The translations under genes and the position numbers were made by a program. DNA of 64,000 bases from a virus. Below the pieces are notes generated by a model. The model was not told where the DNA came from, searched no databases, and saw only the letters and a program-made list of their open reading frames with translations. The stretch lies in IMG/VR virus record IMGVR_UViG_3300045988_144119, positions 1-64,000 of that record. One strand, written 5' to 3'. This document shows, in pieces, positions 1-64,000 of the stretch. Numbering within the stretch: the first letter of the stretch is position 1; each line of letters opens with the position of its first letter.

Positions 1-23
1 GTCTAGTTTAGTTTTTGTGTTGT

Positions 24-65
24 AGTGCCCCACCCCATTAGAGAATGGTTCTGGGGCACTTTTTA
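24..65 (+). terminator. Rho-independent terminator-like hairpin at the window edge
   Basis: 9-bp stem AGTGCCCCA/TGGGGCACT (24-32 / 52-60) followed by TTTTT (61-65). It would end a + strand transcript entering from outside the window. Confidence 0.5.
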
Positions 66-129
66 TTGAAAATCAGCCATTTGAAAATAAGCAAAAAGAT
101 AGTATCACCCTCAAAAATGACGGTTTTCG

Positions 130-190
130 ATTGTAAATGCAATTGTAAATAACAATTTTATTGCATTTTAATTGCACAAAAATGTAAATC
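130..190 (+). repeat. ATTGTAAAT direct repeats upstream of the integrase gene
   Basis: Exact ATTGTAAAT at 130-138 and 142-150, imperfect ATGTAAATC at 182-190. A further exact copy lies at 1399-1407, just after the int stop. Confidence 0.5.
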
Positions 191-231
191 TAAATTACAA
201 AAGAACTAAGTAGAACTTAAATATATTGATT

Positions 232-1398
232 ATGGCAATGATAAATGCGGTTGTAATAAACAGCCAAAAATTGAAAAGTGGAAAGTACAGGATTAAAATT
301 TCCGTAGCCCACAAAGGAATTACAAGATACATATCTACGGATATGGATATTGAATCACCGTCACTGCTCAAAAACAATAAGGTGGTGAGAGGAGAAAATT
401 CATCTATCTACAACATGAAGATAAAAGCCATTTTAGAAAAATACGAAAAAATCCTTTTGGAAATTGATACAGACGCATATAATTGTCAACAACTGATTGA
501 GATTCTTAAGCGTGGGAAATCAGATAATGCCCAGACATTGAGATGTGCATTAGACAGTTACGTTAAATCATTGGAACGACCGAAATCGGTTAAGCTATAC
601 ACTCTTGCAGTAAATAGGTTTATAAAATTTATGGGATATGAAGTTATGTTACGTGACATAACTCCGGAAAATATACAGGGATTTAGCAATAAACTTGTTA
701 ATGACAAATTAAGCTCAACCTCGATAAACATATACACAACGCTCTTAAAAGTGGTAATAGACTACGCCATTAAGTTAAAGATGGTTGATTACAAGGTTTA
801 CCCTTACGAAGTCTATAAAAAGCCATCTGCGAACGTAAGAGACCTGGATATCAGTGTTACAGAACTAAAAAGGATTCGTGATCTAGAAATAGACAGATAT
901 AATCTAAGGATTGTTCGTGATATCTTTATGCTGTCCTATTACCTAGCAGGAATGAATATAGGAGATATTTTAGCTTACAATTTTAAGGGGAAAAAGCAAG
1001 TAACATATACACGTATAAAGACGGAACACACCAAGGACGGTAATTTGCAGACTTGTTTTTCCATACAACCGGAAGCTAAGGAAATAATAGACAGATACAT
1101 GGATAAGAGTGGAAAACTTGTTTTCGGACGATATGAAACACGAAGTAAGGTGGATAACCTTCTATTCAGACAAATGCAAAATCTTGCAACAGAAGCAGGG
1201 ATAAGCAGAAAATTGATATATTATTCGGCTCGTAAGTCGTTTGTGCAGCATGGTTTTGAAATCGGGATACCATTGGAGACACTGGAATACTGTATAGGGC
1301 AGTCGATGAAAAAAAACAGACCGATATTTAACTATGTGAAAATCATGTCAAAGCATGCAGATCTTGCCATAAGACAGATATTGGATAATCTCAAGTGA
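232..1398 (+). CDS. int: Tyrosine-type site-specific integrase (Bacteroidales phage/CTn type)
   Basis: The track ORF starts at a TTG at 226; the first ATG is 232. The N-terminus KSGKYRIKISVAHKG resembles the arm-binding domain of Bacteroides integrases. The C-terminus YYSARKSFVQHG...IGQS...FNYV fits the R/H/Y catalytic region. Confidence 0.85.
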   Translation: MAMINAVVINSQKLKSGKYRIKISVAHKGITRYISTDMDIESPSLLKNNKVVRGENSSIYNMKIKAILEKYEKILLEIDTDAYNCQQLIEILKRGKSDNAQTLRCALDSYVKSLERPKSVKLYTLAVNRFIKFMGYEVMLRDITPENIQGFSNKLVNDKLSSTSINIYTTLLKVVIDYAIKLKMVDYKVYPYEVYKKPSANVRDLDISVTELKRIRDLEIDRYNLRIVRDIFMLSYYLAGMNIGDILAYNFKGKKQVTYTRIKTEHTKDGNLQTCFSIQPEAKEIIDRYMDKSGKLVFGRYETRSKVDNLLFRQMQNLATEAGISRKLIYYSARKSFVQHGFEIGIPLETLEYCIGQSMKKNRPIFNYVKIMSKHADLAIRQILDNLK

Positions 1399-1405
1399 AT
1401 TGTAA

Positions 1406-1440
1406 ATATAGGTTGTATCAGTTTTTGATACAACCTATAT
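1406..1440. terminator. Perfect 15-bp hairpin between convergent genes
   Basis: ATATAGGTTGTATCA (1406-1420) pairs with TGATACAACCTATAT (1426-1440) around a GTTTT loop. It sits between int (+) and the 1480-1698 ORF (-). Confidence 0.6.
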
Positions 1441-1479
1441 GAATGAATAATTATACCAAAATAGAGAAATTATTCCTTA

Positions 1480-1698
1480 TTAATTACCAATATTATATTG
1501 TTCTATCACAGCAACCATTTCCAAATCAAAGAAAAGGATACGTACACCATCATTGCATATACCGTATTGAGAACTGGGACGTTCATCGGTCCATCCGTTT
1601 TCAGCTATGACTAAATCAACTACTTTAAAAATTATATCCAAAGATACAAAGTTTATTTCTCGGTTGATAAAGTCTCTGAGTTCTTCTAATGTTTTCAT
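1480..1698 (-). CDS. Hypothetical protein (72 aa)
   Basis: ORF packed 4 nt downstream of the XRE gene on the same strand. No motif recognised. Confidence 0.5.
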   Translation of the reverse strand: MKTLEELRDFINREINFVSLDIIFKVVDLVIAENGWTDERPSSQYGICNDGVRILFFDLEMVAVIEQYNIGN

Positions 1699-1702
1699 TT
1701 TT

Positions 1703-1915
1703 TTAGTTTTCTATAAAATCAATCCTGCAACCTAGTGCATACCCTATCTTTGCAAGGATATCTATACCTGTACTATATTTACCAAGTTCTATTCGTGCTA
1801 TGTGACCCTGGTTTATACTGACCAGCTCTGCCAACTTCACTTGGGACAACCCTCTTTGCTTTCTAAGTTCGGCAATACGCTTGCCGATTCGTTCTCTCTC
1901 ATTCAAGTTCTCCAT
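1703..1915 (-). CDS. XRE-family helix-turn-helix transcriptional regulator
   Basis: ERIGKRIAELRKQRGLSQVKLAELVSINQGHIARIELGK is a classic HTH_3/Cro-CI motif. Start placed at the internal ATG (MENLNE) at 1915 rather than the track start at 1966. Confidence 0.85.
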   Translation of the reverse strand: MENLNERERIGKRIAELRKQRGLSQVKLAELVSINQGHIARIELGKYSTGIDILAKIGYALGCRIDFIEN

Positions 1916-2198
1916 ATAACCTCTCTTCCTCTCTTTCTTCTTCACACAAGAAATTCCACATCTCAATCAATGCTAATTCCTTATCTCTATTGCTTCCGCT
2001 GTTAGATGGATCAAGCCAATTTATATGGGCTATTCTATCTTTAAATTCATCATAGCTACAGTATATACTATCCGCATCTTGGTCGAACCAAATAAAACAA
2101 CGAGGGAAAGATAGGCGAATAATCCCTATCTGGCCATGGTAATCAATAATGTTTTCAGCAAGGTATATACCTGGATATTTCGGATTTTCTTTTTTCAT
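1899..2198 (-). CDS. Hypothetical protein (99 aa), upstream partner of the XRE gene
   Basis: ORF overlaps the XRE start by 17 nt and abuts the 2198-2416 ORF. No motif recognised. Confidence 0.55.
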   Translation of the reverse strand: MKKENPKYPGIYLAENIIDYHGQIGIIRLSFPRCFIWFDQDADSIYCSYDEFKDRIAHINWLDPSNSGSNRDKELALIEMWNFLCEEEREEERLYGELE

Positions 2199-2416
2199 TA
2201 GTAGATAACAGCTTTTAATTTTACGTCAGTTATACAAACACTCTCTTGTCTCTGCACGGAATAGTAAGTGACATGATTACTCGAAACTTCAAACATCGGA
2301 TAGATTGAATCAGGATCGTCTTTAATTCCTTCAACCGTGAATTTAACGCTACCTTGTTTTGCTGCCTGCTTGAATGCTCTGCGAAAATTTATATCTAATG
2401 AATTAAAAGTTTTCAT
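2198..2416 (-). CDS. Hypothetical protein (72 aa)
   Basis: First ORF of a tightly packed three-gene leftward unit that ends with the XRE gene. Confidence 0.5.
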   Translation of the reverse strand: MKTFNSLDINFRRAFKQAAKQGSVKFTVEGIKDDPDSIYPMFEVSSNHVTYYSVQRQESVCITDVKLKAVIY

Positions 2417-2538
2417 AATCTTAATGCCGCTTATCCGTTGCCGCCGATTCTATTGTGTTATTTTGATACTGCAAATATAAATGTTTATCTTGACAATGCA
2501 AAATATTACATTAATAAAGAAGGCATGTTTTTAAACAT

Positions 2539-3309
2539 TCATTCAGATAATACGCTTTGTGCGTATTCCGCACGCCTGTTTATTTTCGTTCTGAGCGCGG
2601 TTAAGCGATTTCGGGTAAATTCTAAGCCACTATGTGTGCGAATGCCTCTTGCGTTCAATCGTTCAACTACCTTGTCAATATCTTGCGGAGTATTGCACCC
2701 CTCCAACATGGCGGCTATCATATTGTTCTTTTCATCGTTCATCGCTTCCTTTCTTCTTTTTTCGCCATTTACCTTACCGCCTTTCGCCTGTCCGGTTGTT
2801 GTGCCCCCCAAAGAGGTACACCAGTTGCCCGATTTAGAGTAAAAGCCGCCTTCTTGCTCTATCTTTTTCTTTCTTGCTTCTAATGCAGCTTTAGTACGGT
2901 TCTTTATATTAAGCCGTTCTATCTTGGCAAAAGTTGCCATCATGGATAATTGCAGTTCTATAAGCGGATTCATGTCCGAGCAATCAATATCAAGATTTAC
3001 ATTTGATATAATTAACCGCAAACCCTTTGGGGCGAAAAATTCGGCTATCATATCGCTAAGTTCGATAATTCCACCTCTTGTAAGGCGTGAAACTTCCGAC
3101 ACAATAATAGTATCTCCTTTATTCGTCTTTGACAACAATTCGGATAGGTTTCTTTTTTTGTATGAAACGCTTCCGCTTATCCCTTCATCGGAAATAATCT
3201 CATCAATTTGCAGCCCTTTTGATTCGGCATACTTTGCTATTATATTTCTCTGGCTTTGCGCGTCTTGTTCGTCCGTTGAAAAGCGGTGATAAGCATATAT
3301 CTTTCCCAT
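2539..3309 (-). CDS. Serine recombinase (resolvase/invertase family)
   Basis: N-terminal catalytic motif KIYAYHRFSTDEQ, then DTIIVSEVSRLTRGG, with a C-terminal basic HTH-like tail. 256 aa. Confidence 0.85.
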   Translation of the reverse strand: MGKIYAYHRFSTDEQDAQSQRNIIAKYAESKGLQIDEIISDEGISGSVSYKKRNLSELLSKTNKGDTIIVSEVSRLTRGGIIELSDMIAEFFAPKGLRLIISNVNLDIDCSDMNPLIELQLSMMATFAKIERLNIKNRTKAALEARKKKIEQEGGFYSKSGNWCTSLGGTTTGQAKGGKVNGEKRRKEAMNDEKNNMIAAMLEGCNTPQDIDKVVERLNARGIRTHSGLEFTRNRLTALRTKINRRAEYAQSVLSE

Positions 3310-3322
3310 AAATTAGCCCTCC

Positions 3323-3517
3323 TTAGATTAAAATTCGTTTCGGCAATGATTCGCCAATCTTATACAGTTCTACGCTTGTAACTTCTTGTGTTTCTTTAAG
3401 CAGGTTTATCCCATCGCTGTAGAAGTTTAGCAACCTTATAGCTTCTAATGCGTTACATGGTTGAAGCATTATACTACGTCCTTTTTCGTTAATCTGAATG
3501 AAATAATTCTTTTCCAT
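3323..3517 (-). CDS. Hypothetical protein (64 aa)
   Basis: ORF packed between the 423-aa gene and the serine recombinase gene. Confidence 0.45.
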   Translation of the reverse strand: MEKNYFIQINEKGRSIMLQPCNALEAIRLLNFYSDGINLLKETQEVTSVELYKIGESLPKRILI

Positions 3518-3641
3518 AATCTTTTTGTTTTTAAGTTAGTAAATAGTTCCGCCCGTGGAACTTGCACCACTTGCAAGGCTTTCAACCTTTGGCGAATAAT
3601 TCGGTTTAAAAACCGTTATTTCCTGTCATTTCCTTCATGCA

Positions 3642-4913
3642 TCAATCGTCCTCAAATACTTCAAACTTATAAAGTAAATCTTTAACGTGTTCGGTTATCA
3701 AACCTTTTGAGAAATATTCGTCTGCCATTTTCTTTACATGGCTTTCTTTTGCCTTTTTGTATGCAAAAAATGCCGAATGTGCATCCGGAAAACTGCCTAT
3801 ATATATTCGTTGTGTGCCATCGCTGTAAGCTGCTGTATAGTATTTATAATTCATAACTGATACTCCAATCGGGTATTTCCCCCGTTTAGAACGGTTCTTA
3901 ACTATTAATGTATTCAATTCCGAAGGCAAAGCGACGCAGGTTTCTGGGCTGTACAAAATGCCACGTTTTCCGCATTGTGATAAATCTTTGTCAATATCAT
4001 AGCCTTCTGGAACATTTTCATCATACCATTTCTTGAAGTTAGAGTACTTATGCCATTCTTCACAAACCGTACATCCTTTGTAACTTGTCCGCTTTTTAAG
4101 AAATTCTTTTGAATAGCACCTTTGTATCATATTGCGCCAAACACAATATGATTTAGGCATTTCCCCGTTTATAGTTGCACCTTCTAAATCATTTATGCCA
4201 ACACCGAAAATAATATTTTTACGTTCATTGTAAGAACATTTCCAGCACCCATTTCCCATTAAATGAGCGGAAGGGTCTTGCAGAAAAGAGCCATGTATAG
4301 GGCAGATTATTTCAACTTTTCTTTTTGGATTTACATACACAGTTTTAGAGTAATCATATTTAAATCCATGAACTTCATTTGCTTTCGCAATAAATTCTTC
4401 CGTTGTCTTTCTTCTTTTATAATTGCTGTTCTCTTTGCCGCATATAGGGCACCCATAAGGTGATTGCAAATGATAGTTTGGTTTTATTGATATTGCTCCA
4501 TGTTTATGGCAAATTAGTTCAACTGGATTATTGCTATTTTTATACACAACATTAGAATAATCAAATTTATCTCCAAACTTTTCTTTTGACTTTTTTATGA
4601 AACTATCTATTGTATCAGAAAAACGCGTACCTGTTTTTTCGTGTGCGCACATAGGGCAACCTGCCGCACCGCTTAAATGAAGTGCTGGTGCTTGAATAAA
4701 TGCCCCATGTTTTCTACATATTATTTCTACCTTTGTATGGTAATTCTTGTATTCTACTTTTGAATAATCATATTTATCACCATGAATTTTCATGGCTTTT
4801 TCTATGAATATTTCTTTAGTAAATCTTTGCGAGTCACCTCTCTTTTTGCGAGGTTTTTCGTTTCGGTCGCTACTATTATTCACAACCTCAACAATTTTGC
4901 GTTCCTTGGTCAT
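3642..4913 (-). CDS. Triple zinc-ribbon repeat protein with an AP2-like C-terminal DNA-binding region (homing-endonuclease-like architecture)
   Basis: Three ~65-aa repeats of the form HG-KYDYSKV-Y-(K)VEIIC-KHG-F-Q-P--HL-G-GCP-C. These are followed by WRNMIQRCYS...CEEW and an AP2-like segment GVSVMNYKYYTAAY...IYIGSFPDAHSAFFAYKKA. Confidence 0.6.
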   Translation of the reverse strand: MTKERKIVEVVNNSSDRNEKPRKKRGDSQRFTKEIFIEKAMKIHGDKYDYSKVEYKNYHTKVEIICRKHGAFIQAPALHLSGAAGCPMCAHEKTGTRFSDTIDSFIKKSKEKFGDKFDYSNVVYKNSNNPVELICHKHGAISIKPNYHLQSPYGCPICGKENSNYKRRKTTEEFIAKANEVHGFKYDYSKTVYVNPKRKVEIICPIHGSFLQDPSAHLMGNGCWKCSYNERKNIIFGVGINDLEGATINGEMPKSYCVWRNMIQRCYSKEFLKKRTSYKGCTVCEEWHKYSNFKKWYDENVPEGYDIDKDLSQCGKRGILYSPETCVALPSELNTLIVKNRSKRGKYPIGVSVMNYKYYTAAYSDGTQRIYIGSFPDAHSAFFAYKKAKESHVKKMADEYFSKGLITEHVKDLLYKFEVFEDD

Positions 4914-5128
4914 TGCGCTAAATCATTAAATGTAAAAAGGGCTGCCAGCTCTGCTATCCGACCAAGGAACGCTACATATATAGCTATGCAGAGGGCAACC
5001 CCAATATCTTTATATCGTGGATTCAATGCTAAAATATGTCTGATTCCTTGGTCGGTGAATCGTGTGCAAATGTACGAAAAATAGCTCATATATGAAAATG
5101 TTTTTGTAGATAATTCGCTAAAAACCAT
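4910..5128 (-). CDS. Hypothetical small protein (72 aa)
   Basis: ORF whose stop overlaps the start of the 3642-4913 gene (ATGA). It has a hydrophobic central segment. Confidence 0.4.
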   Translation of the reverse strand: MVFSELSTKTFSYMSYFSYICTRFTDQGIRHILALNPRYKDIGVALCIAIYVAFLGRIAELAALFTFNDLAQ

Positions 5129-5311
5129 TTTTCCCCGTTAATTCTTTTGCTGTTCCGCACAGAATCCAAATCAAAATGCATATAAAAAACATAGTCATTC
5201 CTCCTTTATTTAATTATTCGTTTTTAATATCCTTTTCCCACAACCCCAGCAGCCGTATTGCTGCCGGGGTGTCATACATGAAATATGTTGGCAAAAGCCC
5301 CAACAATGTAT

Positions 5312-5569
5312 CTATGCTAATTGTGGCAATATATTCTTGTTTTTCTCAAAGTAGGCAAACAATACGTTTTTACGTTTGTCTGTCATTTGGCGAGATAAAG
5401 GTTGCTCCTCGCTTTCCGAAACCCCATAAACGCCTATTTCTCCAGTTGTCATCATTGCGCCTATCGTTGCACCATCGGCAAACCGTTCGGCTGCTTCTTT
5501 GTTTTCAAAACACCCGCGCCACTCGCTTATTACGCGGCTGTTGTTTACGAAATAAAATGTATAGTCCAT
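5312..5569 (-). CDS. Hypothetical protein (85 aa)
   Basis: ORF in the leftward gene series. No motif recognised. Confidence 0.5.
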   Translation of the reverse strand: MDYTFYFVNNSRVISEWRGCFENKEAAERFADGATIGAMMTTGEIGVYGVSESEEQPLSRQMTDKRKNVLFAYFEKNKNILPQLA

Positions 5570-5629
5570 ATCTTTATCATTTTAGTTTGTAGTTCCCGGT
5601 GGCGGTGTTGCTCCGCCTTCCTACATTGG

Positions 5630-5782
5630 TTAATCTTGTTCTATCGTCCACTCTTTTTTTGCGAAGCCTTTAAAGTTGCCAAACGATTTTTTAAACGCTG
5701 CTAATGCTTCTTTCTTTGTTTTGCCGTAATAGCAATAACGCGCCCCATTATGGAACTCTACTGTTAACTTATATTCTTTCAT
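5630..5782 (-). CDS. Hypothetical small protein (50 aa, below the ORF-track cutoff)
   Basis: Hand translation gives MKEYKLTVEFHNGARYCYYGKTKKEALAAFKKSFGNFKGFAKKEWTIEQD. It fills a gap in the leftward operon. A 35-aa hydrophobic ORF (5788-5895) precedes it. Confidence 0.35.
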   Translation of the reverse strand: MKEYKLTVEFHNGARYCYYGKTKKEALAAFKKSFGNFKGFAKKEWTIEQD

Positions 5783-5905
5783 ATCCTTTAAAATTTATCT
5801 GATTCATCACTCTTGTTTATAAATTCGCGTAGCTTATCCCTGTCGGTGCCGGAAATGAATATCACGGCACCGAATAATAAAACCAACAAAACCATATTCA
5901 ACTAA

Positions 5906-7132
5906 TTAAATGACCGTCTTTAATCGCCCGTTACCATCCGTAAACCCGTTAAGTGTTTCCGCCTCTTTTTCGGCTTCTTCTTTTGTTTGGAAGAATCCTA
6001 CCGGGCAATTATCCAAGGTATCTATAACGTACCAACCGCGTTTAGGATTGTTTTCCGTTATGTATCGTTTCCCTTTTACTTTCTTCTCGTAAAATTCTAC
6101 ACCCTCCGCAAACGGGGTGTAATGTGATGAGGTGCTAAGCGTACCCGATTCTATCTTGTCGTTAAACTCAATTATACCGGGTAAATCTTTTTTTAAGCTG
6201 CTTTCCACGCTTACACCGTCATAGGTTACGCAAAACTTACATTCTCCATCCGTATATACATTGAAAACATCGCCCGGCTGTATATCTGCACGTACTTTCG
6301 CGCCAGTTATGATTCCCGCGCCTTCAATATCATAATAGCGCACGCCGTTAAAGTTGCCCGTCTCAATTAAATGGATATTTTCAAACGGTCCCGTTTCCTC
6401 CGCAAGTTCCGGGATATATATTTCTTCAGGAAGCGCCGGCAACTCTGTAGGCGTTATCAACTCTTTCACCTTGTCCGCTTGTTTCTTGCTGAATATCCAG
6501 CCGGCACGCTTTTCTCCGTTATAATTTAAAGAGCAGTTAAAGCGTCCGCCCAGTTCCTTTAACTGCTCTTTGATTGCCTTCGTCTCGCCAAAAACGGCGA
6601 TAGCTTTCTCGGAGTAGTCCACGACTTCTATACCTTCAATCGTCACGGCTTCCACTTCTTTGGCTTCCTCAACCTTTTCAGGTTTAACGCTGCTTTTCTT
6701 TGCCTTCGGTTCTATAACCTTATATTCAGCACTTACTTTTATGTTTAAATAAAAATTAGTATCGAAATAGTCTTGCATGCCGTCCGAATCATCGTAACGG
6801 AAAGAACTAGCGTAATTTGATACAGCATTTAGCGATGCGAATACTTCCGGTGTTAACTCGTCTTTCCATGCCTTCACGTTGGACATCGTGGACATATAAC
6901 CACGTTCCGCGCTTCTTGATCCTTCGACGAAAGGAACACAAGGACCGGATTTTAATTCGATATACATCGAATCCGTGTACATGCTCCACTCAGAACGTAC
7001 AGAGAATTTAAACGCCGGGAAATTCTTCTTTGCATAAGATCTAACCTTTGCAGCGATTTCCTTTGTACTTAATTTGCTGTCATAATTTGAACCAGCCCAA
7101 CCATTTGCGGTATAAAAACTCATTGCTTTCAT
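5906..7132 (-). CDS. Hypothetical large protein (408 aa), first gene of the leftward arm
   Basis: Long ORF. The internal segment EKAIAVFGETKAIKEQLKELGGRFN...GWIFSKKQ resembles a module I recall from Bacteroidales conjugative-element/polyvalent proteins; this was not verified. Confidence 0.6.
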   Translation of the reverse strand: MKAMSFYTANGWAGSNYDSKLSTKEIAAKVRSYAKKNFPAFKFSVRSEWSMYTDSMYIELKSGPCVPFVEGSRSAERGYMSTMSNVKAWKDELTPEVFASLNAVSNYASSFRYDDSDGMQDYFDTNFYLNIKVSAEYKVIEPKAKKSSVKPEKVEEAKEVEAVTIEGIEVVDYSEKAIAVFGETKAIKEQLKELGGRFNCSLNYNGEKRAGWIFSKKQADKVKELITPTELPALPEEIYIPELAEETGPFENIHLIETGNFNGVRYYDIEGAGIITGAKVRADIQPGDVFNVYTDGECKFCVTYDGVSVESSLKKDLPGIIEFNDKIESGTLSTSSHYTPFAEGVEFYEKKVKGKRYITENNPKRGWYVIDTLDNCPVGFFQTKEEAEKEAETLNGFTDGNGRLKTVI

Positions 7133-7271
7133 AATGCTATAATGTTTAATGTTAATAATTCAATTCATTACAGCGTGATTAATAGCCTACTAATATCAGA
7201 TACAGCCTATACACTCAAGAACTGAATGTTATCGCAATACCAGTAAACCAAGAAAATTAAATGGGAGAATA

Positions 7272-7303
7272 TTTGCAAGTAAGAAGTTAAAGAAGTATTT
7301 TTG
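7272..7303 (+). promoter_or_regulatory. Bacteroides-type promoter (-33 TTTG / -7 TAnnTTTG)
   Basis: TTTG at 7272-7275 and TATTTTTG at 7296-7303, 20 nt apart. This matches the Bacteroides sigma-A consensus spacing. Confidence 0.45.
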
Positions 7304-7308
7304 CCTCC

Positions 7309-7388
7309 GGATTGGAGAGTACTTACTTTAAGTATTCCAACTTACGAGAGTCTTAACATTGCCGTGTTAAGGCTCTCTTTTCTTATTT
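7309..7388 (+). ncRNA. Candidate ~75-80-nt small RNA (promoter + two hairpins + U-tract)
   Basis: Hairpin 1 is AGTACTTA-CTT-TAAGTATT (7318-7336). The terminator hairpin has a 13-bp stem, GAGAGTCTTAACA/TGTTAAGGCTCTC (7346-7377), followed by TTTTCTTATTT. There is no ORF longer than 9 aa. Confidence 0.4.
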
Positions 7389-8212
7389 CCAACATTTAAC
7401 AACACGCTTTGGGGCGTTAACGTTTGCCCCTGTGAAAGAATAGGACTTTATTACGTTATCCTTTCCCTTTCACATTGCGAAGATAACGCTTTTTTATCAA
7501 AATATCAAATAAAACACATGATATTTTGTAAGTAATTATAAATAAATACATGTTTCATAACATACGTTTATAAGCGAATATAACGCTTTTATATGGCGTT
7601 ATATTTTCACCTTCACAATGTATCGCATTTACCTTTCTTCGCCTATATCTCGCATATTAAAGCCACATGCAACGAAGCAAACGAGCGTCGCAAACCGTTG
7701 CAATACAATACACAGCAGCCCAACTATGAACGCTATACTCCTCCCCCCCCTATACCAGTGCAACCGTAAACATCCGTCCTCTCTCTCATTTTTTTTATTT
7801 TTTTTCTGATTTTTTCTCTCTTTTTAATTGTTTGAATATTTTACCTAGTCAAGATACATAAGCTGTAACATAATATTATTATATTATATGAGTTATTGTT
7901 TTACGTTGATGCTTCTCTATGCAGTATGTGTATGAACCCCTTTCATTATATTCATAATAAAAGGGAGAGCGGTGTTCGCTGTCGCTCACTTTTTTCTTTA
8001 TGTTACTTTCTTTTTTATGGGTTTTGGATTAGACATTTTTCCTTTATTTATATAGGGTATGTCTAATATGCAATGAGGTAGTACTATGCAATGCAAGGTA
8101 TATTTCAAGTATTCTTTTACTTTTAAGATTAAAAGCTCAATATTAAAGCGGATTTAAATATATCACAGTGATAAATATTAAAGTAAAGCTTTAATATATG
8201 AATTTAAATTAT

Positions 8213-8220
8213 TATATTTG
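8213..8220 (+). promoter_or_regulatory. Candidate -7 box (TATATTTG) of the rightward early operon
   Basis: TAnnTTTG match 22 nt upstream of the ATG at 8242. The palindrome TATCACAGTGATA (8161-8173) lies about 40 nt upstream. Confidence 0.35.
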
Positions 8221-8241
8221 CGTGTATTATAATAGAATAAC

Positions 8242-8709
8242 ATGAATGAATACAAGTTTTATATGATGCATTATGGCGAGCTTGGTGCCGGTTGGAAAGA
8301 CTTGGAAACAGATTTCCCAGGTTTAAGGTATAAAGAATGTACAGGTCTTAATTCGTATGGAGAGCCTACAAATATGTATGCAGAGGATTTTGCCGAGACA
8401 AGCAAGGCGGAAGTGTATGTTTCCAGCACACCGGCACACAAGCAGACAACTATAAAACTGACATTGATATTCTTGGAGGATGATACCAAGGATGATAAGT
8501 CTTACCATGACTTTATGGCTTTCATTACCGGTTCTAAGATTGTCTACCGTGATACAGCGAGGAAGAGAAAGGTCCTGATGTACCTCTCAGGAGCCACAGA
8601 GCCTAAAAGCGATACCCTTTACGGGCAGAAATATAAGGAAGTGACGTTTACTTTCAAGAACGTGTACGGACATTCATTCGGATATGACGAACAATTTTCT
8701 GAAACATAA
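8242..8709 (+). CDS. Hypothetical protein (155 aa)
   Basis: First ORF of the tightly packed rightward series. No motif recognised. Confidence 0.6.
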   Translation: MNEYKFYMMHYGELGAGWKDLETDFPGLRYKECTGLNSYGEPTNMYAEDFAETSKAEVYVSSTPAHKQTTIKLTLIFLEDDTKDDKSYHDFMAFITGSKIVYRDTARKRKVLMYLSGATEPKSDTLYGQKYKEVTFTFKNVYGHSFGYDEQFSET

Positions 8710-8721
8710 ATATATAATGAT

Positions 8722-9339
8722 ATGAAGAATCCGATTGTAGATAACAGAATTGTAGAGGATATCTGGTTCGCCACAAGATTAAATGACACTCTACATAAAA
8801 TATTGAATGGAGAGGTTGTTAGCCGTAATGATATTCAATATTTGACATTTATATCTGATGACCTTCTCGCTTACCAACGCCATACTTGTACAGAACAAGA
8901 CGAGAAAGATTATTTTGAACGTATTGGCAAACCTCTGACGGAGATTATTGCGAAAGAAAAATGTGATATAAGCGAATTGGTTGGAAAGACTATAACATGT
9001 ATAGATGGACTTGAAAAAGATTCGGAAGAAGCTACATTTATATGCTCGGATGGTACGAAGTTTATTATGTACCACGAACAAGATTGCTGTGAGGTTGTGT
9101 CTATTGACGATGTTTGTGGTGATGTTGAAGACTTGATAGGCTCTCCTATATTGAAGGCAGAAGAGGTTTGTAATGATGCAAGCGATGTGATTCGTGAAGA
9201 TGCGGATGCAAGCGCTACTTGGACTTTCTACCACTTGCATACCATCAAAGGAATGGCTACTATCAAATGGTACGGTACTTCCAACGGATATTATTCGGAG
9301 AAGGCTGATTTTGTGAAGGTTTACAAGGCTTACAAATAA
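8722..9339 (+). CDS. Hypothetical protein (205 aa) with a conserved-looking HEQDCCE...TWTFY...GTSNGYYSE region
   Basis: ORF in the operon. The motif pattern resembles an uncharacterised phage DUF; this is from memory and was not verified. Confidence 0.6.
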   Translation: MKNPIVDNRIVEDIWFATRLNDTLHKILNGEVVSRNDIQYLTFISDDLLAYQRHTCTEQDEKDYFERIGKPLTEIIAKEKCDISELVGKTITCIDGLEKDSEEATFICSDGTKFIMYHEQDCCEVVSIDDVCGDVEDLIGSPILKAEEVCNDASDVIREDADASATWTFYHLHTIKGMATIKWYGTSNGYYSEKADFVKVYKAYK

Positions 9340-9390
9340 GTACTAAGCATATAATAATTTTATTTTAAACAACAATAAACCATATATAAT

Positions 9391-9990
9391 ATGTTTTTAG
9401 AGACAGAAACCCTATCAGAAGCGTTGACCTTTGCGAAGTGCAAGGATTTGCCCAAGAAGCTCAATCCCGAACTGGGGCTTACTTGGATATTGGCTATCGC
9501 CCTTATCAAGAAGAAAAACCTTATGAATGCCTATGCCATTGTTGAACAAAGGGCTGACGGACTTATCCAGTACAAGAAGACATTCGGGCGGCTTTCTCCC
9601 ATTGATGGTCTTATCTCCATCCATCCGTATATGTACGTGGATGAAGAGGCGTTGGGAATGGCTATGAAAGCAAACAGACGAACTATCGCCATGCACTATG
9701 CTGATGCAGCGGACGACATCATTGATTCGGACGATGAGAAGTTCAAGGTGTACCAGTTGCAGTACGCCATGGATATGCAGAAGCTGAACATGAACCAGGA
9801 GAAGCCTAGATTCGGGAAGTCTGTTGTGGAAGAAGCGGAGGAAGCGGCTAATCCGGTTGTTGAGGAAGTGTTGAAGGAGAATGAGGCGGTGGCGACAATT
9901 GAGGACGAAGGAGAGTGTGTTATCGAGGTCGAGGACGCTAAGACAGCGTTCAGACCGAAGAGAGGTAGAAAGACTAAAACGGAGAAATAA
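9391..9990 (+). CDS. Hypothetical protein (199 aa), acidic C-terminus
   Basis: ORF in the rightward series. The long antisense ORFs here are judged spurious. Confidence 0.6.
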   Translation: MFLETETLSEALTFAKCKDLPKKLNPELGLTWILAIALIKKKNLMNAYAIVEQRADGLIQYKKTFGRLSPIDGLISIHPYMYVDEEALGMAMKANRRTIAMHYADAADDIIDSDDEKFKVYQLQYAMDMQKLNMNQEKPRFGKSVVEEAEEAANPVVEEVLKENEAVATIEDEGECVIEVEDAKTAFRPKRGRKTKTEK

Positions 9991-9993
9991 GGT

Positions 9994-10548
9994 ATGGCAA
10001 ATAACAAGGAACAACAAGGATTTGAGTTCATCATCAAAGAAAGTGATGTGTTGGAGAGAGAAAACTTCGGCTCGTTTGAGATTGTAATCACGAAAGGATA
10101 TGCCTGTTTTAAGAACTACACAGGATTCCGGGTGTTCACTACCCCGTACGCTGTGGGATTGGACGGTGTGGCACATGAAACATCTCTCTATGCGTGGTTG
10201 AAGTATATGGTGGACTTCAAGAAATCCATCAAAGACAAAGAGAATGAAATGTTCGGGGAAACTACTTCCACCAACAAGGAGTTCTTGGACGGTATGAAGG
10301 TGCTTACCGAAGCGAACCTTATCAAGCCTATGGCTGTGTTCACAGATATTAATGAAGCGCAGAAAGAAGCCGAAAATTATATGAAGTGGATGGAAGGTCA
10401 GATGAAAGATTTGAATAAAGCAATGAACACTACGCCACCTGAAGAAGATTTAAAGGCGAATGCTGAATTTGAGCAGAAGGTTATCATGGCAGAAGAGGCT
10501 AAGGAGGTATTCGATGGAAGTGTTGAAACCGAGGAAAGACAGGTATAA
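9994..10548 (+). CDS. Hypothetical protein (184 aa)
   Basis: The ORF starts 4 nt after the previous stop. Confidence 0.6.
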   Translation: MANNKEQQGFEFIIKESDVLERENFGSFEIVITKGYACFKNYTGFRVFTTPYAVGLDGVAHETSLYAWLKYMVDFKKSIKDKENEMFGETTSTNKEFLDGMKVLTEANLIKPMAVFTDINEAQKEAENYMKWMEGQMKDLNKAMNTTPPEEDLKANAEFEQKVIMAEEAKEVFDGSVETEERQV

Positions 10549-10951
10549 TCCTGATAATACTTACCGTATCTATATCAATATAGGTAATCATCCGGGTGCG
10601 AAGTGGGTATCTTTCAAGGACAAGGAAACCGGGGAAGTTACTAAGGGTATATTCTTGCCTGACTGGGAAACTGGAGGCATACGGATAAGACATGGACAAG
10701 TCAAGTTTGAAATTAATGCAATACCCGTAAAAGGAAAGATAAATACTCATGTGCTTATTCCTGCTGTATATAAAGGTATTGATTGTGGACTTGGACTAAG
10801 CATAGGTAATAAGGTGACAGACTTTAAGAAGGCTGTTATTGGAAACATGTATATATGCGGAGAAATACTTAATGAAGACCAAAAGAAAATACTAGAAAAG
10901 TATGTCAGAAGAAAAGGATTCTTTAAAATCGGGCGTTATAAGAAAAGTTGA
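10514..10951 (+). CDS. Hypothetical protein (~145 aa)
   Basis: The track ORF runs 10460-10951. The internal start MEVLKPRKDRY at 10514 reduces the overlap with the upstream gene. Confidence 0.5.
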   Translation: MEVLKPRKDRYNPDNTYRIYINIGNHPGAKWVSFKDKETGEVTKGIFLPDWETGGIRIRHGQVKFEINAIPVKGKINTHVLIPAVYKGIDCGLGLSIGNKVTDFKKAVIGNMYICGEILNEDQKKILEKYVRRKGFFKIGRYKKS

Positions 10952-11255
10952 GCGTATCGTGTGTGATTGCGTAAATAAAGTATTCTGCAATCAGGACCCT
11001 GTATATCCTTCAACTATCTATGAAGGAAGGACAAACATTATTCTTACAGGAAGGATTGCGAGAGGTGCAGTTTTTGCCGTATTGCATAACAGGTTCGGAA
11101 TCTCATACGGTAATATTGCCAAACACTCAAAAATTAGCAGCAGGAACATTATACGGTCTGTAAAGACTTATAAGAGCATTCCTGATTCGGACAATGCCGT
11201 AATGATGATAAAAGAGCTTATAGAAGTTGAACTAAAAAAATTTCCAATTTTATGA
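10902..11255 (+). CDS. DnaA C-terminal-like HTH protein (putative DNA-binding)
   Basis: ILTGRIARGAVFAVLHNRFGISYGNIAKHSKISSRNIIRSVKTY resembles the Bac_DnaA_C helix-turn-helix. A paralogue lies at 45925-46287. Confidence 0.45.
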   Translation: MSEEKDSLKSGVIRKVERIVCDCVNKVFCNQDPVYPSTIYEGRTNIILTGRIARGAVFAVLHNRFGISYGNIAKHSKISSRNIIRSVKTYKSIPDSDNAVMMIKELIEVELKKFPIL

Positions 11256-11737
11256 ATGATTTGCTTTCTTTTAAACGTAATGCCATGATGCTCGGTCTTT
11301 GCACTGGATATAAGAATAAATGGGACGTAGCTACAAGTAAGGAAGCGTTAATGGATATAGCTTTGGATTCAAACGGTGTGGAGCTGTTGACAGATGCTCA
11401 TAGCTTTGGATTCGGTATGGATATTCAGTATATGAAACGAACGTTTTCTGACTATATTAATGGCAAATGGAAGCGAAACAAGGATGGATATACTTCATGC
11501 CTGTACGTTGACTTTAACGGGCAAATAGAGCAGGATTGTACGCTTACTACGGTGATTTCGTCTAAGGTAACGTTCCATGTGCCGGAAGGCAGCGTTTGTA
11601 AGCTGTATGTTGGGGGTGAATCCACCGTTCATATTGACGGGAAAGGCGTTTGCTATGTGTACTCCTACGGTCACAACGATGTGACAGGTAGGTTTAAGTC
11701 TATGAATTGTATAACTAAGTCTGAATGGGTTAAATAG
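11252..11737 (+). CDS. Hypothetical protein (161 aa)
   Basis: ORF with an ATGA overlap with the upstream gene. Confidence 0.6.
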   Translation: MNDLLSFKRNAMMLGLCTGYKNKWDVATSKEALMDIALDSNGVELLTDAHSFGFGMDIQYMKRTFSDYINGKWKRNKDGYTSCLYVDFNGQIEQDCTLTTVISSKVTFHVPEGSVCKLYVGGESTVHIDGKGVCYVYSYGHNDVTGRFKSMNCITKSEWVK

Positions 11738-11746
11738 TAATTGATT

Positions 11747-11890
11747 ATGTGTTGCAAGGATTGTGCTTATTGTAGAAAATGGGGATATGATTACGTGTGC
11801 TATAATTATAAATTTAGTATCTCAGGATTCATAGTTTCTCCTTTTAAAGATGCTTGCGCTGAGTTTAAGAAAAAAGAAAGCGAGGAATAA
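11747..11890 (+). CDS. Hypothetical Cys-rich small protein (47 aa, below the ORF-track cutoff)
   Basis: Hand translation gives MCCKDCAYCRKWGYDYVCYNYKF..., with CCxxCxxC. It fills the gap between neighbouring genes. Confidence 0.35.
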   Translation: MCCKDCAYCRKWGYDYVCYNYKFSISGFIVSPFKDACAEFKKKESEE

Positions 11891-11892
11891 AA

Positions 11893-12114
11893 ATGGCAGT
11901 AAAATTCAGACATAAGGAAACCGGATTGTTCTTTTGCAGGGCAAAGGGATTATCACCTTCAATAAAAATGTATAACGAATTGGGAGAAGAAGCAATTTTC
12001 AGAAAAAGGAATCTTTCTAAGAGAGGAAGAATCTATGAAACTGCAACTGAAAATCAAAAAAGAATGTGGATTGGAGAAAAACATTGTGACGAATTTGAAA
12101 TAGTACAAGTATGA
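11893..12114 (+). CDS. Hypothetical protein (73 aa)
   Basis: The ORF starts 3 nt after the previous stop. Confidence 0.5.
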   Translation: MAVKFRHKETGLFFCRAKGLSPSIKMYNELGEEAIFRKRNLSKRGRIYETATENQKRMWIGEKHCDEFEIVQV

Positions 12115-12414
12115 ATGGGAACATGAGCCGACAAAGAGTAATATCGCAGTTTATAAGAAGATAGGATTTTTCCAAAGGTTTATGATTAGGGTGTGTTTTG
12201 GACTTAAATATAAGAAATCATGAAAGGGATAGAAGATACTTTGGTATATCACTTAATAAGGAACCGCAAGAACTTTGATGCGTTCATGTTGGATATTGTA
12301 TTTTATGTATTTCCTAAGATAGTTAAATTGTACAATAGCCTATCTGCCATGTGTAGAAAATAACGGGTGAGTTGGCGATTGTAACGCTGGCGCACCTTGC
12401 TTAAAAATCAGATT

Positions 12415-12642
12415 ATGAAAGCAACAGACTTAAAAATAGGCAACTATGTTCATATCAAATTCCGCTCCCAACAAGGAGAAAGGCTTTCCATCCCCATGCA
12501 GATAGTCGGAATATTTTCAAGCATCAATGGGGCAAGCCCGAATGATACCGTTTACCTTGACTTTGAAGGAAACGAAGGTGATATATGGGAAGAAGAAGTA
12601 CAAAATTTAGTATTCGCTAAAACGGAGCTTAAAAAACAATGA
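12415..12642 (+). CDS. Hypothetical protein (~75 aa)
   Basis: The track start at 12397 is TTG; the first ATG (MKATDLK) is at 12415. The stop overlaps the next gene's start. Confidence 0.5.
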   Translation: MKATDLKIGNYVHIKFRSQQGERLSIPMQIVGIFSSINGASPNDTVYLDFEGNEGDIWEEEVQNLVFAKTELKKQ

Positions 12643-13730
12643 ATTATATAGAAGAAGAGCAAATACAAGCCGACATAGAACGGTTTGAGCAAATAGGTAG
12701 CGATATTCCCGATGATGGAGATATGGTTGAACAAATACCATTGTTCAGCTCTTCCGATATGCAGTCAGTCATTGAGGACGGTAAGAAGAAGCCTCCTATT
12801 CATAGGCTTTGGGGCGATTTTTGGTGGGAGAACGAGCTTGTATTCTTATTTGCCGATAGCGGAATAGGTAAATCCATTCTTGCCACGCAGATAGCCTACG
12901 AGATAGCCAAAGGGGAAAGCGAATGTACGGAGGTGGAGGTAAGTCCTCAAACCGTTTTGTACTTCGACTTTGAGTTATCGGACAGGCAGCTTGCAAGAAG
13001 GTACTGCAATGCGGATTTCCCGAAGTCGCTTATCCGATGCACCATATCGGAAGAAGTGGACAGCGAAGATTTTAACATGAACGTGATTGACGGCATAAAA
13101 GACAAGCTGATTGATACAGGTGCAAAGGTTATGATACTTGATAATCTTTCCTATCTTTCTACGCAGACAGCAGAAGCGGAGTTCGCAGGTGCTATTATGG
13201 ACGGTCTTACAAGATTGAAGCGTGAGCTGAAAATCAGTATCATGGTAATAGCGCATACGCCTAAGATTGAGGAATGGAAGCCCTTGTCTAAAACCAATAT
13301 GGCAGGGAGCAAGCTTCTTTCCAACTTTGCGGACGGGGTGTTTGCCATAGGACGTACAAGGAATGGAGGACGTTATCTAAAACTACTAAAAACTCGCATG
13401 GTGAGTGAACCGGATGAAAAGTCGCTCCTGCCATATTTCAATATTATTTCGGAACCTTACCTTCATTTTGAAAAGGTTGGTGATGAAACGGAAAAGAAAT
13501 TACTTATGGGAAAACCTGCAAAAGATTTTTTCACTTCTATTTGGGATAGAGCTGTTGCAGAGCCTATCCCTTTGAACGAGTTGGTTAAACTGATTATATC
13601 TAAAGATAATTCTAAAAATAGTGCAAAATCTAAGGATGGTAATGCCCGTAAGCGTATAGACCGTGCAATAAAGTACGGATCTTTAAAAAAGGACGAATTG
13701 AAGAATATATATTTGAAAACTGACAATTGA
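12639..13730 (+). CDS. RecA-fold ATPase of the RepA/AAA_25 type (replication or recombination helper)
   Basis: P-loop-like FADSGIGKSILATQIA and Walker-B-like KVMILDNLSYL, then IMVIAHTPK. The layout resembles RepA-like/DnaB-like loader ATPases. Confidence 0.65.
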   Translation: MNYIEEEQIQADIERFEQIGSDIPDDGDMVEQIPLFSSSDMQSVIEDGKKKPPIHRLWGDFWWENELVFLFADSGIGKSILATQIAYEIAKGESECTEVEVSPQTVLYFDFELSDRQLARRYCNADFPKSLIRCTISEEVDSEDFNMNVIDGIKDKLIDTGAKVMILDNLSYLSTQTAEAEFAGAIMDGLTRLKRELKISIMVIAHTPKIEEWKPLSKTNMAGSKLLSNFADGVFAIGRTRNGGRYLKLLKTRMVSEPDEKSLLPYFNIISEPYLHFEKVGDETEKKLLMGKPAKDFFTSIWDRAVAEPIPLNELVKLIISKDNSKNSAKSKDGNARKRIDRAIKYGSLKKDELKNIYLKTDN

Positions 13731-13731
13731 C

Positions 13732-13920
13732 ATGAATGTTGAAGAGATAAAGCAAAAGAAGCAGGAGTTGGGCGAAAAGATAGCTGTTCTTCTGAATGGG
13801 TTTGAGGATGAAACCGGAGTTCAAGTTTCTGATGTTGGATTTGTCCGTAGGGTTTCTTATAACGAATTAGGTCGTGAAGTTGGCAAAGAGTATGTGGTTG
13901 AGGTGAAAGTGGAGCTATGA
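13732..13920 (+). CDS. Hypothetical protein (62 aa)
   Basis: ORF packed in the operon, overlapping the next start (ATGA). Confidence 0.5.
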   Translation: MNVEEIKQKKQELGEKIAVLLNGFEDETGVQVSDVGFVRRVSYNELGREVGKEYVVEVKVEL

Positions 13921-14296
13921 ACAGTAAATTTCAGATACGTCAGTTTGAGCTTACCATATACCCACGTAAGCTATGGGTTGTAAAGGGAGGCTCTTTTAAA
14001 GATATAGAACGCACTTTTTATATCGAAGAATCTGAAGAGGTTGAGGATATGTTAAAATCATGCAAGGCTATTACGTTTAGAGCCTCGATAAAAGACGGTG
14101 ATTGGTTAGGTGTTGTTGTATATATAAAACAAAAAATGGGAATTAAGGACATAGCGCATGAGGCTCTTCATGTATCTTCCTTTATTTTTTCTGACATTGG
14201 TGTTAAAGGTGATTTTACAATGATGAGGCACAAGCTTATTTGGTAGGCTTTGCTGCCGATTGCATCAATCAAGTAGTGATAGGAAGGTATAAGTAG
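13917..14296 (+). CDS. Small HExxH (HEALH) metallopeptidase-like protein, reading frame interrupted near 14216-14222
   Basis: The track ORF ends at 14246 (...GDFTMMRHKLIW*). The -1 frame continues NDEAQAYLVGFAADCINQVVIGRYK* to 14296 and reads like genuine protein sequence. Confidence 0.4.
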
Positions 14297-14526
14297 CGAT
14301 GATTTCTTTCTTTGGGGGCGTTGTGTATTGTCGCAGCGTTTTTTATAATATGCTATTAAACATGTATAAATTAAATAAGAAATCCATTGCAATACAAATT
14401 TTAGCCTCTATATTTGCATCATAATTACGCTCATGGCTACGCATACCTTAAAGCTGTATTTGCAGCTTATCCTTGAATAATAGGTATGCTTACCCCTTGT
14501 TTTTTTACAAATAACTCATTAGTATT

Positions 14527-14958
14527 ATGGCATACAAAGCATTAGACATCGCAAATAAAATTATATCCAAAACAGATTTGGAACATGGTGATACTATATC
14601 AAATCTGAAATTGCAGAAGATGATGTATTACCAACAAGGTTTCCATTTGGCATATTTTGGAACACCATTGTTTGATGAGGATATTGTTGCTTGGCAATAT
14701 GGACCGGTTGTCCCTTCTGTATATAAGGAATATAAATCGTTTGAATCCAATTCTATATCGACTTCAAAAGAAGGTATATCTTTATCAGATGATGAAGAAG
14801 AACTTTTCAACAATGTTTATGAGGAATACAACCAGTTTTCTGCTGTAGCCTTGATGAAAATGACACATGAAGAATCTCCTTGGAAAACCACGGAAATAAA
14901 CTCTGTAATAAGCCGTGATAAGATGATGGCGTTTTTCAAAACACAAATTGAAGCATAA
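14527..14958 (+). CDS. Panacea/DUF4065 (SocA-like) antitoxin-domain protein
   Basis: ISNLKLQKMMYYQQGFHLAYFGTPLFDEDIVAWQYGPVVPSVYKEYK matches the DUF4065 core pattern (LKLqKLlYy...AW..GPV...vY). Confidence 0.8.
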   Translation: MAYKALDIANKIISKTDLEHGDTISNLKLQKMMYYQQGFHLAYFGTPLFDEDIVAWQYGPVVPSVYKEYKSFESNSISTSKEGISLSDDEEELFNNVYEEYNQFSAVALMKMTHEESPWKTTEINSVISRDKMMAFFKTQIEA

Positions 14959-15381
14959 ATGAGTGGCAAGTTTAAGTTAAAGCATAAAGATGTAAAGCCT
15001 AATTTAAAAGAAAAAGAGGTTGATGCGAGAAGCAAAGAACCTCTTTTCTGCTTTAAGTACTTGGATATGAAAACATCTTTAAAAGGATGTGATAATAGTG
15101 TGTTCAAGGATTTTGTAACGAGGATGCAAAAATTGTGCTGTCTTACTTGGAAAGATATAAACGTTTCCGGGAAACACCAGTATGGTTTTGAAATGATACC
15201 AATCAAACAGTTGAAGCCAACATCCCTTCCTGCAATAATCACAGAGGATATTAAAGAACTTGCTGTTTTCAGATATAGTGGCGATAACCGCCCTTTCGTA
15301 TGTCTAATAATGGACTGTGTGATATACCCTATATTCATAGAAGCTAAATTCGGTGATATATACGACCACGGAAGTAAATAA
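14959..15381 (+). CDS. Uncharacterised 140-aa protein translationally coupled to the Panacea gene (candidate toxin)
   Basis: Its ATG directly follows the PanA-like TAA (TAAATG). No family recognised. The C-terminus FRYSGDNRPFVCLIMDCVIYPIFIEAKFGDIYDH is only vaguely RelE-like in pattern. Confidence 0.5.
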   Translation: MSGKFKLKHKDVKPNLKEKEVDARSKEPLFCFKYLDMKTSLKGCDNSVFKDFVTRMQKLCCLTWKDINVSGKHQYGFEMIPIKQLKPTSLPAIITEDIKELAVFRYSGDNRPFVCLIMDCVIYPIFIEAKFGDIYDHGSK

Positions 15382-15570
15382 TAACAGATTTATCATACGT
15401 AGAAGCGGTAGGATGTTCTCTTACCGCTTCATTTTTATTGTATAACTACACGTAAAGCCGGACCCTTAGAGTTAGCGTTAATGGGCACTTTGCTTTCTAA
15501 CATGCCTCTTTTTTTGCTCCATTGTGGATTATGTGGTAATTTTGCGACGTTTAACTAAAAAATATATCGT

Positions 15571-16497
15571 ATGAAAAAGATTCTATTATTAGCTTTATTT
15601 GCGTTGGATTTTGTGGCGTGTGATTCACATAAAGGATTTGATTCATTAGAAGAAATGAAAGCCAAAAGCTCAAATATAAAGGGGGTGTATGGATTCACTA
15701 TGGGTGATGATTATGATAAAGTAGCTCTGCAATGCAAATCTATGGGATATGATGTTGTTGATACTTTAAGTGAATTTGTTGAACTAATAAACAACGATAA
15801 TTATAAGTCAGATATAAAAGACTGGAGATTTTTCATAGCAGAAAAGAATGGTATAAGTCAATTATCTTTGGAATTTTATGAAGGTAAACTCTGTATAATA
15901 AGAGGATTTGGTGATTTAAGAAGCAAAGGTGAAAAGAATATAGCAAAGAATATTATGGATAATTATGGGTTGGGGATAAGTTTCGATACACTTTATTCTA
16001 AATATAAAAATTTCCCTTTATCAGAGATGAAAGAGATGATAAGACATCCGATTTTAGATAGGGAAGACCATTATTACGTGAACGATTCTTTGTTATTATC
16101 TTGTATTCTTGACAATCGCAGTTTATCATATATGGTGGTATGCACACTAAACCCATACGCAATGGCTCTTAATGGCAAGGCTCTTGCATTGAAAAGAGAA
16201 TTTCAAAAAACATTATTTGGAGGAAGCCATTCTAATAGTTCTAATAGCGATGGGAATAATGTCCGTGGTCGTGGAACAATGGATAAAGATGATAAAGAAT
16301 ACTGGAACAGTGTAAACAGAGAAAAGAAGCTCCGTGACATGGGTATGAAGGATGCTGCTGAATTGGAACGTAAGGCGAGAATAAGATATTTAGAAGGTAG
16401 CGGCTATCATTCAAAAGACGGTAGTAACCAAGTCCATTTTCAAGGCAGTAAAGAACAAGAGGAGCAATTAAAGCAGATGGACGAAATGGGGTGGTAA
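15571..16497 (+). CDS. Lipoprotein (moron-like)
   Basis: Signal peptide with a lipobox-like end, MKKILLLALFALDFVAC. It is a low-GC gene at the end of the rightward arm, convergent with the tape measure gene. Confidence 0.65.
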   Translation: MKKILLLALFALDFVACDSHKGFDSLEEMKAKSSNIKGVYGFTMGDDYDKVALQCKSMGYDVVDTLSEFVELINNDNYKSDIKDWRFFIAEKNGISQLSLEFYEGKLCIIRGFGDLRSKGEKNIAKNIMDNYGLGISFDTLYSKYKNFPLSEMKEMIRHPILDREDHYYVNDSLLLSCILDNRSLSYMVVCTLNPYAMALNGKALALKREFQKTLFGGSHSNSSNSDGNNVRGRGTMDKDDKEYWNSVNREKKLRDMGMKDAAELERKARIRYLEGSGYHSKDGSNQVHFQGSKEQEEQLKQMDEMGW

Positions 16498-16505
16498 AAA
16501 TGAAG

Positions 16506-16536
16506 AGGCACTCTACTTCTCGCAAGCGGAGTGCCT
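16506..16536. terminator. Bidirectional terminator hairpin between convergent genes
   Basis: AGGCACTC (16506-16513) pairs with GAGTGCCT (16529-16536), followed by TTTGT. It sits between the lipoprotein gene (+) and the tape measure gene (-). Confidence 0.55.
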
Positions 16537-16548
16537 TTGTATTAATAC

Positions 16549-19500
16549 CTATTGCATAAACACCCTAATCCCAGCCCCTTTGGAATTTGCGCTTGGTGCA
16601 AACACACGGTCTATCCTGTCCGAAAGGATTTCCAAATACCTCGTCTGCGCCCTCAACTCAACAAGCATGGGGTTAGATTCGCCCGATTGGGATTCTAAGC
16701 TGTAGTGGGCCTCTAATAGCACTCTGATTGCGGCTATGTCAGTTGTCTGTTGATTGACAAAGAACCTAATAGAATTAAGTAATGCTTCAAGAACTTTTGC
16801 TGTGGTTTCTGATATACCTTGTATACTTTGAGTAAGTGCCGACAATTCAGCCTTTTTGTTAGGCTTGTACCCCAAAGTTTCCATCAATGCGAGAAGGTCT
16901 TCATTTAGCCCTTCAAGAGCCGTTTTACCGATTGATTGGATGTTTGCAAGCTCTTCTTTAGTGAGGTTAATCCCTCCTACGCTCCCCTCTGTAACAGATT
17001 CATCTATTTTCTCAAACAGCTCCTTCAAACGCCCTTGCGCAAGTCTCATTGTAGCTTGTTTGACGATAAGATTTTCAATAAAACTATCAAAGTTTTCATT
17101 AAGGGCTTTTAGTCCATCTTCTGTTTCATTGAAAGCATCCATCCATGCTTGAACAAATGAAGAGGCGGCATCCTTATATTCTGACTCCCCACCTATACCT
17201 CCTAATTCTAATTTCTGTTGGTCTAAAATTTCTTGTCTTGTCTTTTTCAGTTCATTTATAGCATCATTCCATTCATCAATACGTCCTCTATCAGAATCTT
17301 TCTTTGCCTCTTCTGAGTTAATCATATTTTCATATGATTCAATCTGTTGGTCTAAATTGGCTATTGTATCTTTGGTTTGTGTACGAAGATCATCTGCACT
17401 CCAAGCGGCTTCCATCTTCTCCTTTAACTCATCGTATGCCCTACCAAGTGATTCTATATTCTTTATTTGCCGTTGGATTTCACGTTCTTTCTTCTTGTTC
17501 TTATTGCCAATGCCGAATATGCTACCGATTGTCTTGCCAAGTCCGGTGAGTACATTCAGAGAGCTACTTATTGGCTTTGTTATGTCAAAACTTTCAAGAG
17601 AACCGAATAATGCACCTACACCATCTAAAATTTCATAAAGGTCTTCTCCTATTGCAACACCGAAACTATCCTCCAACATGTGAGCAAAGTCTGATACCGA
17701 ATTTGTAATACCCGATATACTTTCAACCATACCTCCACCCATATCAATCTTTCCAAGAGATTGTATTATCCCTTGTAGCTTTTGAGCCTGTTGCGACAAA
17801 GCTCTGTTGGCAGCATCATATCCGGCTACTATCTCGTCTTGCTTTTTCTTCTTGTCAACTAATAAATCGTAGTTATTTTGTTCAACTTCATATTCTTCAA
17901 ATGCTGCATCTATATTTTCAGTAGCGGATTCATAAGCTGCTTTCTTTTCTGCTACTATTTTACTTTGCGTGCGTAATTGTTCCTCATATTTTGCTTGCAA
18001 ATCTCTCGCTTTAGCCTCGTCCTTCTCATTTTTTGCATTTTCTTTACGGAGCTTTGTATATTCCTTGAGAGATTTTGTTAACTTATTCCACGGGTCTCTT
18101 TGGTTAAGCTGTTTGTCAAGTTTTTCTTCTTGCTCCATTATTTGCTTCAACTCTGTAGGTGACAAGTCTTTTGATTCCTCACGCATTTTCACAAGCTTAT
18201 CTTTCATGCTTTGCAATGCTGCGGTAGAATAATATTCTATATTGTCAAACAGGTTAAGATAGCTGTCCGATGAAGTAAATTCCTTCCATGCGTTATTTGC
18301 TGACTTTTTATTGTACATCTTAGTCGCATTTTCTTCCAATCTCTTTTGTAAATCTGGAGCGTTTTGGAATTTATCACGTATCTCTTCTAAGTCTTTGTAA
18401 TACTGTTCATCGAGCTGTAATTGTTCTGAAAGCTGAGTTTTGTATGATTTGACCAGCCTTTCGGTAGTATCTTGTTGCTCCTTTATGCGCTGCTGATTCA
18501 ACTTATCCAAATCGGCTAAGTATTGCTTGTTTGCGTCGGTATCTGCAACAAGGTACTCTCCTTTTGGGAAATTCTTTTCGTATGACGCTTTCATTTCTTT
18601 TTCGACATCATCCAATGTCTTAGCAAGTCCGGGGAACAAAGCCTGCACTTCGGCTTCGGACAGTCCTGCATCTTTCAGCTTCTGGTGTAAGTCTAAGCTG
18701 TTGAACATGGATTCTATGTTCTTCTTGGTCTTGTCGAGCTGTTTCTTAATATTTTCTACATCATCGCTATCCAGCAGTTGATATGAATCATTTATAGCAC
18801 CTTGCTTCTTCCTAAAATCTGTGATTATCTTTGAAATTTCCTGCAATGCTTTTGCTATATTCTGCTTGTTTGGCAAAAACGCATCTCCAATGATGTTCTT
18901 TGGCATATTCACGTTTTTGAGAGAATCTGCATAACGCTCCATAACAGTCTTAGCAGCCTTATCGCTGCCCATTACCTTGCTCAGCTTCTCGTATTCCTTA
19001 TTAAGCTCTTTAATAAGAGAAATGCGCTCTGCTAATATGTCACGTTTATGTTTGGAGTCTGATTCAGGTTCTTCTTTATTTATCCCTGGTCTAAGAGGAA
19101 CTTTTATATCTCCCAAATTATATATATCGTATGCAAGTTGCTTTTTTATATCAGACCATTCTTTGGAAAATTCTCCTTTATTGATTAAAATCTTAAATTG
19201 TTCCCTTGTCTTATTACCTTTTATTACCTCATCATTTACAGAATCAAATATTTCACGTATTTCTTTAACTGCTTTTTCTTTATCTTTCTCCCAATCTTTC
19301 CTTGTTCCAAGAAACGAGCTAGCGATAGAACTTTTCTTACCTGCAAAAAGGACCCCGTTCTGTAACTTCTCCAAGTAGTCCGCAAGCCTTTTGTAGTAGT
19401 CGATTAAATCCTCTCCTTCTTTTTTCCCCTTTACAAGTTCTTGTATGTATTCTTTTGCTCCTTTACCCAAGGAAGTTGATTCTTCTGAAAGCCTTAATAG

Positions 19501-21630
19501 TTCAGCTTGTATTTTATTACCTTTCGCTATAAAATCATTGAAAGAGTTCTCATACTCGTCTAAATCAGTTTCAATATCATCATCCCCTATCAGCCATCCC
19601 TTCTTCCTATTTTCTGCATAATTAGCTTCAATTTTTCTAATATCTTCTAAAAAGTCTGTATATTGTTTTCTGTACTCTTCAAATTGCTCTTTTGCTTCTT
19701 TTTCTGATATATTGGGCTTTATCTGTATTTCAAATCCTTCATTATTCATCTCTTTCACAAGAGAGGACAATGCGTTCCTTGTATTATTTTTAGCTATTTC
19801 GTCTATTTCTCCTACCCTTAACTGAGCAGTATAATACTTGTTGCTACTTTCTCTCAACATTTTGTTATATTGGGAATGAACGTTCCACAACTCATTAACA
19901 AGTTGTAAGGCTACTCCAAGAGCCATTAATGGAGGAGATGATTTAAAAGCAAGCCCTAAAGAGCGTAATGAAGTTTCTGCTTTTGTTAAAGCAAAAGATA
20001 ATAAGCTTACTTCTTTGGTAATAGCTTTTATTTTAGGTACTAATAGCAATGATCCTACTACGACACCAAACGTCTTTGCCACTTCAGCAACTGTTTCCCA
20101 ATTATCAATCAATACCTTAATTGAATCAATAGAACCTTTTAGTGTATCTTCGTTAGCTTTACCGATGGAGTTAAGCATCACATCAATACTGTCCTTCAAG
20201 TTGGAAATTTTACCTTGTAAAGTTTCAGCTTGGATTTCTTGCATATTGTAGAAAATACCCTCTTTGGAAGTCAAGTTTTCAAACACTTGTTCAACATCCT
20301 CAAATGTAACCTTACGTTTGGAAATCATATCTACAATCTGTGCCGTGGTATAATCTGCTTGGTCTCTTGTTTTGAACAACTTTTGAAGTTCCCCATACAT
20401 ATTGATACCTGCTTCCGTAAACTGACGAACTTCTGTACCACGCAAATATGCTGCCGCTTTGACCTGCCCATAAGCAAGGATAAGTCTGCCCATATCCACA
20501 CCTAAACCAGCAGATACATCGGCAAGTCGTTTTGTCGTATCATATAACTTGTCGCTCTCAATACGGTATGCTGCAAGCTGTTTTGTGAATGTAACCAATT
20601 CCTTAATTTGAAATGGCGACTTTACGGCAAGTTGGACAGTCTTGTTGAAAATTTGGTCTGCCTGTGATTTATTTTGTAAGATTGCTTGTAACGAACGCTG
20701 CTGCAATTCAAATTCACCGCGCACTTTTGCCAACTTGCTGATATACCCTTCAATCTGTGACACGGAGAACAACAAAGCAAGCTGACGGCTTAATTGCCCG
20801 GCTGTATCCATCAGGTTGCGATGGCGTGTGGCAAGCTGCTGTGATTTGACTCCTACTTCCGTCAATGCTTGGTTGTGTTTTGCAATGGCTTGGTTTATCT
20901 GTTCAAGCATGCTCTTATAGTTCGCATCGGTAGTGTTCAAAGACAAACGAGCTTTTTTCAGGTACTCTATAGCTTGTACGTTCTGTTGCAGAGACTTTGC
21001 ATTTTTAGAATAATCTAATGCGCCTTGTGGAGTTGATCGCTGTGCATTTGCTAAATCCGCTGCCGCCTTTGCAGCACGTTTATCCGCTGCCGCCTTACGT
21101 TGTGCAGCCTTTTCCGCAGATTGGGCACGTTGCTCGTCCGTCTTTCGTTGCTCGTCAAGCTCCATCTTCATGTAGCGCATGGCTTCTACCGCAGCCTTTT
21201 GTTGCGGCTTTGACAAGTCCATGTTATCAACGTATTTTTTCAAATCCGAATATCCCTGCTTCAATCCGGATATATTAAAGTTAGCAAATGAACCTTCTCC
21301 GATTTTATTGTTTCCTATTCTGTTTAGCAAATCTGCCGCACGTGAAAGGCTTTCGTTCAGAGAAGTAGTCTTTCTTGTAGTCTCTTCCGCACCTTTCCCT
21401 GCTCCTTCAAATGGATTACCTTTTATAGCATCTATCTTTTTGGCTAACGAAGTAATCACACTTTCCAATTTACTCGTATCCATTACCACACTGCCAAACC
21501 CGTTTTTCAATGCATCTGCTGCTGTATGGGCGTGCTTCTCTATCTTCTCTAGCTTCTCATCGAAACTATCCAACTTCTTTAATACATCAGGGGTTATGTT
21601 GAGGAAAGCTCCTGCTTCGTTATTTGCCAT
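16549..21630 (-). CDS. Tail tape measure protein (1693 aa)
   Basis: Very large, coiled-coil-rich ORF directly downstream of the chaperone pair. The segment LILAYGQVKAAAYLRGTEVRQFTEAGINMYGELQK resembles the conserved tape-measure core. Confidence 0.85.
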   Translation of the reverse strand: MANNEAGAFLNITPDVLKKLDSFDEKLEKIEKHAHTAADALKNGFGSVVMDTSKLESVITSLAKKIDAIKGNPFEGAGKGAEETTRKTTSLNESLSRAADLLNRIGNNKIGEGSFANFNISGLKQGYSDLKKYVDNMDLSKPQQKAAVEAMRYMKMELDEQRKTDEQRAQSAEKAAQRKAAADKRAAKAAADLANAQRSTPQGALDYSKNAKSLQQNVQAIEYLKKARLSLNTTDANYKSMLEQINQAIAKHNQALTEVGVKSQQLATRHRNLMDTAGQLSRQLALLFSVSQIEGYISKLAKVRGEFELQQRSLQAILQNKSQADQIFNKTVQLAVKSPFQIKELVTFTKQLAAYRIESDKLYDTTKRLADVSAGLGVDMGRLILAYGQVKAAAYLRGTEVRQFTEAGINMYGELQKLFKTRDQADYTTAQIVDMISKRKVTFEDVEQVFENLTSKEGIFYNMQEIQAETLQGKISNLKDSIDVMLNSIGKANEDTLKGSIDSIKVLIDNWETVAEVAKTFGVVVGSLLLVPKIKAITKEVSLLSFALTKAETSLRSLGLAFKSSPPLMALGVALQLVNELWNVHSQYNKMLRESSNKYYTAQLRVGEIDEIAKNNTRNALSSLVKEMNNEGFEIQIKPNISEKEAKEQFEEYRKQYTDFLEDIRKIEANYAENRKKGWLIGDDDIETDLDEYENSFNDFIAKGNKIQAELLRLSEESTSLGKGAKEYIQELVKGKKEGEDLIDYYKRLADYLEKLQNGVLFAGKKSSIASSFLGTRKDWEKDKEKAVKEIREIFDSVNDEVIKGNKTREQFKILINKGEFSKEWSDIKKQLAYDIYNLGDIKVPLRPGINKEEPESDSKHKRDILAERISLIKELNKEYEKLSKVMGSDKAAKTVMERYADSLKNVNMPKNIIGDAFLPNKQNIAKALQEISKIITDFRKKQGAINDSYQLLDSDDVENIKKQLDKTKKNIESMFNSLDLHQKLKDAGLSEAEVQALFPGLAKTLDDVEKEMKASYEKNFPKGEYLVADTDANKQYLADLDKLNQQRIKEQQDTTERLVKSYKTQLSEQLQLDEQYYKDLEEIRDKFQNAPDLQKRLEENATKMYNKKSANNAWKEFTSSDSYLNLFDNIEYYSTAALQSMKDKLVKMREESKDLSPTELKQIMEQEEKLDKQLNQRDPWNKLTKSLKEYTKLRKENAKNEKDEAKARDLQAKYEEQLRTQSKIVAEKKAAYESATENIDAAFEEYEVEQNNYDLLVDKKKKQDEIVAGYDAANRALSQQAQKLQGIIQSLGKIDMGGGMVESISGITNSVSDFAHMLEDSFGVAIGEDLYEILDGVGALFGSLESFDITKPISSSLNVLTGLGKTIGSIFGIGNKNKKKEREIQRQIKNIESLGRAYDELKEKMEAAWSADDLRTQTKDTIANLDQQIESYENMINSEEAKKDSDRGRIDEWNDAINELKKTRQEILDQQKLELGGIGGESEYKDAASSFVQAWMDAFNETEDGLKALNENFDSFIENLIVKQATMRLAQGRLKELFEKIDESVTEGSVGGINLTKEELANIQSIGKTALEGLNEDLLALMETLGYKPNKKAELSALTQSIQGISETTAKVLEALLNSIRFFVNQQTTDIAAIRVLLEAHYSLESQSGESNPMLVELRAQTRYLEILSDRIDRVFAPSANSKGAGIRVFMQ

Positions 21631-21634
21631 ATCG

Positions 21635-21961
21635 TTATCCTTTTTTATTAATTATGGGCATACCCAAATCATTCAAGTTCTTCAAATCGTCAACACTTCC
21701 TATTTTGCTGACCTTCTTTTTTTTCTTGTCCTTGTTTCCGTATTCTACATGGGAAAAATCAAACGAGCTTAACCGGATCTGTCCAACCGTCATTCCCCAT
21801 AAATATTCGTCACGAGAGCACCAAGTGTTGGAGCGCAGAAAATCAATCATCTGCCCCCACTCTGTACGGGATATTATCAGTTTTGTTCCGTTTTCTTCGT
21901 CTTCCTCGTCAAAGTCATTTCCCTCACGGTCTGAATCACATTGGTACTCTCGAAAAAAAAA
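21635..21961 (-). CDS. -1 frameshift extension giving a gpGT-like chaperone fusion
   Basis: The -1 frame is open with no stop from the T9 run (21953-21961) to the stop at 21635. It reads ...FFFREYQCDSDREGNDFDEEDEENGTKLIISRTEWGQMIDFLRS... Confidence 0.6.
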   Translation of the reverse strand, partial: FFFREYQCDSDREGNDFDEEDEENGTKLIISRTEWGQMIDFLRSNTWCSRDEYLWGMTVGQIRLSSFDFSHVEYGNKDKKKKKVSKIGSVDDLKNLNDLGMPIINKKG

Positions 21962-22413
21962 TCCGTGCTTATGAGGTTAAGGATTTCACCAAGCAATAAT
22001 GCCCAGTCCTTTATGTCGTAATCTCTCCATATCAAAAGGTCAAAGACCTTGTGGTAGTCATCTGATAGTTCTTTTTTCTCATAATCAGAGAATATCCTGT
22101 CCCTGTCATTGAGAAGTGCAAGCGTTATCACGTGTGCAACTGCCGGTAGATTTACCGAGAACTCTTTGATAACATCTCCCATACTTAACTTCTCTCCCTT
22201 CACAATCTGACACGCTTGTTCGGCTATAAGCCATTGAACACCGGGCTTCAATCCTTTAATACGCCACTCCGTACCGTGAAGTTTTACAATGCTTGGGCTG
22301 TCATTCATTATCCTTGCCAAACGTTCCATTGACTCATCAGATATAGGAGTACAAGCCGTTACAACATTTGTCTTTAGTCCTGTATCTTTTTTCTTTGCTC
22401 TATATACTGCCAT
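21877..22413 (-). CDS. Tail assembly chaperone (gpG-like)
   Basis: Sits between the tail tube and tape measure genes and contains the T9 slippery run near its 3' end. Start may be 22440 (MPPPF) or 22413 (MAVYRAKKK). Confidence 0.6.
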   Translation of the reverse strand: MAVYRAKKKDTGLKTNVVTACTPISDESMERLARIMNDSPSIVKLHGTEWRIKGLKPGVQWLIAEQACQIVKGEKLSMGDVIKEFSVNLPAVAHVITLALLNDRDRIFSDYEKKELSDDYHKVFDLLIWRDYDIKDWALLLGEILNLISTDFFFESTNVIQTVREMTLTRKTKKTEQN

Positions 22414-22488
22414 GATTATAAACATGAAGGGCGGCGGCATATAAGCCTACCGCCCGTAAACACTCTAGTTATCTATTATGAACAAGTT

Positions 22489-23058
22489 TTATTTGGGTAA
22501 AGTATAAGCTGAATCTACATAAAACGGTGTTCTGATAGTTCTATCTCCATCGGCGATATTTGCATCATACGCTGTTCCTGCAAGGTTGATACGACCCACA
22601 TTAGAGTTCAAAGATTCAAGCATTATTTTTGAGTTAAGTTGGACTTTTGGAACCACAAATGCAGTCATCGTTTCTCCTTCCTCAAACACTACGTCAATCT
22701 TTGCATACAACTTCTTGTATTGAGCCGGAGCAAAGTATTTAGTAGAGACAGTAGTTCCTGCCGTAAATCCCATGAGAGCGACCAATAGGTCTTTTTGTGT
22801 ATCTGCAACCTCAGCTGTAAACTGGTATTTGCCAAGCTTCACGATGGAAAGAATGGGGCTGTCGGAAGTTTCGCACTCGATGTCGTTTACATCGTTATCG
22901 TCTTGAGCGATTGAAGTGGTATCCTCAACTACATCTTCAAGGATATAAGAGTCACCCTCTGGCACATCGTCTTGTTCAGAGCCAGTGAACAGAGTTGTCA
23001 CGATGTAAGAAGGCTTGATGAATTTTTTGGCTGTTGCGCCAGTCTTGTTTACTGCCAT
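22489..23058 (-). CDS. Major tail (tube) protein, assigned by position
   Basis: 189-aa ORF immediately upstream of the chaperone pair, which is the canonical siphovirus order. Confidence 0.55.
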   Translation of the reverse strand: MAVNKTGATAKKFIKPSYIVTTLFTGSEQDDVPEGDSYILEDVVEDTTSIAQDDNDVNDIECETSDSPILSIVKLGKYQFTAEVADTQKDLLVALMGFTAGTTVSTKYFAPAQYKKLYAKIDVVFEEGETMTAFVVPKVQLNSKIMLESLNSNVGRINLAGTAYDANIADGDRTIRTPFYVDSAYTLPK

Positions 23059-23090
23059 AATTAAAAAATGTTATCCTGTTAATAATCTGT

Positions 23091-23486
23091 TTACCTTATT
23101 GTCACTTCTATATTTATCACGTTGTAGTAGTAGTTCCTATTTTGGTCATAATCTGCATCACGGAAATTTACATCAATCACATAATGGGGGTCTTTGCATG
23201 ATTCAATAACCTTGTCAAGCGCAAGTTCCATTTTGTACAGCTCCTTCACGGGCTTCGTACCGTGGCTGTCAACTGATTTTGCGTACAAGAACACGTTGGC
23301 AGAACCTTTGGCATAAGCTCCGTAATCTTTCATGGAAAGCACATCAACAAGCACCATTTCTTTCCAATTGCTTTCAACAGTGGCAGGCATATTCCCGATG
23401 AACAGGTTATCGGATATAGCCGCTTTTGTCAGCAGCATGGAAAAAAAGTTTTCCACTTTTGATGTTGTCTTGTATTTGCTATCCAT
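23091..23486 (-). CDS. Tail completion/terminator-like protein, assigned by position
   Basis: 131-aa ORF between the neck genes and the tail tube gene. Confidence 0.4.
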   Translation of the reverse strand: MDSKYKTTSKVENFFSMLLTKAAISDNLFIGNMPATVESNWKEMVLVDVLSMKDYGAYAKGSANVFLYAKSVDSHGTKPVKELYKMELALDKVIESCKDPHYVIDVNFRDADYDQNRNYYYNVINIEVTIR

Positions 23487-23490
23487 ATAA

Positions 23491-23931
23491 TCAGTATTTA
23501 CCGTTCTTTATAATTCCAAAAGTTGAACCTTTAATTCTGTTACTTAATGCTTTGAGTTGGTTTTGAGCAATGGCGATTACCTCATATTTGTACTTTTCCT
23601 GTAATATTTGTCCGTATGGCATTGCGGCTACTATCACAAGGTCAATTCCATCATGAGGCTTATATTTACGTTCAAGAAAATCCGTTATCGCATCACGTCC
23701 GTATAGCGGCTCTCTCTCCCAAATTCTTGGGGCTAACGCGTATTTCGTTTGATAACCGCTTTTGGATAGTTTGCCATTAACATATATTCCCCATCCGTAG
23801 CTATCATGAAGGTTGTCTGTATCATTTTTATAAGTAACCCTATTCAATTCTTCTGCAATTATTTTGTCAGCTTCTTCCGATAAGAACTTTATAAGTTTAT
23901 TCAATGAATCTGTTTTAACCTTCTTTGCCAT
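23491..23931 (-). CDS. Neck/tail-attachment protein (HK97 gp10-like), assigned by position
   Basis: 146-aa ORF in the connector block. Size and position are typical; the motif match is weak. Confidence 0.4.
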   Translation of the reverse strand: MAKKVKTDSLNKLIKFLSEEADKIIAEELNRVTYKNDTDNLHDSYGWGIYVNGKLSKSGYQTKYALAPRIWEREPLYGRDAITDFLERKYKPHDGIDLVIVAAMPYGQILQEKYKYEVIAIAQNQLKALSNRIKGSTFGIIKNGKY

Positions 23932-23934
23932 AGC

Positions 23935-24333
23935 CTATACCTCGCTCATTTTAATATCAACCGAGCAACCACCAAGTTGACTATATTCAAGTCCTATAAC
24001 CCTGCCTTGGATTGGTATTGCATAATCCTTGCATTTAAAATTGGTATTGAAACGTATAGGTAGCTTCTCACCAACTTTGCACGGGAAAAATACTTTATAG
24101 TCAGCCATGATAGTACCAGAATTAATCAGCTTTGCAGCCTGCTGTATGTCACATTCAGTTTCAAGAAGGATGGTCTCTCCCGTAGTGGGGACTTCGGGAG
24201 AACTATCCGTCTTTTCATTCCCAAGCAAGTCACCGTCACCGAGAAGGTTCCCGTCTTCCGGCTTATTCGTTATCACGGTGTAGAATGTGCCATGAAACGG
24301 GTATTCTTCTATTGCTTTTCTTTTGAGACGCAT
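23935..24333 (-). CDS. Head closure/head-tail adaptor protein, assigned by position
   Basis: 132-aa ORF packed in the connector block. Confidence 0.4.
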   Translation of the reverse strand: MRLKRKAIEEYPFHGTFYTVITNKPEDGNLLGDGDLLGNEKTDSSPEVPTTGETILLETECDIQQAAKLINSGTIMADYKVFFPCKVGEKLPIRFNTNFKCKDYAIPIQGRVIGLEYSQLGGCSVDIKMSEV

Positions 24334-24336
24334 AAA

Positions 24337-24720
24337 CTATACATCTAATGAATTTTCATTGACCCAACTCATACTACCCGAATCCATGCTTTTCAACGCT
24401 TCTTCTTCACCATACTTTTTGTACAGTGCTTTCAGACGGTCTTTCAAGTTTTGGATTATAGCAGCCGTTACCGTCTCACTACCTATGTCCTGTCTGTAAC
24501 TGCCATGTTGGAGTGATGATGAAGCCACAGACCACGGACCGTTAATGACAAGCTCGTACAGTGCGATAAGGCAATGGTCTTTAGTGTATTCATCTATTTC
24601 TGAACGGTCTGAAATAAACATCAAACCGTTTTCGTATGCGATATTTTCAAGCGCATCATCTTCAAAGACAAATCTCGTAAGCCCATTGAGGTATGCTATC
24701 GGGTCAAATGATTTTTCCAT
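24337..24720 (-). CDS. Head-tail connector protein, assigned by position
   Basis: 127-aa ORF immediately downstream of the capsid gene. Confidence 0.4.
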   Translation of the reverse strand: MEKSFDPIAYLNGLTRFVFEDDALENIAYENGLMFISDRSEIDEYTKDHCLIALYELVINGPWSVASSSLQHGSYRQDIGSETVTAAIIQNLKDRLKALYKKYGEEEALKSMDSGSMSWVNENSLDV

Positions 24721-24745
24721 AACTACTACGCAATGTATTGTACAT

Positions 24746-25924
24746 TTAATCGTCTGCCTGACTTGTGTCTACAATTACGTGATTACGGAATGTTTTCAGT
24801 GCAGGACAAGCTGACATCATTACATCAGTATGCCATTCCTTATACAGCCCGTTGTTTGTTGTTGTATTCACAATCGTGCAGAGACCATCGTTAGCCTGAG
24901 CAAAAATCTTGGTTATTACGCTTGAACCATACTTATCAAACATCTGTTTGTCTAGGTTATTGGTGTATTCAAACTCACAAGCATATCCGGCAGGGCGGAG
25001 AACAGCAATCTCATCGTCCCAACCTTGTACGAATGTGTCTCCGGTATTGGTAAGATTACGCTCACGTTCTTCAACAATTTCAATTGGAGATACACCGGGA
25101 TAATCACGGAAAGCAGCTAAGAACAACTCTCGTGTAGTAGGTGCAGTAGCGGTTGTTGCGATGTAAGCTAAAGGATTTTTCTTGAAACTTTCAATCAATT
25201 CCTTAACTTCGGCATTTTGCAGCATTACTTCGTAAAACATCTTGCGTGTAACCTGCCATACCATTGCACCTTCATACCCCCATTCTTCACGATATTTTTT
25301 CTCCTTTTCCGCCATTTGACTGAGAATCTTACATTTTTCGTCTGTCCAAACTACTGTGCCAGCTTTAGTAAAGTTCTCTGTTGGTATATCAGCCTTATGC
25401 AACGGAGCTTGAACGCCACGTGCGATATTTCGATAGTCAATATGACCTTTAGACATTAACTGTGCAGTCATGAAGTTCATGGTTGCGTCCGCACTATCAA
25501 GTTGGGATTGTAATGTATGTACCCAAGCGGCTACCAAATCGGCATCGTTTCCAAACAACTCAAACTGTTGTTCTTTTGCTTCACGTTCCATAGCTGTTTC
25601 AACGAAACCGGGAGCGATAAAATCAGGGATGGATGCGGTGTACCAGTGCAGACCGTCCTTATCCATTTGATTACTGTCACCAAGAGGTGCACGCAAATCC
25701 ATCAAAGGAGCGGCTTTCAAGTCACGTCCTTTCACAGAAAAAGTAGCGATGCCATTAGGAGCGGTAGGTGTGGGAGCACCAGCTTTTACACCTTGAGTCT
25801 TGTACCAACCATAATTAGTGTATAGCAGACCTTCTGTATTGACAAAGGATTGCAAGAAACGTTGATTGGTCTTGTCTGAAAAGAATCTTGCATATCTGCT
25901 GTTATTAAAATCAAATTTAGGCAT
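24746..25924 (-). CDS. Major capsid protein
   Basis: 392-aa ORF between the scaffold/accessory genes and the connector block. Size and context are typical of HK97-fold/gpE-like capsid proteins. Confidence 0.7.
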   Translation of the reverse strand: MPKFDFNNSRYARFFSDKTNQRFLQSFVNTEGLLYTNYGWYKTQGVKAGAPTPTAPNGIATFSVKGRDLKAAPLMDLRAPLGDSNQMDKDGLHWYTASIPDFIAPGFVETAMEREAKEQQFELFGNDADLVAAWVHTLQSQLDSADATMNFMTAQLMSKGHIDYRNIARGVQAPLHKADIPTENFTKAGTVVWTDEKCKILSQMAEKEKKYREEWGYEGAMVWQVTRKMFYEVMLQNAEVKELIESFKKNPLAYIATTATAPTTRELFLAAFRDYPGVSPIEIVEERERNLTNTGDTFVQGWDDEIAVLRPAGYACEFEYTNNLDKQMFDKYGSSVITKIFAQANDGLCTIVNTTTNNGLYKEWHTDVMMSACPALKTFRNHVIVDTSQADD

Positions 25925-25937
25925 AGTTTCGTCAATT

Positions 25938-26690
25938 TTAAATGTTAAACCAACCCTTAACCTTGCTCTTGTTCAAAGCTTTTAATGCAGCCGAAAGAGG
26001 TTGCATACGGTCTTCGTAGAGGAATACATCTCCTAATGCCAATGCAGGAGTGATAAGGTATCTTGCACCATCGAAATCATCTTCGGATGCAGCCGGGTCA
26101 AAAACAAAATCAAAGTCGCAGGGAAGGTATGAGTTAGGATTAGTAACCATGGCTTCTTTACCAGAACCTGCTTCTTTCGCTTCAACAAGAACAGATGAAG
26201 TTGTTAATGCTCCGAGGGTTGCGCTCAATGTAACTTTCCAAACATCGCCAGCCGTTCCGTCAGTCGTTTTTTCAACGGCTGTGACTGTTACTGCTGTTCC
26301 TTTCCCTACCAATGTGGTAGGAGCAACCATGAGAACGTCCCCTACAAACGGAATGAGGGAATACCCGTCTCTTTTCAAGTAAATAACCGTATCAGATGAT
26401 TCTGATGTAGCTTTTGCAACTGCATACGATTTTAGGATGCGTATTTCGCTTCCATTAGAACCATTACTGGGAATATATTCAGCGAGCGTCCCGGCAAAAG
26501 CTCTTGCATTACCTTTGAATGGGTTTTTAACAATTCCACCACTGGTAGGAAATACAAGTGCGTCTTTCCCGCTCATCTGTAGCTTCACGAAGACATAGCG
26601 ATGACCACCAATGCTTCCGCGAGCCTGAACCAATGCTCTACCGGGAAGGTAGCCACTGTTCAATAGGATTTGCTGATAGAAATCTGACAT
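25938..26690 (-). CDS. Capsid-associated protein (decoration or accessory), assigned by position
   Basis: 250-aa beta-rich ORF between the scaffold and major capsid genes. No protease motifs seen. Confidence 0.35.
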   Translation of the reverse strand: MSDFYQQILLNSGYLPGRALVQARGSIGGHRYVFVKLQMSGKDALVFPTSGGIVKNPFKGNARAFAGTLAEYIPSNGSNGSEIRILKSYAVAKATSESSDTVIYLKRDGYSLIPFVGDVLMVAPTTLVGKGTAVTVTAVEKTTDGTAGDVWKVTLSATLGALTTSSVLVEAKEAGSGKEAMVTNPNSYLPCDFDFVFDPAASEDDFDGARYLITPALALGDVFLYEDRMQPLSAALKALNKSKVKGWFNI

Positions 26691-26713
26691 TTTCTTTTTG
26701 GTTTAAATGATTA

Positions 26714-27379
26714 TTATTTTTCTTCTCTGTGCGACTGCTTCCTTACGACAGCAACCACATCGGCAAAGTCATCGGTCTTTCCCTTACCGCCTCCCGTGCC
26801 GCCTGGAGTGATGTCGGGTGGAGTGTTAGCATTAAACTTATTGTAGCTCTTGACCAGTCTTTCTGTAAGAGCGTCAACGTCAGTTTCAGAATCAATGTGA
26901 ATCAGTTCAAGCTGGTCGTTAATCCAATCCTCGTTCTTGACTTCTTTCCCTTTTAAGGCTGATTTGAGTTGATTGCGTTTCTCGGAAATAGTTTTGGCTC
27001 TTTTCTCTTCCTCACGTTCTGATTTCAAGTCTTGGAGTTCTTTGAGCAACTTATCCAGTTTGCTTTCGTCTCCTTTGTTATCCTTGTAATCATCCTTATC
27101 TCCCTTATCATCCTTTGCGGGGTGATTCTTTTCCCACTCCTTTACGAATTTTGAATTGTCGTTCCTGATGTTGTTGTCGTCCTCTTGGAAGTCCTCCAGA
27201 TAATCGGCAACCGCATCATCCAATTCCAACTCGTCATTACCACTCGCTTTCTCCAACCGCTTGTAGATCCTTTCCACCTTGCCGTTGAAACTTCTCTCAC
27301 TCATCGCCAAGTTTTTCTTGCCGTTGTTAGTGATTCCTGCTTTCAGTGCTTCTGAAAGCTGTTCTTTCGTAAACTTCAT
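26714..27379 (-). CDS. Scaffolding protein
   Basis: 221-aa, highly charged and coiled-coil (KLDKLLKELQDLKSEREEEKRAKTISEKRNQLK). First gene of the leftward head operon. Confidence 0.6.
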   Translation of the reverse strand: MKFTKEQLSEALKAGITNNGKKNLAMSERSFNGKVERIYKRLEKASGNDELELDDAVADYLEDFQEDDNNIRNDNSKFVKEWEKNHPAKDDKGDKDDYKDNKGDESKLDKLLKELQDLKSEREEEKRAKTISEKRNQLKSALKGKEVKNEDWINDQLELIHIDSETDVDALTERLVKSYNKFNANTPPDITPGGTGGGKGKTDDFADVVAVVRKQSHREEK

Positions 27380-27458
27380 ACACTATATGTTTTATAATGA
27401 TTATATGCGAAAGTAATGCTTTAACAAAAAGATATAACTATAAAAAAATCACTGTATT

Positions 27459-27475
27459 TATCACTATGATAAATA
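27459..27475. promoter_or_regulatory. TATCAC-nn-TGATAAATA motif in the divergent late control region
   Basis: TATCACTATGATAAATA lies between the scaffold (-) and terL (+) genes. TATCACAGTGATAAATA occurs at 8161-8177, upstream of the early operon. Confidence 0.3.
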
Positions 27476-27528
27476 GACATTGGTTTAAGTATATATTACC
27501 TTGTTATTAAGAGGTATTTTTGCTTTTG

Positions 27529-29151
27529 ATGAAAGAGCAAGAAGTACATAATGCGATAGTGAAGAAACCTTTCCCAGGTTTCCAAACCTACTTTGCTTCA
27601 ACGAACGTGGATATATCTTTCGGTGCCGGCGGGGTCGGAAACGGGAAGTCATACTCTCTTGTTCTTGGATTCGCTGAACCGTTAATGCTTGACCCTGATT
27701 TTAGATGCTTAATAAGTCGTAGAAGCCTTGGGAACCAAAAAGCAGGAGGAGGATTTGTTGATACATTCAAGGACATATTCGGGGGATATGTAAAAGTTAA
27801 AGAGGCAGACACGCCACGTATATCATTTCAAAGTGGAGCGTACTGCGATTTGACTTATATAGACCCAACGAATATAGACAGAATGAGGGAGCGTGCGAAA
27901 GGATGGCAGTACGATGCGATTGCCATTGATGAGCTTACCGAAATGCCTTGGGAGGTATTTACGTACATTCAATCCCGTAATCGTGGAAAAAGCAAAACAT
28001 TTACGGGGAAATTCCGTGCGACATTCAATCCTAAACGCACCCATTGGACGAGAAGATTCATAGATTGGTATGTTGGAGTTGACGGGAAGGGTATCCCTGA
28101 TAGAATAGGAAAAGTCAGATTCTTTTTTGTTGCTGGGTCTACCGTTGATGATGTGATTTGGGGAGATTCAAAAGAAGAAGTTTACGCTAAGTGCAAGATA
28201 CAGATAGACAGTTTGATTAAAGACTTGAAAGGAAAAGCAAAATATCAAGACTTTATCAAATCGTTTACCTTATACGAGGGCACAGTTGATGAAAATGAAG
28301 CTCTAATGGAAGGCAATGCAGGGTACGTTGGTTCAGTTGCCGCTTCTGGTACACGCTCTGCTGCTGGGCTTATCGGTGTAAACTATAATGCAGACCCAGA
28401 TTCTGACGAAAAGATACCTATCCCTTCCACTTCCGCACAAGGCGTGTTCAACAACAACCCTGCCGTAAACGGTGACAAATGGATTACCGTGGATTTGGCG
28501 GATTACGGTACGGATAATCTCGTGGCTCTGGCATGGGATGGATTTCACGCATACGACATTCTCATTCTTAGCAAGTCCACTCCGAGAGAAAACGCTATGG
28601 CAGTGAAGACATTTGCATTTGAGCATGGAACAGCCGAAAGCCATATCATTTTTGACGCGACTGCCGGAAGGTACTTCAATGATTACATTCCCGATGCAGT
28701 ACCTTATATCTCGCTAAATAAACCTTTCGGGCTTTACCAACTTACCGCAATGACAGTCAAGGATATGTGCTATATCAGATTATGCAAGATGATAGAGGAA
28801 GGCAACTTGACATTTGACGATAAACTTGCCGTTCAGACTTACACTCATCAAAACTTGAAATACAAAGTGACGGTTGAGAACGAGTTTATGGAAGAATGTT
28901 CCGTTGTGCGATTTGACGATATGCAGAGTGGGAAGAAGCGGCTTTGGAACAAGAAGAAAATGAATCAGATGTTAGGGAAAGGCAGGTCAATGGACTTGTT
29001 AGACCCATGCGCTATGAGAATGCTTCCGTGCGCTAACATTGAATACGGGAATGAGATTCAAGCAGGGTATTACAATCACGAGGAAGAAACCAAACAAGCG
29101 AGCCATGCACAGACAGAAGGAAGTATTTACGATGAACATTTATGGTATTAG
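27529..29151 (+). CDS. terL: Terminase large subunit
   Basis: Walker A FGAGGVGNGKSYS and Walker B YDAIAIDELTEM, with a C-terminal nuclease-sized domain. The track start at 27520 is TTG; the first ATG is 27529. Confidence 0.85.
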   Translation: MKEQEVHNAIVKKPFPGFQTYFASTNVDISFGAGGVGNGKSYSLVLGFAEPLMLDPDFRCLISRRSLGNQKAGGGFVDTFKDIFGGYVKVKEADTPRISFQSGAYCDLTYIDPTNIDRMRERAKGWQYDAIAIDELTEMPWEVFTYIQSRNRGKSKTFTGKFRATFNPKRTHWTRRFIDWYVGVDGKGIPDRIGKVRFFFVAGSTVDDVIWGDSKEEVYAKCKIQIDSLIKDLKGKAKYQDFIKSFTLYEGTVDENEALMEGNAGYVGSVAASGTRSAAGLIGVNYNADPDSDEKIPIPSTSAQGVFNNNPAVNGDKWITVDLADYGTDNLVALAWDGFHAYDILILSKSTPRENAMAVKTFAFEHGTAESHIIFDATAGRYFNDYIPDAVPYISLNKPFGLYQLTAMTVKDMCYIRLCKMIEEGNLTFDDKLAVQTYTHQNLKYKVTVENEFMEECSVVRFDDMQSGKKRLWNKKKMNQMLGKGRSMDLLDPCAMRMLPCANIEYGNEIQAGYYNHEEETKQASHAQTEGSIYDEHLWY

Positions 29152-29190
29152 GATGGCACTTATATGCCTCACAGAACATAATAATTATAT

Positions 29191-30372
29191 ATGTATATGC
29201 AGCGAGTAGAACGACATATTATCATTGGTAACAAGTACTTGGACAGGCTTTGTTTCCTATCCAAGAATTTGTACAACTACGCAAACTATATGATTCGTCA
29301 GGAGTTTACGAAGAGTGGTAAGTTGCTTCCTGAATACGGATTGACAGCTTTACTTGCCAAGGAAAAACAAATGGATTATACATCTCTTCCTGCGAAGACC
29401 AGTCAACAGGTTGTTGCTCTTCTATTCAAGAATTGGAAGTCGTTTTTTAAACTATGTAAATGCAAGGACAAGCTTAATGGTAAACCGAAACCTCCGAAGT
29501 ATAAACATAAGACGAAAGGACGAAATATAGTCGTATTCACCTATCAGCAATGCAAGTTGAAGGACGGATACATTCACTTTCCGAAGAAAGTAAACATACA
29601 ACCGTTAAGAACAAAAGTAACTAATTTGCGTCAGGTTCGCATTATCCCGCAATGTAGTTGCCATATCATAGAAGTAGTATATGAAAAAGAAAGTATTGAA
29701 ACCACCGGACTTGAACCAAACTCTTATTTAAGTATTGACTTGGGATTGAACAACCTTGCAACTTCCTATGATTCGCTATGTCATAAGAGCTTTATCATAA
29801 ATGGCAGAATATTGAAATCCATAAACCAATACTTCAACAAGAGGAAAACTAAGTTAATGAGTTTCATTGGAGGGAAAGGTACAAGTAGGCGAATAGGGAA
29901 ACTAACACTAAAGCGGAATTGTAAAGTGAATGACTATATGCACAAGACTTCCCGATTTATTGTAAACTATTGTATTGATAATCATATTGATACTATTGTA
30001 ATAGGTAATAACAAAGATTGGAAGCAGCAAATAAATATGGGGAAACGTAACAATCAAAACTTTGTCAGCATCCCATTTGAAAAGCTAATCTCTCAGATAC
30101 AGTACAAGTCCGAAGAAGTGGGAATTAAGGTCGTAATAACCGAAGAAAGTTATACTTCCAAAATAGACCACTACGCAGGCGAAGAGATGTGTCAACATGA
30201 AACATATTTAGGTAAGCGCATACAAAGAGGTCTATTCCGTAGCAGTACAGGTAAAATCCTGAATGCTGATCTAAACGGAGCGATAGGGATTTTAAGAAAA
30301 GTAGTTGGCGAAAGCATCTCGCAAGTAGTCAATAGAGGGGGAGTGGAGACCCCAACGAGATTGCTGGTGTAA
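29191..30372 (+). CDS. tnpB: TnpB (IS605 OrfB-type RNA-guided endonuclease)
   Basis: RuvC triad contexts LSIDLGLNNLAT (D), VVITEESYTSK (E) and ILNADLNGAIGILRK (D). The usual CxxC...CxxC zinc finger between E and D is absent. Confidence 0.85.
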   Translation: MYMQRVERHIIIGNKYLDRLCFLSKNLYNYANYMIRQEFTKSGKLLPEYGLTALLAKEKQMDYTSLPAKTSQQVVALLFKNWKSFFKLCKCKDKLNGKPKPPKYKHKTKGRNIVVFTYQQCKLKDGYIHFPKKVNIQPLRTKVTNLRQVRIIPQCSCHIIEVVYEKESIETTGLEPNSYLSIDLGLNNLATSYDSLCHKSFIINGRILKSINQYFNKRKTKLMSFIGGKGTSRRIGKLTLKRNCKVNDYMHKTSRFIVNYCIDNHIDTIVIGNNKDWKQQINMGKRNNQNFVSIPFEKLISQIQYKSEEVGIKVVITEESYTSKIDHYAGEEMCQHETYLGKRIQRGLFRSSTGKILNADLNGAIGILRKVVGESISQVVNRGGVETPTRLLV

Positions 30373-30397
30373 TCTCGCAAATAAGTACCATTAGGAT
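30250..30397 (+). ncRNA. Predicted omega/reRNA scaffold of the TnpB element (approximate position)
   Basis: Inferred from TnpB biology: the scaffold overlaps the tnpB 3' end up to the right end. A hairpin GAGATT-GCTGGTGT-AATCTC is seen at 30357-30376. Confidence 0.3.
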
Positions 30398-30922
30398 ATG
30401 ATAAGCTATAACGACATAAAGGATATTATCAATTCCCTTAAAACAGAAGGAATTGAAGCAAGGGTAAGAGATGTTGCCTATTTGGTAATGTGTGATTCTT
30501 TCGTAGATAAGGATCTTGCTGCAAAGGTTGCTTACCAAGAAGATGAAAAGCCTTCAAACAAGGTGTTATCCACGCTTGCCGAGAAACTGAAATCTTTCGG
30601 CATCGGTGCTATCACTACCATATCTAAAGATGAGAACCGAGAAGCGTTGCTGAAAGAAATATCGGAGATGAAACAGATTGCTGACGATGCGAAAGCAAGT
30701 GGAGATTCAGACACTTTTATCAAAGCAAGTAAGGTCGTGTTGGATGCACGCGTGAAGCTGAACGATAAATTCAATATTGAAGAGAAAGAGGGGCAGAAGC
30801 GAATAATCGTTGTTCCGCAGAAGCACGACATTATCTGCAAATGGACTTCGAGAGAGTGTTCTGCAATGCCGAGCAAGGAAGCCTGCATGAAGTATTACAA
30901 CCTAATTGATGCGGAAAAATGA
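30398..30922 (+). CDS. Hypothetical protein (174 aa), possible small terminase by position only
   Basis: ORF between terL/TnpB and the portal gene. No TerS candidate exists upstream of terL. Confidence 0.5.
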   Translation: MISYNDIKDIINSLKTEGIEARVRDVAYLVMCDSFVDKDLAAKVAYQEDEKPSNKVLSTLAEKLKSFGIGAITTISKDENREALLKEISEMKQIADDAKASGDSDTFIKASKVVLDARVKLNDKFNIEEKEGQKRIIVVPQKHDIICKWTSRECSAMPSKEACMKYYNLIDAEK

Positions 30923-32439
30923 CACGGGAAGAGAAAAAAACATATCTATTGCGGAACGTAAATGCCTTGTTGCAGAAGAAACCGTTTTTCAGAGGAAGTG
31001 ACACTTGCTCTACAAACGACTATTCCGACGGTCAGTCCGCAGCTATTACCGATACACGCACGGCAAGGCTTCCGAATGTAAAAAAGAATATCGTTTCGCA
31101 GGAAAAGTTTCTGAAAGAACTTGACCCGATGAGCCATGAGGTATTATTTGATCAAAACTTGCCGAGCATTTGCGTGAAGTTAGAAGATGGGGGATATCAG
31201 GAAATCAAGTTCCAGCGCACGGCATTAGCTTTCCAAGAACAGATACTGGCGAGCCACGTAATCTACCTTTGCGGGAATCCCTGTACATTGTCTTTAAGAG
31301 GTGGCACTCCTTCCGAGAAAGATAAAGCCAACTATTCCACAATCAAAGAGTATTGGGTAGACAGGAATATGGATGGATGGCGTACAAAGGCAGTCCGTTC
31401 GCAACTTGCAACAGGCGATGCAGGACTTCTGTTTTATTATGACTATAAAGGACGTATCAAGTGCCGCCTGATAAGTTATGAAGATGGTTACGTAATCATA
31501 TCACACAATGACAACAACGGTGACAGGCTTCTTGAAAGTGTCTACTATGCCGATGCGGACGGTGTGGAATACATTGACAGTTACGATGATACCTACATGT
31601 ACCGTATGCACACACCGATAGACGGTGAAGAAGCAGGCGAGGACGGTTTTGTAAGAGAACTTCCTATATTGCACGGTTTCAGTGAGATACCATTGTGTAC
31701 CAAACGTGGTAATGTGGCGTGGAACAACGGACAGAGTCTTATCGAGATTTACGAGATTATCTACAACATCTTCTTTGTCATTCAGAAACGGAACGGCTGG
31801 GGCATTCTGTATATTAAAGGCAATCTGTCAGAAACGACAAAGAAACTTGCAGGGAGTATCATTTTGCAAGACAAGTCAATGGACGGTAACGGAAGTGCAG
31901 AGTTCAAAGCACCGCCCAGTCCGCAAGGTATGCTTGACAGTCTGCAAGATTTGTTCGAGAAGATACAGATAAACACCTCATGCACATTTCTTTTGCCTAA
32001 AGATGTCAAGTCAAGTGGTGACATAAGCGGACTGGCTATTACGCTGACCCGTGATTTAGATTTGAAGAATGCCCAGCAAGGGGTTATCGAGTGGCAGAAT
32101 TTTGCAGACAAGATGATGCGCCTGTTCAAGGAGGGATTAGCCAAAGAATTGGTAAAAAAAGGCGAGAACGTAAATGCCATTACAGAATTTGACAAACTTC
32201 GTGTCAGCTGTAAGTTCAAGATATGGCAGCCGTTCAGTGCAACTGAGTATAACAACATGCTTATCTCAATGAAACAGGCTGGTATTCTCTCCACGAAAAC
32301 GGCTATCGAAAAGAACACGGAGAGCACACCCGATGAGGAGCAACGAGTGACTAAGGAAGTTAAGGAAGCAGAAGAAAAGGTGATTGCCCAACAGCAAGCC
32401 AACAAAACGAACAAGCAGGAAGGAGGTAATAATGAATAA
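30919..32439 (+). CDS. Portal protein
   Basis: 506-aa ORF next to terL, with size and acidic C-terminus typical of SPP1-type portals. Confidence 0.65.
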   Translation: MTREEKKTYLLRNVNALLQKKPFFRGSDTCSTNDYSDGQSAAITDTRTARLPNVKKNIVSQEKFLKELDPMSHEVLFDQNLPSICVKLEDGGYQEIKFQRTALAFQEQILASHVIYLCGNPCTLSLRGGTPSEKDKANYSTIKEYWVDRNMDGWRTKAVRSQLATGDAGLLFYYDYKGRIKCRLISYEDGYVIISHNDNNGDRLLESVYYADADGVEYIDSYDDTYMYRMHTPIDGEEAGEDGFVRELPILHGFSEIPLCTKRGNVAWNNGQSLIEIYEIIYNIFFVIQKRNGWGILYIKGNLSETTKKLAGSIILQDKSMDGNGSAEFKAPPSPQGMLDSLQDLFEKIQINTSCTFLLPKDVKSSGDISGLAITLTRDLDLKNAQQGVIEWQNFADKMMRLFKEGLAKELVKKGENVNAITEFDKLRVSCKFKIWQPFSATEYNNMLISMKQAGILSTKTAIEKNTESTPDEEQRVTKEVKEAEEKVIAQQQANKTNKQEGGNNE

Positions 32440-32683
32440 ACAAGTGATAAACATAGATGCCAACTTCATTAAAGAGATTGCCAAAATGCAAGAGCGAATT
32501 GATGAAACAGATAACGCAATTTTCAATCTATTCATGAAGATACAAGACGTTAATCGACTTGATATTATGTATGATGGTGAGAATAGAGATCTGTACCATC
32601 ACATTTATATGTTCATCGAATATGTCCTGCATAAGTTTCCAAATATATACGAAGAATTCAGAGAAAACAAACAACACAAGTAA
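32432..32683 (+). CDS. Hypothetical protein (83 aa)
   Basis: The internal ATG (MNKQVINID) is preceded by AGGAGG. It overlaps the portal stop and the next gene's start. Confidence 0.5.
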   Translation: MNKQVINIDANFIKEIAKMQERIDETDNAIFNLFMKIQDVNRLDIMYDGENRDLYHHIYMFIEYVLHKFPNIYEEFRENKQHK

Positions 32684-35600
32684 TGGAGAAACTGAGCCTA
32701 TACATATACAAGCTGGATACACATGGGGAAAAAGTCAAATTTCCCAACGAAACCATGTCTGCAAAGCTGGGTGAATACACTTACACGGCACAGCGCATGG
32801 CCGGCACTCCTACGCTTACCGCCACGCTCAACTATCCGTCTTGCTTGGATGAAGAGTGGACTGGAGAGGAATTTGTGGAGTTCAGAGGTGAGAGATACTA
32901 TGTCGACCAAACCCCTACATCTTCAAAGGACAACAAGAGCATTATGTATAAGCATGAACTCCAGTTCGTTTCAGAACGTATCGTATTGGAGAACGTGTAT
33001 TTCATGGATGTGGTGACAACTGGAACAGATACTTATCATTCCAACTCTACTTCTGTGAAGTTCATGGGAGACATAAACGAGTTTGTAGGTCGCCTTAACG
33101 CTTCAATGGCAAAATCGGGTATCGGATATTCGGTAGTCATAGATGATGATATCACTTCCGATTCCAAACTTGTTTCACTTGACAATGTGTATCTTGCAGA
33201 AGCGTTACAATCCATATATACCATATACGAACTTCCTTATTACTTTGTAGGTAAGGTTTGTCACATAGGATATACAGAGAATGTAATTTCTACTCCCTTC
33301 GAGTATAAGAAAGGGCTTGTATCAATAAAAAAGACAAACGCCAATTATAAAATTGTCAATCGCGTTACTGGTGTTGGTAGCTCTGATAATATCCCTTTCT
33401 ACTATCCGAATGATGATGAAAAAGGTACTATAGAACGTACACAAAACCTTATGCCTTCCATTTACAGACAAACAAATGGAGCGGAAAGATTCTACAATGC
33501 GCTTAACGACACGTATAAGATACCCGGCACAAATGATTACTACTCTTTCAAAAATACATTTTCTTCTAAGAAGGTAAAAGAGATAAAGGTAGATTTCAGC
33601 GATATAAAGCCTACCATAGAAAATGTGACAAACGCTTCGGGACAGTTATTTGGTGAGATTGCGGATATTGCTTTTGATGCTAATGATAGTGACGAACTCG
33701 GAACCGGAGAAGGGAATAATATATTCAATGATACAGATGAGTATGTACATTCTTATTTCTACATAAAATTACATATATATAATGGAGATTACGGCTTTAA
33801 CCTGTTCGAACAGGGTTTGGAGGGTGGTACGGCTGTAATCAATATGACTACGGGTAATTGCGCTGCTTGCGAGTTTGAAATAGGAGTTACCTATAAGGAC
33901 AATGAACCGGGAAGGGCATTCAACCCTGTATTGGTGGATTCTTCCGGGAACTTACCGGCAGGAGATTTTGAGCAGAAGGTTACTTCACAACCATCCCAAT
34001 ATGTAGAAAGCCAACAAAACACTTCTACAAATGAAGTTTGGATTGCAGTAAAAAAGGACAATACCACTTTCGGAATTGTTATGCCTAATGCCACCAATAA
34101 CTATAAGCCTTCTGTCGGGGATAAATTTGTGATTACAGGCATTAAGATGCCCAAGTCCCTTGTACTCGCTGCTGAGAAGAGATTGGATGAAGCATTGATA
34201 AAGTATATGTCAGAGAATAATGACGAAAAATTCACATTCTATGTCAATTTTTCCAGAGTATTTCTTGCAGACAATATTCAATTAGCAGAATTACTAAATG
34301 AGAATGTTCGCATGTATATAAAATACAACGAACATGAGTATCTTATGTATGTAAATTCATTTACTTGTAAAGCGGACAAAAATTGCTTATATGACATATC
34401 TGTTGAATTAACAGACAAATTATCTGCAAATGTTTCTGCATTACGAAGTACTATTACAGAAATTGCAGGCGATATCATAGGTAATACATTGGGAGGAAAT
34501 AGTATTTCTACTACTGATATCTTAGCAAAAGTCTCTCGACATTTTCTCAGTAAAACACAAGATGACCGTACCCCGCACAAGTTATCCTCTGACAAAGCTT
34601 TTGAAATAGGGAAATTTGTCAGTGGTAGTACAGGTGGTATCATAATGGTTGATAAGGAAACAGGTCAAACCTATGCGGAGGTTGATAAACTGAAAGTCCG
34701 CATGAAAGCCTATTTCGAATCACTGGAGATACAAAATGTAAATTCTGTAGGTGGAAAGATAGTTCTAACTCCGGGTGGTGCTGTTACGCTTATTGATGTT
34801 TGGACCAAGGGCACCATTGAACAAACGCCCATACTTTCAATGGCAGACGGGAATCCTATATTGCTTGCAGATGGCAGTGAACTCCAATTGATGGATAAAG
34901 AAACGGTAGACAATGGCGTTCCCGAAGGCGTGTACAGATGTTTCTTCCTTGCCGAGCAGGACGGTGTGGAAGTGGAGAACCGCTTCCGTGCAGGCTTCCA
35001 GGTACAGAGCAAAAACTTCAACATACAAAAACCGGGAGAATACCAACAGGTAGCGAACCATTATTATTGGCGTTTATGTGTAGGGGCAAGCAAAGAGCCT
35101 ATCAATGTCGGTATATACAAATTACACTATATTGACCTCAGCATGGCGGATTGCGACACAGGCAGTGACATTCCGGCAAAGGGTGATACTGTAGCCCACC
35201 TTGGTGCACGAATCAAATGGAAAGGCATTGACAACAAGGACGTGACGGATGAAAGCAATATTGACGCACAGAATGCCATTGTTTTCTCTTCTACCGATGT
35301 GTTCAGCCCGAGTGTTACTCTGTATCACGGTATAGACTCCTACTCCTACTTGAACAAGGAGTATGTTGAGTATGGCGTAGACAAAACTAACAACAAGGCA
35401 TTCTTCCATGTGTACGGTGATACATACGTTGGAGACCGTGACGGCAAGAGCTATGTGAAATTCACCCAAGGTGAAGGTGTGGAAATAAAGGGCAAGCTCT
35501 CTGTGGGCACCACTATCGGTAACGGTGATACCATTGAAGACGCCCTCAAGAAAGCTTCCGAGAAGTACAAAGAGGACTTGGGCCCTCTGAAAGAGTACAT

Positions 35601-38586
35601 CAAGCAGGAAATAGATAATATCCAGAATCAGGTTGACGGTGCGATAGAAACATGGTTTTACGACCCGGTGCCCACCCTTGAAAATATTCCCGCATCCGAT
35701 TGGGATACAGATGAGAAGAAGAACAATCATTTGGGAGACCTCTATTACAGCAAGGAGGGAAAAGCATACCGGTTCCAATATGAACAAGAAAAGGGATGGT
35801 ATTGGAATGCCATTACCGATACGGATATTGTCAAGGCTTTGGAAAACGCTCAAAAAGCACAGGATACCGCAGATGGGAAAAGACGCATCTTTGTGAGACA
35901 ACCGCAGAATTCGGACGCATACGACATAGGTGATATGTGGGTAAATGCGACCTATGGTAGCACTTACAAGGACGATATGCTCAGAGCGAATACTTCAAAA
36001 AAGGCAGGGGAAGCATTTAGTATCTCCCATTGGGAGCTTGCATCAAAATACACTGATGACACTTTGGCGCAAGAAGCAAAGAAAATAGCCGAAGAAACGA
36101 AGAAAGCGGCTGAAAAGCTGGATAGTACTGTAAGTTCAATGAAGGACTTTACCGATGAAGCATTCAATGATGGTATCGTAGACAGAGGTGAGGCGGCAGC
36201 CATTCAGAAGTATTTAAACACTATAGCCACAACCCAAAAGGATGTAACGGAGTCCTATAGCAAGATTATAGAGAACGAGCTTCTTGATGAAGGTGTGGTA
36301 AAAACAGAGCTGGAAACGGCATACCGGCTTTTCAACAATTCGGCACAAGAACTGATTAACACCATTAACGGTGTGATTCAGGACGGTAAGACCACAGCTA
36401 CCGAAGTGGCTATGGTGGATGGCAAGTATTCAGCGTTCAACTTGAAGTACGGTGACTTTATCGCCCATATCAATGCCGCAAACAATTATATACAGGAAAA
36501 GTTGAACGCTTCCATCAAGGAGATTTCAAAGAATATAGGTGATATATCTTACTTGACGAAAGCACTGAAGGAATATACCAATATTGAGGGTGGTCTTATT
36601 CAATCCTCATTGTTAGCTTTAGGATACACCTCGGAAAGCGGTTTCAAGATAATGAGCGGCACGAACGGTGTATACCAATCTGACAAGCGCGGTGGAGGTA
36701 TTGCTTCCTGGTGGGGAGGTTCCATGCTGGACAAATTCGACTATCCTGAAAACGGTGCTCCCGAAAATGCCGCCAAGGGGCTTGTGCGCTTTGACGGTAC
36801 GGGTTACTTTGCCAACGGTGCACTTTGGTGGAAAGAAGATGGTACACTCCATGCAGACCCGTTGTCATTCTTTGTCGGAGAGGAGACAGTAGGCGTGTTG
36901 TTGTCGGCATTTAAATTTCTCCGGTCCGCAGAGTTTAAGCATATACTTGAACCTCAATATCCGTTCACTCATATAAAAGCCATCAATTCTGTCCAAATCG
37001 GTAATGCCATGCTGAAATATGACGCGACCAATAATGCCGTATATGTAGAGAAGGATGATGGGTCTATGGTTAATTTCTACGCTACAGGCGAAGTATCCGC
37101 ATTCGGTTCGACAACCGGTGGTGGAAGTGGTGCAACCTCATTGGGCATGCTGGACGATGTAGACCTGGTTACTCCTCTATCGGAAGGACAGGTATTGACC
37201 TACGACTCGATTAAAAACAAGTGGACGAATAAAAAAGGCGGTGGCGGTTTGGATATAAACGCCATGTGGGATGAGCTTGCCAAGTCTGACACGTCCAAGA
37301 GAATCCATTTTTCCCACATACCGGACTTGGGCAGTGTATATGCCAAGCAGGTAAAGCTGGGCACAACTCCTTATAATGTATCCAATGGGGTGATATCTCT
37401 TCCTGCGTACCCGACCAGACTGTCCCAATTGGAGGACGATGTTATAACAGGAAAGTATCTGCCTTTGGCAGGCGGGACGATAACAGGCAACCTTGCGATA
37501 AACGGAACTACGACCACTAATAATATAGTCCTGAACAAAGCCGGGAATTTTGGTAACAAAATAAACTTCGGTGACGGTGATTACGTATACTTGAAGGAGG
37601 CGTCTGATGATTCCTTGACTATCTACGGAAGCAAAAAAATATCCCTTAATGGTTCGGGATTCGGTTACAGTTTCGGTTCTGATGGGCTGATTCCCACATC
37701 GGGAAGCAAGAGCCTTGGCGGTGGATGGAATAGCAATATGTGGAGTACTGTTTGGGCGAATAAGGTTGGGTGCACCATAATTGGCAGTGAACCTAATAAT
37801 GCTCACGATGGGGGTAGTCCTTGGAATGGTTTATCCTTCGCAGGGAATGACAATTTCGTGCACATGTCGGGATATTACGGGATCGCATTCTACACTTCGG
37901 CAGGGCGTGTAGCTCAGTTCCAGTCGGACGGTATTGTTAATATTACGAATCTCTATTGCTACAATAACATTCAATGCAGAGCATCATTCGCAAGCACGAT
38001 GACAGACCGTTGGCAATTGCAATGGCCGATATACTTCAATCCGGACAATGCCGTATTCAGGGCTAACCAATTATCCTTGATGATGCACGACTCCTGTAGA
38101 CCGATAATTAGCTGGAAGGATACACTGGACGGTGTTGGATGGCAGACAAGATACACCATCGGCACGTATCGACCTGATTACGACACATGGGGAACCATGC
38201 TGATAGCAGTGTCGAATGATGATGGAGGTAACAGCCCGGGGATTAGATTGGAGCTTGAAGCCTCTAATAACAGGGCGGTTGTCCAGGGTTCGTTCCTTGC
38301 AAGCGGTGAGATTACCGCTTATTCGGACGTCCGCTTAAAATCATGTATAAAACCGCTACGGAACAGAGGGTTCATCACCCCTGTCAGCTATATCAAGGAT
38401 GGAAAGGAAAGTATAGGGTTTATCGCACAGGATATGATAGAATTGTATCCTGAACTGGTGTCTAAAGGCAGCTCGAAAGAACACTACCTGTCCGTGAACT
38501 ATGCCCAATATACGGCAGTATTGCAGGCTCAGATAATTGAGCTGTACAAAGAGATTGATGATTTGAAACGTAAATTTATAAATTAA
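32683..38586 (+). CDS. Giant tail fibre/host-specificity protein (1967 aa) with a C-terminal S74 intramolecular chaperone domain
   Basis: The C-terminus YSDVRLKSCIKPL...IGFIAQDMIELYPELV...VNYAQYTAVLQAQIIELYKEIDDLKRK matches the Peptidase_S74 auto-cleaving chaperone pattern; its Ser codon is at 38323. Confidence 0.8.
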   Translation: MEKLSLYIYKLDTHGEKVKFPNETMSAKLGEYTYTAQRMAGTPTLTATLNYPSCLDEEWTGEEFVEFRGERYYVDQTPTSSKDNKSIMYKHELQFVSERIVLENVYFMDVVTTGTDTYHSNSTSVKFMGDINEFVGRLNASMAKSGIGYSVVIDDDITSDSKLVSLDNVYLAEALQSIYTIYELPYYFVGKVCHIGYTENVISTPFEYKKGLVSIKKTNANYKIVNRVTGVGSSDNIPFYYPNDDEKGTIERTQNLMPSIYRQTNGAERFYNALNDTYKIPGTNDYYSFKNTFSSKKVKEIKVDFSDIKPTIENVTNASGQLFGEIADIAFDANDSDELGTGEGNNIFNDTDEYVHSYFYIKLHIYNGDYGFNLFEQGLEGGTAVINMTTGNCAACEFEIGVTYKDNEPGRAFNPVLVDSSGNLPAGDFEQKVTSQPSQYVESQQNTSTNEVWIAVKKDNTTFGIVMPNATNNYKPSVGDKFVITGIKMPKSLVLAAEKRLDEALIKYMSENNDEKFTFYVNFSRVFLADNIQLAELLNENVRMYIKYNEHEYLMYVNSFTCKADKNCLYDISVELTDKLSANVSALRSTITEIAGDIIGNTLGGNSISTTDILAKVSRHFLSKTQDDRTPHKLSSDKAFEIGKFVSGSTGGIIMVDKETGQTYAEVDKLKVRMKAYFESLEIQNVNSVGGKIVLTPGGAVTLIDVWTKGTIEQTPILSMADGNPILLADGSELQLMDKETVDNGVPEGVYRCFFLAEQDGVEVENRFRAGFQVQSKNFNIQKPGEYQQVANHYYWRLCVGASKEPINVGIYKLHYIDLSMADCDTGSDIPAKGDTVAHLGARIKWKGIDNKDVTDESNIDAQNAIVFSSTDVFSPSVTLYHGIDSYSYLNKEYVEYGVDKTNNKAFFHVYGDTYVGDRDGKSYVKFTQGEGVEIKGKLSVGTTIGNGDTIEDALKKASEKYKEDLGPLKEYIKQEIDNIQNQVDGAIETWFYDPVPTLENIPASDWDTDEKKNNHLGDLYYSKEGKAYRFQYEQEKGWYWNAITDTDIVKALENAQKAQDTADGKRRIFVRQPQNSDAYDIGDMWVNATYGSTYKDDMLRANTSKKAGEAFSISHWELASKYTDDTLAQEAKKIAEETKKAAEKLDSTVSSMKDFTDEAFNDGIVDRGEAAAIQKYLNTIATTQKDVTESYSKIIENELLDEGVVKTELETAYRLFNNSAQELINTINGVIQDGKTTATEVAMVDGKYSAFNLKYGDFIAHINAANNYIQEKLNASIKEISKNIGDISYLTKALKEYTNIEGGLIQSSLLALGYTSESGFKIMSGTNGVYQSDKRGGGIASWWGGSMLDKFDYPENGAPENAAKGLVRFDGTGYFANGALWWKEDGTLHADPLSFFVGEETVGVLLSAFKFLRSAEFKHILEPQYPFTHIKAINSVQIGNAMLKYDATNNAVYVEKDDGSMVNFYATGEVSAFGSTTGGGSGATSLGMLDDVDLVTPLSEGQVLTYDSIKNKWTNKKGGGGLDINAMWDELAKSDTSKRIHFSHIPDLGSVYAKQVKLGTTPYNVSNGVISLPAYPTRLSQLEDDVITGKYLPLAGGTITGNLAINGTTTTNNIVLNKAGNFGNKINFGDGDYVYLKEASDDSLTIYGSKKISLNGSGFGYSFGSDGLIPTSGSKSLGGGWNSNMWSTVWANKVGCTIIGSEPNNAHDGGSPWNGLSFAGNDNFVHMSGYYGIAFYTSAGRVAQFQSDGIVNITNLYCYNNIQCRASFASTMTDRWQLQWPIYFNPDNAVFRANQLSLMMHDSCRPIISWKDTLDGVGWQTRYTIGTYRPDYDTWGTMLIAVSNDDGGNSPGIRLELEASNNRAVVQGSFLASGEITAYSDVRLKSCIKPLRNRGFITPVSYIKDGKESIGFIAQDMIELYPELVSKGSSKEHYLSVNYAQYTAVLQAQIIELYKEIDDLKRKFIN

Positions 38587-38591
38587 AAACT

Positions 38592-39068
38592 ATGGTTACA
38601 TTATTGATTGTTTCGATTATTCTGTTTGTATCCTATATCGGATATACAGTCGGGATGTATGGCATCCCTGCAAGTATCAGTGACACATACTATCGGCTTG
38701 GAAAGAGGGGTTGGCTGTTCACGCTCTTCTGTCTTGTCGAATCTTCCCTGCTGGTTGCATCGTTCATCGAAGCCAGCAAGGAAGAATATCAATTCCTGGC
38801 GTTCATCGCAAGTGCATCATTGGCGTTTGTCGGTTCTGCTCCCTTGTTCAAGGAGGACTATAACCGCAATATCCATTATGTAAGCGCGGGAATCTGCGCG
38901 CTTGCCTCTCTTGTATGGCAAGTGTTGATGAGTTTTTGGTATGTCCCTCTTATAACCTTCCTTGGCGGTGTAATCGTATTGGCATGCCTTAAGTTCAGGA
39001 AGCCTGTGTTTTGGATGGAGATGTGTGCCTTTATCTCGACTTATATAACCCTGTTACTACTCTATTGA
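38592..39068 (+). CDS. Integral membrane protein (158 aa, ~4-5 TM segments)
   Basis: Hydrophobic segments run throughout. It lies directly downstream of the giant fibre gene. Confidence 0.55.
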   Translation: MVTLLIVSIILFVSYIGYTVGMYGIPASISDTYYRLGKRGWLFTLFCLVESSLLVASFIEASKEEYQFLAFIASASLAFVGSAPLFKEDYNRNIHYVSAGICALASLVWQVLMSFWYVPLITFLGGVIVLACLKFRKPVFWMEMCAFISTYITLLLLY

Positions 39069-39069
39069 T

Positions 39070-40188
39070 ATGGCTAACTCGAATAACGTAATTACGTCTC
39101 CTGTCAATCTGAGGAGTGACGTTGCTTCCGTTCTTGGGACGTCTGCAACGAATGTGAGCGGGTTGTGCACGAGCCATGAGATTAATATGTGGTCAAGATG
39201 TAAGCCTGTCCATATTGCCTCTGCTGCTCCTGACAGGAGCATGCCATCTGACGGTGAAGGGGCTTGGTGGAAAGGCTCGATGAAGAATTGCGGCATTAAG
39301 CCGCCCCCTGTAGCGTCTTATGAGGAAATCCCCAAGCTGTATACGGAAGACAAGATGAACGGATATACCTATGAGAGACCTTGGGGCGGAAGTGGGAGTC
39401 CGTACAGGTTGGCGGATTTTCTGTTGTACAAGCATAATGCATGGGCACCCATATTCGCATTTCAGTGCGATTCCAAAGTATCCCAATCCGGAACTATATC
39501 ATGTTCGGTTGGAATCAACATTACCGATGTGGATAAGTCAGGACCCGGCTCTATAACGTTGTCCGATATAGATTTCGGAACTAACCTTGAAACATGGTGG
39601 TTTGGGGCGATGTTGGTTGACTCGTCCAACAGAATCGTAAGGAAACTGGCGAACGTGAAACCGGGTGTGTCATTGGAAATGCCTGCCAGGGGTCTGACGC
39701 TAGGTCAATATTATGATGTATATCCGTTTCTCTGCATGAATAAGATTAATAGTATCTATGACCCTGATTCGGTCAACTTATTCTTGCCGGTGATGAACTG
39801 TTCCCCCGGCAGGGTTAAGTATGTATCGGAAGAAGAAGCGGGTGGTTTGGTAATCAATCTGAATGCAGAGTATGTGACGCATCCAATGACAGGTCTGAAT
39901 ACGGCTGTCAAGTGGGAACTCAAGTTAAAGGCTACCAATGGCAATATGACTCTCCGCAACAATTGGATTAGTCTGCGATTCATAACGAGTGACGTGACCG
40001 ACCCGTTCCAGGCAGGTGAGCAGCAAAAATCTTTAGGAGACAAGGATTTGACTCTGGACAATCCGGTTGTGATATCGGGTCAATTTGATTTGATGAATTT
40101 CTTGCAAGAGTACTATGTATATGTTACGCTATCCAGCGGAAAGTACACGAAGAAGGCTTATCCTTTGGCTTTGAACCCTAACCCATAA
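39070..40188 (+). CDS. Hypothetical (probably structural) protein (372 aa)
   Basis: ORF packed in the fibre/baseplate region. Confidence 0.6.
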   Translation: MANSNNVITSPVNLRSDVASVLGTSATNVSGLCTSHEINMWSRCKPVHIASAAPDRSMPSDGEGAWWKGSMKNCGIKPPPVASYEEIPKLYTEDKMNGYTYERPWGGSGSPYRLADFLLYKHNAWAPIFAFQCDSKVSQSGTISCSVGINITDVDKSGPGSITLSDIDFGTNLETWWFGAMLVDSSNRIVRKLANVKPGVSLEMPARGLTLGQYYDVYPFLCMNKINSIYDPDSVNLFLPVMNCSPGRVKYVSEEEAGGLVINLNAEYVTHPMTGLNTAVKWELKLKATNGNMTLRNNWISLRFITSDVTDPFQAGEQQKSLGDKDLTLDNPVVISGQFDLMNFLQEYYVYVTLSSGKYTKKAYPLALNPNP

Positions 40189-40214
40189 TATACTAATCAT
40201 TAAATTATACAGAT

Positions 40215-40454
40215 ATGGAACTGATAAGAAAAAAAGAAAGTATTACAAGGCTTTATGAAAACGGTGAAGCTTCAAACAATATAACCAATGATATCCAATA
40301 TATCGTATTGGATGGAGATGCTTATGTTGGCACAGCCTCTATCATGCCCACAGGGTTTACCATGACAGTAGGCATGAAAGCTCCCATCGAAGATATAGAG
40401 AGTATGCTTAGAAGCATATTGTCTTCCATTCCCAAGGAAGGAGGTGCAAAATGA
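40215..40454 (+). CDS. Hypothetical protein (79 aa)
   Basis: ORF in the operon. Its stop overlaps the next start. Confidence 0.5.
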   Translation: MELIRKKESITRLYENGEASNNITNDIQYIVLDGDAYVGTASIMPTGFTMTVGMKAPIEDIESMLRSILSSIPKEGGAK

Positions 40455-40984
40455 AAATCAACGAAATCATCAGAAAAATGAGTTTTTTGCAGCTCGTGCC
40501 TCTGAAATCGGATGAGGGTGCGCCGCTTGCCAATAAAACAAAAGTGAAGATTATCTTGAATCTCGTAGCCTACGAAAGGGCAATGGAGAGCTTTAACGAG
40601 GATATGCGCGGTATCTATGCCAAGCTGAAACCCGAAGGCTATGACGCGCAAGCCTTTCCACGAGTGAATGAATTGGAGAAGAAAGAAAACATAAGTAACG
40701 CAGAAAAACAAGAGCTTGAGTCGATTAAGCAGAGTGAGGAATACCTCTCTTATGTTGATATGAAAAAAACACTGATGCGCGAGTTTGAAGAGGCAAGAGA
40801 ATGCGCTTCGGCAGACAATGACTATACAGTCAGCGAAAGGGCACTCACAGAGGATGATTTGGTTTCCATTGCGGAAGTTATCCCTTCGGATAAGGAGTTT
40901 GCAATCGGCAGGAATGAAGACGGGGAAATCAAGGTTAATGGCATCACCGTATTGGCGGAGATTGGCAGAATGTTTATAGTGTAA
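40451..40984 (+). CDS. Hypothetical protein (177 aa)
   Basis: ORF in the operon. Confidence 0.55.
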   Translation: MKINEIIRKMSFLQLVPLKSDEGAPLANKTKVKIILNLVAYERAMESFNEDMRGIYAKLKPEGYDAQAFPRVNELEKKENISNAEKQELESIKQSEEYLSYVDMKKTLMREFEEARECASADNDYTVSERALTEDDLVSIAEVIPSDKEFAIGRNEDGEIKVNGITVLAEIGRMFIV

Positions 40985-40995
40985 AACAAATAATT

Positions 40996-41211
40996 ATGGC
41001 AGGAAAAACGATTAACGAGCTTGACGCACGGACAACACTGAACGGTAAGGAGAACATACCCTTTCAGGAAGGGAATACAAACAAAAGATTATCTACCGAT
41101 GCGTTGAAAAGATACGTGGCACCTGATTTAACACCTTATCAGAAAACCGTAGACGCTGATAAGAAGTATCTGTCTGCCGTGGAAATTGACGATGTGACAT
41201 CAATATTATAG
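40996..41211 (+). CDS. Hypothetical protein (71 aa) with a fibre-like N-terminus
   Basis: MAGKTINELDARTTLNGKENIPFQ... resembles the N-terminal anchor peptides of phage fibre proteins. Confidence 0.45.
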   Translation: MAGKTINELDARTTLNGKENIPFQEGNTNKRLSTDALKRYVAPDLTPYQKTVDADKKYLSAVEIDDVTSIL

Positions 41212-41213
41212 TT

Positions 41214-41729
41214 ATGAGAATAAATTATCAGTCCGATTTTAAAATCATAGAGAAAAACCTGAATGGAGACCTGAAAACTCCTTTCCGGTTTACTTATCAG
41301 ACAGCATTGTCGAAACCCGTCGTAGCCTCTTTCGACGGACACGATTACAAGAACTGTCGCAGGCTGGATGATGGCAGCCTGCTGGTTGTGTTTGATAATC
41401 ATGGCATGCGTACGGGCAACCTGACGGTCAGACGCGAGTATTACCTTACTGATGCTGATTTTGCTGATGGTATCTGTAACCTTGTATCCATGGAGTTTAC
41501 AGGCATCGTTCTTGTCAATGGCAAGTCTGATGACAGTACAGGTACAATTGACGTTTATCCAAACTACCAGAAAGGCGATAAGGGAGACCCGATGACATGG
41601 GAATCCATGACAGAGGAGCAGCGTACCGAATTAAAGGACTCTGTGGTAAAGGATGTGCAGAATGAGATGCTTTCTTCCTCTCCTATTTCCGATAAGGAAT
41701 ACGAAGATGTATTGAGTGGTTCCCTTTAA
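41214..41729 (+). CDS. Hypothetical structural protein (171 aa)
   Basis: The ORF starts 3 nt after the previous stop. Confidence 0.55.
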   Translation: MRINYQSDFKIIEKNLNGDLKTPFRFTYQTALSKPVVASFDGHDYKNCRRLDDGSLLVVFDNHGMRTGNLTVRREYYLTDADFADGICNLVSMEFTGIVLVNGKSDDSTGTIDVYPNYQKGDKGDPMTWESMTEEQRTELKDSVVKDVQNEMLSSSPISDKEYEDVLSGSL

Positions 41730-41775
41730 TCGGGAACCGATAAAGAATAAATTTACGAATTAAAATAAGAATTAT

Positions 41776-44073
41776 ATGGCTAAAATTCATAAACTTACCA
41801 AAAAGGGTCAGACTATTTACCCTGCTACAACCACTGATGCGGTGGTACATCCAACTAGTCGTAAAAACCTTACGGAAGAACTTTCCAAATTAGAAAATTA
41901 TAATGGGCTGGATTCCCCTCACTGGGGAGTTGCTGTTCAAGAAGAATTCAGTAAAGTTGGAATATTTCTCCTAAATGGAGAATTTAGCGGCAATAATCAT
42001 TATAAAACAAAATTATATTCTCTTAAATCATTTAAAAAAGGAGTTGCTTCTATTCAAGAATATGGAAGTGGCTACTACTCTATTGGTATTTCAGATTCTA
42101 ATTTTAAAATGATTAAGCCTATAATGAGGGTTAATTCTATGGATCCTAAAAACGTTCTATATAGTTTTATCTCTAATGATTCGGAATATTATCTTTTTGC
42201 AACAAGTCGTATAAATACTGGAGGAAAAGAACCGGAGTTATATACTGAATCTTCAGGTGTAAATAAAATACAAGAAATAACAAAATCAATTGAATTAATT
42301 AAGTCATTAAATTCAAGTTTAATAGTTTCTAAAGAGACAAAACTAAGTTCAAAAAAATCTCTTGATGGATATTTTACAATGGATAATAAATTTCTAACCG
42401 GACAATATACGACAGAGTTTTATCCATTAGAAGATTGTAATTATATTCTAAAAGGCATAGATTATGGTACAGCATTGATAACGTATGGGTATTCTAGAAC
42501 AATGAGTTCTTCTGTAGAAGATATATTACTAAAATTCCCAATGAATTCTCCAACGCAAGAACCTATAACATTTAGATTGAATAAAGATGATCATCCTAAG
42601 GATGCAAAATTTATTTTTGTAACAAAAAGAAAGAATTATGAAAAAGATCTTTTTAGGGTATCAGATACCTACATAAGCGATATGTTATTTGAAGCTGATT
42701 TTACTAAAATGACAGAATCTATATCCTATGCTGGGTATATTCTCCATGAAGAGTGGCTCGAAAATAACTCTTATACAACTTTTTATTACCCATTAGACAA
42801 GTCTTTAGATTATAAAATTATAGGTGAAGAATATGGTTCTGGTATTCCGAGCTATGGTTTTGCAACAAATACTAATAAAGAAAAAGATAGTATAATTAAA
42901 TTTATTAATATGAATGCCGGCTCTGGAGTTGTACCTTTCGATGTTGTAATAAAGAAAGAAGATATTCCTTTAGAAGCCAATTATATTTTTGTGGTTTCAA
43001 GAAATAGTAATCCCAAATATCTGTATGAAGGACTGAAAAAATTTATTCCCGAATTAAATAAAGAAAAAATAAATTTATTAGAAGCCCTCCTCCCCTCCGG
43101 TACTTATAGAGCAAGAGTTATTGAATATACAGATAAGGTTGTTGGAAAAGAATATACTGACAACAATGTTAATAGAACTTTTAATCTGTTACAGGTTATA
43201 AGGAAGTATAATACTACGCATGATATAATGGTATGTCTTGGGTTGAATGGCCCTAATGGAATGTTTGGTATTCGTGGATGGAGATTACTTTCCAATCAAA
43301 ACAGAACATTATCAAAATTTCCACAAGATACGTCATTTACAGAAATGAGTGAGACTATAGGGCCATGGAAAATAAAATCTGTAAGCAATGCAGTAGGAGA
43401 TAGCGGTCAAGACTTTGTAGGAGGATTTCATGCTTTAATTAATCCCGATACAGATAGTAATTATCCATCCGCAAAAAATTTAGGATACATTTTTTATGCT
43501 GATAACAAGGAATTATCTGTGGGAGAAGAAGTTTTTTGTAATAGTATAACAGCAATTTCTTCTGTTAATATATGCTCAAGCAACACTTTTGACAAACAAA
43601 CAAATACGGCAAGAGAAGTTCTTAATTATCAAGATACTTATCAAATGCAAGGAGATAAAATATATGTATTTGCCAAATTTAAAGCACTAGAAGATATTAC
43701 CATAAATTTACATTATGGGCTTCAAACTGCTGTGTTTAATCCTATTATTGGCTATTTGACTGATAATGGAATTATTGAAACAAATACAAGCATAGATTAT
43801 GATAAAAAAGAAATTACACAAATACCTTATTTAGTTTATGCTAAAAAAAACGATGGAAACACTTTGTACTGCAAGATGTATGATCAAGGTGCTATGACTG
43901 GGAATAGAGCGAACGGTGTTAAAGCTTTCCAAATGAGTTATGGTGCAGGAAATACTAAAACTTATCACTATGTATATGGAAATGGTAAAATAGGAAACCT
44001 GAAAAAAGGTGATTCAAATTACTATACTGGATGGTTTTGTATTTCTGATAAAGATTTTGCAATTGTAGACTAA
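41776..44073 (+). CDS. Putative receptor-binding/tail fibre protein (765 aa) with a low-GC distal part
   Basis: The N-terminus MAKIHKLTKKGQTIYPATTTDAVVHP is fibre-like. From about 41900 onward the gene is markedly more AT-rich than its neighbours. Confidence 0.5.
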   Translation: MAKIHKLTKKGQTIYPATTTDAVVHPTSRKNLTEELSKLENYNGLDSPHWGVAVQEEFSKVGIFLLNGEFSGNNHYKTKLYSLKSFKKGVASIQEYGSGYYSIGISDSNFKMIKPIMRVNSMDPKNVLYSFISNDSEYYLFATSRINTGGKEPELYTESSGVNKIQEITKSIELIKSLNSSLIVSKETKLSSKKSLDGYFTMDNKFLTGQYTTEFYPLEDCNYILKGIDYGTALITYGYSRTMSSSVEDILLKFPMNSPTQEPITFRLNKDDHPKDAKFIFVTKRKNYEKDLFRVSDTYISDMLFEADFTKMTESISYAGYILHEEWLENNSYTTFYYPLDKSLDYKIIGEEYGSGIPSYGFATNTNKEKDSIIKFINMNAGSGVVPFDVVIKKEDIPLEANYIFVVSRNSNPKYLYEGLKKFIPELNKEKINLLEALLPSGTYRARVIEYTDKVVGKEYTDNNVNRTFNLLQVIRKYNTTHDIMVCLGLNGPNGMFGIRGWRLLSNQNRTLSKFPQDTSFTEMSETIGPWKIKSVSNAVGDSGQDFVGGFHALINPDTDSNYPSAKNLGYIFYADNKELSVGEEVFCNSITAISSVNICSSNTFDKQTNTAREVLNYQDTYQMQGDKIYVFAKFKALEDITINLHYGLQTAVFNPIIGYLTDNGIIETNTSIDYDKKEITQIPYLVYAKKNDGNTLYCKMYDQGAMTGNRANGVKAFQMSYGAGNTKTYHYVYGNGKIGNLKKGDSNYYTGWFCISDKDFAIVD

Positions 44074-44086
44074 ACTTGTAAAAACT

Positions 44087-44113
44087 CCCTGCATGCCTTC
44101 GCAGGCAGCAGGG
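44087..44113. terminator. Hairpin after the 765-aa gene
   Basis: CCCTGC-A-TGCC / GGCA-GCAGGG stem. A-tracts lie on both sides and there is no T-tract on the + strand, so terminator function is uncertain. Confidence 0.3.
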
Positions 44114-44196
44114 AAAAAACTTATGCAAACCTCGCCAGGTCTGTTGGGTTATGAAAAACACATGCAAATATAGTATTAATCTTAAAAACAGACAAA

Positions 44197-44643
44197 ATGA
44201 AAGATGTTATTTACAATTTTATCCAGCAGCACATGATGACACACATCGTGCTGATTGCCTTATGTATCGCTGTCACTATTGGGGCTATGTTTATAGACCT
44301 GTTGACAGGAGTTATGAAAGCCAAACAGCGCGGCGAGGCAAGGACATCGACAGGTTACAAGAAAACGGCTGTCAAGGCAAAGAAGTACTTCACGCCATTC
44401 TTAGAATTGTGTTTCATAGACTTACTTTGCTGTGTCGTTATCCCTTTCCCTGTCTTCTCCATGATTTGGACGGTCTATTGTATATTCTGCGAATTTATAT
44501 CGGTAAGGGAAAAATCATGGGAAAAGGCGGAATTGAGGAAAGCAGAGAAAACGATGAGTGTGATAATTGAAAACAAGGAAGATATCGCAAAATTGGCTGC
44601 ACAGATATTATTTGAATCCAAGAAGGAGGAAAAGAAGGAATAA
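44197..44643 (+). CDS. Holin (Phage_holin_4-like)
   Basis: Hydrophobic N-terminal TM segment, then the motif FIDLLTGVMKAKQRGEARTSTGYKKTAVK and a second TM segment. It lies immediately upstream of the lysin candidate. Confidence 0.65.
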   Translation: MKDVIYNFIQQHMMTHIVLIALCIAVTIGAMFIDLLTGVMKAKQRGEARTSTGYKKTAVKAKKYFTPFLELCFIDLLCCVVIPFPVFSMIWTVYCIFCEFISVREKSWEKAELRKAEKTMSVIIENKEDIAKLAAQILFESKKEEKKE

Positions 44644-44757
44644 AAAAGCCGGTATCGCTATACCGGCATAGTTATCGCCATATCTTTTATGAAAAGCAGT
44701 ATAATTAAATACTGTCGCAAACATACATAAATTATTTAAATATAAAAAATATATAAT

Positions 44758-45165
44758 ATGAAATTAAGAGTAGAAAGATTATGGAAGAAACCCGCTTACA
44801 CGGTGGGCAGACTGTTCGTAGACGGAAAGTTTTTCTGCAACACACTGGAAGACACCGTCCGCGATTTGAGCAATGAAAAGAAGGTATATGGCAAAACCGC
44901 CATCCCTTACGGAGAATATAAGGTAGTATATAACTGGTCTCCCAAGTTTGGCAGAAACCTGCCACGATTGCTTAACGTCCCTGCCTTTGAAGGCATCTTG
45001 ATACATCCGGGGAATACTGCCGATGACTCTGCCGGCTGCATACTTGTCGGAAAGAATACGGAAGTCGGGCGATTGACCGAATCCCGATATACATCCGATA
45101 AGCTCAATGTGCTGATAGGGGATGCGCAGAGAAGAGGCGAAAGTATTACAATTGAAATTGTATAG
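44758..45165 (+). CDS. DUF5675-like protein with a YkuD-like His...S-x-G-C motif (putative cell-wall hydrolase)
   Basis: GILIHPGNTADDSAGCILVG resembles the L,D-transpeptidase-fold catalytic His/Cys. It occupies the endolysin slot after the holin. Confidence 0.5.
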   Translation: MKLRVERLWKKPAYTVGRLFVDGKFFCNTLEDTVRDLSNEKKVYGKTAIPYGEYKVVYNWSPKFGRNLPRLLNVPAFEGILIHPGNTADDSAGCILVGKNTEVGRLTESRYTSDKLNVLIGDAQRRGESITIEIV

Positions 45166-45216
45166 AGCAGCTTGGTAGGGTTGTATGTTAATGTTGCAAA
45201 CTAAAACCAAATTGAA

Positions 45217-45663
45217 ATGAAATGGCTTCCTTACATATTACTGATTGTACTCGCTTTCGGTTTAGGATGGTTCGCAAAGCCATCCCCCGAAGCAGTTATA
45301 GAGGCAAGAACGGATACGGTATTCAGTTCAAGCCTTGTGATAAGAAGGGATACGGTCCCCTACTACCTTCCTACTCCTTTGATTTGCTGGCACACGGGCG
45401 ATACTATCCATGTAGGTGATACGGTGCTCCCTGTCGAGCAGAAGATATACCGGGACAGTAACTATACGGCTTATGTCAGTGGTTATAACCCGAACTTGGA
45501 CAGTTTGAAAGTATATCCTAAGACTGTCACGGTTACTAATGATATTGTGCGCATACCGAAATGTCCATCAAAAAAATGGGGATTAGGAATTCAGGCAGGA
45601 TATAGTTATCCGGCGGGGAGTTATGTAGGAATTGGAATTAGTTATAATTTGTTGGTGTGGTAA
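45217..45663 (+). CDS. N-terminally membrane-anchored protein (148 aa), possible lysis accessory
   Basis: Signal-anchor MKWLPYILLIVLAFGLGWFA. The call rests on its position after the lysin candidate. Confidence 0.4.
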   Translation: MKWLPYILLIVLAFGLGWFAKPSPEAVIEARTDTVFSSSLVIRRDTVPYYLPTPLICWHTGDTIHVGDTVLPVEQKIYRDSNYTAYVSGYNPNLDSLKVYPKTVTVTNDIVRIPKCPSKKWGLGIQAGYSYPAGSYVGIGISYNLLVW

Positions 45664-45924
45664 TTTATTTGTATAATTGCAAAATTATAATATAAAAAAG
45701 AAAGGAGGTTCAAAATGAAATAGAACACTATACCGGGGATTATCCTCACAACGCTACGAGTAGAAGCGTAGCGATTACTCAAAAATAACAAAAGCAGTTC
45801 TTTCGGGGGCTAAGAATTAAAAAAAAGCCCCCAACATATCATCATATTAATATTGCCACATAAAAACATGATAAAGCATAAGATACCTGATGTTGGGGGC
45901 TAATATCTTCAACATAAATATCTT

Positions 45925-46287
45925 ATGCTTTGTTCATCAAAATCTCATGTTTTATGTGGCGAGGCAAAGATAAGCATAAAAATTAGAAAAACTATGTGCA
46001 AATCAGAAATCTTTGCCAAGATAATTAATATTGTTTCAAAAGAAACCGAAGTGCCTGTAGACCAAATATTATCCTCTGATAAAAACATGGAAACAGTGGA
46101 TGCCCGGTATCTTCTTGTGTCTCTCCTGTCTGAAAGCGGCATGTACCCTTCACAAATAGCCGTTCATATCCACAAAACCAAACGTGCTGTTAACTACATG
46201 ATATCAAATTTCTATGAGAGGATGGAAAGTGGGAAAATGTTGAGAATATATTGGGATAATATAAAGAAATCATTGGGAAACAACTGA
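45925..46287 (+). CDS. DnaA C-terminal-like HTH protein
   Basis: ILSSDKNMETVDARYLLVSLLSESGMYPSQIAVHIHKTKRAVNYMISNF follows the Bac_DnaA_C pattern. The true start may be the internal ATG at 45994. Confidence 0.45.
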   Translation: MLCSSKSHVLCGEAKISIKIRKTMCKSEIFAKIINIVSKETEVPVDQILSSDKNMETVDARYLLVSLLSESGMYPSQIAVHIHKTKRAVNYMISNFYERMESGKMLRIYWDNIKKSLGNN

Positions 46288-46359
46288 TTTTACATAAGTT
46301 ACAACATATGTACTTTTGTATACGGTCAATTTTGACCGGGATACAAAATACAAATACTT

Positions 46360-47358
46360 ATGGAAAGAACTTATGTTTTTAATTCAGACGGAGGCAATGG
46401 AGGTTCAGGTGGTAGCAAGCTTGACATTACCGCCATGCTTCCCGGGATGTTTGGGAACAAGGGGATAGACCCTAACCTGCTTGCCTTGATGAATAACGGC
46501 AACGGCTTTGGAGGACAGGACGGATGGTGGAGCATTATCTGGCTTGTTGTGATAGCAAGTATCTTTGGATGGAACGGCAATGGTGGCGGTTTGTTCGGTG
46601 GACGTGGAGGAAACGGAGCTAACGGACTTCCGGCAGAATTGGCAGGAAACGCAGGACGCGAATTGTTGATGCAAGCTATTCAGGGTAACGGTAATGCTAT
46701 CTCTCAATTGGCTTCTTCATTCAACTGCTCTACCCAACAGGTTCAGACAGCATTGTGCAATGTTCAGAATAGCATTACACAAGTAGGTAATCAGGTGGGA
46801 TTGTCAACCAACCAGATTATTAATGCTATGCAGTCAGGCAACCAGTCTATCCTAACTCAACTTGCCGATTGTTGCTGCAAAACGCAAACAGCTATTGAAA
46901 GACAAGGCTATGAAGGACGTTTGCAGAATTGCGAATCAATGAATGCCCTTACCAATACAATGAACAACAATGCATTGTCATTGCGTGACGGTGCTACTGC
47001 CAACACGAATGCTATCCTTGCCAAACTTGATGCAATTCAAAATCAGGCATTGCAGGACAAGATTGCATCTCTTACTGCGGAAAAGGCTACTTTAACAGCC
47101 GAAATATCCCAGCGTAATCAGAACGCCACTATCCTGAGTGCAGTAGGACAACAGATTGCTCCTTTGGCAGCCGGATTGCAAAGCCTGCAATCGGACGTCG
47201 ATGGCATTAAATGCCGCATGCCACAAACCGTGCCGGTACAATACCCTAACATCGTTGGCGTAAATCTTGACACATACAGAGCTGCTGCTTTTGGAGCCTA
47301 TGCCGGTGACGCTGCATACGGACGTAGTGGATGTGGTTGCAACAACTACTGGGGTTAA
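46360..47358 (+). CDS. Gly/Asn/Gln-rich single-pass membrane protein (332 aa), unknown function
   Basis: Gly-rich N-terminus, TM segment WWSIIWLVVIASIFGW, Q/N-rich helical region with CCC and other Cys residues, and a C-terminus GRSGCGCNNYWG. Confidence 0.6.
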   Translation: MERTYVFNSDGGNGGSGGSKLDITAMLPGMFGNKGIDPNLLALMNNGNGFGGQDGWWSIIWLVVIASIFGWNGNGGGLFGGRGGNGANGLPAELAGNAGRELLMQAIQGNGNAISQLASSFNCSTQQVQTALCNVQNSITQVGNQVGLSTNQIINAMQSGNQSILTQLADCCCKTQTAIERQGYEGRLQNCESMNALTNTMNNNALSLRDGATANTNAILAKLDAIQNQALQDKIASLTAEKATLTAEISQRNQNATILSAVGQQIAPLAAGLQSLQSDVDGIKCRMPQTVPVQYPNIVGVNLDTYRAAAFGAYAGDAAYGRSGCGCNNYWG

Positions 47359-47380
47359 TCCGGTAAGAAAGGAGGTAGAT

Positions 47381-47797
47381 ATGTGGCCTAACTTTTTTAC
47401 AGGATTCCCATCCCTATTCCCATCAATCGGAAGAACAAATTTCAACACTCTTCCTACGGTGGCTGTGACCGTCGGCACGGAGAATGTTACTTTGGAACTT
47501 CCTAACCACGCATTCCGTAACAGGGATTATGTTGGAGGGTTCTATATCAGCCTCCGTCAGGCTATACCTGCCGGCACGACTGCAACTCTTCCGATACTGA
47601 TAGGGACTAATGGGGACACAAGACCGTTGATGGCTTATAACAATGAGCCTGTGACTGTTGAAAACTTAGCCGGAACAGGCATCTATGAAATTCACTATAA
47701 CAAGTACACCAACGAATTGTATCTTGTTAATGGTGGATACAGACCGACAGCGGCTCCGGCTCCTACAGCAGAAACAGCTTCTTTAAGGAGCAAGTAA
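47381..47797 (+). CDS. Hypothetical protein (~138 aa)
   Basis: The internal ATG (MWPNFFTG) is preceded by AGGAGG. The track start at 47267 overlaps the upstream gene. Confidence 0.55.
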   Translation: MWPNFFTGFPSLFPSIGRTNFNTLPTVAVTVGTENVTLELPNHAFRNRDYVGGFYISLRQAIPAGTTATLPILIGTNGDTRPLMAYNNEPVTVENLAGTGIYEIHYNKYTNELYLVNGGYRPTAAPAPTAETASLRSK

Positions 47798-47866
47798 TAA
47801 TTAACATGGAGTTTTGTGGTGATTTCCAAAATGGGAATAGCCACACTCCTTTAAAATCAAACAATC

Positions 47867-48424
47867 ATGTTTCAAAACTTACGAGTAAACAGTACATTAT
47901 ATCTTCTTCATAGAGGTGCAAATCCAAGTTTGGAATGTGGGCAGGTCGTTAATGTAAGCCCCATAAAAACCATATATAAGACTGTTCCCAACATGCCTTA
48001 TCCACAGCCGGTACAGGTTATTGATTTTGTCGTGAATATAAACGGACAGAATGTCAATTTGCAAGAGATACCGGCTAATGCCAATATTGCCGATGATATT
48101 AAGACAGGAATGCTGATTACAGGGTCAAGAGACGAAATGAATACTGAGGTCCTTACCATGAAGCAGAAAAGTGAGGATGTCCTAAAAAGTGTGGAATATC
48201 ATCAGAACTTTCTTAGGGTATGTGACCAAATGCTTGCCATGCTGAACCCTGAATTTGCAGCCAAGCAACAGCAGGAGCAGGAAATATCCGCATTGAAAGG
48301 GCAAATGTCCAATATGGATAAGAACATGCAGGAAATGAGCAAAAATATGGCTGATCTCATTGCACAGAATCAGAAGTTAATGGAACAGCTCGGAGTGGTT
48401 GAAGCATCTAAAAACAAGAAATGA
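47867..48424 (+). CDS. Hypothetical coiled-coil protein (185 aa)
   Basis: ORF in the operon with a Q/E/M-rich helical C-terminus. Confidence 0.55.
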   Translation: MFQNLRVNSTLYLLHRGANPSLECGQVVNVSPIKTIYKTVPNMPYPQPVQVIDFVVNINGQNVNLQEIPANANIADDIKTGMLITGSRDEMNTEVLTMKQKSEDVLKSVEYHQNFLRVCDQMLAMLNPEFAAKQQQEQEISALKGQMSNMDKNMQEMSKNMADLIAQNQKLMEQLGVVEASKNKK

Positions 48425-48720
48425 TTATGGGAATGTGGGAAATATTAGAAGAAGGGCGTGACGATTACGGACGCGGCTTCGGTATGAGAGGTGACGAAGT
48501 GGAGGAAGCCTACAAGGAAGGCTGCCGCAAAGGTTACGAAAAAGCCATGAGAGAGATGCGCGGAGAGATGGGTTTCCGTGATGGTGGGAGAAGTTATTCA
48601 GGTGGTGGAAGCTCATCCGGCATGGATGAACGCAGATACCCCGGATACTTTCCTGAATATCCGCGTATGGATGAAATGGGCGAACGCAGACGCAGACGCT
48701 CTAACGGTGAATTCTATTAA
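48421..48720 (+). CDS. Hypothetical Arg/Gly/Glu/Met-rich protein (99 aa)
   Basis: ORF with an ATGA overlap. It is low-complexity (MREMRGEMGFRDGGRSYSGGGSSSG...RRRRRSNGEFY). Confidence 0.5.
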   Translation: MIMGMWEILEEGRDDYGRGFGMRGDEVEEAYKEGCRKGYEKAMREMRGEMGFRDGGRSYSGGGSSSGMDERRYPGYFPEYPRMDEMGERRRRRSNGEFY

Positions 48721-48761
48721 TAACAGGAGGGGTGAAACGCCCCTCTTTTTAAATTAAGGCT

Positions 48762-49181
48762 ATGGAACAAAGATTAGATACATATAGCAAATTCCCATCA
48801 GGAATGCAAGAATACCTGGAATCATACGGATTCCATTTCAGTAAAAAACTTTACGAATGGGCTGTTTCAAAAATGAAAGTGAAAGACGAGGCAACAGGCA
48901 AGGAAAAGAAACTTGACCCTTGGAGTAAAGATGAGGTGGACGATATGCTCAAAGCAAACGGAATTACCATCGAACACGACAAAGGATATGACGTTGCCTA
49001 TGTTGCAAATATGTTGAAAGCAGATTTTTTCAAAAAATCATTGGTTGACGAAGCACATTTGTGCAAACACATAAAGTGCTACCTTGATGATATTGATGGG
49101 GACCCTTGCAGGGCGTTTGATGAATTCTTTGCCACCTGCATCGGTAAAGGAGTTCCTGTAATTTGGTCTGATGTTATATGA
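48762..49181 (+). CDS. Hypothetical protein (139 aa)
   Basis: ORF in the operon. Confidence 0.55.
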   Translation: MEQRLDTYSKFPSGMQEYLESYGFHFSKKLYEWAVSKMKVKDEATGKEKKLDPWSKDEVDDMLKANGITIEHDKGYDVAYVANMLKADFFKKSLVDEAHLCKHIKCYLDDIDGDPCRAFDEFFATCIGKGVPVIWSDVI

Positions 49182-49600
49182 TTGTTCAGGAGTTCTACAT
49201 ACCGAAATATGGGGATTGGCACGTCAAGGTGTATTATGCGGTACACACTTATTGGGCTAAGGAAATCATTACCGACCTGTACCGTATAGGATGCAGGGGG
49301 GATTCCCTCAAACGTGCGTATCGCAACCTGACGGAAGGCAGGATGAATACCGGACTTACCTATTCGGACTACAGGAGAAGAGAGACGGTAATGGTGCTCT
49401 CTTTGACTTCTACCCCCGAACAGTTCCAAAATTCGTGGGACCACGAAAAAGGTCATTTATGCCGGCATATTTCCAAGGCTTTCGGGATTGACCCTTATGG
49501 AGAGGAAGCACAATATCTCAGCGGATATGTCGGTCAGAAGATGTTTCCTGTTGCCAAGAAATTCTTATGTGAACATTGCAGAAAGGGAATGGAAAAATAA
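49178..49600 (+). CDS. Small HExxH (HEKGH) metallopeptidase-like protein
   Basis: The motif WDHEKGHLCRHI is present. It is the last gene of the rightward late operon. Confidence 0.45.
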   Translation: MIVQEFYIPKYGDWHVKVYYAVHTYWAKEIITDLYRIGCRGDSLKRAYRNLTEGRMNTGLTYSDYRRRETVMVLSLTSTPEQFQNSWDHEKGHLCRHISKAFGIDPYGEEAQYLSGYVGQKMFPVAKKFLCEHCRKGMEK

Positions 49601-49762
49601 TAATCGAACAGAAGCGTTCTTTGACTTGTTGGAATTACCGTTTTTACAAAATAGTCGTGAAATTATATACAAAAATCCAATAAAATTATATATCTTAATT
49701 ATAAATATATATTGGAATAACAAATACTTTATTCTATCTTTGAGCCGAATTTTAAATTATAG

Positions 49763-50569
49763 ATGGAAATGGAACAAGAAAACAACAATGCGATTCTTTC
49801 TTTTGAAGATTTTAAAAACCAAAACGGCATCGTTTATTGGTGGGCCTCAGAAGTAATGGTTATGCTTGGATATAATGATATGAAAGCATTTTGTAAAGTT
49901 CTTGACCGCGCGACAAAGGCTTTTGTTTCGCTCAACATTCCTCATTATGAAAATATAATAGCTGTGAAACGCAATAATAATGGCGTTGAATTCCAAGATT
50001 TCAAACTTACACGTTTTGCGTGTTACCTTGCTGCTATGAATGGCGATCCAAAAAAGCCAGAGGTAGCATTGGCGCAAGCTTATTTTGCACAGCAAACACG
50101 AAAATTTGAATTATACATTGAAAACAATCAGGAAATAGACCGCGTGCTAATACGTGAAGAACTTGCAGATGGAAACAAATCTCTCGCTTCAACGGCAAAA
50201 GCCGCAAATGTGACTGATTATGCAAAGTTTCAAAATGCAGGTTATCTGGGCATGTATAATATGGAATCGTGGAAGCTTGAAAAGAAACGTGGCATTAAAA
50301 AAGGAAAGCTATTTGACAGAATGAGCCGTACCGAACTTGCTGCCAATCTATTCCGTGTTACCCAAACTGAAGAGCTTATAAAGAGTAAACAAATATCTGG
50401 ACAAGCTAATTTAGAACAAACACACTATACTGTTGGAAGACAAGTCCGAAATATAGTAGAACAAAATACCGGGCGCAAACCTGAACAGTTGCCACAAGAA
50501 AAAGAACTGCCTATAATTAAAAAGGCTCTTAAAATGACAGCGAAGGAAATGAAAAAAATTGATAAATAA
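49763..50569 (+). CDS. dinD: DNA damage-inducible protein D-like (BRO-N-like domain)
   Basis: [12 protein letters not shown]...[37 protein letters not shown] closely follows the DinD pattern (ACYLiaqNGDp.K..iA.AQ.YFa.qTR). Confidence 0.65.
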
Positions 50570-50693
50570 TTTCTTCGAATTGTAGTTTTGTCTGCAATCT
50601 AAAGGTGCAAAAAAGATACCCCCCCCCATACATCTACACTAATGAGCTACGGTCAACGTAGCCTTTCAATAAATAAAGTAACTATTTAACATT

Positions 50694-50728
50694 AAGCGGT
50701 AATTCCCAACGGTTTTACCGCTTTTTTT
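50694..50728 (+). terminator. Rho-independent terminator
   Basis: AAGCGGTAA (50694-50702) pairs with TTACCGCTT (50715-50723) and runs into a T7 tract. Confidence 0.7.
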
Positions 50729-51075
50729 ATGTTAACATAATATGAAAGATGATAAGTTGAACATATTGCTTGAGCAATCGGATGATATTCCTCATTGGGT
50801 ATTCTGCCAACTGCTAGCCATGATACAATGGAACGTTTAGAGAGGTGGATTTATAAAATGATTCCCTTTGTCGTTTTGATGAAGGTGGCTTTGTTGTGCG
50901 GCTAATTGAAGCTTATGGGATATTTGGAATGAACTACCTATCATTGGATTATCCATAGCTTGTTAGTGTGAAGAAAAGGGGACTACCCGATTAAGAATGA
51001 TCCCCCCCAAAAAAAAATGGTTACTTTATAAGGACTCGCATTTGAAAACCCCTAAATCTTCAGTTTAGCGGTAGT

Positions 51076-51666
51076 TCACAAAGTGAATGCTGCTACTGCC
51101 CGCACCCTGTAACTGTAGCACTTGTCGCCGTTGCTCGTCTGCCCACTGAAGAAGTGTACGTACCAACTGAGGCTGAGACTGTACTCAGTACTGGACCAAT
51201 ACCATGTGGAAGATAACGGTTCTTTGCCTATGTACCTCAGCACATCGTTTATATTATCTTGATAATGAGCCATTAAATTAAGCTGTCCTAATGATGGGAT
51301 ATATTCGTCATCTTTCAGCAGATTAGACAGTTTAGGATTTCGCTCAATCAGTTGAGCAGTGTTACGCTGTCCATTCATATCAAATAGTGCATCACATTCA
51401 CGCCCATAATAGATTTGATTTCCAAATTCCTCTCGGCTGTCATTGTCAAGCAACTGAACATCCTTATGCTCCGTCAACGAGATGGCAAACGATACGTCTT
51501 TGTGCTTTAATCCGATGTATCGTACACAATCTTTGAAGTTATCGCCGGTAAACGGTTCTGCATGTCCGTCTTCGTAGATTAGATACAAGCCGTTGGTCCA
51601 GTCTGCCCTGTCTTCTTTAGTCGGCATCATAACCGATTGGCGTAAATTTTCAATGTTAACCTTCAT
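51076..51666 (-). CDS. DUF1566 (Lcl C-terminal-like) domain protein
   Basis: The C-terminus IPSLGQLNLM...TWYWSSTEYSLSLSWYVHFFSGQTSNGDKCYSYRVRAVAAF matches the DUF1566 pattern. Confidence 0.6.
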   Translation of the reverse strand: MKVNIENLRQSVMMPTKEDRADWTNGLYLIYEDGHAEPFTGDNFKDCVRYIGLKHKDVSFAISLTEHKDVQLLDNDSREEFGNQIYYGRECDALFDMNGQRNTAQLIERNPKLSNLLKDDEYIPSLGQLNLMAHYQDNINDVLRYIGKEPLSSTWYWSSTEYSLSLSWYVHFFSGQTSNGDKCYSYRVRAVAAFTL

Positions 51667-51691
51667 CGTCTTATTGTTTTTAAATTATTGC

Positions 51692-52285
51692 TCAATACTT
51701 TTTCCCATTTTTGTTTTCTCTCAATTCATTGTATCTCATCTTCTGATTGATGTGCCATGTGAGGTCTATGTCCAAATGGTTGGCAAGCCCGAAAATAGCC
51801 AATAGCATGCTATTTAATTGCTTTTCTAATGGATAGTCATATTCATACGCATATCTGATGGGAATTGTGGATATAGCATATATACTTTCTGTAAAGGTCT
51901 CATCCTCACAACTTTCCTCCGCCTCGTATAACATTTCTTCCGTAAAATCCTCGATGTCTATCTTACGCAATCCGCACAAATCAAGCAGGCGTATAGCTGC
52001 ATCGGCAAGTTCATCGGGAAGTGTATCTTTTACATTCTTTTCAAAGGAACACTTAAATCGCTTTTCTTCTTCCACTAATGGAGGATAGCAATTATAGTCC
52101 ATTTCAAAACGTGATTTACATTTCTTTCCTAATCTTCCCTTTCTATCTGCCTCCACAGCTTCCATAAGCTCGGATATAACTAAACAAAGGTGGTGTTTAT
52201 TACTCAATTCCTCATCGTGAAAACCGTGTTCACAAGCGGTTTTATAAGCGCGATCGCGCAATTCGTTTAAATTAATATTGTTCAT
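51692..52285 (-). CDS. MazG-like all-alpha nucleotide pyrophosphohydrolase
   Basis: AYKTACEHGFHDEELSNKHHLCLVISELMEAVEADRKG fits the phage MazG/NTP-PPase helix pattern (sElsEa.Ea.Rkg). Confidence 0.5.
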   Translation of the reverse strand: MNNINLNELRDRAYKTACEHGFHDEELSNKHHLCLVISELMEAVEADRKGRLGKKCKSRFEMDYNCYPPLVEEEKRFKCSFEKNVKDTLPDELADAAIRLLDLCGLRKIDIEDFTEEMLYEAEESCEDETFTESIYAISTIPIRYAYEYDYPLEKQLNSMLLAIFGLANHLDIDLTWHINQKMRYNELRENKNGKKY

Positions 52286-52572
52286 TTCCTTATTCCTAAT
52301 TTGATTTCTTCATCCTTGATTATTCTCCAATCTTATCGACTTCCTCATACCGTTCCTTATTTATCCACATCTTTGCAGTTCCAAGAGCTGGGTGATGTAA
52401 ACAATGTCGTTACGATATGGCACATGACGGACGCATTTTTCTATCTCATCAAACCTATTCTCCATGCATCTGTGACACTTGCTTACCAAAATTAAGGTAA
52501 AAATGCCAAAGTACAAAAATTTAATGGGGCAAGTACGGATTTAAATATTAATTCTGCTGTTTCCATACTTAT

Positions 52573-52761
52573 TTAATCATAAATCAATAGCTTTGCAGTC
52601 CAATAGAATATCACACAATATAACGCGTATCCGAGTAATCTTTCGCAAGTTTGCGAAGGTTCTAATCCTGTAATAAAGTCCCACATATTATACTCATATA
52701 CACAAATTAGATATGATATGATGGCAGATGCCAATACATATGTGAATTTTCTCATAATCAT
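52573..52761 (-). CDS. Small membrane protein (62 aa)
   Basis: Two hydrophobic segments. Its start overlaps the upstream stop. Confidence 0.45.
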   Translation of the reverse strand: MIMRKFTYVLASAIISYLICVYEYNMWDFITGLEPSQTCERLLGYALYCVIFYWTAKLLIYD

Positions 52762-53165
52762 ATAAGTTTTAATGCTTCTTGTATTCCAGCTTCCAGTGCT
52801 TCCTCGTAGGTGGTGACATATACTTTATAGCCATTCCCTTTGCTTATTTCGTTCTCCATCCAGTCGCTTTCTTCTGTTGGAACATTGAAATCACAAAAAG
52901 AGACCTTCCATTTTTTCCCAATAACAGGTTCTACCCATACATACACACTTATTTCTCGTAGCCATTTCTGGGCTTGGTATAAAGAAGGAATCGGCATTGC
53001 GTTCTTAATATTCTTGTGACGCACGATTTTCTCATTAATGATACAATCCCTAGAAGCTCCAATGACGTCATCATCTTGGTCTAATATACAATATTCATAA
53101 GTCTCGTCAAATCCTTTCTCTTTCAGCAGCTTCGCAGTCTCTAGTGTTACAAGTTCTTCGGTCAT
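52758..53165 (-). CDS. Hypothetical protein (135 aa)
   Basis: ORF in the packed leftward series. Confidence 0.55.
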   Translation of the reverse strand: MTEELVTLETAKLLKEKGFDETYEYCILDQDDDVIGASRDCIINEKIVRHKNIKNAMPIPSLYQAQKWLREISVYVWVEPVIGKKWKVSFCDFNVPTEESDWMENEISKGNGYKVYVTTYEEALEAGIQEALKLI

Positions 53166-53167
53166 GG

Positions 53168-53512
53168 TTATTCCTTTTTTAATTCATTCAAAACCTTCTT
53201 TACGAGCTCGTGGCGTGGTAATTGCCAATCCTTCGCAATATCATCTATTTTATCATCATAATGATTGTCGTAAACATACTGATTTAAGTTGTCAACAAAC
53301 CCATCACTATCAAGTCCTTCGTCACAATCATCAAACATATCAAGTTCATAGGCTAACTTGGAGCATTCACTGTGACTTACCCAGTCATAAACACGACCGT
53401 CATAAACATTGGTCTGTCTGTTATATTTTTCTCCAACGGAAATTACTTCACCGCAAAAATCGCACCTATGTTCTTTGCGAGCGACAAGAGTTCCATTTCT
53501 TAATACTTTCAT
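53168..53512 (-). CDS. Hypothetical protein (114 aa) with an HRCDFCG zinc-binding-like motif
   Basis: ORF in the packed leftward series. Confidence 0.55.
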   Translation of the reverse strand: MKVLRNGTLVARKEHRCDFCGEVISVGEKYNRQTNVYDGRVYDWVSHSECSKLAYELDMFDDCDEGLDSDGFVDNLNQYVYDNHYDDKIDDIAKDWQLPRHELVKKVLNELKKE

Positions 53513-53514
53513 AG

Positions 53515-53712
53515 TTATTCCTCCTTCTCTATTTTTACTTTTCCACGGTTAACAAAACCATCACAGTTCATCAAAGCACAAAGACAGACGGAATATTCTT
53601 CCTTTTCTGACTTACTGTAAATGCGCAACAGTGAGCATTGGTTGCATGGGACATTTTCACTCGTCATCTCATGCAACACTCCATTTATTATTATTCCGTT
53701 CTTTATTTCCAT
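53515..53712 (-). CDS. Hypothetical Cys-rich protein (65 aa)
   Basis: ORF in the packed leftward series. Confidence 0.45.
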   Translation of the reverse strand: MEIKNGIIINGVLHEMTSENVPCNQCSLLRIYSKSEKEEYSVCLCALMNCDGFVNRGKVKIEKEE

Positions 53713-53715
53713 ATC

Positions 53716-54117
53716 TCAATCTCCTTTCTCTTTAATTCGTTCCAGTACATCCCTGTTGGATTCTAGTATCTCATCGAAAGACGGTATTGGCATCCAATAG
53801 ATTACATCATCTCTATGATAACTCTCACTTGCAGCGCAGTCATACCAAAAGTGATATTCCATATCTTCGTTGTAATCTTCATCATAATGCGCTATCCTTA
53901 TTGTTCCATCTTCAAGCGCCACTAATTTTTCGTTTGTATCTTCCGGCAACCGTTCCTTAACGCTTATCCACGGGGATTGCTTGGACTGCCACTCAGCACC
54001 TTGGATGAAATTTATCTCTCCAAACCTTGCCAAATCTTTACCAAACAAAGTCCTGTCAACTGTCCTGTGATTAAACAAGATATTTTCCCTTGCCGCTTCT
54101 TCTACTGTCTGTTTCAT
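53716..54117 (-). CDS. DUF551-like phage protein
   Basis: WISVKERLPEDTNEKLVALEDGTIRIAHY resembles the DUF551 signature (W.s.kd.LP). Confidence 0.5.
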   Translation of the reverse strand: MKQTVEEAARENILFNHRTVDRTLFGKDLARFGEINFIQGAEWQSKQSPWISVKERLPEDTNEKLVALEDGTIRIAHYDEDYNEDMEYHFWYDCAASESYHRDDVIYWMPIPSFDEILESNRDVLERIKEKGD

Positions 54118-54128
54118 AATTTAATCAA

Positions 54129-54350
54129 TTAGGGGTGATGTGGTTGAATGTTCAATTCGTTTTCTATAAATCTCTGTAACTTATGGGCACATTCCGAGCA
54201 TAAGTCGGCTTCTTGGATGAATATATCTTCCCTTCCACCAACAGAGCCGCCACCCCATTCGTCTATCTTGAAATCCAATCTTGCGCTGCGGAAATACGAT
54301 GGCTGTATCTCTCTTCCGCATGCATCACATATTATCGTTACTTTTTTCAT
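54129..54350 (-). CDS. Small zinc-ribbon protein (73 aa)
   Basis: CDACG...CSEC pairs. Confidence 0.5.
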   Translation of the reverse strand: MKKVTIICDACGREIQPSYFRSARLDFKIDEWGGGSVGGREDIFIQEADLCSECAHKLQRFIENELNIQPHHP

Positions 54351-54383
54351 ATTTTATTACTAAAAAGATTACGTTTCCCCCCC

Positions 54384-54611
54384 TTATAAATCCAATAGCT
54401 CACTAATGTTATCTATGACTTCCCCGTCTGTCAACGTATCATCCAGGATGATAGATTTAATCTGGTCTGAAAGCCATGATGTGCCATTTTCAAAACCAAG
54501 AGCAATCATGTCTTTAATATCGGAAACGCCATTCGGAACTCCGTTTGTCCCGAATAAATCAATTACTGATTCTGCATATTCTTTTGCTGCTTCTTCTAAT
54601 TTCTGTTTCAT
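54384..54611 (-). CDS. Hypothetical protein (75 aa)
   Basis: ORF in the leftward series, directly downstream of the recombinase gene. Confidence 0.5.
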   Translation of the reverse strand: MKQKLEEAAKEYAESVIDLFGTNGVPNGVSDIKDMIALGFENGTSWLSDQIKSIILDDTLTDGEVIDNISELLDL

Positions 54612-54630
54612 ATCTGCTATGTTTTGAGGG

Positions 54631-55551
54631 TCATTTAATTTTTAAGAAGTTGCTCATTCGCTCAATGCATCTTTGTTTTTGATTGAGATTGGGATGCACA
54701 TATAAATTGAGTGTGGTAGCGATATTCGAATGTCCAAGAATTACACTCACTGTCTTATAATCGCATTGACTTTCAATGCATCTGGTAGCAAATGTATGCC
54801 GGAGTCCATGAAACACAATGTGCGGAATATTCAGACGCTTCAAGAGCCGGGCAAAGAAATCACGGTAAGAACGGGGATCTTCCGGACGTCCTGATGTTCC
54901 TACTACAAATCGGGACGGAGATATTTTCTTTACTTCCTTCAAGGCAAAGAGAAGCTGTCTTGAGATAGGTATCTCCCGGTATGAATTTCGTGTTTTGGGA
55001 GAAGTGAAAGTCCTTTCCGTAGTTCTTGATTCGCAGTTGTATATCCTTCCTGCTGTATAACTAATGGTGATTACCTTCTGTCTGAAATCCACATCTTCCC
55101 ATCGCAGGGCACACACCTCTCCAATCCTCATGCCGGTACACAGAGACAGCAGAATGCCTATATTCTTAGGAGTTGGGGATTCGGTGAGATGGCTCATCAG
55201 TATCTGTTGATGGTTTAAGGACAAAGTAGGCAAACGGTGAGATTCGGTATCTGTAGGATAGTTTATCTCCCACTCCTCATAAGGGAATAACTTATGTTTC
55301 CCACCATACTTGACTATAGATTTCAGCACCGCCACAATATCCCTTACGGTTTTTTTAGCAAGACCAGAGGAAAGCTTGTAGAGAACAAATTTCTGAACGT
55401 CGCTTTCCGATATAGCTGTCGCCGTCCCATAATATGGGAGTAAATGGGTTTGAAGGGTAAGCATATACGCGCACATCGTGGCATGCTTTATAATGGGCTG
55501 CTTCGCAGCACTCCAAATCCTGGCGACTTCTTGAAATGTTTTAGTATTCAT
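54631..55551 (-). CDS. Tyrosine recombinase (XerC/D-like phage integrase family)
   Basis: LCTGMRIGEVCALRWEDVDF, HGLRHTFATRCI, LGHSNIATTLNLYVH give the complete R-H-R-Y catalytic signature. 306 aa. Confidence 0.9.
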   Translation of the reverse strand: MNTKTFQEVARIWSAAKQPIIKHATMCAYMLTLQTHLLPYYGTATAISESDVQKFVLYKLSSGLAKKTVRDIVAVLKSIVKYGGKHKLFPYEEWEINYPTDTESHRLPTLSLNHQQILMSHLTESPTPKNIGILLSLCTGMRIGEVCALRWEDVDFRQKVITISYTAGRIYNCESRTTERTFTSPKTRNSYREIPISRQLLFALKEVKKISPSRFVVGTSGRPEDPRSYRDFFARLLKRLNIPHIVFHGLRHTFATRCIESQCDYKTVSVILGHSNIATTLNLYVHPNLNQKQRCIERMSNFLKIK

Positions 55552-55563
55552 TTCTGTTCTGAT

Positions 55564-55908
55564 TTACATTAATTCAATTATAACCTTCTTAAAATTAACA
55601 TATAAAGGCATTTCTGACATGCCCCCATTGTAATCCAACTGTCTTAAAGAGGGGACAACCTCTCCGTTATCATCAATCTCATAGTCTGCAATATAGGCTA
55701 ACTTCTTCGCTTCGGGGACCAATATCCTTTCATTGCTCAAAGGAGAAAACCTTTCATGGGACGGGACCGTTATACAGACCTTGCTTCCAATAGGGAGTCC
55801 TTGGTTGGATTCAATGTATTCCTTTTCCAACTTCTCCTTTTCGCCGTTCAATTCTTTTAGCGTTAAATCGATGGCATCTCTTTTGCTCAGAAATTCTTCC
55901 TTATTCAT
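55564..55908 (-). CDS. Hypothetical protein (114 aa)
   Basis: ORF in the leftward series. Confidence 0.55.
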   Translation of the reverse strand: MNKEEFLSKRDAIDLTLKELNGEKEKLEKEYIESNQGLPIGSKVCITVPSHERFSPLSNERILVPEAKKLAYIADYEIDDNGEVVPSLRQLDYNGGMSEMPLYVNFKKVIIELM

Positions 55909-55920
55909 GTTTTTGTCATT

Positions 55921-56403
55921 CTAATTGATTCTAACATACTTACCTGCTATATTACAAGTCCTTAATATCTCCGCATTATCCTCGCCAAAAGCGATTAAGA
56001 TGGAACCACAACCGGGTGAATCTCCACGAGTCCCGTCCGGGCGAAAGAAACGAATCCTATTGCGCAAAAACTTCATCGCCGTTGCTTTTTCAAAAATTGT
56101 GTCTTGAAACATCTTTGAATCGCAGCGATTGAAAAGTAAAGCGATACCGTTTCCATGCTCTGCCATCCTGCTGATGAATTTTTCAATTAGAGGCCGGGAA
56201 TAAGGCGGGTTTAGCCATACACGGCCTTTCCATTCCTGTTTTAACCCATCAACGTTTTTATTATACATCACCTTAGCTGTTTGCCATAGTGGGTTGACCG
56301 GGGCACACGGATCTAAATCAAATTCACCCAACGCTTCTATAATCTCCTTCGGCGTATACCATTCATCGGTAGCGCATGCTGACCGTTCAAATTGTGTATT
56401 CAT
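55921..56403 (-). CDS. dam: DNA N6-adenine methyltransferase (phage Dam family)
   Basis: DEWYTPKEIIEALGEFDLDPCA ... WLNPPYSR contains the NPPY catalytic motif. Confidence 0.8.
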   Translation of the reverse strand: MNTQFERSACATDEWYTPKEIIEALGEFDLDPCAPVNPLWQTAKVMYNKNVDGLKQEWKGRVWLNPPYSRPLIEKFISRMAEHGNGIALLFNRCDSKMFQDTIFEKATAMKFLRNRIRFFRPDGTRGDSPGCGSILIAFGEDNAEILRTCNIAGKYVRIN

Positions 56404-56415
56404 TCCTGATCTGTT

Positions 56416-56816
56416 TTACTCTAATTGTTTATCGAAAATCTTAATACATTCAAATAAATAGTGCGCAATTATAGGTTGTACTGCATTGCCTATACACTCC
56501 GTTCTGTCCACCCTATCGGGAAGTTCATTAGACTTTCCAGCAAATCGGGGTGAGGGTATTGACTGTCTTGTTCTCCATCCCGGATATACTCGTGTATATT
56601 GCCCCGATAGGTAGGGCTCCCGAAATATCGATTCTTGGATGCTCCTCTTGCCGTTGACTTCACAGGAGTAGGCAATACAATATAATCGCTCCCGACCCTG
56701 TTGTATACCAAAGTCGGTGCCTGATAAACATTGCCATTCTGCATCATACCCGATTTCGGAAAGGTCGCATAAGACCCGTTCAAATCCCCGAATAAGGAGC
56801 ATTGGACTGTTTTCAA
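56416..56816 (-). pseudogene. 5'-truncated, frame-disrupted DNA cytosine-5 methyltransferase remnant
   Basis: One frame carries IGYDAEWQCLSGTDFGIQQGRERLYCIAY (motif VIII-like) and IGNAVQPIIA (motif X). The overlapping frame carries LPTP and LMNFPIGWT (motif IX-like). No FxGxG or PCQ motifs are present upstream. Confidence 0.55.
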
Positions 56817-56833
56817 TGATGATGTATTTAGGT

Positions 56834-57724
56834 CTAACTTCCCGTATAACTCATTAGATTTTTATTAACACTATTTTCATGGCATATTTCTCTAAACATT
56901 AATTGATATTTTGGTTTTATTAAATAATAAGCAAAAGTTTCAATTAAATCAACATCATCGTTTGTTCTACCTTGTATTTTGAAATGATTGATCCCTAAAT
57001 TTAAATAAGTATTAATCATATCAATTGTTACAACTTGTGGAGCATTTAATATTTCATAAAGATTACCATTACCGCAATAGCTTTCATGAATACATTTAAA
57101 CGTAATATCATTGTTATTTATATTTAAATTAGATATATGTTCATAATGATTTTTTCTTGATTTACAATTGTTAGGACAAATTGTATTAACAATTATTTCA
57201 AGTTTATTACGAGTATGTTCTGGAAATAATGATATAGTTTTCCAGTCATTTATCATATATTCACTTAATACTATACGTTTATATTGATCTGTCTTTTTTA
57301 TAATAGCTTCAAAATCAAAGCAAGCGGTAGTTGATAATATAAACTGTCCTCTTCTTATACCTTGATTTTCTAGCCATTTTTCAATATATAAATTAGAAAG
57401 ACAAAAATAAGTATTTTTCTTATCAAATGTTGTTATAATTCGTGATGCATAATCATCTGGAAAGTATTGTTCGTTAGCAAATAGATTACTCATAATGATA
57501 GTTGGACATAAATTATGTTCTTTACAAAAATTTTCAACTTCTTTTTCATTGTTGAAATGTCCACTATTTCGTCCGCCATTTGCTACTCCACCATTAGATC
57601 CATAAAAAGATGATATAATAAAGTTATCACGAAAAATATATGGATAATTTTCATATAATAAAATAGTTTGTTTTACTATATGAAATTTTTCAAATAGTCC
57701 TGGAAGATTAAAATAAACTTTCAT
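56834..57724 (-). CDS. Low-GC 296-aa protein, weakly U32-peptidase-family-like
   Basis: GINHFKIQGRTNDD resembles the U32 KIEGR segment, and a Cys pair is present in ICPNNCKSRK. It is markedly more AT-rich than the flanking genes. The assignment is tentative. Confidence 0.35.
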   Translation of the reverse strand: MKVYFNLPGLFEKFHIVKQTILLYENYPYIFRDNFIISSFYGSNGGVANGGRNSGHFNNEKEVENFCKEHNLCPTIIMSNLFANEQYFPDDYASRIITTFDKKNTYFCLSNLYIEKWLENQGIRRGQFILSTTACFDFEAIIKKTDQYKRIVLSEYMINDWKTISLFPEHTRNKLEIIVNTICPNNCKSRKNHYEHISNLNINNNDITFKCIHESYCGNGNLYEILNAPQVVTIDMINTYLNLGINHFKIQGRTNDDVDLIETFAYYLIKPKYQLMFREICHENSVNKNLMSYTGS

Positions 57725-57764
57725 AAATTTTTGATAATTTTGAAGTTAATTTTATAAAAAGTAA

Positions 57765-57835
57765 TGGTAATAGGAGGGAGATTCGAACTCCCTTCTCTCT
57801 TAAGAGACTTCACTACCACGCAAAGTTTTCCTATT
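57765..57835 (-). ncRNA. tRNA-like element with an encoded CCA and only a 4-bp/4-nt mini-hairpin in place of the anticodon arm
   Basis: Acceptor AATAGGA/TCCTATT (7 bp), D-arm ACTT-TGCGTGGTAGTG-AAGT, stub CTCT-TAAG-AGAG, T-arm GGGAG-TTCGAAT-CTCCC, discriminator A, then CCA. Confidence 0.55.
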
Positions 57836-57839
57836 CCAG

Positions 57840-57977
57840 CTTTTTACGACATTAGCTTAGCCGTTGACTTATCGTATTACGCTGTAACACGAGTATAGTC
57901 TGTTACGAAAGATTTGTCATTTCTGACGTCTATTGACCTATTCATTTTCATCTTCGCTGTCAAAACCAGATAGCCCC
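57840..57977 (-). ncRNA. tmRNA-like 5' (coding-piece-like) segment
   Basis: Minus-strand GGGGCTATCTGGTTTTGACAGCGAAG... begins at 57977, matching a tmRNA 5' acceptor strand plus D-loop analogue. A short open frame ends DYTRVTA-TAA at 57877. The 3' limit is uncertain. Confidence 0.45.
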
Positions 57978-58061
57978 TTCGTTGTTTCTTTGTTATCGTA
58001 GTGAAACGCCACGGTCAGAAAGTTCTATGTCCTGATTTTACAAGATACTTTGCAAAGTAAT

Positions 58062-58120
58062 TTGTGGAGCTAGAGGGAGTCGAACCCTCGTCCAAACGAT
58101 TCATCTAATGACCTAACAGT
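58062..58120 (-). ncRNA. tmRNA-like 3' (acceptor-piece-like) segment
   Basis: Minus-strand ...TCATTAGATGAATCGTTTGGACGAGGGTTCGACTCCCTCTAGCTCCA(CAA) gives a T-arm (58073-58089), a 3' acceptor strand (58066-58072) and discriminator A (58065). Confidence 0.5.
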
Positions 58121-58420
58121 CAATATAGTAGTATATAGTTAAATCAATAACTATATACTTAAATATAATAAACTGTAGGTAAGTATAATAAAAATAATAA
58201 TCGGAAATATACTTATTAAATATAAAGGCAGATGCTTACTCTATATTTAAAGATTTACTTCTATATCTAATAATAGCGTCAATTATTACTTTACTATAGG
58301 CTCTAGGCTCGCTTACTCTACAGTTTTAAATAGGCTTTGATTGCATGTATAGTATAGCAAGTGCTCACGCAGAACGGACTCGATTGAACTATAGGCATAA
58401 AGCTCTCTATACATATACAA
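58121..58420. repeat. AT-rich array of TATAG(A)(A)GTAA-type short repeats in both orientations
   Basis: On the minus strand: CTGTAGAGTAAGC, CTATAGTAAAGTAA, ATATAGAAGTAAA, ATATAGAGTAAGC. On the plus strand: inverted AACTGTAGGTAAGTA (58171-58185). There is no ORF of 60 aa or more. Confidence 0.55.
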
Positions 58421-58438
58421 TTTGATTTTGTGTACATC

Positions 58439-58684
58439 TTATTGAATATTCTGATTAATGTAATCCACAATCTTTTCCAATCTACTTAAAGAAAACAAAT
58501 GATTATTAAGCGTTCGCTTGCCTTCTTTCCATTCGTAAAATAATTGATAATATGGTGGATTGAGTGTCCGGTCAACCTTTATGCGATATTGATTAGTACC
58601 ATATTCAGTTATAAGATTCTCAATATATTCGTCCGAATTTTCTAAATCAGTAACAAATACCATCTTATCAGTAGTAAGTATCAT
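58439..58684 (-). CDS. Hypothetical protein (81 aa)
   Basis: ORF in the leftward series, the last gene before the RNA island. Confidence 0.5.
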   Translation of the reverse strand: MILTTDKMVFVTDLENSDEYIENLITEYGTNQYRIKVDRTLNPPYYQLFYEWKEGKRTLNNHLFSLSRLEKIVDYINQNIQ

Positions 58685-58706
58685 CTTTTAGTTCCTTTCT
58701 AATTTG

Positions 58707-59201
58707 TTATGCGTCATTTGATAGCTTCATAAAACACATCCATATTGTTTTGCTCTGCCTTCCGGTAGTATGGTCAAACAACGGTTTGAACGGAATAACA
58801 GACAAAACTTCCGCAGCTTTTATCTGACTCTCGTTCCATTTGAATACAAGTGTACCGTTAGGCTTCAAGACGCGCATACACTCAGTAAATCCATCGTGTA
58901 TGAGTGACTGCCAGTCTTTCGGTAGTTTCCCGTACTTCTTAGCCATCCATGAGGTTTCGCCAAGTGTTTTCAAATGTGGCGGATCAAACACCACCATGTA
59001 AAAAGAATTGTCCTCAAACGGCAAGTGGGTGAAATCGGCTATTATATCCGGTTTTATCTCTATGGTTCTGATTTTATCCCTGTCCTTGGCAGTTACTACC
59101 TCCGATCTCTTATCAACGAATAAGGTAAGAGGATTATGTTTGTCAAACCAAAACATCCTACTGCCACAGCAGGCGTCTAATATGATCTTTGTTCCAGTCA
59201 T
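58707..59201 (-). CDS. SAM-dependent methyltransferase (probable DNA N6A/N4C methyltransferase)
   Basis: ILDACCGSRMFWFDK (SAM-binding-like) and VVFDPPHL (a DPPH variant of the DPPY/NPPY motif). Confidence 0.6.
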   Translation of the reverse strand: MTGTKIILDACCGSRMFWFDKHNPLTLFVDKRSEVVTAKDRDKIRTIEIKPDIIADFTHLPFEDNSFYMVVFDPPHLKTLGETSWMAKKYGKLPKDWQSLIHDGFTECMRVLKPNGTLVFKWNESQIKAAEVLSVIPFKPLFDHTTGRQSKTIWMCFMKLSNDA

Positions 59202-59231
59202 TTTTATATTGTTTTTAATTAATTACTTCCG

Positions 59232-60521
59232 CTAAACCTCCTTAAGCTCTCCATTGACTAGCATATACCATGTATCAGCCTTAACCTTTTTCCCGTCAAC
59301 TTCAAATGCCTTAACCTCTTTAATCGGGTAGGTATCACCGTTCCATTCTCCACGCTCTGCGAGGACTATCCAGCAACCTATAGCTCCCTTAGCCTTACAC
59401 CCGTATCCGGCAGCAAGAGCAATGCTATCCTTGCCTGTGGCTGATGCTGCACCTTGGTTGCCTGTGGCTGATGCTGCACCTCGGTAGCCTGTGGCTGATG
59501 CTGCACCTTGGTAGCCTGTGGCTGATGCTGCACCTTGGTTGCCTGTGGCTGATGCTGCACCTCGGTAGCCTGTGGCTGATGCTGCACCTTGGTAGCCTGT
59601 GGCTGATGCTGCACCTTGGTTGCCTGTGGCTGATGCTGCACCTCGGTAGCCTGTGGCTGATGCTGCACCTTGGTAGCCTGTGGCTGATGCTGCACCTTGG
59701 TTGCCTGTGGCTGATGCTGCACCTCGGTAGCCTGTGGCTGATGCTGCACCTTGGTAGCCTGTGGCTGATGCTGCACCTTGGTCACCTGTGGCTGACTTAC
59801 CCTTCTTCCACTTGCATTTTTCAAACGTAAACTTAACGGCTGCGTCTACAATACTCTTAATACTTAGTTCCGCTCCTATGTGGATTTTTGAGCAAGCAAT
59901 TTTCGTATCATCCGTATCTACGTCCATATCGCCAGTTCCCTCAACCTCGTGAAACTTATTCATACCAACTTCGGCAGGTGGATAGTAACTGAACACGTCC
60001 AACGGATGGAGGCAGAAGTGAAATCCGTTACCGCAAGCTCTTATATCGCCTGTTTCTTCATAGTCCTTACCTTCTTTGTATTGGAAATCCCTACATGTCA
60101 AATCGGGGTTAAAACCTTTGTAGCCTTTGATTTTGACAAATTCCTTTGGTAAGGTAACGTTATCCGGCAGGTTTGCCCTAAGTACCATGTACGCCATGTA
60201 GCCGGCGTCAAATCCGGCTATCCCGGTGCCAATGGCAGTTAGGAGGAATTCCTTTTCCAGATGCTCGTTAGCGTAATTCCCGAAGTTCCCTAAAAATACG
60301 ATCAGCTCTTCTTCAGTTACTTTCTGCATATCCTTGTCCAGCGTAGGGATAGCATAGGACTGACCTTGTATCCCTTTTGCTTTCCCCATAATTGCACCAA
60401 ACTTCTCAACTGCCAATCTAGCTGCACCTCCGGCGTGATTGCCGTTCATGTTGCTTCCAAAAACGAATATTTGATTTTCTTTCAGTTCCTGAATATTCTC
60501 AGGCGTTAATTCTCTTTTCAT
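59232..60521 (-). CDS. Multidomain protein: FGSN..HAGGAA Rossmann-like N-domain, GFHFC domain and 13 nonapeptide repeats
   Basis: N-terminal motif [20 protein letters not shown]...SYAIPT. Middle region [22 protein letters not shown]...[18 protein letters not shown]. Then (ATG-x-x-GAAS) repeated 13 times. Confidence 0.7.
59433..59783. repeat. In-frame tandem repeat: 13 x 27 nt, organised as a perfect 81-nt higher-order unit repeated 4 times
   Basis: Plus-strand units GCCTGTGGCTGATGCTGCACCTTGGTT / ...CCTCGGTA / ...CCTTGGTA alternate exactly. They encode SATGNQGAA / SATGYRGAA / SATGYQGAA. Confidence 0.9.
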
Positions 60522-60551
60522 GATTCTTCCTTGTTTCTGTATTACTTTTAA

Positions 60552-60902
60552 TTAATGGTTTCTACAAACTTCTCTAGGTTTCCACTCTGACGGTACTTTA
60601 GCCCACTCTCTGAATGCCTTATCAAATCCATCAAGGTCAGAGAACATATCCATCTTGGCGGTATCAGTAGTAATGAGGGTGGAGAACTCCTTGAAATACT
60701 TATCGGCAACTTTTACGAAGTCATTGTGCAACTTTTTTAAATCTCCAAGCAGAAGGGAGTTCTCTGCCATTAAATCGCTCGCTTCCTCTACTAAGTTATT
60801 GGCTTCGCAATTCAACAGGTGAGCGGCTGAAAGCAGCATATTCAATCTATCTATGCTACCATTGGCTATGGCGGCATCTATTATTTTTTTCTTTGGTTTC
60901 AT
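60552..60902 (-). CDS. Hypothetical protein (116 aa)
   Basis: ORF in the leftward series. Confidence 0.55.
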   Translation of the reverse strand: MKPKKKIIDAAIANGSIDRLNMLLSAAHLLNCEANNLVEEASDLMAENSLLLGDLKKLHNDFVKVADKYFKEFSTLITTDTAKMDMFSDLDGFDKAFREWAKVPSEWKPREVCRNH

Positions 60903-60914
60903 AATTGTATATTT

Positions 60915-61079
60915 TCACTTTACATTTCCTTTCATGCGGTTAATACTTTCGTTCTCCTTTTTATTAATTTTGTCAATCCACCTTTGGAATTTGGCAGCTA
61001 CAAGAGGGCAGTGTATGCGCAGGTTTCTGTCGCGTTCCGCTTCCCATTCACGTATCTTTCTCTGCATCTCGGTATTCAT
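60915..61079 (-). CDS. Hypothetical small basic protein (~54 aa)
   Basis: The track ORF runs 60915-61127. The internal start MNTEMQRKIREWE at 61079 avoids overlap with the upstream zinc-ribbon ORF. Confidence 0.4.
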   Translation of the reverse strand: MNTEMQRKIREWEAERDRNLRIHCPLVAAKFQRWIDKINKKENESINRMKGNVK

Positions 61080-61096
61080 AAATTTCTCCTTTTTCG

Positions 61097-61264
61097 TTAT
61101 AATTCTTTCTTTAGAAAACTGTTGCAAATTTGCCCATATCTGTCACAGGCACACACTCTATGCCCTTTAGCCTTACAATACGCAGAATTATCCCCGAAGT
61201 CCGAGGCATTCTTGCAATTCCGGCATTTGACATATACAATTTCCGGTTTGACTTTCTTTGGCAT
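61097..61264 (-). CDS. Small zinc-ribbon protein (55 aa, below the ORF-track cutoff)
   Basis: Hand translation gives MPKKVKPEIVYVKCRNCKNASDFGDNSAYCKAKGHRVCACDRYGQICNSFLKKEL. Its ATG lies 2 nt after the dnaB stop. Confidence 0.45.
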   Translation of the reverse strand: MPKKVKPEIVYVKCRNCKNASDFGDNSAYCKAKGHRVCACDRYGQICNSFLKKEL

Positions 61265-61266
61265 AC

Positions 61267-62640
61267 TTAAAATGGGTTGTTATCATCTTCAGTGCTATTA
61301 CTTGATATGGGAATAATGTTCAAGTCGTAAAAGTGAGTAGATGCAGCATTGAAGCCACAAATAAACTTCAATAGTCCTATATTTCTGCCTTTAGCTATAT
61401 CAATCATGGCAGTTCCTTTTGTGTCCACGTCTGAAAACTCATCAGGATACCGCTTCCCTTTTACCTCAGGACGATAAATCAGCATAACTATATCTGCTGC
61501 TTCCGCTATCTGTCCACTATCCCTTAACCTTGCCAATGTAGGTACAGGGTTAAGATTATCCCTATTCATCTGCGACAATGCAATAATCCATATATCCAAA
61601 TCCTTTGCCAGATTCTTCAGCCTTCTTGCAACCTCTCCCATCTGCTGTTCTTTGTTACTTCCCTTCATGTTAACATTCAAAATCTGCAAATAATCTACCA
61701 CAGCCCCGTCTATCCCATTTTTAAATTTCATCTGACGGATTGAAGATATTATCGTGTCGATATTGGACGTGCTCCTATCATCGAAATAGATTTGCATTTT
61801 TGATACAGTATCCACAGCCCGGTCTACATTTTCCAACTGCATTCCGGAAAGCGGTGAGTAAAGTATGACATTTGAAGGAATACCACTTATCATTGAAATA
61901 ATTCTAGACGTAATTTGTTCCTTCTTCATCTCCATTGAATACATGGCTATCTTAGCACCTGCTATTGCAGCGTTTTTCATCATGCTTACAGCCATTGACG
62001 TTTTGCCAGCACTAGTTTCACCTGCAATAATTATCAAGTCTGATTTTTGAAGTCCACCTGTTTCCCCATCTATCTTGTCAAATCCGGTCGGTGTACCTGT
62101 TAAGTCTGTTTTCCCTGACATGTTGCGGTTTATCGTTTCATATACGGATTCTATGCATTCCTTGACCGTGCTGATAGAATTACAATTGGATGAGAACAGA
62201 TTAGCAAGCTGATCTGACACTTTTTGCACGACGTCGGCAATATCTTCCTTCTCATTAAAAGCGTTACTGTCGAGATAACTCCCAATATCAAAGAACCGTC
62301 TCCGTATCATCAGATCATGAAGTCTGCACGCATATTGATACAGATCGAATGTGTACATTCCTGAAATCTTTGTCAGCTCATATAAACTAAAGTCTGGATA
62401 TGAGAACTCCAGTTTTGATTTCACACTGATGGCATCAGCTCTTCCACCGGAATCCGTTATTTCCAATACAGTCCTGTATATCTGCTTGTGAAAATCGTTA
62501 TAGAAACAATTTTCAGTAAGGATATCCCTCACTTCGTAAATGGTATCTCTCTCGCTTAGAATGGTCCCAAGAACACGTTTCTCACACTCTTCATCTCTTG
62601 GCAATATACGCATTCCACTCGGCATTATTTCATCTTTCAT
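61267..62640 (-). CDS. dnaB: Replicative DNA helicase (DnaB family)
   Basis: DnaB N-domain (EECEKRVLGTILSE), Walker A IIIAGETSAGKTS, and IIALSQMNRD and RDSGQIAEAADIVMLIYRPE motifs. Confidence 0.9.
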   Translation of the reverse strand: MKDEIMPSGMRILPRDEECEKRVLGTILSERDTIYEVRDILTENCFYNDFHKQIYRTVLEITDSGGRADAISVKSKLEFSYPDFSLYELTKISGMYTFDLYQYACRLHDLMIRRRFFDIGSYLDSNAFNEKEDIADVVQKVSDQLANLFSSNCNSISTVKECIESVYETINRNMSGKTDLTGTPTGFDKIDGETGGLQKSDLIIIAGETSAGKTSMAVSMMKNAAIAGAKIAMYSMEMKKEQITSRIISMISGIPSNVILYSPLSGMQLENVDRAVDTVSKMQIYFDDRSTSNIDTIISSIRQMKFKNGIDGAVVDYLQILNVNMKGSNKEQQMGEVARRLKNLAKDLDIWIIALSQMNRDNLNPVPTLARLRDSGQIAEAADIVMLIYRPEVKGKRYPDEFSDVDTKGTAMIDIAKGRNIGLLKFICGFNAASTHFYDLNIIPISSNSTEDDNNPF

Positions 62641-63697
62641 CTTTCATAAACTTGAGTTGTTTTAAAATAGCATAATACAAAACATCCCATTTTGAACGGA
62701 TGTCTGCTCTGCCCTCTATTGTGCGCAATGCGCTTTTAAACATATCGTTCCCATATTTGTCCCGTAAAAGCAAAAATTCTTCTTCCGTAGGCAATCGCAT
62801 ATTGGAAAAACAATACGGTGCTTGTTTCTTGATATATGACAGGAATTTATAATAGGCATTGTTATCTTTAGAAGATTCCAACAACGCATCATTCGTATCT
62901 TGGAACAAATTTGTAGCCCCCTTTTTTATCTCGGTCAATATCCAGTTCCTAAAATACTCCATAAAACCTTTCCTGTCTTTCGAGATAGTCCCTCCGGCTT
63001 TTAGGCTTATCACGAACTTGTCAAGCCATAGAAGAAACATATCATGGTCGAAAACCTTTATCCCGTTACGGTACAAATGAAGCCTTATTGCTTCCTCCCA
63101 TCCGCTGTCTGATGACAGCTCATGTTGCAATTCACTGAGATCTATATCACAACTTCCAAAATCAGAACCCATTTTTTCTTTTGCTCTATTTATAGAGTTT
63201 TCTTTATTTATTTCTTCTTTCTTATTATTTGGGTTAGAGGTGGGTTGCAAAATTCCATCATTCTTATGCAGGTGGGTTACTAGGTGGGTTATCAACTCTT
63301 GTAACTCTCTATCATTTAATTTGTTAGGTGGGTTACTAGGTGGGTTATCTACAACTTCACCATTATATTTCTCAAAATTGATGAGAGTAATCACATTAAC
63401 TCCTTGGCTATTATCAGTAGTGATCATTTTCTCTCTTTTCAACTTTCCAAGTAAAGATTTAACCCATTGTTCAGATCTTCCCCATTTTTTAGCAAGAAAT
63501 CTATTGGATGCAGGATATTGCCCTCTTCCCCATGTTACTTCATAACACCCGATGCGCGACGTAGTCGATGATGCCTCAAATCGTGCTGACTGTATCAAGT
63601 CAATCCACGCTTCGCACTCATTAAATGCCCGGGCGGCCTGCCATATCTTGTTATCAAATAACTTGCGGCTTAGTTTTATAAATCCTTTATCGCTCAT
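62630..63697 (-). CDS. Replication initiation/replisome organiser-like protein
   Basis: The N-terminus MSDKGFIKLSRKLFDNKIWQ...EAWIDLI is typical of phage replication initiators with a winged-helix domain. It overlaps the dnaB start. Confidence 0.55.
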   Translation of the reverse strand: MSDKGFIKLSRKLFDNKIWQAARAFNECEAWIDLIQSARFEASSTTSRIGCYEVTWGRGQYPASNRFLAKKWGRSEQWVKSLLGKLKREKMITTDNSQGVNVITLINFEKYNGEVVDNPPSNPPNKLNDRELQELITHLVTHLHKNDGILQPTSNPNNKKEEINKENSINRAKEKMGSDFGSCDIDLSELQHELSSDSGWEEAIRLHLYRNGIKVFDHDMFLLWLDKFVISLKAGGTISKDRKGFMEYFRNWILTEIKKGATNLFQDTNDALLESSKDNNAYYKFLSYIKKQAPYCFSNMRLPTEEEFLLLRDKYGNDMFKSALRTIEGRADIRSKWDVLYYAILKQLKFMKDER

Positions 63698-63700
63698 TTC

Positions 63701-64000
63701 TTAGAATGGATTATCTTCTTTAAAAAAAAAAGATTTTACATCGCTTACAGACAGATTATAATTGGGAATATGTGCTTCCTCAATTACCCAATTCTTTTGT
63801 TGGTACTTAAAATGAATACCATTTAATTCATATTTGTATAAATAGATTTTAAAATGGGGGCTATTGTTATAGAGAAATACAAAATCAGATCTACATTCTA
63901 TTTCCTTTCCTATCAAGAAAAATTGTAAGGATATAGGACGGTTATGTATGTTACATCTTTCCTCTATATATTTAGATATTCCTGTGCCATATCTTGCTGC
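63701..64000 (-). CDS. Hypothetical protein, 5' end outside the window
   Basis: The frame of the 63701-63916 ORF (TTG start in the track) stays open up to position 64000 (AARYGTGISKYIEERCNIHNRPISLQFFLIGKEIE...). Confidence 0.45.
   Translation of the reverse strand, partial: AARYGTGISKYIEERCNIHNRPISLQFFLIGKEIECRSDFVFLYNNSPHFKIYLYKYELNGIHFKYQQKNWVIEEAHIPNYNLSVSDVKSFFFKEDNPF

Follow-up and report, generated by a model that had tools for sequence, protein, structure and literature searches.

The window, as the whole 64-kb stretch of DNA analyzed here is called, carries on its minus strand two segments in permuted order, in which an acceptor piece (58124–58065) precedes an 87-nt spacer and a coding piece (57977–57836). 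Re-reading of the sequence gives GGAC-GAGGG-TTCGACT-CCCTC-TAGCTCC-A from 58093 to 58065 and GGGGCTA-TCTGGTTTTGAC-AGCG from 57977 to 57955. GGGGCTA pairs with TAGCTCC across the two pieces in a 7-bp acceptor stem that includes G3:U70, AGCGA/TCGTT and AATGA/TCATT form P2 around the symmetric internal loop AGATGAA/AGATGAA, and GTCAAT/ATTGAC is a third P2 helix, which lengthens P2 up to 58124. An earlier sequence-only reading of the locus had described the two segments, the spacer (58064–57978), the acceptor stem and a P2-like helix around this loop, and all of these hold. The locus belongs to a family of which the analysis gathered 123 further copies on gut phage contigs, most of them crAss-like in size; together with the window they make 124 copies, in 56 distinct versions.

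Organization of the Locus

The features of the locus, all on the minus strand, are as follows.

58290–58432 (−), upstream flank of about 145 nt, recognized by near-identity to crAss-like contigs
58065–58124 (−), acceptor piece, from the RF04321 alignment and stems that are canonical in the distinct copies
58124–58119, 58111–58107 and 58099–58093 (−), 3′ strands of P2 in the acceptor piece: P2c ATTGAC, P2b TCATT and P2a TCG/TTG, respectively
58089–58073 (−), T-arm GAGGG-TTCGACT-CCCTC, with a T-loop of the TTCGA type
58072–58066 (−), 3′ acceptor strand TAGCTCC, followed by discriminator A at 58065
57978–58064 (−), spacer between the pieces, predicted to be excised
57836–57977 (−), coding piece, with a 3′ end that reads ..AAAAAGC-TGG
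57977–57971 (−), 5′ acceptor strand GGGGCTA; the D-loop analogue TCTGGTTTTGAC and the P2 5′ strands also lie in the coding piece
within the coding piece (−), small hairpin GTCA-GAAA-TGAC before the tag frame
57877–57918 (−), tag reading frame, open in all copies and with excess synonymous change
57872–57892 (−), P5-like hairpin UCGUGUU-ACAGCGU-AAUACGA around the final codons of the tag and its stop, from covariation
57839–57864 (−), post-tag block ACGGCTAAGCTAATGTCGTAAAAAGC, with the internal hairpin ACGGC/GUCGU
57765–57835 (−), downstream tRNA-like element, from covariation across versions and a minimum free energy (MFE) fold

The phage form has no room for the usual tmRNA pseudoknots, which bears out the earlier remark that the pseudoknot-rich body is absent. 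Only about 22 nt lie between P2c and the resume codon, no PK1-type pseudoknot was found between P2 and that codon, and the pre-tag region holds a 4-bp hairpin alone, with weak or partial comparative support. PK1 is not universal and is omitted by the RF04321 model itself (PMC11915505). The 3′ CCA is not encoded in the window, where CAA follows discriminator A. Encoded CCA is found in none of the parsed phage copies, and 41 of the 42 standard ssrA genes of Bacteroides type lack it too, which suggests that CCA is added post-transcriptionally; the CAA, contrasted with CCA in the sequence-only reading, is on these counts no anomaly. The spacer ranges from 18 to about 570 nt across the family and is variable in sequence. 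In the crAss-like phage cr114_1, a tRNA-His gene lies inside the spacer, and in some copies a group I intron sits within the T-loop. A scan for sigma-70 promoters and intrinsic terminators, which is ill-suited to Bacteroides and phage promoters, gave nothing above the shuffled expectation.

Detection by Covariance Models and ARAGORN

The Rfam model RF04321 (tmRNA_permuted) matches 58124–57877 on the minus strand over its full length (model positions 1–213) with 58.3 bits (E 9.5e-9; gathering score 47 bits), and this is the sole Rfam hit across the 64-kb window. RF00023 and the lineage models RF01849 (alpha), RF01850 (beta) and RF01851 (cyano), run permissively, do not reach threshold. The best lineage match (beta_tmRNA, 35.4 bits against a gathering score of 84) covers model positions 81–162 of 331, which is the tRNA-like domain only. 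ARAGORN reports neither a tmRNA nor a tRNA gene in the window.

The silence of ARAGORN follows the tag subtype. None of about 51 copies with a ‘DK...’ (‘DK/DN’) tag, the subtype of the window, is called, as against 48 calls among copies with G-start tags. Because every ‘DK...’ copy is missed, this silence is a blind spot of the detector and not counter-evidence. Changing GAC to GGC, VTA to IAA, or both, in silico did not restore detection. Annotation based on ARAGORN overlooks about 60% of the family, including the whole ‘DK’ subtype and the intron-split copies, so tmRNA is more frequent in gut viromes than such annotation shows.

Covariation Between the Two Pieces

Covariation was counted over the 56 distinct copies. 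The T-stem and acceptor-stem pairs are canonical in 56/56, with compensatory changes. Acceptor pairs 5–7 covary (the changes include CAT/ATG, CTA/TAG, TAT/ATA and CTG/CAG), G1–G4 are invariant, G3:U70 is present in all 56 and the discriminator is A. The inter-piece acceptor stem carries a predicted alanine identity set (G3:U70, A73). P2a and P2b also covary (AT to TA or the reverse in 15/40 copies; CG, TA and GC alternate), and P2c is invariant. The paired fraction is 0.915, compared with 0.33–0.42 when the partners are slid. In RNAcofold of the two window pieces, the acceptor piece uses its 5′ half to pair to the post-tag block instead of forming P2; this pairing was rejected, as it is lost in relatives wherever the sequence varies. 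The junctions are identical in L050, an independently assembled version of this phage. Pairing between the pieces is under selection, and the comparative evidence indicates that the locus is a selected two-piece tmRNA and not a chance resemblance, a decaying fragment or an attP core.

Tag Reading Frame

The start of the tag in the window (GAC, 57918–57916) was set by homology to the resume codon that ARAGORN uses in relatives. The codons GAC AAA TCT TTC GTA ACA GAC TAT ACT CGT GTT ACA GCG TAA specify (Ala)-DKSFVTDYTRVTA and a stop. The frame ends D-Y-T-R-V-T-A with TAA at 57879–57877, exactly as the sequence-only reading had it. This frame is open in 124/124 copies, with 13–15 codons and 24 peptide variants, and its length differences are whole codons. 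Synonymous changes make up 45% of pairwise codon differences, compared with 26% expected; D-Y-T and the final Ala persist despite synonymous substitutions in their codons. This Ala never varies; Thr is penultimate in five of the 124 copies, the window included, so that the window has V-T-A against the usual A-A. Most tags of the family end A-A or V-A, as ordinary degrons do. The family core is ...DYTR[I/L/V][A/V/T/S]A, compared with GETNYALAA in the native Bacteroides tag. The tag stop codons comprise 22 TGA, 19 TAA and no TAG.

The last codons and the stop also form the P5-like hairpin, in which ATT/TAA changes to ATC/TGA, CGT to CAT with ACG to ATG, and TGC occurs with GCA. The Ile codon thus varies at its third base together with the stop codon at its second. 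The paired fraction of this hairpin is 0.76, compared with 0.22–0.42 when the partners are slid. A post-tag helix TACGA/TCGTA, considered as a candidate, was replaced by this covarying hairpin. The codon comparisons show that the tag peptide is under selection.

Flanking Elements

The post-tag block is invariant among five copies found by BLAST; its invariance among the IMG/VR copies is by construction, because these were selected on that block. It is present in 3 of 185,579 species-representative genomes, all three of them MAG contigs.

The tRNA-like element of the window is 68 nt long, not counting an encoded CCA. Its acceptor stem, AATAGGA/TCCTATT, has 7 bp; the MFE fold also shows a D-like arm, a truncated ‘anticodon’ hairpin (4 bp, 4 nt) and the T-arm GGGAG-TTCGAAT-CTCCC, which falls short of the full cloverleaf, with its anticodon stem of 5 bp and loop of 7 nt. 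ARAGORN calls no tRNA here, and RF00005 has no match at E ≤ 10 in the window. Such an element is found in 82/124 copies, in 30 versions of 43–123 nt, of which 27 start exactly 3 nt past the block. At least 12 different acceptor-stem sequences occur, with pairing kept in all. Related 73-nt versions reach 28.5 bits against a gathering score of 29, and in some relatives the downstream element is called tRNA Ile-GAT or Leu-TAA by ARAGORN. The element is proposed to be a punctuation signal for RNase P/RNase Z that fixes the 3′ end of the coding piece.

The upstream flank has near-identical counterparts ahead of the tmRNA in three crAss-like contigs, and is found in 10 IMG/VR contigs. Tested as a structured RNA, it has a fold z-score of +0.29 and matches no Rfam family. 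Possible identities for this flank are a promoter, a leader or a portion of the transferred cassette.

The Phage Carrier

The window belongs to a siphovirus-type phage with an integrase gene (54631–55551, 2.2 kb from the tmRNA locus) and is unrelated to the crAss-like phages. The Bacteroidales phage context that had been assigned from the sequence is upheld by the best matches of the terminase and by a methyltransferase segment that is 89.7% identical to one in a Bacteroides phage. The neighboring ORFs, searched against Pfam and PHROGs, gave no match that points to RNA processing or proteolysis save a sub-threshold one to Peptidase_U32. A tblastn search of the window for an SmpB gene gave a best E of 0.45, in a weak test with an E. 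coli query sequence. The same cassette is common to the siphovirus-type phage of the window and to crAss-like phages; the two-piece tmRNA family is phage-only and appears to move between unrelated phages.

Proposed Function and Alternatives

A functional tmRNA gene in circularly permuted (two-piece) form, carried by a gut Bacteroidales phage of siphovirus type that also encodes an integrase, is the reading with a probability of roughly 0.78. A permuted two-piece ssrA had been the proposal of the sequence-only reading, and it is supported by the RF04321 match, by ARAGORN-called crAss-like homologs, by covariation between the pieces and by the conserved tag. That reading had left three options, a minimal trans-translation RNA with an altered tag, a decoy, or captured and decaying ssrA fragments, of which the first fits best.

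From this anatomy, we infer how the RNA would be processed and charged, how it would use host SmpB and how it would benefit the phage. A single minus-strand transcript would fold to bring the acceptor piece, upstream, together with the coding piece, downstream, in the tRNA-like domain, with the 87-nt spacer looped. Host RNase P would cleave 5′ of G1 of the coding piece, RNase Z-type or exonucleolytic trimming would act past discriminator A, and the host CCA-adding enzyme would supply CCA. The 3′ end of the coding piece would come from RNase P cleavage at the tRNA-like element, which lies 3 nt downstream. The two RNAs would be held together by the acceptor stem and the three-segment P2 helix, host AlaRS would charge the complex via G3:U70 and A73, and host SmpB would bind. 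The complex would then enter stalled ribosomes, add Ala-DKSFVTDYTRVTA and release the ribosome at TAA, and the phage would gain added capacity for ribosome rescue in infection, with a phage-specific C-terminal tag. The D-loop analogue (expected GGNUUNGAC; CTGGTTTTGAC in the window) and the T-arm region match those of the Bacteroides-type host tmRNA, and recognition by host SmpB and AlaRS is therefore plausible.

It is unlikely that the RNA is a working tmRNA with a chief role other than general rescue, in which the phage tag would redirect tagged proteins, for example in recycling host proteins, in evading or exploiting host proteases, or in stalling that results from anti-phage nucleases or stop-codon suppression. 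The family tag core is unlike the native GETNYALAA, its stop is never TAG, and the sharing of the cassette among unrelated phages suggests a portable benefit; similar ideas have been raised for marine phage tmRNA (PMC9004378). However, most tags still end as ordinary degrons do, the window reads well in the standard code and has no tRNA genes according to ARAGORN, hence no suppressor tRNA, and no evidence here separates a redirecting tag from plain extra rescue capacity.

Quite unlikely is a decoy role, in which the RNA would inhibit trans-translation in the host: its tRNA-like domain would sequester host SmpB, AlaRS or EF-Tu, or would enter stalled ribosomes unproductively, so that host rescue is shut down instead of being carried out. 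The element is minimal, with no space for the four canonical pseudoknots, and its tRNA-like domain mimics that of the host; a precedent is mycobacteriophage DS6A, whose tmRNA-like RNA is CDS-less and is reported to inhibit endogenous tmRNA in E. coli (PMC11915505). A decoy needs no tag, however, and the maintenance of the tag frame, with its conserved peptide, excess synonymous change and whole-codon indels, renders this reading improbable, as do the conservation of the stop inside the covarying P5-like helix and of the P2 link between the tRNA-like domain and the coding part.

Captured host ssrA fragments, in which the 3′ segment would be an attP core beside the integrase gene and the 5′ segment an unexpressed relic, are effectively refuted, although ssrA is often an integration site (PMC11915505) and 58065–58093 agrees with the closest host-type ssrA 3′ end at 27 of 29 positions, since the 3′ acceptor strand complements GGGGCTA of the phage itself and no host-type strand seen (GGGGCCG, GGGGCTG and others), the acceptor strands of the two pieces covary across the family, the exact 29-mer occurs in no host-type locus, the post-tag block is nearly absent from the species-representative genomes, and the module also occurs in crAss-like genomes, with no integrase in the flanks inspected (3 kb each).

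Two-piece tmRNAs are a textbook case of gene permutation, credited to three bacterial lineages and some organelles. If the two-piece tmRNA reading is true, the present family would add a permutation confined to phages whose host clade has one-piece ssrA. A natural minimal tmRNA without pseudoknots would probe what trans-translation really requires, and the tRNA-like punctuation would provide a handle on how the two pieces are cut out. The family also raises the question of why abundant human-gut phages invest in ribosome rescue, and its tag offers Bacteroides engineering a degradation signal that can be tested and may be orthogonal.

Comparison With Known tmRNAs and Other Systems

The closest relatives are found in crAss-like phages of the Suoliviridae, cr125_1 (NC_055900), cr114_1 (NC_055897), cr60_1 (NC_055891) and cr52_1 (NC_055888), which carry the same sequence family, with coding pieces 74–93% identical to that of the window. 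The window coding piece is 86–94% identical to crAss-like loci for which ARAGORN makes permuted tmRNA calls, with tags GNFYVTDYTRIAA and GNTSYVMDYTRLAA. The crAss-like copies and the window have in common the piece order, the P2 motifs, the DYTR tag core, the post-tag block and the downstream tRNA-like element. The window differs in its unrelated, integrase-encoding siphovirus-type carrier, in its ‘DK’ tag ending VTA, in a spacer of 87 nt as against about 160 nt, and in a tRNA-like element with a truncated anticodon arm and an encoded CCA. RefSeq annotates tmRNA in crAss-like relatives, and several crAss-like phages are given as ‘Permuted’ in Supplementary Table S1 of a 2022 paper (PMC9004378); the statement that such genes had not been described in Bacteroidales phages was therefore overstated. 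In the literature, annotation-level mentions only, and no paper analyzing these phage tmRNAs, were found, and the family is little-studied. New here are a Bacteroides-type tRNA-like domain in a permuted gene, although Bacteroides ssrA is one-piece, as well as the lack of pseudoknot room, the tRNA-like element 3 nt on, the siphovirus-type carrier and the ARAGORN-blind subtype.

Classical two-piece tmRNAs are described from Alphaproteobacteria, some Betaproteobacteria and some Cyanobacteria (Keiler 2000 and Sharkady & Williams 2004, via PMC11915505 and PMC9004378). They share with the phage family the permuted gene with the acceptor piece first, a tRNA-like domain formed in trans with G3:U70, a P2 helix that joins the pieces and a tag frame on the coding piece. 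In contrast, the phage tRNA-like domain has Bacteroides-type signatures and not those of the permuted consensus, the host clade has one-piece ssrA, and the phage form has no space for PK1, no encoded CCA and a tRNA-like element after the coding piece.

One-piece Bacteroides-type ssrA is about 397 nt long, with tags GENNYALAA or GETNYALAA. Its tRNA-like halves, CUGGUUUUGACAGCG and CGUUUGGACGAGGGUUCGA.UCCCUC.AGCUCCAC, are near-identical to those of the phage (85% and 84% identity), its GGC resume-codon context is similar and CCA is likewise not encoded. The G-type tags of the phages resemble its tags in their G-N/E start and LAA end. It differs in its standard order, its four pseudoknots (RF00023, 134.7 bits), its NYALAA-type tag and acceptor stems that end ..CCG or ..CTG, whereas in the permuted phage form the pseudoknot body is missing and a ...DYTR... 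core is inserted in the tag. To judge from these sequences, the tRNA-like part of the phage family looks derived from a one-piece Bacteroides tmRNA.

In tRNA punctuation and in 3′-end formation of the MALAT1 mascRNA type, a tRNA-like structure lies directly downstream of a functional RNA, and RNase P cleavage makes the 3′ end of the upstream RNA. The downstream element of the phage family is alike in that the acceptor stem and T-arm are kept and the other arms are degenerate, and by analogy it could recruit RNase P.

Marine phages (for example, Methylophilales phage Melnitz and pelagimyophages; PMC9004378) also encode two-piece tmRNAs, for which the use of host SmpB is presumed as well. Those copies match host lineages that are themselves two-piece (alpha type), and some have a glutamine riboswitch (PMC9004378), whereas for the present family no two-piece counterpart is known in cells. 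The odds are about even that the family is a fourth, phage-borne lineage of two-piece tmRNA. It would have originated when a one-piece ssrA from Bacteroidota was independently permuted, losing its pseudoknot body and acquiring tRNA-like 3′ punctuation and a phage-specific tag, and would now be spreading as a 0.3–0.6 kb cassette between unrelated gut phages, the crAss-like podoviruses and integrase-encoding siphoviruses.

Permuted tmRNA Locus and Its Relatives

The minus strand reads GGAC-GAGGG-TTCGACT-CCCTC-TAGCTCC-A from 58093 to 58065, followed by CAA, and, after an 87-nt spacer (58064-57978), GGGGCTA-TCTGGTTTTGAC-AGCG from 57977 to 57955, as the sequence-only reading had set out. The two 7-mers are complementary, including G3:U70, a symmetric AGATGAA loop lies between AGCGA/TCGTT and AATGA/TCATT in a P2-like helix, and a short frame ends in ...DYTRVTA with a TAA stop at 57879-57877. 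In a whole-window Rfam scan, the sole gathering-level match is RF04321 (tmRNA_permuted), which spans 58124-57877 (minus strand) over the full model (58.3 bits vs. gathering score 47, E 9.5e-9). Its alignment reveals a third P2 segment, ATTGAC/GTCAAT, and thus places the start of the element at 58124. ARAGORN calls no gene in the window, and none of the older lineage models reaches threshold there (beta_tmRNA, 35 bits vs. gathering score 84, tRNA-like domain only). The core interpretation, permuted tRNA-like domain halves of a two-piece-ssrA-like element in a Bacteroidales phage, is supported.

Megablast of the locus against GenBank phages retrieves crAss-like phages (Suoliviridae; 86-94% identity across the coding piece), some of whose records annotate "transfer-messenger RNA, SsrA" at the matching site, and ARAGORN finds permuted tmRNAs in crAss-like relatives, with tags GNFYVTDYTRIAA and GNTSYVMDYTRLAA. 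A five-way alignment gives a common layout of acceptor piece, variable spacer, coding piece with a DYTR tag core, invariant post-tag block, and second tRNA-like element. At least 119 IMG/VR contigs (50-148 kb) contain the post-tag block; among 185,579 species-representative bacterial genomes it turns up in only 3, all MAG contigs (MSHB01000026.1, MSGT01000071.1, and JAFZDT010000085.1; L124, L125, and L126 in our locus numbering) with the MAG labels Mollicutes, Sphaerochaeta, and Erysipelotrichaceae; the two of these contigs of ~100 kb are probably mis-binned crAss-like phage genomes. Only eight GenBank phage records, all uncultured human-gut genomes, carry the module, and in the crAss-like records cr6_1 and cr53_1 it is unannotated. 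The family set comprises 124 copies, or 96 distinct module versions. ARAGORN detects only 48 of the 124, every one with a Gly-start tag, and misses all copies with the "DK/DN" tag start, even RF04321-detected ones with canonical T-arms, so that Pharokka- and ARAGORN-based virome surveys undercount phage tmRNAs.

Selection on RNA Structure

Pairing was assessed on 56 aligned distinct acceptor-plus-coding concatenations. Each pair of the T-stem and acceptor stem is canonical in 56/56, with two to four pair types at each T-stem pair and covariation at acceptor pairs 5-7 (GGGGCAT/ATGCTCC, GGGGCTA/TAGCTCC, GGGGTAT/ATACTCC, GGGGCTG/CAGCTCC), while G3:U70 never changes. Of the P2 segments, P2a and P2b covary, and P2c is the same throughout. 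A paired fraction of 0.915 drops to 0.33-0.42 with partners slid by 1-2 columns. A strikingly covarying P5-like hairpin (57892-57886 with 57878-57872) closes around the stop and the tag codons just before it (paired fraction 0.76 vs. 0.22-0.42 slid); here Ile ATT plus stop TAA change to ATC plus TGA, CGT to CAT is matched by ACG to ATG, and TGC is matched by GCA.

Thermodynamic cofolding of the two mature pieces predicted for the window recovers the acceptor stem and T-arm, and also pairs the 5' half of the acceptor piece with the post-tag block. The latter pairing was rejected as an artefact of the window's single sequence, since it collapses where relatives vary (15/55, 15/56, and 25/56 paired), while the canonical P2 compensates.

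Non-canonical T-loops (GGGGC-TATCGTAT-GCCCC, GAGGG-TTTGATC-CCCTC, GAGTC-TTCGCC-GACTC) occur in some members (loci L006, L015, L027, L042, L048, L052, L086, and L118, and L012-type loci), in which the acceptor strand still pairs perfectly with its own 5' strand.

Tag Peptide and Predicted Function

The tag frame is open in 124/124 copies (13-15 codons, differing in length by whole codons) and encodes 24 different peptides. Synonymous codon changes leave D-Y-T and the terminal Ala intact, and 45% of pairwise tag-codon differences are synonymous, vs. 26% expected. The stops are TGA (22 distinct coding sequences) and TAA (19), never TAG, a pattern that might reflect TAG recoding in certain crAss-like phages or, more simply, constraint from the P5-like helix. 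Among the 124 copies, the window's tag, DKSFVTDYTRVTA, is shared only by contig L050, an independently assembled version of this phage (99% identity over 4.6 kb).

The element is predicted to act in trans-translation, appending a phage-specific tag and relying on the host's SmpB, AlaRS, and CCA-adding enzyme (probability about 0.78). That it instead serves as a decoy is improbable.

Downstream tRNA-Like Element

In the window, the second tRNA-like element is as follows.

57835-57768 plus CCA, minus strand: 68-nt tRNA-like element with acceptor, D-like, and T arms and only a 4-bp "anticodon" hairpin

Defined by a T-arm and an acceptor stem with at least 6/7 pairs, such an element is present in 82/124 copies, and in 27 of 30 distinct versions it starts exactly 3 nt past the post-tag block. 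The shortest of the 30 versions is a 43-nt minihelix and the longest measures 123 nt; together they use at least 12 different acceptor-stem sequences, all paired; ARAGORN takes only 18 elements as tRNAs. The fixed distance, and the retention of only those parts recognised by RNase P, RNase Z, and CCA-adding enzyme, point to a possible role for the element as a punctuation mark at the coding piece's 3' end.

Directly 3' of it lies a 296-aa ORF (56834-57724, minus strand) with a sub-threshold Peptidase_U32 match (18.3 bits vs. cut-off 22.4) and no PHROG match.

Phage Context and Apparent Cassette Transfer

The window phage is of siphovirus type, with the following features.

27520-29151: large terminase
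29191-30372, plus strand: transposase-like ORF, 393 aa (phrog_506, E 4e-51), between large terminase and portal
30919-32439: portal
1693 aa: tape-measure protein
54631-55551: tyrosine integrase
Both sides of the tmRNA locus: DNA methyltransferases
58290-58432, minus strand: conserved upstream flank, ~145 nt, near-identical in crAss-like L005, L025, and L067

Megablast of the window against GenBank phages finds no relative; the best terminase matches are to Bacteroides, Phocaeicola, and Parabacteroides phages of 60-74 kb (26-28% identity), and a methyltransferase segment shares 89.7% identity with Bacteroides phage BS-TP2. L050 aside, the similarity of 92/92 other matching contigs to the window is confined to 57821-58435, which indicates that the tmRNA and its upstream flank moved between otherwise unrelated phages. 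The flank, found in 10 IMG/VR contigs, is more conserved than the tmRNA itself; no Rfam model hits it, and its folding is no stronger than that of shuffled sequences (z = +0.29). Possible explanations are a promoter or leader function and a recent transfer of the cassette.

Introns and Neighbouring RNAs in crAss-Like Relatives

In six crAss-like loci (L106, L004, L005, L067, L018, L094), an insertion splits the acceptor-piece T-loop after "TT".

L106, site at 6174-6433, minus strand: insertion of ~297 nt, a group I intron (RF00028, 96.7 bits vs. gathering score 50)
L004 (cr6_1, NC_055894), ~426-1294: ~870-nt insertion with an annotated endonuclease ORF inside

The tmRNA gene of these relatives is therefore both permuted and intron-split, and the insertion probably explains the lack of a RefSeq tmRNA annotation in cr6_1.

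The crAss-like neighbourhoods are dense in structured RNAs (RAGATH-9, RAGATH-20, Hatchet ribozymes, RAGATH-7-assoc), none of which occurs in the window; RAGATH-7-assoc often lies directly 5' of the acceptor piece.

L001, 1089-1257; L002, 828-995; L003, 828-929; L004, 254-375; also L005, L012, L017, and L067: structured-RNA sites
L002 (cr114_1), 1352-1424: complete tRNA-His(GTG) gene inside the acceptor/coding spacer

Origin and Comparison With Known tmRNAs

A metagenome scan for CTGGTTTTGACAGCGG yielded 42 host-type standard tmRNAs of ~397 nt, with the tags GENNYALAA (28 copies) and GETNYALAA (3 copies), the latter being the native Bacteroides SsrA tag (bioRxiv 10.1101/2025.03.18.644028); one aligned to RF00023 at 134.7 bits. 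The window's halves share 85% identity with the Bacteroides-type genes over the 5' 24 nt and 84% over the 3' 36 nt, compared with 71% (5') and 78% (3') for the RF04321 consensus. In the RF00023 alignment, phage copy and Bacteroides-type tmRNA have in common Bacteroides-specific deviations from the general consensus (UUUUGAC for UUCGAC, ACAGCG, CGUUUGGACGAGGG). The CAA in place of CCA, remarked on earlier, is normal for the host group, as encoded CCA is absent from 41/42 host-type genes and all parsed phage copies. The window's 29-nt 3' segment was compared with host ssrA 3' ends as a possible attP core: it is found in 0/42 host-type genes (best 27/29), and its acceptor stem is absent from all 42. 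This mismatch, together with the covariation and the occurrence of the module in crAss-like genomes, leaves captured ssrA fragments or an attP core barely credible.

Two-piece tmRNAs encoded by phages are an already known kind of element, and members of this family can be seen in annotation: 53 two-piece tmRNAs, described as mostly marine, were reported in 18,146 phage genomes, with several crAss-like phages given as "Permuted" in Supplementary Table S1 (PMC9004378). The claim that such genes were undescribed in Bacteroidales phages is therefore overstated. The paper behind RF04321, in which RefSeq viruses were searched (79 phage sequences), gives 48 "permuted" entries from Bacteroidota genomes in Supplementary Table 2 and does not comment on them (PMC11915505). 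Our literature search found no paper analysing this phage family; as far as checked, there is no earlier description of its minimal architecture, its apparent Bacteroides-type origin, the proposed tRNA-like punctuation, its spread to phages that are not crAss-like, or ARAGORN's failure to detect many members. The combination of permutation and intron splitting is absent from the gene forms listed in PMC11915505, which recognises three main permuted clades. The family appears to be a phage-specific permutation lineage that has gone unrecognised and can be tested directly.
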